Assembly: GCF_006345805.1 (NCBI RefSeq)
Contig: NC_043006.1
Coordinates: forward strand, 101,246,001-101,310,000
Reading direction: 5' to 3'
Source: Octopus sinensis
Lineage: Eukaryota
Length of the DNA: 64,000 nt
Shown: piece after piece, positions 1-64,000 of the stretch
How the letters are laid out: each line of letters begins with the position of its first letter
Numbering within the stretch: the stretch's first letter is position 1
The notes under the pieces: generated by a model
The model's database searches: none
What the model was told of the DNA's origin: nothing
What the model saw: the letters and a program-made list of their open reading frames with translations, nothing else
Position numbers and translations under genes: made by a program

Positions 1-27895: not shown

Positions 27896-28220
27896 ATCAT
27901 CATCATCATCATCGTTTAGCATCCGCTTTCCATGCTAGCATGGGTTAGACGGTTCAACTGGGGTCTGGGAAGCCAGAAGGCTGCACCAGGCCCAGTCTGA
28001 TCTGGCAAAGTTTCTACGGCTGGATGCCCTTCCTAACGCCAACCACTCCACGAGTGTAGTGGGTGCTTTTTACGTGCCACCAGCACAGGTACCAGATGAA
28101 GCTGGCAACGGCCACGATCGAATGGTGCTTTTTATGTGCCACCTGCACGGGGGCCAGGCGAAGCTGGCAACGGCCACGATCGGATGGTGCTTTTTATGTG
28201 CCACTGGCACGAGGCCAGTC
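27896..28220 (-). mobile_element. RTE 3'-UTR fragment with three 62-bp internal repeat units
   Basis: GGTGCTTTTTA(C/T)GTGCCAC units start at 28062, 28124 and 28186. Confidence 0.8.
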
Positions 28221-28239
28221 AATAATAATAATAATAATA

Positions 28240-28270
<31 letters not shown>

Positions 28271-29100
28271 TTCTTTCTCCTATAGGTAAACGGCCTGAAA
28301 TTTTGGGGTAGGGGCTTAGTTAATATTAATAACAACAACAGTAATAATAATGAGCTTATTGTATACAATTCCCAGGTGCATGACAACTCATCTAAAAAGG
28401 GGCAAAATGAGGGGTCAGAAAACAGTAGTAAGTGAAGTTATGAAAGGTAGCAAGGAAACTAAAGTGCGCATGTACAGTACACAAAATAACTCCAAAAAGA
28501 CAGAAAAAGTGAACAGTAAAATAGCCTCAAAAAACGAAAAGATGCATAGACAGGTCTTATACGTAAAACAAAAATAGTAAAGTTACTTTGTCGAGCCATG
28601 CCAGGCTCATAAGGAATGGTTTCCTGTTTCCATGGCATATATATTCCACACCTGGACGGAATGTAGATCCATCACAGGTTACTCATTTTTGCCAAGTGAC
28701 CAGACTGGAGCAACATGAAATGAAGTGTTTTGCTGAAGAATACAATGCATCATCTAGCCCAGGAATTGAAACCACAATCTTATGATCATGAGTCCAACAC
28801 CCTATCCACTAAACCATGTGCCTCCTCTGGCACTGCAGAGTCAGAATATTTTCCAAGAACGTGCATTTTCAGGTGTTCCTCAAAATTACTGCTGTTTGAC
28901 ATAAACCATGCAGCAAGTTCCATTGAATTACAGTTTTTGTGCCTGACGTCAAACCTATGCCCATTGAATCTTATGTTTAATTGTTCCATTGTGCAACCAG
29001 TAATTCTTTCTGCTATAAATAAGCATAAGGACTGAAATTTTGCGTGCGGAGACTATTCAATTACATCAACAAAGCTCACAATGATATAATTTGCATTCTG

Positions 29101-29325
29101 TGGCGAGCTGGCAGAAACGTTAGCACGCCGGGCGAAATGCGTAGCTGTATTTCGTCTGTCATTACGTTGTGAGTTCAAATTCCGCCAAGGTCGACTTTGC
29201 CGTTCATCCTTTCGGAGTCGATAAAGTACCAGTTACGTACTGGGGTCGATGTTCTCGACTTAATCCATTTGTCTGTCCTTGTGTATCCCCTCTATGTTTA
29301 GTCCCTTGTGGGCAATAAATAAATA
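29101..29325 (+). mobile_element. SINE family A copy with 18-bp TSD
   Basis: GATATAATTTGCATTCTG at 29083-29100 and 29326-29343. Confidence 0.9.
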
Positions 29326-30210
29326 GATATAATTTGCATTCTGAATATAAAAAATATTAAGTAATTATTAATTACCACAAGGCATTCAGTTTGGTACTCA
29401 ACCATTTCCATCTCTTCACTATCTTTGAATCTTGATTGGCAGCCTTGTCTCCACTAATTCCATTGCAACATACACGAATGAAGCACTTAATGACCTTTAC
29501 TTAATCGACTCAAGTGTTCTTCAAGAGTCAATACCACCAATAATATTCTACCTTGCAATAACTCACTCTCAGATATCGCTTGGCAGAATCGTTAGATTGA
29601 CAGACAAATACCATGTAGTTATTGTTTTAATTCTTTACATTCTAAGTTCAAATTTCACTGTAGTCAACTTTGTCTTTCATGATTCCAAGATTTGAACTCA
29701 GAATGTCAAGAAATTGAAAAACTATTGCAAGGCATTTGATAGTAGTAGTAGTAGTAGTAGTAGTAGTAATGGTTTCAAATTTTGGCACAAGGCTAGTAAG
29801 TTCAGGGTTGGGTTAAGTTGATTGCATCAACTCCAGTGCTCGACCTGGTACTTATTTTATTGACCCTGGAAGGATGAACAGCAAAGTCAACCTCGATGAC
29901 ATTTGAACTCAGAATGTAAACACAAATGAAATGCCGCTAAGCATTTTGCCTAATGTGCAAACAATTCCGCCAGCTTGCCACCTTAATAATAATAATGGTT
30001 GCAAATTTTTCTACAAGGGCAGCAATTTTGGGGAAGGGGATGAGTCGATTACATCAACCCCAATGTTCAACTGGTACTTATTTTATCAACCCCAAAAGGG
30101 TGAAAGGCCAAGTTGACTTCGATGGATTTGAACTCAGAATGTAGCGGCGGGTGAAATACCGCTCAGCATTTCACCTGGTGAACTAATGACGCTGCCAGCT
30201 TGCCACTTTA

Positions 30211-30266
<56 letters not shown>

Positions 30267-30290
30267 TAATAATTATAATAATAATAATAA

Positions 30291-30846
30291 ATGCCTTGAT
30301 GCCGTATCAGGCAGTGGCTCTCATGGCTTCTGATCTTAACTGATTGGAAGTGTTATCATGTACATTGTTTTGTCTTGGTATAAAAGATGGGCTACAGCAA
30401 ATATTCTGCTCAATACCACAGATTTGCTTGTCAGTTGTTTGACCGTAACCAGTTGAGCATGTCCCTTAGTGGCTGACCATATGTGCATCTCTGATCACGA
30501 GCAGAAGTAGTGGGAGAGCATCAAGCCATGTGTTGAAAAGAAATCTTAGAGGTTTGGATAATTCACCTTTGGAAACATGGGTGGTTCGTTCAACATCCTT
30601 AAACAATCCTTATTCAGGGACCTTTTGAGCGGGACGGGCTACTCGACCAGAAAAAAATTCTAACTGGGCCCCACTTGCAAGGTCATGCGCTGTTTATCTT
30701 GATATGAGATCATCATGTTGCGCACATATGGTTGTGATGCATGTGCCTGGTGTACCCTTATAAGACGGGTAGTCATGATGGGTATACTGGGCTTCGTATA
30801 TTTTACCCCAGTGTCACTTTGATGGCATGCACTGCTCTCTCACTCA
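30291..30846 (+). mobile_element. Longest copy of (AAT)n-flanked retroelement 3' region (Dong/R4-like by inference)
   Basis: (AAT)n on both sides; shares its 3' end with 10691 and 13210, which are shorter at the 5' side. No ORF, so the clade is inferred only from the target. Confidence 0.55.
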
Positions 30847-31377
30847 ATAATAATAATGATAATAATAATAATGATAATGATATATGAAAGTTGATGTAAT
30901 TGTTTGTAAAGATGAATAAACAATGAGAAGTGTGATATGATTGATATGATTTGTTATAAACAGAGATTGACTCTGTCTATTGAATTGAATGAATTAAAAA
31001 TTACTTCAATAGATTGTCTGGCTTCCTCAGGTTCAGATGGTAAAATAAAAAGAACGTAGAACTACAGAAATTCAAAATATGTAAGGGAATATCCTGCATT
31101 CCATTTTAGACAAAATGACATCATTAGTTTTCACTTTTTTATAACTGGTAGCAGGGAAAATGATAAAAGGGAAAAACATCAGTAAAGAGAACATTTAGTC
31201 AAGTAGTTTTGTGTAAATGTAATGAAATTGTCCAAGCATTTCCTTCAATCATCCAGAGATTAAGATTAGCAATTCACAAATATGTTTGTCCTCGTGTGTT
31301 TCAAAGACTGAAAGTGCCATAGAGTCAGAATATTTTCCAAAAATGTGCACTTTAAGGTGTTCCTCAAAATTACAGCT

Positions 31378-31764
31378 TTCTCTCTCTTTACTCTTTTACT
31401 CTTTTACTTGTTTCAGTCAATTGACTGCAGTCATGCTGGAGCACCACCTTTAGTACTTATTCTATCGGTCTCTTTTCGCCGAACCGCTAAGTGACGGGGA
31501 CATAAACACACCAGCATCGGTTGTCAAGCAATGCTAGGGGGACAAACACAGACACACAAACACACACACACACACATATATATATACATATACATATATT
31601 CGACAGGTTTCTTTCAGTTTCCGTCTACCAAATCCACTCACAAGGCATTGGTCAGCCTGGGGCTATAGCAGAAGACACTTGCCCAAGATGCCATGCAGTG
31701 GGACTGAACTCGAAACCATGTGGTTGGTAAGCAAGCTACTTACCACACAGCCACTCCTGCGCCT
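31378..31764 (-). mobile_element. SINE family B copy (small internal deletion), fused to U6 retrocopy
   Basis: Family homology; its head abuts the U6 3' end through AAAAT. Confidence 0.88.
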
Positions 31765-31769
31765 ATTTT

Positions 31770-31876
31770 AAAAATATGGAACGCTTCACGAATTTGCATG
31801 CCATCCTTGCGCAGGGGCCATGCTAATCTTCTCTGTATCATTCCAATTTTAGAATATGTACCACCGTAGCTAGTAC
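31770..31876 (-). pseudogene. U6: Full-length U6 snRNA retrocopy
   Basis: Minus strand GTACTAGCTACGGTGGTACATATTCTAAAATTGGAATGATACAGAGAAGATTAGCATGGCCCCTGCGCAAGGATGGCATGCAAATTCGTGAAGCGTTCCATATTTTT (107 nt). ACAGAGA box and ISL intact, two CpG-type transitions, no recognisable upstream TATA/PSE. Confidence 0.93.
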
Positions 31877-32177
31877 GTCTGGCATAAAACATGCAGCAGA
31901 TTCCATTGAATTATTGTTATTGAGCCTGGCATCACACCTGTGCTCATTGAATCTTATATTTAATTGTTCCATTGTGCAACCAATGACAAGTATAATAGTT
32001 CTTTTCTGCTATAAGCACAACGTCTGAAATTTTGTGAGATGAAATTTTAGTTGATGATATTGAAAGGATGACATGCAAAGTTAACCACAGCAGAATTTGA
32101 TCTCAGAATGTAAAGACAGACAAAATGTAACTAACCATTTTGTCTGGCACACCAGCAATTCTGCAAGCTCACCACCT

Positions 32178-32259
<82 letters not shown>

Positions 32260-32835
32260 GGTGGTGGTGGTGGTGGTGGTGGTGGTGGTGGTGGTGATGG
32301 TGGTGGTGGTGGTGGTGGTGTGGTGGTGGTGGTGGTGGTGGTGGTGGTGGTGATTGGTGGTAGTGGTTGTGGTGGTGGTGGTGGTGGTGTGATGGTGGTG
32401 GTGGTTGGTGGTGGTGGTGTGGGTGGGTTGATGGTGGTGGTGATGGTGTGGTGGTGGTGGTGGTGGTGGTGGTGGTGGTGGTGGTGGTGATGGTGCTAGT
32501 GGTGGTGGTGGTGGTGGTGGTGGTGGTGATGGTGTGTGGTGGTGATGGTGCTAGTGGTGGTGGTGGAGGTGGTGGTGGGGTGATGGTGGTGGTGGTGGTG
32601 GTGGTGGTGGTGGTGATGGTGCTGTGGTGGTGGTGGTGGTGTTGGTGGTGATGGTGGTGGTTGTGATGGTGGTGGTGGTGGTGTGGTGTGGTGGTGGTGG
32701 TGTGGTGGTAGTGGGTGGTGGTGGTGGTGGTGGTGGTGGTGATGGTGGTGGTGGTGTGGGGGTGGTGGTGGTGGTTGATGGTGGTGGTGGTGGTGATGGT
32801 GATGGTGGTGGTGGTGATGGTGGTGGTGGTGGTGT
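32178..32835. repeat. (GAT)n to (GGT)n trinucleotide array running into the assembly gap
   Basis: Direct reading. Confidence 0.95.
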
Positions 32836-32935
32836 NNNNNNNNNNNNNNNNNNNNNNNNNNNNNNNNNNNNNNNNNNNNNNNNNNNNNNNNNNNNNNNNN
32901 NNNNNNNNNNNNNNNNNNNNNNNNNNNNNNNNNNN
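32836..32935. other. Assembly gap (100 N)
   Basis: Run of n. Confidence 1.
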
Positions 32936-33172
32936 ATGTTATGTTCTACCATGGGGCACAGCTTTGCAATGCCCTGTAGAATTTTGGAGGTCATGAGAAA
33001 TTGTAAGTCATTGAGCTGTACTAATCCCTCCCCCCTGACTACATGTCAGTTTTCATGACCTGTACCCTCATAACCAATCCATATTGTACTTCAAAAGTAA
33101 CAAACCAAAGGTCAATGCCATTGCCAATGTCCCAGACTGTTGCCCTTGTAATTGCATTAGCTTATGTATTGT

Positions 33173-33229
33173 GGACAGGTGTGTCTAGGACAGGTGTGTC
33201 TAGGACAGGTGTGTCTAGGACAGGTGTGT
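33173..33229. repeat. 15-bp tandem repeat GGACAGGTGTGTCTA x3.8
   Basis: Perfect units at 33173, 33188 and 33203; partial at 33218. Confidence 0.95.
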
Positions 33230-33430
33230 TGCACTGTCTCTGCTTGTTGCGTCATTTCACTGGAAGACCAAGTATAAACTTCCTTATGCCATTCTCTGAT
33301 TAATGTGGAGGCACGTGGCTTAGTGGTTAGAGTGTGGAACTTATGATCGTAAGATTGTGTTTTCAATTCCTGGACTGAGCAATGTGTTGTGCTCTTGAGT
33401 AAAATACTTTGTTTCACATTGCCCAATCTT

Positions 33431-33810
33431 GTGCAGGAGTGGCTGTGTGGTAAGTAGCTTGTTTACCAACCACATGGTTCCGGGTTCAGTCCCACTGCGT
33501 GGCACCTTGGGCAAGTGTTTTCTACTATAGCCTCGGGCTGACCAAAGCCTTGTGAGTGGATTTGGTAGACGGAAACTGAAAGAAGCCTGTCGTATATATG
33601 CGTTTGTCTGTGTTTGTCCCCCTAGCATTGCTTGACAACCGATGCTGGTGTGTTTATGTCCCCGTCACTTAGCGGTTTGGCAAAAGAGACCGATAGAGTA
33701 AGTACTGGGCTTACAAAAGAATAAGTCCCGGGGTCGAGTTGCTCGATTAAAGGTGGTGCTCCAGCATGGCCGCAGTCAAATGACTGAAACAAGTAAAAGA
33801 GTAAAAGAGT
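33431..33810 (+). mobile_element. SINE family B copy nested in older SINE head
   Basis: Family homology; (GAGTAAAA) tail. Confidence 0.85.
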
Positions 33811-36491
33811 ATTGTCGTCATGTCCAGGCAGGGAGTATCTATGCCATGAAACCAGAAAAATGACCCTTAAAAGTCAGCATGACTTGAGAAAGGTAACTTT
33901 TCTTTTACTCTGATCAATGCACAACATCCCACCCAGCAACATGAATAAAATAGATTTTTCAATATTTATGTCTTACTTAATCAATGGAAGAAGAAAGCTA
34001 TAAATATTCAAGACTGATAGAGGAAAAAAAGGAAATATTCTCTCTCTGGCAACCTGGTGTGAATGCTGCAATGAATTTTTTCCTTTTTATTTTTCAGAGT
34101 TTGAACAATGTTTGATACTTGGCTTACAGCACTAGTAAAAAAGTTTTTGTTGCTTACAATATTGTTTATGTCATGTAAATTAATGTCTTATGTTTTCACT
34201 TGTTAAAATGTTATTTTCCATTTGACAAAGTACATCTGCCTTTCTGTGGACTAGTTTGCACTCTTCTGGCACAAAAAGCCAGAATGAAATGAATGTAAAT
34301 ATATAAAGTTAAAATATGATTAGTTTAAAATACAAACTCCAGATAATAAGGATAAAGGTTCACACATTTTGAACGTCCCTTATTTGAAATAAATCCCTGA
34401 AAAAGAAACTTCTAATTCAGTAAACTTGGCAACAATCCAATTCTCTGTAGTTGGTTTAACAACATGTCCATTCATGCTAACCCAACATAACCGCAATAAC
34501 TAATATTTTATCTTTATTACCCACAAAGCCTGCAAGAGTTAAAGAAAAATACAAAGAAATGTTAAACAGGAAATTTGCAAAGATATGTGGGGATGAGGTG
34601 GCTGTGTTGTACAAAAACAAACGAGGAAGGACATTATACAATACATGATTAGACAAATCAAAAATTTATAAAACACAAAACTTCTTTAAAGATGAAGAAG
34701 TACAATTAAACATGCAATAATTAAAACATTTAAAAATTTAAGAATTCACTTGCATTGATCAGAGCACTTTACATTCACGAGTAATTTTTGAGGGTGGTGG
34801 CCTTAATTAATAATAACAGTTTAAAATTATGGCACAAGGCCAAAAAGTTCAAGGGAGTTGGGTAAGTCAGTTACATCAACCTCCATTGTTCAGCTGATAT
34901 TTATTTTATCGACCTCGAGGGGACGAAAGGCAAAGTCAATCTCAGCAGAATTTGAACTCAGAAAGTAAAGACAGGTGAAATGCTACTAAGCATTTTGTCT
35001 GGCATGCTAACATTTCTGCCAGCTCACCACCTGGGCTTAGAAAATTATATTAACTCAGCATCAGAATAACACTTTATTTATTGTCCCCAAGAGGGTGAAA
35101 GGCAAAGTTCACCTTGGGAAATTTCCAACATAGAACATAAATACCACAAGACACTTTGTCCAATGCTTGCCTCCAAATTTTGTGGAGAGGAAACACCTAA
35201 TTATAACAGTTCCAATACCTGACTGGTAATTATTTCTATGCACCTCCCAGAATGTTGAAAATCAAATTTAACACTGGAGAGAACTGAACCCAGTATATAA
35301 AGAGACACAGCTAAATACTGGAGCCTGGTGCAGCCATCTGGTTCGCCAGCCCTCAGTCAAAATCGTCCAACCCATGCTAGCATGGAAAGCGGACGTTAAA
35401 CGATGATGATGATGATAATGATGATTCTGTGTGGCATTACCATGGTAAAGTTGATTTTGGCAGGATTTGAACTCAGAACAAAAAAGGCATTTTGATCGGA
35501 TACTTCAACGATTCTGCCAGTTCAATCTCTTTGGTGTATTAAAAAGTGTAAATAAGTATAAAATAAGAGAAAAACTTGTTATAAAACAAAGCAATAAAAG
35601 AAGAATATAAACAAGGGAACAAAATAAAGAAAGTTTGTGTGTGGGTGGGGGTGCATGAGTAAGGAGAGGGAGGAAGAAAATGGCTTCAGTGTTTGATTCA
35701 AGTAGTAAGCAATTTTGTATTTCCATAGCAACAAAACGACCATACATTCAATTCATTATTATGATTATTATTTTTATTACCTTTTGTTCCTCAGATGTTA
35801 ATGGGAAAGTATATATCAATACACACACACACAAGCATGTAGAGAAACACGACAAACACATGAACCTGCAAAGAAACATATACATACACACACACGCGCG
35901 TGCACACCCACACACAGAGTTTTTGTTTTGTATTTATTTCAAAGATTCTTAATGTGAAATCATGTGCTGAAACATATTGTTACACCTTAAGAGGATCATT
36001 CTATCAAAAACACACATACACATTGACTATTGTTTACTTCTTTATTGCTACTTGGTTAGTTAATTAAATAATTAATTAATTATTGGGGAAGAGTTTGTCT
36101 TTTGTCAATCAGTGCTATAAATAGATATCGATATATATTCTATTGAAAAACCCTGTACACACATACACACAAGAAAAACCTAAATGCATAAATAAAAATG
36201 AAAAAAATTAGATAAGGCACAGGCATGGCTGTGTGGTAAAAATTTTGCTTCCCAACCACATGGTTCTGGGTTCAGTCCCACTGCATGGCACCTTGGGCAA
36301 GTGTCTTCTAGTATAGCATTGGGCTGACGAAAAGCTTATGAGCAGATTTGGTAGATGGAAACTGAAAGATGTTCATAGTATATATATATTTGTGTATGTG
36401 TTTGTGTTTGTTCCTCACTACCACTTGACAACTTGGATTGGCCTGTTTACAAATATATATATATATATAATCAAAATCAAACCAAATCAAA

Positions 36492-39052
36492 CCGTCCTGC
36501 GGTATTCTACCCACAAATGCTCAACCTACAACCAAATTCGATGCCGTCTATTGCAAGCTGAGCCTATCTGAGTTTTGCCTGCCCGTGTTGGCTGTCTACA
36601 GGCCGCCTCTAGCCGACCCCCAGGACGATGCTCATCTACTCGAAGCGATAAGATTTGTTTCAGCTTCGCATGACTGCTTGGTACTAGGTGACTTCAACGC
36701 TCCCACGATCGATTGGCCCGCATCAATTTGTACAACATCTTCCCGGTTCGGCCAGGCCCTTCTTGACGTGGCTGAAGATTGTTTTCTATCGCAACATGTT
36801 GAATATCCGACAAGGCATCGGTCTGGGCAGCAGCCATCTATGCTAGATCTGGTATTCTCCCGCTATCCAAGATCAGTGTCAGACGTATCTGTGTGCGCCC
36901 CTCTTGCCAAGAGTGATCATGCGGTCCTGAAGTTCGTCATGCACACAACTTTTTCCACGCCCACGATTACTTCGCTGCCACGTAGAGTCTTCTCTGCAAT
37001 TAATCTTGAAATTCTAACCGAGGCTTCCGCGCTTCTGGACTGGCGTTCCCTGATGACGTTGTCCTCAGTTGACGAACTATGGTCATCCCTCAAAGCATAT
37101 GTAATCTGTTTGACTGACCAGGCAGTTCCCGTTGGACTTCCCAAGAGGAAGAAACACAAGCCCTGGGTGACGAAGAAGGTTAAACGAGAACGTCGACTCA
37201 GAGATATTGCTTGGGCTGAATTCAAAAATCTGGATTCGACTGCAGCTTTTGAGGTGTACAAAACTCAACGAGACCGAGCCGTGAAAATTGAAAAGAAAGA
37301 ACGCTTCAGTTATGAATACAAAATCGCGGCAAATGCCAGTAGCAATCCAAAAACCTTCTTTGCCCATGTCCAGCGGAATTCCCGCTTGAACAACCAGATT
37401 GCAACGTTGGTAGACTCAACAGGCGTATCGATTGAGGACCCTTATCAACAGAGTCAATTATTTGCCGAGGCTTTTTCAACTATTTTCAAACAAGATGATG
37501 GTCGTGAACCCCCTCCATTTGATAGATCGGTACCTCCAATGCTTCGATTGATCATCACGCGGGACCAAGTCAAACGTGTTATTCAAGGCCTCGATGTCAA
37601 CAAGGGTCACGGCCCTGACGGCATACACCCACGGGTTATCAAAGCGTTGGCTCCGGTCATCTGCGAGCCCTTAACACGACTATTCAATATGTCATTGGCG
37701 ATGGGTGTTATACCTGCAGACTGGAGAACAGCGATAATCTGCCCAATTTTCAAGAAAGGGAGCCGCGAAGACCCGCTTAACTACCGACCGGTTTCCCTTA
37801 CATCAATAATCAGCAAGATGTTCGAAACCATCCTTAAGAAAAGTATGATGCTCTACCTCCTAAACACAGCCTCGATCACTGATTCCCAACACGGCTTCGT
37901 GCCGAAGAGATCATGCTTGACCAACTTACTAGTAATGGAAGAATTGGTGACGTGCATCCTCGATGATAGTGATGCTGTTGACATCGTTTTATTGGACTTT
38001 GCCAAAGCTTTTGACTCGGTAAACCACCGCCTACTACTTGTCAAGCTTCAAGCATATAGTTTCCATCCGGATATTGTATGATGGGTTGGTGCCTTCCTCT
38101 CAGATCGCTCCTTCCAAGTTCAAGTTAATGGTTCGCGGTCCGACGTCTCCAGTGCGAGCAGTGGCGTACCTCAAGGTTCAGTGCTTGGGCCCTTGTTGTT
38201 CTTAGTCTTCATAAATGACTTGCCCGACGACCTCACGCAACACACCCTTCTATTTGCCGACGATATCAAACTGGTCGCTCCTCGCGGTAGTATAGAGGAT
38301 CTTTGTCGATGCCTCCACCAAATTTGGAAGTGGTCTAATGATTGGGACCTGTGTCTGAACGTGTCAAAGTGCTGTCATCTGCCTGTCAGCTCTACTCCTG
38401 CAACTCAACATGATTTCGAGCCGGGTCGTCTGCTGCTGGAGAGGACCGATCAGGTAAAGGACCTGGGTATCTTGGTGGATTCCTCCTTTTCGCCTTCGGC
38501 CCAGTGCGTCCATGCTGCCAACAAAGCGCGCGGAATTCTGTTTTTGATTCAACGGTCATTCGGAATGCTCACAGCAGCCATATCCCTGCCACTCTATGTC
38601 ATGCTGGTGAGACCCATATTGGAGTATGGGATTCAAGCCTCTTCTCCTTATCTCCTCAAAGACATACAGCACCTCGAAAGAGTCCAGAGGCTGGCTACCC
38701 GCATGGTTCATGGTCTCAAAAATTTGTCCTACGAAGAAAGGCTGAGGACGCTCGACATTTATTCTCTTGAAAAACGCCGCCGCCGTGGTGATCTCATTCT
38801 TGCCCACAACATCATAAGCGGGAAGTGTAACCTCTCGAAAGAGCTGTTCTTCACTCCTGCTCCGGAGCGTCAGCTGCGGGGTCATTCCGAAAAGCTCTAC
38901 CTGCGATGATTTCATCTCAATCGAAGGAGAGGAGCTTTCTCCGTCCGGTTGCGGATCCGTGGAACAAGCTGCCAGACGAGATGGTGAAGATGCCGACGAC
39001 CGCTTTGTTCAAAGCCTCCCTGGACCTCAAGTGGCCTGAACTCTTTACATGA
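36492..39052 (+). pseudogene. LINE ORF2 with two in-frame TGA stops (38079, 38907) and one late frameshift
   Basis: ORFs 36585-38081 and 38181-38909 are in the same frame. Reading through gives IV*WVGAFLSDRSFQV and LR*FHLNRRRGAFSVR, then a shift to VADPWNKLP. Confidence 0.88.
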
Positions 39053-39141
39053 ACACCACCCTGTTCTTAACTCCATGTCCCCCTACATGGCCTTGCTATT
39101 TGCTTTTGAGCCAAATTAACTAACTAACTAACTAACTAACT
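36492..39141 (+). mobile_element. 5'-truncated CR1-type LINE (partial APE endonuclease + RT), (TAAC)n tail, 8-bp TSD
   Basis: DAVYCKL..VLAVYRPP, LGDFNAPTIDW, SDH, GPDGIHP, NYRPVSLTS, QHGF, LDFAKAFDSV, GVPQGSVLGPLLF, FADD. TSD AAATCAAA at 36484-36491 and 39142-39149. 3'-UTR hairpin CCATGT/ACATGG. Confidence 0.93.
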
Positions 39142-39149
39142 AAATCAAA

Positions 39150-39608
39150 TTAGATATCAGAAAGCAGAACCAAAATCGAAGTCGATCAACATCAATGGAA
39201 ATTGCAGCTGTGATACCAGTGCCGGTGACAAGTAAGCGAACCATCCGATCGTGGCCGTTGCCAGCACCGCCCCAACTGGCCTCCGTACCGGTGGCACGTA
39301 AAAAGCACCATCCGTTCGTGGCCATTGCCAGCCTCGCCTGGCCCCCGTGCCGGTGGCACATAAAAATCGCCATCCATCCATGGCCGTTTGCCAGCTCTGC
39401 CTAGCACCTGTGCAGGTGGCATGTAAAAAGCACCCACCACACTCACGGAGTGGTTGGCATTAGGAAGGGCATCCAGCCGTAGAAACACTGCCAGATCAGA
39501 CTGGGCCTGATGCAGCCTTCTGGCTTCACAGACCCCAGTTGAACAATCCAACCCATGCTAGCATGGAAAGCGGACGCTAAACGATGATGATGATGATGAT
39601 GATGATAT
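39150..39608 (+). mobile_element. RTE 3'-UTR fragment (host site of the CR1 insertion)
   Basis: Family homology, about four internal units, (ATG)n tail. Confidence 0.8.
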
Positions 39609-39989
39609 TTATATATCCATATATATATATATATCTAGAAGGGGTGAGAGAGAGAGATACAGAGAGAAAAGGCAAAACAAAATAGAATTAATTTGTTCAT
39701 AAATTATTTAGTTCCATCATCTTACATGTGTTTTGTTAACAATAAAAAAAAAAGCTATCAGCTATCTAAGGAAAACCTTATAATCAAATTTTATTGTCAA
39801 CTTTTCAGAGATTGTGTAACTCATATTCGCAACATTTAAATTTATATAAGATTACAGACAAGGTTACAGTATCAATGGCTGCATTGATAACCTGCCCACA
39901 GGCAAGGCACTGGCAAGAATTGGATGATGTTCCATCCAAGGTCAATAAAGTGTGCTAGTAGTTTCCTTCTAAGTTACTGGGTTTGTAAC

Positions 39990-40400
39990 AGTGTGCTAAT
40001 GTTTGAAAGGAAGGCCAGTATCACAAAAAGGAAAATTGCAGCTTGTCACCTTGAATAAGTGCAAAAGTGAGAAAAGCTACTATATCAGGTGAAGAAATCT
40101 CTTTGGTGAGCTTCATTGGGAAGGTCTTCAGGTGCATAGTTCTGAATAGACCATTGAAAATATTTAAGAATGTATTTCTCAAATCTCAGCGTGGTTTCAG
40201 GTCATGACACTCCACAAGAGAGTAAAGACAAACACTCCATATTGTTTTTGTTGTCTTCATAATGGTCCTCAAACATATGAGTAGAAGATGGCTTATTCAA
40301 AGAACTCATTAGAATTGGTTGTCCTCCAAGTTTCCTTGAAATAGTTCTATCATTCCATACAAAGATGAAAGGCAGCATTCTTTGAAGGTTTTCATCATTT
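39990..40400 (+). pseudogene. Decayed RTE (BovB-like) RT fragment
   Basis: Remnants of IVTL.K.K..KS, SQRGFRS..ST, LHIVFVVF and IRIGCPPSFLEIVLSFHTKMKG, with frameshifts. Confidence 0.6.
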
Positions 40401-40439
40401 GAAGTGGGGAGATATAAGGCTGTATTTTTGCCTTATCTC

Positions 40440-40856
40440 TTTCTTTTTTCTCTCTTTTACTTGTTTCAGTCATCTGACTGTGGCCATGCTGGAGCACCAC
40501 CTTTAATCGAGCAACTCGACCCCAGGACTTATTCTTTGTAAGCCCAGTACTTATTCTATCGGTCTCTTTTGCTGAACCGCTAAGTTATGGGGACATAAAC
40601 ACACCAGCATCGGTTGTCAAGCAATGCTAGGGGGGACAAACACAGACACACAAACACACATGCACACATATATATATATATATACATATATACGACAGGC
40701 TTCTTTCAGTTTCCGTCTACCAAATCCACTCACAAGGCTTTGGTCGGCCCGAGGCTATAGTAGAAGACACTTGCCCAAGGTGCCACGCTGTGGGACTGAA
40801 CCCGGAACCATGTGGTTGGTAAGCAAGCTACTTACCACACAGCCACTCCTGCGCCT
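40440..40856 (-). mobile_element. SINE family B copy
   Basis: Family homology. Confidence 0.88.
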
Positions 40857-41587
40857 TATCTTCATTTAGCATTTCTTTTTTCCAAGCTGAAGGGTGTCAT
40901 TTTCTCAAACTATGGTGTTGACATTCATTTAAATCTACCAGGTTCATCTAGAAATTGTTTAGTCTGTCACAGCAAAGCACAAATCAAAATTTTGAAGTAC
41001 TTACCAGGGACACAATGCTTGCAGAAAATGCAAGGACCAAAGAGTTGGGTTAAAGTTTTGAGCATCTCTCCCATCGTTATGATGGAATTGTAAGTCTGAG
41101 ATAGTCTACGACCACATATACTTTAGTTCCTCCAAGTCTGAGGTACTCCATAAGCACATACGCATATTGTTGGAAGGGTGGGAGATATCTGGTTAAACTG
41201 ACCCCAATACATTACTGGTACTTTATTTTATCAAATCTACAAGGACGAAAGGTAAAGACGACTTCTGAGGGATTAGAACCCAAACTCATAACCAAATTTT
41301 TATTAAACTTTCTAACACCTCCTGCATTATATGCATTTACACACACAAATACATGCGCATACACACACACATCTATATACATACACATACATATACATGC
41401 ATATACACATATATATATGCATACATACAGATATTATATATATATATATATATATATACTTATACACATGTCTATATATATATGTATACATATACATAAA
41501 CATACATATATATAGTGTGTATCTATGTATATATATAATAGAGACAGACAGACAGACATATATGTATATATATGTATGTATATATAT

Positions 41588-41642
<55 letters not shown>

Positions 41643-41724
41643 TACGTATAAATACACACAAACATATATAGTTATACTGACTGTAGATCAAAAGATCAAA
41701 TAATTCTAAAAATAATAACAATAA

Positions 41725-41767
<43 letters not shown>

Positions 41768-43061
41768 AATACTAATAACAATAATAATACTAATAACAAT
41801 AATAATAATAATAATAATAATAATGATAAAAATACTTTCTTGAAATAAAAATAAAAATATAAAAAATATAGGAATGAACAAATAATGCCAAAATAAAACA
41901 AAAATGAAAAATACAAAACAGAAACAAAAAAAAAACAAATGATAAGATGGTTAGAAGAAATATTTCATAAGAAACGTTGTAATGATACTCTGTGAATAAG
42001 CTGAGAAATCATAGCATCTTTGCTGTTATGTTTATGACGAACCAATTGTTGAATACTTTCACAATTAACTGCCTCTAGCTATTCATTGACAACATTTTAT
42101 GAAAAGTCAGTTTCGAAAAAGCATTCAAAAGGGTTCCAATATCTAATTTCTTTAAACTGTAAATCTGTTATAAAAGTTTGTGTGAATAGTAGTTATATTT
42201 CACTACTCCTTCTTCTCCTTTTTCTTCTACTTCTTCTTCTTCTTCTTCATTATTATTATTATTATTATTATTAGTCGTTGTTGTTGTTGTTGTTGTTGTT
42301 GTTATGGTATTTTCTTTTTAATGAGATTATGGTTCAATAAAAAAAAAATTTTGTTCTTGTTCTTGTTCATGTTTTCTATTTTTCTTAATATTTACTTGAA
42401 AGCTAACGAAATTTCAAGATAATATTTGTGAATACTATTAGATGTGGTACAAGTATTCTAGTAATAATATAAAACTGAATATAAAATAAGCTTCATTTTT
42501 TTTTTTACTTTTTTTTTTTTTTTGATAATTCGCAGAACAGTAAATTGGTAGAAATTCCAATACTGAACTCAGAAAAAAAAATGTAACTAAATAAATGAAT
42601 AAATGAAATAAGAAAAAGAAAGTGATTTGCATATTTTTCTGTCTTTCAATGATGGAGTGAATTTGTAAAATTCTTTGGAAACATTCAAGTTTTCAAAGAT
42701 ATTCATTTTAGCATCAGTATTAATGTATCCTGTAATAGAGAAACAAATCTCTTACTCTAATATTATTATATTATAGAATTTCCCCTTGTACCAAAGATAT
42801 TACTGAGAATTCTACATGTCAGAATTCTTTTCCTTGGTGTTTAAATATGGATGTATTCTAATTTAAGAGAAGGTCTATTAAATGTAATCAATGAATAGTT
42901 TTAGAGATTTAGATAGTCTTCATAACACTAATCATCCAGCTGCTTACAGTGTAAATGATATTGTAGGAGTATGTGACACTGGCACTTGTTGGGTGCGTCA
43001 CATCTCGTTACATAGTTGTAGAAAGGAAAAATAGCAGGAACACGAATCTCCGAACAAATCA

Positions 43062-43550
43062 TCATCATCGTTTAACAACCGTTTTCCATGCTAGCACGAG
43101 TTGGACGGTTCGACCGGGGCCTGGGAAGCCAGGAGGCTGCACCAGGCTCCAGTCTGATCTGACAGTGTTTCTACAGCTTGATGCCCTTCTTAATGCCAAC
43201 CACTCTGTGAGTGTAGTGGGTGCTTTTTATGTGCCACCGGCACAGGTGCCAGGGGTGGCTGGCAGCAGCCATGATCAGTTGGTGCTTTTTACGTGCCACT
43301 GGCACAGAAGCCATTCAAGTCAGCGCTGGCATCAACCACGTTCGGATGGTGCTTTTTACGTGCCACAGGCACAAGTATCACAACTACAATTTCCATTTGA
43401 TATTTATTTTGATGTTGATGTACTTGACTCAATAGGTCTCCCCAAGCACAGCAGGTCACCCTACGATCCAAGGTAAGCACAGCAGGTCGTTCTGCAATCC
43501 AAGGTACTTTGGATGGGCTGGGGCTATGTGAAACTGGTGTAGGAAGCAGC
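43062..43550 (-). mobile_element. RTE 3'-UTR fragment with a small tandem duplication near 43445-43510
   Basis: Closely matches 8561-9030. Confidence 0.82.
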
Positions 43551-44841
43551 CATAAACACACAATAATTTATTTTCACCGAAATAAGCATTTCATCTCTGG
43601 ACATCAGTAGCCTAGATGCCTGAGGTGGAAACAGCAGAGTTGGTTTAAATCACAATTGTTGAAAGCATTCTTCACAGCTCGCCAAGTCTAGTTCGCCTTC
43701 ACTCGAAGCTTGTCTGGTTGTGTCCGTCTCTCTCGGCAGCAGGAGGCAAAAAGGAAGAATAGCAGTAAAAGCTAGCTGCTGATGATTACTGTGCATGCAC
43801 ATAGGGGACTTCCGGCAGGCCTTCCGGAAGACACTAATCCTTGCACATGTGCAGATGAACATCCCAAAATAACATCTGAAACCTGGTGTCACTACAATAT
43901 CTAAGTATGCATGTATGAACGTATGTATCATCATCATCATTGTCATCGTCATCATTGTCGTCATCATCATCATCGTCATCATCATCATCATCATCATCCA
44001 TTTTCCATGGTGGCATGAGTTGGACGGCTTGACAAGTGCTGTCAAACCAGAGGACTGTGTTACACAATGGTTTTTATGGTTGGATGCCCTTCCTAATGCT
44101 GACCCCTTTTCAGAGTGAACTGGATGTTTTATTATGTGGCACCAGTGCTAGGTGAGGAGGTGGAGTGGGGGTCACCTGGTATCTTGCAAGACAAAGATTC
44201 TTCAATTGGGAGGGGAAGAAGTGTTGAGGGAGGTAGCTTTGTGTAAGTTGAAGAGAGCTTAAAATGTATAATAAAGCAATAGAGATAGGTGTTTTGCTGT
44301 GGAGGAGATGCATGGATACCCCAGGTGGAACAGAAAAGGGAGAAAGCAAGATTTAGAGAGAAAAATAGAGATGTCATCATCATCATCATCATCATCATCA
44401 CCACCACCACCACCATCATTTAATGTTTTCCGTACTGGCATGGGTTGGACAGTTCGACAGGAGGTGGCAAACCAGAAGGCTGCACCAGGCTTCACTGACT
44501 GTTTTGATATGGTTTTTATGACTGGATGCCCTTTCTAATGCCAACCACCTTATGGAGTGGACTGAAAGCATTTTGTAAATATGTAAATATGCATGTATGT
44601 GTGTATGTAGGCATCTATGTGTGTATGTACATGTGCATCTATGTATATGTGTATCAATGTTTGTATGCATCAACAGGTGGATGGATGCATGCATGGCAGT
44701 GATTTGGCAGAATTGTTAGAATAGCAGACAAAATTCTTTGTGGTGTTTGTTCCAGTTCTCTGAGCACTGAGTTCAAATTCCACCAAGGTTGACTCTACCT
44801 CTCATCTTTTGAGGATCGATAAAATATAGTAGCACCCCACA

Positions 44842-44872
<31 letters not shown>

Positions 44873-45341
44873 GCACCATCGCAGCTGCTGCCCCTGCTGC
44901 AAATACTTATTCTCTTATTTTTTCTCTCTCTCTCTTTGTCACTTTGTCTCTCAAACTTCTCCCCTATCAATCTCTTCTCTATATTTAAAGCTGTAGAGCA
45001 CTGGGCTCTGCCAAGTTATAAAAAATGCCTCAGACTTGCTGCATTTCACAAAAGCACTTCTACAAATCTATCTGGATTTGAGGGTCCAAGGAAGAAGGTG
45101 TGTGTGTGTGTGTGTGTGTGTGTATTCATGCATGCATGTATACATAAATGTATGTATGTATATATGTACCTATGTATGCATGTATGTTAATAGGTAGCCA
45201 AGCACACAGATAGACAGAGAGAAACAGAGATAGAGATAGATGTACATACATACAGACAGTCCAATAAACAGATAGACAGATAGATATTTAATTTATTTTT
45301 AAGATCTGTTCAAAGGAGAAAGTGCTGAAGTCTGAAAGGTC

Positions 45342-45579
45342 TGATCCATGCCATTCAGATCACCATAGACTGACAGATATTGAACCAAAATTGATTTCAT
45401 CAGTCTATGGTGATCTGAAAGGCATGTATCATGCCTTGAGGAATTCTAACCTTCCACACACAAAAATGTACATATTTTCCTGATAGACATTGACAGATAT
45501 TGAACCAAAATTGATTTCATCAATGTCTATCAGGAAAATATGTACATTTTTGTGTGTGGAAGGTTAGAATTCTTCAAGG
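45342..45579. repeat. Twin long inverted repeats with identical 26-nt loops
   Basis: Arms 45342-45373/45400-45431 (30 of 32 paired) and 45434-45493/45520-45579 (59 of 60). Loop CAGATATTGAACCAAAATTGATTTCA occurs twice. Confidence 0.95.
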
Positions 45580-46879
45580 TAGCAGTTCTGAGCAAGATGA
45601 TCTGGGTAAAGTATTAGTTCAAAACTTGGAAAGTGAATCTCAGCAGAGGTGATGATAGGGAGAAAGAGATATGTATGTGTGTCTGTGTGGTGAGATTGGT
45701 AAGAATGGGTACTTAACAGACCAAACATTTATGGTACCCTTTAAGGATTTGGTCTTGATGAAAAGGCATATGGCTTGGTGGTGGTGGTGGTGGTTAATAT
45801 GAGCATATTGTGATCCTAAGATCATGAGTTCACTTTCTAGAATGAGTGGTGCATTGAGTCCTTGTGTAAGGTACTTCATTTCACAGTCAGGTGCTGATGA
45901 AGTCCTCTTTCCATCCAGCTGTCACAACCTGGATATTCTGCTATGTCAAAAGTTAAGGAGACCAAGAGGGCATCTATTTCCTGCTTGCAACTATATAAGA
46001 ACTTAAAACAAATATCAAAATCCTGGTTCATAGTACCAAATCATATTTGATGGTGATGGCTGTTCATTCTCTATTAAGGTCTTGGTGCAACATGGGTGCC
46101 ATACACTATTGTGTCTCCTATTGACTATTAAGAACTAAGTAATGTTGAGATAATATCAAATACTACAAAAATAAATAAATAAATAAGCAGATGATTGACA
46201 TGCAAAGAAGAAGTGAGTAGATGTCAAATCATAAACAATAGTCAAATAAAAACAGTGTTAAATACTCTACAGCAGTAGTTCTTAACCTGGCCAGTACCAA
46301 CCTCAAAGGACATTGAGAACTCAAAAAATAGCAGTAAATGTCATGAGGTCAATGAGTATTTAACAGTGTCAGGATTTTTCTTAGGAATAGAATATTTAAA
46401 CCAGTTATAATAATTAATCATCATCATCATCATCATCATCATTTAGCGTCCGTTTTCCATGCTAGCATGGGTTGGACGGTTCAACTGGGGTCTGTGAAGC
46501 TGGAAGGCTTCATCAGGCCCAGTCAGATCTGGCAGTGTTTCTACGGCTGGATGCCCTTCCTAATGTTTTTTTAAACTCATTTCTAAACAAATATCTATTG
46601 GGATTAGAATATGAGTTGGATATTGTTATCAGTGAGCAGAAACATGACTGAAGAGGTACCACTTATGGTCCAACATAGTTTTGTGCCATTCAAGAATTTG
46701 GACCTGGAGATCTCCATTTCCAGCGACTTTGAGGATCACCTTCCAGTGGTGCCGAGCATCAACAAAGAGCCCTCGACAACAACAAGGCAACCAAAGTTTT
46801 TTTTTTTTCCAAGGTCTGGGGTCTCCCGCCCCTAAGCCCTAGACCATCACCTAATCACCGTTACCCGTCTTGTTGCTTA

Positions 46880-49450
46880 ACAACAACAACAACATAGTCC
46901 TCACTTTCTATGCCATTTCCATAAAATTTTAACTTAAGGACCAGTAGTCCATCCCAGTATCTAAAGAAAGGCACTTGCTCAATGGAGCAAAGTAGAGAGA
47001 TTTTATTCTTGCCAGGATATAGGATAAGTAGAGGATTGTAAATAATAAGTCTTTCCCTGATAAAGAATGAACTACACAACATAGACTTAAAAATAAGCAG
47101 TACATACTCTCAGAGACACAAGACAATATGGGAAAAGAAAGTATGAAGATTTCTCTTCTAGACAGATAAGTTTTAAGTGATGTGTATGATATGAAGAAAT
47201 GGGTGGGTAAGAACCAATAACAAGACAATCAGCAGTAATCCACATATCAGATCTGTTGCTGCAGCAAGGTTCCAGCTAGATTGGATGTGACTCAAGATGG
47301 GGAAATGGTACAATAAATGAAGCCATAAAAGCTAAGATGCAGGCCTGGGAAGATTGGAAAACCAGAGAGAACAGGCAATAAATATTGGGTAACAGGAAGA
47401 AAAGCTAGACATTAAGTATACAAAACATAGAGATGTTGGAAGTATGAGGTTTGCTAATATTCTGTGATAAGAGATCAGAGGTGTGAGGGGTTCTAGATTG
47501 CAAAACAGTAAATTCCTGTGAATCGATATGTTGTTGAAGATAAGTATTTGGAATGACAATAGTGCATGTACTCTCATTGGTATCACAAATAGGTTTCAAA
47601 ATATTACTACCAGGGGTTGTTGAATGTTACTCTTGGCATAGGAAAAAGCAATTAAAAATTGACACTTGTACAAATGAAAATGTGATTAAGGGTATGAAGG
47701 CAAAGAAAGCAACTGGACCACAAGGTAGGGTCACTAGGATTATGAAAATATCTGGCTGAGTAAAGAATGTGCATATGGACATTTCTATTTTCAATTAGAT
47801 CTGTGCTCCTAAACCATATTTTACCTATGAACCCTTTTGATTCCTGTTTTACTCAGATGGACCTTCTTAGCCATTTGATGTTTAAAAAATCACATAATGT
47901 TTTTGTAATTAAATATTATTAAGAATTGTATTTAAAAAAATATTAAAATATTTTGTGTAGTGTAGAAACATAGCTAAATTATTGCAGATAAATTTTGACA
48001 AGATCTTACATAGACCCCTAAGTGTCATATTGACTCCTAAGTGCATTATGGACCCCAGTTGGGAACCACTGATTTAGTTAGTAGAAGGAGGCATCATACC
48101 CAATAAATGGTGTAGCAACTTCATTGTCAGTTGTGTTAATAGAGCAAAGAAGATGATCTAGAAAGGAGCAATGTCAGAGGTATCAAGTTATAAAGAGTTA
48201 TAACCCAATTAATAATTCTGAATTAACTTAAATGAGATGCAGTTCAGATTTGTATCAGGACAGAGTACCACAGATGCCTTCTTTCTAGTGAAATAAATGC
48301 AAGATAACCTCTAAGCAACGAGCAAGCCACTAAACCTAGCACTATACCTAGCATGGTAAGAGTTCTACACTTTGCATTTTGATAGTCAATAAGAATAGTA
48401 GGTGTAGGTGAATGGTTTGTGAGAACCATGTAAACCATGCAAAAAGATGCAGTGAGTTAAGTAAGGGTTTGCAATGAATAGAGCAAGAATTTAGCAAATG
48501 CATAAGTCTCCATGAGGATCTGATTCTTAAACCTGCTCTGTTTATTCTGCTTTTCCAGGCCATAACAATGAAGGTTGAGTCTGGCTGGCTGTGGATATTC
48601 CTGTATACTAATGATGTAGTTTTTATAAATGGAGCTGCAGAAGAAATTCCAAAAGTAGAAGCAAAGTCTAGAATCAAGAGTCCTCAAAGTTAATGTAGCA
48701 AAAATAAAAGTTTTTGTTCTCAGGAAAATAAACAGAATTCTACTGTTATATTGGAAGTGGCCAAGCTCTGTAAATGAAAAGGGAATAGTTAGGAATTCCA
48801 TATGATATATTTGATGCAAACAAAACAAAAAAAAAATGGATGAACAAGATGTTCATATGGATCACAAACAGCTAACAAAAATATTGAGTTTTCACTTGTG
48901 GTAGATGCTTTGGCATTGTTAGCATTTAAAGAAACTACGAAATAAATTCAAATTTTTGGAATTTGACAGTTGATAGCATGTGCTATCAACACTGTTGATC
49001 TAATTAGTCATGGAAGTGAATGGTTTGGAAGTACTGTAGCCAGAAAAAGAACAGGGTCAGAAAAGGTTAGAGGGTTATTAGCTCTGCTGGCAACAAGAGA
49101 GTTCTTTTGCCAAATGAATAGTTAATTATGAAGGATCAATCTTGCATGGCGGTGAAACATGAACATTGAATGTGATGGATGAACAAAGGATTGGAAAAAT
49201 ATGAGACATGAATATTCTGCTGGATGTATAAAATTAGTGTCAGTGAATGATGGAAAAGAATGGAACTGAGGGAAAAGCTAAATCCAAGAGTAGCAAGATA
49301 TAATGTGCAATAGAAGAGACTATGTGGGTACAAACAGCTAATGAGTATGGATGGTACAACAGGGTAAAGAAGTACCAAGATATCAAAGTGGAAAAAATAA
49401 AATGTTTGGAAGAGAAAAACCAAGGAAGACACGTGAAAAAGAGGAGAAAG
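46880..49450 (+). pseudogene. Old, heavily decayed RTE LINE ORF2
   Basis: Remnants LNEMQFRFVSGQSTTDAFFLV, LHEDLILKPALFILLFQAIT..GWLWIFLYTNDVV (QGS/YADD region) and ELREKL...GR..PRKT. Confidence 0.65.
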
Positions 49451-50123
49451 CTAACTCAAAGAATATGACAAGTGACTGCAACAAGTAGTAGTATGATGTG
49501 TTGAAGAGGATCTGTGCAACTTAGGTGAGCATGGAAAAGCAGACATAAAAATGATTATAAGGATCGTGATGATATATACTTACATATATATGTACAAACA
49601 TACATATGTGTCTGTGTGTGTATGTCTTACACAAACACACATGCATTACATTTCAATTCTTTGAAATGCTGATGGGAACAGTATGTCATAATATATATAT
49701 GTGAAACATTCTTGAGAACTGTATTCCAAACATTGGCATGCTAGAGAGAAAAAGTGAGAGAACCAGAGGAACTGTCAGATCTCATGATTCACTTCCCAAA
49801 ACTCTCATCTTTACAACCTATACAGAAATAGTTTGGCATTTAAATCTCTATAATTATACAACTGCCTCACAAAAGAATTATGGAATGTGAATAAGTTTTC
49901 CAGGAAATTTTTTAAATGTATGGACATGTATTTTTATTAAAAATACTAGTTAAGTCCCCTGTTAAAGGCTACAGCCAAAGGGGAGTAGCCTCAACCAATT
50001 TGTTGAACCACGACTAGAGAAACCTTGTACATTGACAAAAAGAAAAGGCTAATTAATCCCTACATAGATTCATGTCTGAGGGTGGCTAAAACAATTTCGT
50101 ATATATATATATATATATATATA

Positions 50124-50628
<505 letters not shown>

Positions 50629-50674
50629 TGTTTGTATGTTTGTATGTGTGTATATACGTATGTATACATGCATA

Positions 50675-51077
50675 TACTCTCTTTTACTATTTTACTTGTT
50701 TCAGTCACTTGACTGCAGCCATGCTGGAGCACCGCCTTTAGTCGAGCAAATCGACCCCGGGACTTATTCTTTGTAAGCCCAGTACTTATTCTATCGGTCT
50801 CTTTTGCCGAACCGCTAAGTAACGGGGACATAAACACACCAGCATCGGTTGTCAGGCAATGCTAGGGGGACAAACACAGACACACAAACACACATACATA
50901 TATATATATACATATATACGACAGGCTTCTTTCAGTTTCCGTCTACCAAATCCACTCACAAGGCATTGGTCGGCCCGGGGCTATAGCAGAAGACACTTGC
51001 CCAAGATGCCTCACAGTGGGACTGAACCCGGAACCATGTGGTTGGTTAGCAAGCTACTTACCACACAGCCACTCCTG
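50675..51077 (-). mobile_element. SINE family B copy
   Basis: Family homology. Confidence 0.88.
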
Positions 51078-51824
51078 TATATATATATAAAATGTACTAC
51101 TCCACGATGCTAAGTTAAAAAAAAAAGTACTCCATCTGGTGAGAGATATCTATTATTTAATAGACACAATACATGATTTATGTGCTACTAATAGTTTCAT
51201 CTGTTGAGAAGTACCTCAAACATATTTATCAGGTACAAACCACATATCATCGAAACGAACTAAATATGAAATGAGAGAAGAAACACAGAAAGTTGAGAAG
51301 GAAATATATAGAAAACGTAGAAGGTTAAAAAATGGAAAGCAGAAAATGAAAAAGTAAAAATTCTGGTAAAAGAGTTGTCTTCCTTAGGCCTTAAATTATA
51401 AGGCTGGAAAGATAACAAGTTAATCCAGTATAGGCAGCATTTTCCAATCCTTCAAAATGTACGTCAACATATGTTTCTAACTGCTGAAAATTTCAGACCT
51501 AGAGGGCAGTAGTGAGTTAGGGATCTTAGATCCGAAAAGGATCTGAGCTCTTTCAGCTCAAAAAAAACTTTCATTTATTTGATCCATAAACATAAGGTAT
51601 GGATTTTTCAATTATTTTTCACTTAATCACATGTGCTGTTGCATTAGATTTCAATAAACTCTACTTGTGACTAACTTAGTAGCTTTGCTTTTGGCCTTAT
51701 GTTTAAAGGAGGCTATGTGACTGGTATAGCCATTTTTAAATTCTCCTTCACATAATCCAATATATATATATATATATATACACATCTTACACACACACAC
51801 ACATACACACATATAACACAAATG

Positions 51825-51858
<34 letters not shown>

Positions 51859-52039
51859 GCACGTAAAAAGCACCCACTACACTCTCGGAGTGGTTGGCGT
51901 TAGGAAGGGCATCCAGCTGTAGAAACACTGCCAGATTTGACTGGGCCTGATGAAGCCTTCTGGCTTCCCAGACCCCAGTAGAACCGTCCAACCCATGCTA
52001 GTATGGAAAACGGACGCTAAACGATGATGATGATGATGA

Positions 52040-52073
<34 letters not shown>

Positions 52074-52342
52074 ACATGTATATTCATATATAACAGCGTA
52101 TGGTATTTATACACAGAGAGGTGACCCTTTACAGGATGCCTTATATTCTAGAGAAGGCAGCCAAACCCAGACCATGAAAAAAAAGTAATTCTAAAGAGAA
52201 TGTAAACAATAATTATTTACAGTTAATCCCAAACTTGAGTTTCTGTTTTAATGAACAAATAAATTAAGTTGTCATCTGTACTTCATCAGCGGGATCACCT
52301 AAGACAATGCATAATTATGTAGCAAATACAGAATTTATATAT

Positions 52343-52752
52343 AGGCGCAGGAGTGGCTGTGTGGTAAGTAGCTTACTAACCAACCACATGGTTCCGGGTT
52401 CAGTCCCACTGTGTGGCATCTTGGGCAAGTGTCTTCTGCTATAGCCCCAGGCCGACCAATGCCTTGTGAGTGGATTTGGTAGACGGAAACTGAAAGAAGC
52501 CCGTCATATATATGTATATATATATATGTATGTGTGTGTGTTTGTGTGTCTGTGTTTGTCCCCCTAGCATTGCTTGACAACCGATGCTGGTGTGTTTACA
52601 TCCCCGTCACTTAGTGGTTCAGCAAAAAGAGCCCGATAGAATAAGTACTGGGCTTACAAAGAATAAGTCCCGGGGTTGATTTGCTCGACTAAAGGCGGTG
52701 CTCCAGCATGGCTGCAGTCAAATGACTGAAACAAGTAAAATAGTAAAAGAGT
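52343..52752 (+). mobile_element. SINE family B copy
   Basis: Family homology. Confidence 0.88.
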
Positions 52753-53057
52753 ATATAATGGTGAAAACCCTTAACTGCAGTATCTATCGTGGAAGAGAAA
52801 TTCTCATTAAAGACAATTTGTTGTCACTGAGCAGAGTTATGAATGATATGATTGAACTATAGTTGTTTCTGTGTTGTTACACCTCATCACCAATAGACAG
52901 CAACTCCATCATTCATAGTCCTCTAAGAACTGCTTTTCTTATATGTAAACACCAAATAATAAATTTGCAGGCATGTGCAAAACTTCGTCAAGCTGGAATT
53001 AATTAAAAGGAAACTAAGCATCACACGTTAGAATAATGCTGTGTACATATATGTATT

Positions 53058-53356
53058 TGTGGAGGCGCAATGGCCCAGTGGTTAGGGCAGCGGACTCACA
53101 GTCATAGGATCGCGGTTTCGATTCCCAGACCGGGCGTTGTGTGTGTTTATTGAGCGAAAACACCTAAAAAGCTCCACGAAGCTCCGGCAGGGGGAGGGTG
53201 ATCCCTGCTATACTCTTTCACCACTCCTCCTCTCACTCTTTCTTCTGTTGGCCTGCTCGCTTAGCCAGCGAAGTGGCGTCATTCGAAGGCTAAAACAATG
53301 TGAAGCGCACTGTGACCAGCGATGTGTAGCAACATCTGATGGTCTGGTCGGTCACG
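53058..53356 (+). mobile_element. SINE family C variant with a different 3' tail
   Basis: Head and body match 50124-50510 up to CTCTCACTCTT, then diverge. Confidence 0.8.
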
Positions 53357-54159
53357 AAAAGAAAAAGAAAAAGTCACATATATGTATTTAAAGCATTTAT
53401 ATACACCCAGATATGGAAAGACTTTCACTATGTACCTGTCTCAGAAGAGAAATTGTCCTTATAACACACACACACATGCACACACACACACACAAATACA
53501 GATATATCTTCTTTTAGCTTCTTCCTCTTTCTTGCTTCAATCATTGGACTGCAACTATTCTGAGGCACTGCTTTCAAGGGTTTTAGTTGAACAAATCAAC
53601 ATCAGTACTTATTTTCTTTTAAAACATGGTACTTGCCCTTATCATCTTTTTTGCCAGACTGCTACCTTATGGGAATGTAAACAAACCAACACCAGTTGTC
53701 AAGCCGTGGGGTAACAACCCACAAACAAAAAGACACATACACATGTATGTTGTATAAATACAATGGTTTTGTTTCAGTTTCCATTGGCCATATCCACTTA
53801 CAAGGTTCTGGTCAGCCCAGGGCTATAGTAGAAGATACTTGCACAATGTGCTTTGCAGTCAAACTGAACCTGGAACCATGGCATCAGGAAGCAAACTTCT
53901 TACCAAGTTGTCATCTCAATTTTACAATTTTCTTCTGTTTTGTTTTGTGTACAAAAAGTTGTGAATTTGGATTTGGATTAAATCTGTGACAAAGCAATTT
54001 TTTAAAGTAAATAAACGACATGTATTTTCCTCTTACAATATTTCTAGCTTATAAGCTGTTGTACATGATAAAACCGATTTACAACAGATTGAATATAAGC
54101 TTAGAAATCATTTTGCATGGACTGAAATACATGTAGCACACCAGCATTCAGGAGAGTTA

Positions 54160-54360
54160 TTTACATCGTTTGACTGAGGCTCTTATGTGACTTGATGAGA
54201 ATTTTTTCTCTGTAAGTGGGTTCTTGTATCAACATTTGCTGTCCAAGAATAGAACTGGTTTGATTTTTCTTGTGTTTATCTTTTCCAGTTCATCTATTGT
54301 TCATCTTGTTATTAGTGTATCCTTTGAAATCCAAGTATTTTCCCAGCATCTCTGAAAAAT
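54160..54360 (-). pseudogene. Possible decayed R4/Dong-like LINE fragment
   Basis: R*TIDELEKINTRK and NQFYSWTANVD resemble the W..ELE.ID.KTRK...ADVDRLY post-RT motif; weak. Confidence 0.3.
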
Positions 54361-54804
54361 TTGTGTAATATAATCTTTCTTTTTCTTTTTCTTCTTTTTT
54401 TGTTTTTGAGAAAATTCGTATGAAGCTTTGCAGATATTAATTTGAAAAAAACACTTATGATAATTCAGACATTTTATTTTGTATTTTATCAACTTGACAT
54501 TTTTCTTCACTTACAATATTTCAAGGTTAAAAGCTCTTATTCAAGATGTAAAGAGATTATGACACAGTTGAAATAGGTTTCAAATTCATTTATCAAAAAG
54601 TTCTGGCAGCTGAGTTCATGAAGATCCAGTTGTTGGATTTTCAGAATCAATAGAGTGTTGGAAAATATACCTTGCATCATTTGTTCTGGCTCTTCACATT
54701 CTGAGTTCAAGTCTTGCTGAGGTCAACTTTGCATTTCATCTCTCTGGGGTAGGTAAAACAAAACTGTAGTTGAGTAATGGGGGTCAATGGTATGACTAAC
54801 TATA

Positions 54805-55036
54805 AGGCAGCAAGCTGGCAGAAACGTTAAGACGCCAGGCGAAATGCGTAGCCGTATTTCGTCTGCCGTTACATTCTGAGTTCAAATTCCGCCGAGGTCG
54901 ACTTTGCCTTTCATCCTTTCATGGTCGATAAATTAAGTACCAGTTACGCACTGGGGTCGATGTAATCGACTTAATCCGTTTGTCTGTCCCTGTTTGTCCT
55001 CTCTGTGTTTAGCCCCTTGTGGGTAGTAAAGAAATA
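54805..55036 (+). mobile_element. SINE family A copy with about 12-bp TSD, nested in older SINE A
   Basis: GGTATGACTAAC (54789-54800) versus GGTATCGACTAAC (55037-55049). Confidence 0.87.
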
Positions 55037-55314
55037 GGTATCGACTAACACCCCACCACCACCACCATCAGAATTGCTGGCCTTGTACCAAAATTTGAAA
55101 TAATTATTAAAAGCAATAAGCTGGCACAATTGTTAAACATGCTAGACAAAATGCTTTGCAGTTTTTCATCTGGCTTTACTTTCAAATTTCACTGAGGTTG
55201 ACTTTGCTTTTCATCCTTTCAGGGTCAATAAAACAAATATTAGTCAAGTTCTGAAATCAGTCTATTTAACTACCCCTTCACAAATCTTCAGGCTTTGTGC
55301 CTTTCGAAGAAAGG

Positions 55315-55679
55315 ATTACTACCTCCACCTTAGCCGAGGTGTTGTTTTCAGTCGTGTTTGTTTGTCTGTGGACAAGATATCTCAAGAACCGCTTGATGGA
55401 TTCAGATGAAACTTTTAGGGATGTTTGGCCTCATGACTGGCAAGAACTGATTAGATTTTGGGGGTGATCCATTATCAGAAAAGGATTCTGGATTATTTTC
55501 CCGTTTTTTTTTTTCTACATAATTTTTGAGAGTAGTCAGGTTCATGTTTAGTATTCTTGTTTGTGAAAGCAGTCGAGTTTACTTCAGATATTCTCATTTT
55601 AAAAATCATCTCCTGTTAATCATTGAGAGGACATTGGTGTTACCTTGGCAGAGGTTTGCACTCTCTGAGTGCTCTTGTT
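55315..55679 (+). mobile_element. Helentron-type non-autonomous element (DINE-1/HINE-like)
   Basis: 5' ACCTCCACC with local hairpin ACCTC..GAGGT and short (GTTT/GTCT) repeat. 3' subterminal IR CCTTGGCAGAGGT (55643-55655) followed by hairpin GCACTC-TCT-GAGTGC (55658-55672). T-rich junction, no TSD. Confidence 0.65.
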
Positions 55680-55732
55680 GTTGTTATTATTATTATTATT
55701 ATTATTAGTAGTAGTAGTAGTAGTAGTAGTAG

Positions 55733-55770
<38 letters not shown>

Positions 55771-55783
55771 GTAGTAGTAGTAG

Positions 55784-55814
<31 letters not shown>

Positions 55815-56059
55815 GTCAAGGTGGCAAGCTGGCAGAAGAATTGTTAGCACGTTGGACAAGCAGTATTTCTCCCATCTTTACGTTCTGAGTTCAAATTCCA
55901 CCAAGGTCAACTATGCCTTTCGTCCTTTTGGGGGTTGATGAATTAAGTACCAATGAAACACTGGGGTCAATGTAATCAACAAGTCTCCTCCCCTCGGATT
56001 TCAGGACTTGTGCCTTCAGTAGAAAGTGCTGAATGAGAAACCACACTGATTTTTTTTAC

Positions 56060-56222
56060 TCTGTTTGGCGTTAGGAAGTGCATCCAGCCGTAGAAACACT
56101 GCCAGATCAGACTGGGCCTGATGCAGCCTTCTGGCTTCACAGACCCCAGCTGAACCGTCCAACCCATGCTAGCATGGAAAGCGGACGCTAAATGATAATG
56201 ATGATGATGATGATGATGAGGA
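56060..56222 (+). mobile_element. RTE 3'-UTR fragment
   Basis: Family homology. Similar short copies at 3780-3930, 9550-9780, 19860-20080, 35315-35420, 44390-44570, 46420-46565 and 51855-52045. Confidence 0.8.
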
Positions 56223-58325
56223 TGTAATTTTTTGAAAAAATTCTCACTTTCCCATCCTTTTGGGTACTTGTTGTTTGCTTGATAATTTTTGTCCTTAACC
56301 ATTGTGATAAAGAGCTCACCTACTATATCTGGGTGTGGTTATTTTTTATATAAGAACACCCCATTGGGAGTGGGGCTCAGACATTTAAATTTTTTCAAAA
56401 CAACGAAGTTTCTATTTTCTATGATGAAAACAAAATGGAGATCAACTATGCTATAATAATGTTCGATGAAAAATCGAAGCATGAGAGTGAGAGAGTGGAA
56501 AAGAGTGTAACAGAGAAAGGGAGAGAAAGATTCCTTTCCGAAAATTCGGCTGACATTCAAGAGGCTACACTTGAAATTGACAGCAATGTCATTGTCATGT
56601 TTTGCAAAAGCAACCACATGCACACACACACACACACACATAAAAACTTCCTGGAAACAATATCTGTAAAAATAGCAACAGCTACAGTGATAAGAACAAA
56701 AACAAAAGCACCACCACCACCAACAACAACAACAATATAACAGAGAATACAGCAACAATCAACAGCAACAACAGTAACAATAGCAAAGATTTTTCTAAGA
56801 TTGGCAAGCTGCATCAACAGCACTAACACTTCTTTCACAATCTCCACTTCTGCCCCTTTTTCCATCTCTTCAGATATCACCACAACCATATTAATAGTGG
56901 TTTCTGCAAACTTCAACAACGACAACACGAACGCTTCCACCAAAACAGCCATAAAAATGGGCACAGTTCCATGAACAATTAAAACAAGCACTGGAACTCA
57001 AACGATGCAGAAAAACTCATCAACAGATAGAACAAGGGAGTTAAACTGACAGTTCCTTCACAACTGAACGAAAGAATTTCCAGAAGAATTATTATATACC
57101 AGTGTGTGGTAAATGCCAAATAAAAAATCCGACAGGTTTTTAATGTAACTCACATTGAAGTAGAAAAATGTTTAAGAGAAATATGGCGCAAAGTAGATTC
57201 CATATTTCAGGCCTGACAGAAACTTTGTAGAAGTGCTGTCTCAGAAACTATTGTCTCATGCAAATTACAAAGATCTATTCCCCTTTCCCCCCATACTTTA
57301 CCTGGCATGTGGTAAAAGTTAAAATATTTGATGTACCACCTGTGGGTGGTGAGATGTGTTGTGATAGAAGTTCTTGAGACCCTACTTGATATTTTAAAGA
57401 ATATTGCAAATAAATTACCCCGGAACTGAGTTGATGATGTTGATTCAAGTACAACCACAAACCCTGAACAGTATTGCTGAACTGTCAAACAGAAGTCATA
57501 TTAGAAGGAAGAACACCTAGGTACCACACAGGTTGGATAAACAACCCCACAAAGGCCTTCCAATCACAACAAAACAATGGGAGTAGGAGAAAGGCTCACA
57601 CTGCTTCCTACACCACAACGACACAAATAACTGCACTAAAAGAAGCAATAATTTCAATACCAAGAGCAGCAACAGAAATGTCAGCTGCAGCAACAAAAAT
57701 CTCAACAGCAGGAGAGGTGACAGATGGCAGGCACAACTACAACAACAACAGCAGTGGTAATCAGCAACATAGCCCAGGAAATAGCAATTGCGTCTCAACA
57801 AGCAGCGGTAGCTGTCACTCTTTCAGAAGGTCATCAAAATAGAGAAACAATTACACATACTTAAATGTCGACTTCTTACTCATGACACAAACTTGGCAGA
57901 TGCAGAAGTTTCATGATGTGATGAGGACAGGATGAAATCTTCACAAAAAACATGTTGGGGTGAAAAGGAAAAACAACTAAACAGAAAAAAGCCTAATTTA
58001 AAAGCCAAGGGAGACAAAGAGGAGCAGAGAAGCTGTCGTTTCACAAACTGTCAACATTAGACTCACATCAAAACAATAACAACAGCGGCAACAACAACAA
58101 CAACAGCAGCAGCAGTAACAGCAACTAAACTGACAGCCACATGCACAAGACCCCTCATTAATTTCAGTTGATTGAAAAAAGCAGCAATGTTTTGATGCAG
58201 GAGTTCACAGAAAACAAGAACATACCCAATTCCCCCAAAATGTGGGTGCCAATGAAATCTTGTCAAAATCTCTCAAAGACAGACTATTAATCCAGGCTGA
58301 CAAAAATACAGTTATCAAACTTTAA

Positions 58326-58544
58326 CCCTTTAGTATTTAAATCGGCCATATCCGGCCAAAATAGTTAATCTGTTTTATGTTCAAACTGACCAGATCCAGG
58401 CTCTCACACCTACCCTACAATGTTATTCTACATTAAGTAATTACACCATCAAGATCTTGAAGATATGAGATAATGCATGATTAATTCAAATCAATGGGAA
58501 TCAATAAGCATTATGTTTGATAGAATAATCAGAACACTAAAGAG
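58326..58544. mobile_element. piggyBac-like MITE
   Basis: TTAA|CCCTTTAG ... CTAAAGAG|TTAA: TTAA TSD with CCC-type TIR (one mismatch). Confidence 0.72.
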
Positions 58545-58720
58545 TTAAACAATATCTCACACACATTGGGCTTTTAAGAGAAAAAAGAGAGACAGATAAA
58601 TGAACCGTAGTCCCATACGAACTAAAGAACTGGATCACCAGCTCTTCTCTAAGATCAAAGTATGTTTTTAAGTAATCCTTTTGAAACAAGATTGGTTAAA
58701 TTGATAAAATTCTTGAAAAT

Positions 58721-58982
58721 GTGGTTAAGAGTGCAGGCTACTAACCCCAAGATTTCAAGTTTCATTCCAGGCAGTGACCTGAATAATAAAATAATAATAA
58801 TAACAACATCGAAAAATACCTTAGGAATGAGAAATCAAGTTCGAAATTTCCCCAAGACACCTGATGAAGGCTGGAGGGTATATCAGCCGAAACGTTGTGT
58901 TAACAACAAGCAAGATGGGGACAAATATCCGTCAATTGTAAATAATGTACATAATTCCTCATCTCTTAAATATAGAACTGTA
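58721..58982 (+). mobile_element. tRNA-headed SINE-like element carrying a hammerhead ribozyme
   Basis: Head GTGGTTAAGAG...AGTTTCATTCC, (AAT)n linker, hammerhead, 3' end AGAACTGTA; same layout as 8059-8328. Confidence 0.78.
58856..58901 (+). ncRNA. Minimal type I hammerhead ribozyme motif (intact core)
   Basis: GACAC CTGATGA A GGCTG GAGGGTATAT CAGCC GAAAC GTT GTGTT: helix I GACAC/GTGTT, helix II GGCTG/CAGCC, palindromic AACGTT helix III, GUU site. Confidence 0.8.
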
Positions 58983-59129
58983 TGGACGATGACAGTAGTA
59001 AATGGAACTGACAATGAGAAATGCAAAACGTAAAATAACTCAGTTTTGATGTTGTATTGATGACAGGCTAATATCAGTAAAAAAATTACCAATATTCCGC
59101 TGTTCACCTGATATCGGCCCTATATGGTC

Positions 59130-59760
59130 ATGCTGGCTGGGTACCTTAATGGCTTGTCGCAAATGTTGACAGAAGATGTGAAGTGTTGCAAAAACCAAAT
59201 AACAACAACTGAAATATGCGTGGTGACGAGCTGTTATAATTGACTGCCGAACGGGAGACCTCATAGTACTGTGAACTGGGAGGTGGGAAGGCTGCTGAGA
59301 AAGAACAGCAATAAGCAGGGTATCATAAACAACTTTCAGTCCATAACTCTACTGAACACTGTTTAATAGTTTGACTAAGATATTAGGAAAATGTTTGGCA
59401 CTTGTCATTGGCAATCTGGTCAGAGAAACATCCGTGATCCTGACTGGGTCTGTCCATGACAACCCCCACTTCACACGATACATAATAAAGAGATTTGGTA
59501 ACGAAGCTGACTTCGATGCAGCCCTGATCAACTTGGAACTGTTAGAAGGTTTCGGTAGGTCAAGTGTTGTTATCTGGCAGTTGCTCTGAAAGTGGTGGGT
59601 TTGCAATCCATTTTCAGAAGCTGGATTGCTGCAATGCACAGTGGCACCTGCTGTGAAGTCAAAATACACTTTCATTCTCGAAACCATTTCTCATCATACA
59701 CCTAGTTCATCATGGCTGTCTCCTTTCACCCTTTCTGTACGTACTGGCTTCCGAGCCAAT
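59130..59760 (+). pseudogene. Decayed L1/Tx1-clade RT fragment
   Basis: YLNGLSQM..., LLRKNSNKQGIINNFQSITLLNTV, LTKILGKCLALVIGNLV, SVHDNPHFTRYII, AALINL, WIAAMHSG, VHHGCLLSPFLYVL. Confidence 0.72.
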
Positions 59761-61151
59761 ACGTACTCCCAAAATGCAAATCTTAAATTCTACATTTACA
59801 CTATGCGAAACCACTAATGTATGAAATATTGTTACTAAATGAACTAAAATATACAAGTTAAATATTCTCTCCTTAAGCACAACCCTAATATAATCTAAAT
59901 TTGTTTCTGTGGGCAAACGTTGGAAATGTGACTCTATTAAGTTAAACTTATATTACAATTTCACTAACGGCATAACACAGTGCCATCCCCCACCCAATTT
60001 TTTTTAGTCACGTCTTGCTTTCATGCAAGACAATTGCTCCACTGACCGGAGGGATCACGCATAATACCAAACACAATGAAGTGCATAATATGTAATTATT
60101 ACACACACACACACACACACACACATTTTACATACATAATGAAGGTGGCGAGTTGGCAGAATCGTTAGCACACCGGGCAAAATGTTTAGTGACATTTTGT
60201 CTATCTTTACGTTCTGAGTTCAAATTCCGCCGAGCTCAACTTTGCTTTTCGTCTTTTCGGGGTCGATAAAATAAGAACCAGTTGAGCACTGGGATCGATG
60301 TAAATTACTTAACACCTCCCCAGAAATTGCTAGCTTTGTGCCAAAATTTGAACCATTATTACATAAATAATGGAAAACACCCGGCAGACTGCGAGCCAAA
60401 AACAGAAATAAAATTTTGAAATGTATTCTTTGTGTGCGACCCGGTGGTTGGGACCCTTGGCCATAAGGTTAAAGAAGGAAACAACATAAGGATATATTTC
60501 TTATGTTTAAAATTCATGGATTTGATTCAATAGGAAAATTTGGTATAAATAACTGTGATTCGTTCAAGCTAATCATATTTATGACGAAAATAATAATTAA
60601 ACTCAATTATTGTATGACGTGTTTAAGGCACCGAAAAGAGGAAGGGAATCTGCATGTATATGTATTTAGCATATGGCAAAAATGAAATCTACCCAGAGGC
60701 AGAGCAAGGGTTCGTAGAGCCCCTGAGGCAAAGACGCCTACATCTTGATTAACGTATATGATAAGATCAGAGGAAATTTGACGCTCCTTCACACTGGCAC
60801 CTTGAGGCAATTTCTTTCCTTTTTGTAACACGCCCGAACCTGTTCATTTACCGTTGCTATCCAATTTGATTATTGTAATTTACTTAATTTAAAGTGCATT
60901 AAATCTTGGAAGTATTCTGAATATTGGATCAGGATCAACCTTCCACAGCAACTCGTTCATAAAAGTTGAAGCCAGCAAAGTATAATAGTAATAGAGTAAA
61001 TGCAAAATCACTGAAACGGAATTGATAGCCAGCAAGCATATTTAATTTAAAGGGTATTGGATCTCGGATCTCTCCCGAGTTTTGGAACAACTTTAAACAT
61101 CAACTTGTTCATAAAAGTTGGAGACCATATTAGGTTGGTTGGTTATATGAG

Positions 61152-61740
61152 GAGGCAAGTTGGCAGAATCGTTAGCATGCCGGGTGAAATGCTTAGCGGT
61201 ATTTCGTCTGCCGCTATGTTCTGAGTTCAAATTCTGCCGAGGTCGACTTTACCTTTCATCCTTTCGGGGTCGATTAAATAAGTACTAGTTACGCACTGCG
61301 GTCGATATAATCGACTTAATCCGTTTGTCTGTACTTGTTTGTCCTCTCTGTATTTAGCCCCTTGTGGATAGTAAAGAAATAGGTATTTCGTCTGCTGTTA
61401 CGTTCTGAGTTCAAATTCCGCCGAGGTCGACTTTGCCATTCATCCTTTCGGGGTCGATAAATTAAATACCAGTTATGCACTGGGGTCGATGTAATTGACT
61501 TAATACCTTTGTCTATCCTTGTTTGTTACCTCTATGTTTAGCTCCTTGTGGGTAATAAAGAAATAAGAATTGTTAGCATGCCAGGAAAAAGGCTTAGCGA
61601 CATTTCACCCGTCATTACATTCTGAGTTCAAATTCAGCTGAGGTCAAGTTTGCTTTCGGAGTCGATAAATGTAAGTACCAAGTTGATCACTGGGATTGAT
61701 GTAATCAACTTATCCCCTAATCCCGAAATTGCTAGTCTCG
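61152..61740 (+). mobile_element. Three tandem SINE family A units
   Basis: Units at about 61152-61381, 61382-61565 and 61565-61740. The first junction is through GGTATTTCGTCTG. Confidence 0.82.
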
Positions 61741-61999
61741 TGCCAAAACGTGGAAATAATATTGCATGTCGTACGTTCGTGTTACGTTGCATAAATCGCT
61801 CTTGCTACTTGGTGAGCTCGGAACTACATACATATATAAAAAAATACATACATACATAAAAAATACATACATATATAAAAAAATACATAAAAAATACATA
61901 CATACATACATACATACATACATACATACATACATACATACATACATACATACATACATACATACATACATACATACAAACAAACAAACACAAACGAAT

Positions 62000-62927
62000 A
62001 AAAACGAAACAAGAACGTAATGAACGACAATGAAAACATACGGACAGAAGAACGATGCCAAGACGGATAGGTAAATTAGGACGGCACATCCGTGGCTTTT
62101 TATTCTTCAGCCAAGCTTCCAGTAATCATTATAGTTTCGGCCTGTTACACTAGAGACTGTTCAAAATTGGTAGGCCCCAAAAATCTAAGCTAAGGGTATT
62201 AAATTTTTGGAAGAACGTGAGCGAATATGGTCGACAACACGGACAAAAGCGAGAAAACGGAGAAAATGTTACACGATTCCAAATACAAACAAGAATAACA
62301 ACAGGTGTCTTTCGACTAAAGGGACAAGTTAAGTTGAGCTGGTGTGTGAAGTGGAAGGCTTGCGGCAACAAACATAGATGAAAGTCAGGAGACAGAAGGA
62401 TAAGGTGTTGTTCGAGCAGCGGGCAGGCCAAGAAAGAAATATCATGCTTGGCTAAGCACCGATCACGTGGGAGGAACATAGAGAGGTAGGGAGCAGAAGG
62501 ATTGAAGAATTAGGGAAGGAACTAGAGAAAGCGAGAGAGGGGGGGACAGAGGTAAAGGTACAAGGGACATAACGAAGGAAAGTAGAGGAGTTAAAGGAAG
62601 AGAATACCAAGAAATGTGAGAGAGATGGAGCGAGGAAAAGAAAAGACGAAAGTAAGAAGTCGTACAGAATTAGATATATATTTATTTACAAGCTGAGAAA
62701 AGGTGTACTTACGCCACTAAAATCCAAAAAAAACGGAACAAGAGCGTAACAGATGATAATGAAAATATACGGACAGAAGGACGATACAAAGACGGACAAG
62801 AAAACTAGAACGGAACATTTGTGGTTTTCTATTTTTCAGTCAAGCTTCCAATAATCATTACAGTTTCAACCTGTTACACTTGAGACTGCTCAAAATTGGT
62901 AGGCCCCAAAAATCTAAGCTAAGGGCA
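62000..62927. mobile_element. About 930-bp non-coding unit bounded by about 200-bp direct repeats
   Basis: 62000-62198 versus 62728-62927 share, for example, CAAAATTGGTAGGCCCCAAAAATCTAAGCTAAGGG; purine-rich interior. Confidence 0.6.
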
Positions 62928-63098
62928 TAAAGCTTTTAAGCTAGTATATTGCTTTTAAGCTACTGACTCCTAATGGGAAGATCTACAAACAGGTCTCTGA
63001 CTTGTTTGGGAGAATTTGTTGCAATTGCTTCCTCCAGAGTTGTAGGTAACGCTATTTGAAGTAGGTTCACAAGCACGCAAAATATTCGTTGAGAGTAT

Positions 63099-64000
63099 CT
63101 GCCTTATCCAATACTGGGTGCGGATTTTCTACACCATTGTTCATTATGGGTTGATGTGAGGAGGCAGCAGCTCTTCGACGATACCACCTTCTTATCAACT
63201 CCTATGAAGAATTCTACTGTCGCTCCTGTAAGTCCCTCTTTCTTCGTTGCCACATCAGGAGACCCGTATCATGCATTGCTTGCTTCTTTTCCGGATCTTA
63301 CTGACTTGTCGTTTAAACCGACCGAGCCTGTTCATTCAACAAGAAATTTCATCTCCACGAAGGGACCTCTTGTTTTCCCCGTGGCACTAGACAAGCTTAA
63401 GGCACCTTGAGCTGAATTTGAACATATGCTCCAGCTTGGTCTTATTCAACCATCCACGAGCCCATAGGCATCACCTTTAAACATGGAAAAGAAAAAAAGA
63501 TTCCGCAGATTTCCGAGCAGCTGGGGATTTCAGACACCTCAATGCCATCACTATCCCTGACAGTTATCTCTTACCATATCTTCAGGATTTTTCATCTGCT
63601 TTAGATGGATGTACCGTTTTCTCCAAGATTGACCTGGTACGTGCATAGCACCAAATACCAGTGAACCCGGCAGACATCCCGAAAACAACCGTGACCACTC
63701 CATTTGGCTCGTTCGAGTTCTTATCCATGCCATTTGGACTGCGCAAACCCGCCAGCACTTTCCAGCGGTTCATTGATGAAGTCGTTCATAGGATGGATTT
63801 CGTTTTTGCTCGCATAGATGACCTCTTCATAGCCAGGGACACGGCGGAACATCATCATCAACACCTATCTCAGTTTTTCCAGCGTCTCCGGTTGTACAAT
63901 GTCAAGGTCAACCCTGCAAAGTGTGTGTTTGGTACAACTTCGTTGGAGTTCCTGGGGCATCTTATAGACTCTGAAGGTATTCGGATCCTGCCGGCGAAGG
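63099..64000 (+). pseudogene. Ty3/Gypsy LTR retrotransposon pol fragment (protease end + RT), inactivated, runs off window
   Basis: PILGADFLHH..VD, AEFEHMLQLGLIQPSTSP*ASPL, GDFRHLNAITIPD, VFSKIDLVRA*HQIPV, TTPFGSFEFLSMPFGL, RIDD (from YxDD), KCVFG..LEFLGH. Stops and a frameshift. Confidence 0.92.

What the first reader, a model, noticed from the sequence alone, without database searches (positions are those of the whole stretch)
45342..45579. Twin long hairpins with different stems but the same 26-nt loop
Seen: layout A-L-A'-B'-L-B, with 32-bp and 60-bp arms (3 mismatches in total) and loop L identical and in the same orientation. Both stems close with ATAGAC(AT)TGA/TCA(AT)GTCTAT, and the A'/B' junction is itself a mini-hairpin GGCATG-TAT-CATGCC. 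Simple inverted triplication would invert L, so this needs several template switches at a short ancestral IR (inference). Alternatively it is a hairpin-RNA pair (Dicer/ADAR substrate) or a fold-back element with a fixed recognition loop. No feature here explains it.
Basis: partly seen in the sequence, partly recalled or inferred. Interest (0 to 1): 0.8.

Follow-up and report, generated by a model that had tools for sequence, protein, structure and literature searches.

The report
Twin hairpin scar of templated repair
Two adjacent, almost perfect DNA hairpins in an octopus genome share one 26-base loop, and because every one of the 120 extra bases can be copied from its neighbours, this is most likely the scar of a single copying accident during DNA repair or replication, not a gene or a mobile element.

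Summary
The layout is A 45342-45373, L 45374-45399, A' 45400-45431, TG, B' 45434-45493, L 45494-45519, B 45520-45579. The arms are 32 bp and 60 bp with 3 mismatches in total, and the two loops are identical and in the same orientation. It is far beyond chance.

The window is octopus DNA: a non-coding stretch full of SINEs and microsatellites. The 120 bp at 45400-45519 are tiled completely by four local templates with only 3 mismatches. The AT indel in the closing stems is compensated inside each hairpin. The A'/B' joint is itself an 8+3+8 palindrome ending in a CCTT/AAGG microhomology.

This fits a one-off templated insertion at a short imperfect inverted repeat (ancestor A-L-B). Fold-back synthesis ran on both sides and the ends were joined by microhomology. 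A chain of replication template switches would give the same product.

I found no other copy of the loop or arms in the window, in 143 kb of Octopus vulgaris, or in three public collections. There is no target-site duplication and no Rfam family match, and molluscs reportedly lack an endo-siRNA pathway.

The orthologous locus and the whole genome could not be reached, so the ancestor is inferred. A loop-sharing family is not excluded. Interest is moderate to low.

The parts
45331..45339 (+). Left-flank 9-mer TCTGAAAGG. It is an exact direct repeat of 45414-45422 in A' and an 8/9 inverted repeat with A 45351-45359.
   Evidence: only exact direct 9-mer besides the loop; sequence. It implies that the A/A' mismatch 45353/45420 is a later change in A (inference).
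45342..45373 (+). Arm A, the outer (left) arm of hairpin 1. It ends in ATAGACTGA and is inferred to be ancestral sequence.
45374..45399 (+). Loop L, copy 1 (CAGATATTGAACCAAAATTGATTTCA).
   Evidence: 2 exact matches, both on the + strand, 0 expected.
45400..45431 (+). Arm A', the reverse complement of A (30/32). Inferred to be newly synthesised by fold-back copying of A.
45419..45437 (+). Junction palindrome AAGGCATG-TAT-CATGCCTT spanning the A'/B' joint. Positions 45430-45437 are the exact reverse complement of 45419-45426. Its last 4 nt, CCTT, are also the start of B' and pair with AAGG at 45576-45579.
   Evidence: DNA fold -7.4 kcal/mol, z -4.7; 7 such hairpins in 64 kb.
45434..45493 (+). 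Arm B', the reverse complement of B (59/60). It ends in ATAGACATTGA and is inferred to be newly synthesised.
45494..45519 (+). Loop L, copy 2. It is identical to copy 1 and in the same orientation.
45520..45579 (+). Arm B, the outer (right) arm of hairpin 2. It starts with TCAATGTCTAT and is inferred to be ancestral. Its last 13 nt, GAATTCTTCAAGG, resemble the left flank GAAGTCTGAAAGG (45327-45339) at 10/13.
   Evidence: P about 2e-4 for one pre-set comparison; found post hoc.
45400..45519 (+). Putative 120-bp templated insertion (A' + TG + B' + L). It could equally be drawn as 45374-45493. Four local templates cover 120 of 120 bases with 3 mismatches.
45365..45408 (+). Core 1: ATAGACTGA-L-TCAGTCTAT (no AT in either arm).
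45483..45530 (+). Core 2: ATAGACATTGA-L-TCAATGTCTAT (AT in both arms). The left arm of core 1 plus the right arm of core 2 reconstitute an imperfect 9/11 inverted repeat.

Best explanation
This is a mutational scar, not a device. It is a single 120-bp insertion made entirely of copies of its immediate surroundings, created at a short imperfect inverted repeat.

Inferred ancestor: flank-A-L-B-flank (45342-45399 joined to 45520-45579). A ends in ATAGAC--TGA and B starts with TCA-AT-GTCTAT, 26 nt apart.

Inferred event:
1. The DNA broke, or was nicked on both strands around this quasi-palindrome, so that both 3' single-stranded tails carried it.
2. Each tail folded back on itself at TGA/TCA and was extended on its own strand. 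The left tail copied 32 nt of A, giving A'. The right tail copied 60 nt of B, which appears as B' on the + strand.
3. The tip of A' folded once more (CA on TG, loop TAT) and copied 6 further bases, completing CATGCCTT. This created a CCTT end.
4. That end paired with AAGG at the tip of the other extension. Fill-in and ligation then sealed the break.

Because each tail keeps its own copy of L, both loops end up in the same orientation.

[quoted passage not shown] A chain of three replication template switches (leading strand to lagging template and back) gives the identical product and cannot be told apart from sequence alone.

Shown: the anatomy, the complete tiling, the compensated indel and the templated joint. 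Inferred: the ancestor, the order of steps and the enzymes.

As it stands, the locus can form a twin cruciform in DNA. If transcribed, it would give a 32-bp and a 60-bp double-stranded RNA. No function is indicated.
For: 1. All 120 extra bases are explained by four local templates with 3 mismatches: rc of A, rc of 45419-45426, rc of B, and a direct copy of TGA-L-TCA.
2. The 2-bp AT difference between the two closing stems is compensated within each hairpin. The outer arms (A without AT, B with AT) form the imperfect repeat and each inner arm is a perfect copy of its own partner. This is what fold-back copying predicts. It parallels yeast fold-back priming, where imperfect repeats (11 bp with a 6-bp spacer; 5 bp with a 35-bp spacer) were corrected to perfect palindromes (PMC10622511).
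3. The A'/B' joint is an exact 8+3+8 palindrome ending in a 4-nt CCTT/AAGG microhomology. Only 7 such mini-hairpins occur in 64 kb. Iterated cis snap-back followed by annealing in trans is the published behaviour of SD-MMEJ and Pol theta (PMC5728401; PMC4912351).
4. Template switching is documented to create perfect hairpin stems of 28 to 83 nt in one step (PMC10710096).
5. The loop and arms are unique: none elsewhere in the window, in 143 kb of Octopus vulgaris, or in the metagenome, bacterial-genome and viral collections.
6. There is no target-site duplication at the outer borders.
7. The site is non-coding DNA among SINEs and microsatellites, and no gene model matched any ORF in 42.4-49 kb.
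8. The A' base at 45420 agrees with the flank 9-mer 45331-45339 rather than with present-day A. This suggests an ordinary substitution in A after the event, so the structure is a real, slightly aged allele.
Against: - No outgroup or second allele was available, so the A-L-B ancestor is a reconstruction.
- A two-sided snap-back needs both 3' tails to contain the 44-48-nt repeat unit. That requires a staggered break (for example nicks at the base of an extruded cruciform) or two chromatids.
- The reconstructed ancestor folds only weakly as DNA (-9.7 kcal/mol, z 0.3; the core alone -3.4).
- Tracts of 32 and 60 nt are much longer than the median 7-bp Pol theta insertions reported in vitro.
- An identical 32-nt core in two hairpins with different stems is also what a loop-specific element or a hairpin cap ligated to both ends of a break would produce.
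- Several of the finer arguments (the 9-mer, the 10/13 flank similarity) were found post hoc.
Confidence: 0.5

Rival explanations
1. Same class of event, but replicative. One or two short template-switch mutations occurred at a fork. The nascent strand copies A-L, switches at the short repeat to the opposite or nascent strand and copies A backwards. It then jumps to the far end of B and copies it backwards, and returns at the repeat to copy L-B. Alternatively there were two successive events: A-L-B to A-L-A'-L-B, then insertion of B'.
For: The product is identical, so all the anatomical evidence fits equally well. Template-switch mutations are a documented, relatively frequent source of perfect hairpins of this size in primates and mice (PMC10710096; PMC5453318). 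No staggered break is needed.
Against: It needs three switches in one event, or two independent events that both end exactly at the L boundary. The nested mini-palindrome plus the 4-nt microhomology at the joint looks more like iterative end-joining synthesis. Sequence alone cannot decide.
Confidence: 0.3
2. L with its closing stem is a foreign or mobile unit. This could be a small hairpin element or hairpin cap joined to both ends of a break between A and B, or a fold-back element family recognised through a fixed loop whose stems are built from flanking DNA at each site.
For: Identical caps ligated to both ends of a break would also give A-L-A'-B'-L-B with L in one orientation (reasoning from the anatomy). 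The 32-nt core is 100% identical while the stems differ. Long, near-perfect, single-copy palindromes are frequent in octopus DNA, and active TIR transposons are reported in O. vulgaris (PMC13282606).
Against: There is no other copy of L or the core in 207 kb of octopus sequence or in any collection scanned. There is no target-site duplication. The AT difference between the two cores would require two cap variants, whereas the A-L-B model predicts it. The start of L is a diverged tandem repeat of the adjacent stem end (ATAGACATTG / ACAGATATTG) and resembles the GATA/GACA microsatellite 80 bp upstream, so L looks like local sequence.
Confidence: 0.07
3. The hairpins are, or have become, RNA genes: a young miRNA-like hairpin (32-bp stem, 26-nt loop) next to a long hairpin RNA, or an ADAR-edited double-stranded RNA, maintained by selection.
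For: Hairpin 1 has the proportions of a pri-miRNA, with a stem of about 35 bp and a loop of 10 nt or more (PMC10710096). Template switching is a known route to new miRNAs (same paper). Both hairpins fold extremely stably as RNA.
Against: No Rfam family reaches its gathering score. The below-threshold hits are generic long-hairpin miRNA models, for example 66.9 bits against a cut-off of 245. A 60-bp perfect stem is not a canonical Drosha substrate. Molluscs, including Octopus bimaculoides, are reported to lack siRNA-type Dicer/Ago and endo-siRNAs (PMC12479628). Near-perfect arms are explained by recent copying and need no selection. There is no evidence of transcription.
Confidence: 0.05
4. Assembly or library artefact: a chimeric fold-back read or mis-joined palindrome.
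For: The window comes from a scaffolded assembly with a 100-N gap at 32836-32935. Polymerases used in library preparation can make snap-back chimeras (general knowledge).
Against: The structure is 12 kb from the gap and embedded in continuous unique sequence. The arms carry 3 mismatches, one of which fits a later substitution in A. L matches no sequencing adapter that I can recall (from memory, not tested). Read artefacts are usually kilobase-scale palindromes at contig ends.
Confidence: 0.05

Closest known systems
Snap-back SD-MMEJ / polymerase theta templated insertions (PMC5728401, PMC4912351)
   Same: Inverted 'primer repeats' near a break prime synthesis in cis. The nascent end can fold again, then anneals in trans at a short microhomology. 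The insert becomes part of a longer inverted repeat. All of these footprints are present here.
   Different: Both ends snapped back at the same repeat unit, so the spacer was duplicated. The tracts are 32 and 60 nt rather than a few nucleotides. It is a germline allele in an octopus, and the enzyme is unknown.
Template-switch mutations that create hairpins de novo (Loytynoja and Goldman 2017, PMC5453318; Monttinen et al. 2023, PMC10710096)
   Same: Reverse-complement copies of adjacent sequence of 28-83 nt appear in one step, giving perfect stems around a pre-existing loop.
   Different: The published model has one excursion (two switches) and yields one hairpin, or inverts the loop. Here two hairpins are formed back to back, with the loop duplicated and not inverted.
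Fold-back priming / fold-back inversions and ODIRA at short inverted repeats (PMC10622511, PMC10766183)
   Same: It starts at a short imperfect repeat with a spacer, the spacer is retained as a non-palindromic centre, and the imperfect repeat is corrected to a perfect one.
   Different: Those events copy kilobases up to whole chromosome arms and produce dicentrics or inverted triplications. Here synthesis stopped after 32 and 60 nt and the two ends were rejoined, so the net change is +120 bp.
Fold-back transposons / MITEs
   Same: Long terminal inverted repeats and the ability to form hairpins. Other palindromes in this genome look like such elements (window 5968-6199; L006 11007-11175, whose arm recurs in L001).
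   Different: In those families the arms are the conserved part and the loop varies, and there is a target-site duplication and many copies. Here the loop is shared, the arms differ, no duplication exists and no other copy was found.
Drosophila-type hairpin RNA (hpRNA) loci and young miRNA clusters
   Same: Adjacent long inverted repeats that would fold into double-stranded RNA.
   Different: There is no family match, no expression evidence, and the host clade reportedly lacks the endo-siRNA pathway.

Membership tests
Templated insertion by snap-back synthesis (SD-MMEJ / TMEJ) | The inserted sequence is a copy (reverse complement or direct) of sequence within a few tens of bases of the joint. 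| tested here: met
   120 of 120 bases are tiled by four local templates with 3 mismatches.
Templated insertion by snap-back synthesis (SD-MMEJ / TMEJ) | Inverted primer repeats lie where synthesis starts. | tested here: met
   ATAGAC(AT)TGA / TCA(AT)GTCTAT flank L, and both copied arms start exactly at TGA/TCA.
Templated insertion by snap-back synthesis (SD-MMEJ / TMEJ) | Microhomology at the final joint. | tested here: met
   CCTT (45434-45437) is shared by the mini-palindrome and B', and is complementary to AAGG at 45576-45579 and 45419-45422.
Templated insertion by snap-back synthesis (SD-MMEJ / TMEJ) | A pre-event allele without the insert exists, and the event depends on Pol theta. | not testable with these tools
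   No orthologous locus or second allele was reachable. Enzyme dependence needs genetics.
Replication template-switch mutation (four-point model) | A single excursion to the complementary or nascent strand and back explains the whole change. | tested here: not met
   A'+B' is not the reverse complement of any contiguous ancestral stretch, so at least three switches or two events are required (reasoning).
MITE / fold-back transposon | Multiple dispersed copies. | tested here: inconclusive
   There are 0 further copies in the 64-kb window and in 143 kb of O. vulgaris. This excludes only very high copy numbers, roughly above 40,000 per 2.8 Gb. The whole genome could not be searched.
MITE / fold-back transposon | Target-site duplication flanking the element. 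| tested here: not met
   The flanks ...AAAGGTC | TAGCAGT... share no adjacent direct repeat.
MITE / fold-back transposon | Conserved terminal inverted repeats shared between copies. | tested here: not met
   The two hairpins share only the loop and 9-11 bp of closing stem. The outer arms are unrelated.
miRNA precursor family | Match to a curated family model at its gathering score. | tested here: not met
   There is no hit at gathering threshold. The best sub-threshold hit is 66.9 bits against 245.
miRNA precursor family | Small-RNA reads with Drosha/Dicer ends, and conservation. | not testable with these tools
   No expression data or orthologues are available.
hpRNA / endo-siRNA locus | The host has a dedicated siRNA Dicer/Ago pathway. 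| not tested
   From the literature only: a survey of 32 molluscs, including O. bimaculoides, reported no such pathway (PMC12479628).

The most novel reading that the evidence does not exclude
TGA-L-TCA with its ATAGAC closing stem is a unit that is added to DNA ends. It would be a hairpin cap or small hairpin element that seals both sides of a chromosomal break and is later unfolded, or the fixed loop of a family of hairpins whose stems are built from whatever flanks each insertion. The many single-copy, near-perfect palindromes seen in octopus DNA would then be products of one hairpin-making system.
Probability: 0.06. Interest if true: 0.8.

Novelty: new variant of a known kind. Interest (0 to 1): 0.35.

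Why it matters
If the reading is right, this is a clean natural example of a two-sided fold-back repair or template-switch event. It duplicated a spacer and produced two ready-made hairpins, of miRNA-like and long double-stranded RNA proportions, in one step. That bears on how new structured RNAs and fragile palindromes arise.

The host is also an animal whose genome appears rich in long perfect palindromes and whose transcripts are heavily edited by ADAR. The locus itself shows no sign of function, so its value is as a mutational signature. It also points to a census of such structures in cephalopod genomes.

Tried and rejected
**Searches for related sequence**
- Exact scans for the loop, for part of B and for A in the metagenome, bacterial/archaeal genome and viral collections gave 0 hits each.
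- Exact look-up of two window ORFs, to find the same locus in other assemblies, returned nothing on record.
- A homology search with the nearby LINE reverse transcriptase gave a best hit of only 49% identity, so it offered no route to the host genome.
- A SINE-derived ORF identified the host as Octopus. It gave seven O. vulgaris loci totalling 143 kb. None is orthologous and none contains the loop, core or arms.
- A composite query of all ORF segments from 42.4 to 49 kb was used to catch any annotated gene model near the hairpins. It matched only a SINE fragment inside an O. bimaculoides VWFD protein. The orthologous locus therefore could not be fetched.

**Readings considered and set aside**
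- Rfam at permissive thresholds gave only generic hairpin hits.
- Cruciform resolution into fully hairpin-capped ends would copy whole chromosome arms, so it does not fit.
- hAT-type hairpin opening (P nucleotides) gives A-A'-B'-B with no loop, so it does not fit.
- A simple or ODIRA-type inverted triplication has junction loops that come from two different repeats, so it does not fit.
- Rolling once around a 92-bp dumbbell with two identical loops is formally a circular permutation of the structure. It needs B and A to be contiguous and two cap variants.
- Two independent MITE insertions would not share an identical 32-nt core.

Full report
**Observation.** The sequence at 45342-45579 is exactly as described. 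A (45342-45373) pairs with A' (45400-45431) at 30 of 32 positions. B' (45434-45493) pairs with B (45520-45579) at 59 of 60. Two bases, TG, lie between A' and B'. The 26-nt loop occurs twice, both times on the + strand and identical, and nowhere else in the window even with three mismatches allowed; no shuffle produced a match. The identical direct repeat actually spans 32 nt, TGA-L-TCA. Both stems close with ATAGAC(AT)TGA / TCA(AT)GTCTAT. As RNA the region folds at -160 kcal/mol, z = -20. As DNA the two hairpins give z = -9 and -20. My own scan of the whole window for non-low-complexity hairpins with loops up to 120 nt returned only these two and one head-to-head SINE pair.

**Context.** The window is animal DNA: 38% G+C, dozens of microsatellite arrays, a U6 snRNA gene, a LINE with endonuclease and reverse-transcriptase domains, and many copies of a SINE. 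A SINE-derived ORF matched only hypothetical proteins of Octopus vulgaris. SINE copies in the window are 90-97% identical to copies in O. vulgaris assembly GCA_951406725.2. The host is therefore an Octopus, either O. vulgaris or a close relative. The hairpins lie in non-coding DNA between SINE copies, about 50-150 bp downstream of a run of TG, TATG and GATA/GACA microsatellites (roughly 45100-45290). No ORF in the neighbourhood looks coding. A composite search of all ORF segments from 42.4 to 49 kb hit only a SINE fragment. No larger repeat, TIR pair or element encloses the hairpins, and the region matches nothing else in the window.

- If 45400-45519 (A' + TG + B' + L) is treated as added sequence, all 120 bases are covered by four local templates with three mismatches in total. 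The templates are the reverse complement of A, the reverse complement of 45419-45426, the reverse complement of B, and a direct copy of TGA-L-TCA.
- The only difference between the two closing stems is a 2-bp AT, and it is compensated inside each hairpin. The outer arms (A without AT, B with AT) together form an imperfect 9/11 inverted repeat, and each inner arm is a perfect copy of its own partner. This is what is expected if the inner arms were synthesised on the outer arms.
- The joint is an exact 8+3+8 palindrome, AAGGCATG-TAT-CATGCCTT (45419-45437). It explains the otherwise untemplated TG. Its last four bases, CCTT, are also the first four of B' and pair with AAGG at the far end of B. 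Only seven mini-hairpins of this quality exist in 64 kb, so one sitting exactly on the joint is unlikely by chance, on the order of 0.003.
- The 9-mer TCTGAAAGG occurs in the left flank (45331-45339) and in A' (45414-45422). Present-day A differs from the complement of both at 45353. A single later substitution in A explains the A/A' mismatch at 45353/45420. This suggests a genuine allele of some age rather than a read artefact. The argument is post hoc and modest.
- Two further similarities were also found post hoc. The left flank GAAGTCTGAAAGG resembles the end of B, GAATTCTTCAAGG, at 10/13. The first ten bases of L are a diverged tandem repeat of the adjacent stem end and resemble the microsatellite 80 bp upstream, which suggests that L is local sequence.

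**Mechanism.** The simplest history starts from flank-A-L-B-flank, with a short quasi-palindrome around L.

If both 3' single-stranded tails of a break carry that unit, each tail can fold back at TGA/TCA and be extended on itself. This could follow nicks on opposite strands at the base of an extruded cruciform, or breaks in two chromatids. The left tail gives A-L-A'. The right tail, read on the + strand, gives B'-L-B. Each tail keeps its own L, so both loops have the same orientation.

A second tiny fold-back at the tip of A' makes CATGCCTT. Its CCTT pairs with AAGG on the other extension, and fill-in closes the break.

[quoted passage not shown] It also matches fold-back priming at short imperfect repeats with spacers up to 35 bp, in which the imperfect repeat is corrected to a perfect one (PMC10622511).

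A purely replicative route gives the same product through three template switches or two successive template-switch mutations. Such mutations are documented to create perfect stems of 28-83 nt (PMC10710096; PMC5453318). A single four-point template switch cannot do it, because A'+B' is not the reverse complement of any contiguous ancestral stretch.

I put about 0.8 on the class 'one-off local templated rearrangement'. Of that, about 0.5 goes to the two-sided snap-back version and about 0.3 to the replicative version.

Weak points:
- The ancestor is reconstructed, not observed.
- The reconstructed repeat folds weakly as DNA.
- The copied tracts are long for Pol theta.
- The staggered break is an assumption.

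**Rivals.**

- *Mobile or foreign loop unit.* Identical hairpin caps on both ends of a break would give the same layout, and the core is 100% identical. However, no other copy exists in 207 kb of octopus DNA or in the three collections scanned. There is no target-site duplication. The compensated AT would need two cap variants, and L looks like local microsatellite-derived sequence. The sampling excludes only copy numbers above roughly 40,000 per genome, so this rival stays open at a low level.
- *RNA gene.* Hairpin 1 has pri-miRNA proportions. But no Rfam family reaches threshold, and the 60-bp perfect stem is not a canonical substrate. A survey of molluscs including an octopus found no dedicated siRNA pathway (PMC12479628). 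The perfection of the stems is explained by recent copying. Transcription and editing could not be tested.
- *Assembly artefact.* This is unlikely given the unique flanking sequence, the distance from the only gap (32836-32935) and the aged mismatch. It can only be settled with reads.

**What could not be done.** The DNA collections hold no cephalopod sequence matching the queries. Exact protein look-ups of local ORFs failed. The protein database contains no close relative of the local LINE and no gene model near the site.

**Side result.** The seven O. vulgaris loci contain several long, nearly perfect, short-loop palindromes. Examples are 109-bp arms with one mismatch and a 9-nt loop at L004 6952-7178, and 76-bp arms at L005 5917-6081. 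Most are single-copy in the sample. Together with the window this is about one per 25-30 kb. A recent O. vulgaris repeat annotation lists 65 'MITE' families with 65 insertions among its recently active elements (2% or less divergence), that is, singletons (PMC13282606). Hairpin-shaped DNA is thus common in this genome. What is unusual here is the pairing of two hairpins around one loop.

**Verdict.** This is a real and striking structure. It is best read as the scar of a two-sided fold-back or template-switch event at a short quasi-palindrome. That makes it a new architectural variant of a known mutational process, with no evidence of function or mobility. Interest is 0.35. The most novel reading not excluded is a loop-specific hairpin-capping or hairpin-element system, with a probability of about 0.06.

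Noticed in passing
L004 6952-7178; L005 5917-6081; L001 16777-16849; L006 9020-9145 and 11007-11175 (Octopus vulgaris GCA_951406725.2): 143 kb of O. vulgaris DNA holds several long, nearly perfect palindromes with short loops. Examples are 109-bp arms with 1 mismatch and a 9-nt loop, and 76-bp arms with 2 mismatches. Most are single-copy in the sample. Together with the window this is roughly one per 25-30 kb. Their origin (singleton MITEs or fold-back repair products) is unresolved.
   Followed up: partly
window 5968-6199: A perfect 54-bp inverted repeat with a 124-nt spacer. Each arm begins with a (TA)n run. It looks MITE-like. Only the (TA)n part recurs elsewhere.
   Followed up: partly
window 31770-31876 (-): A full-length U6 spliceosomal snRNA gene (Rfam RF00026, 108 bits, E 3e-27).
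   Followed up: no
window 36585-38909 (+): A LINE copy with endonuclease and reverse-transcriptase domains. It is split into two ORFs (36585-38081 and 38181-38909), so it is probably broken. The closest protein in the database is only 49% identical.
   Followed up: partly
window 63093-64000 (+): An ORF with a reverse-transcriptase domain (RVT_1, E 2e-15) runs off the window end. The upstream ORF looks protease-like by eye. It is probably an LTR retrotransposon.
   Followed up: partly
window 32836-32935: A 100-N assembly gap sits inside a long (TGG)n array (32223-32834).
   Followed up: no
window 13365-15234: A very long (AAT)n array of about 634 units. It drops local G+C to 14%.
   Followed up: no
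window 170-402: Two SINE fragments lie head to head and form a 69-bp imperfect hairpin (7 mismatches, 95-nt spacer). It is the only other non-simple hairpin in the window.
   Followed up: no
window 42973-43476 and the other SINE copies; proteins P0121-P0128: ORFs read from this octopus SINE are annotated as 'hypothetical predicted protein' in O. vulgaris. A fragment sits inside an O. bimaculoides VWFD-domain protein entry (A0A0L8G0B6). This is likely SINE-derived mis-annotation or exonisation.
   Followed up: partly
window 28062-28218 and 39276-39434: 62-nt tandem repeats of 2.5 units lie in opposite orientation at two sites. They appear to be an internal repeat of the SINE family.
   Followed up: no
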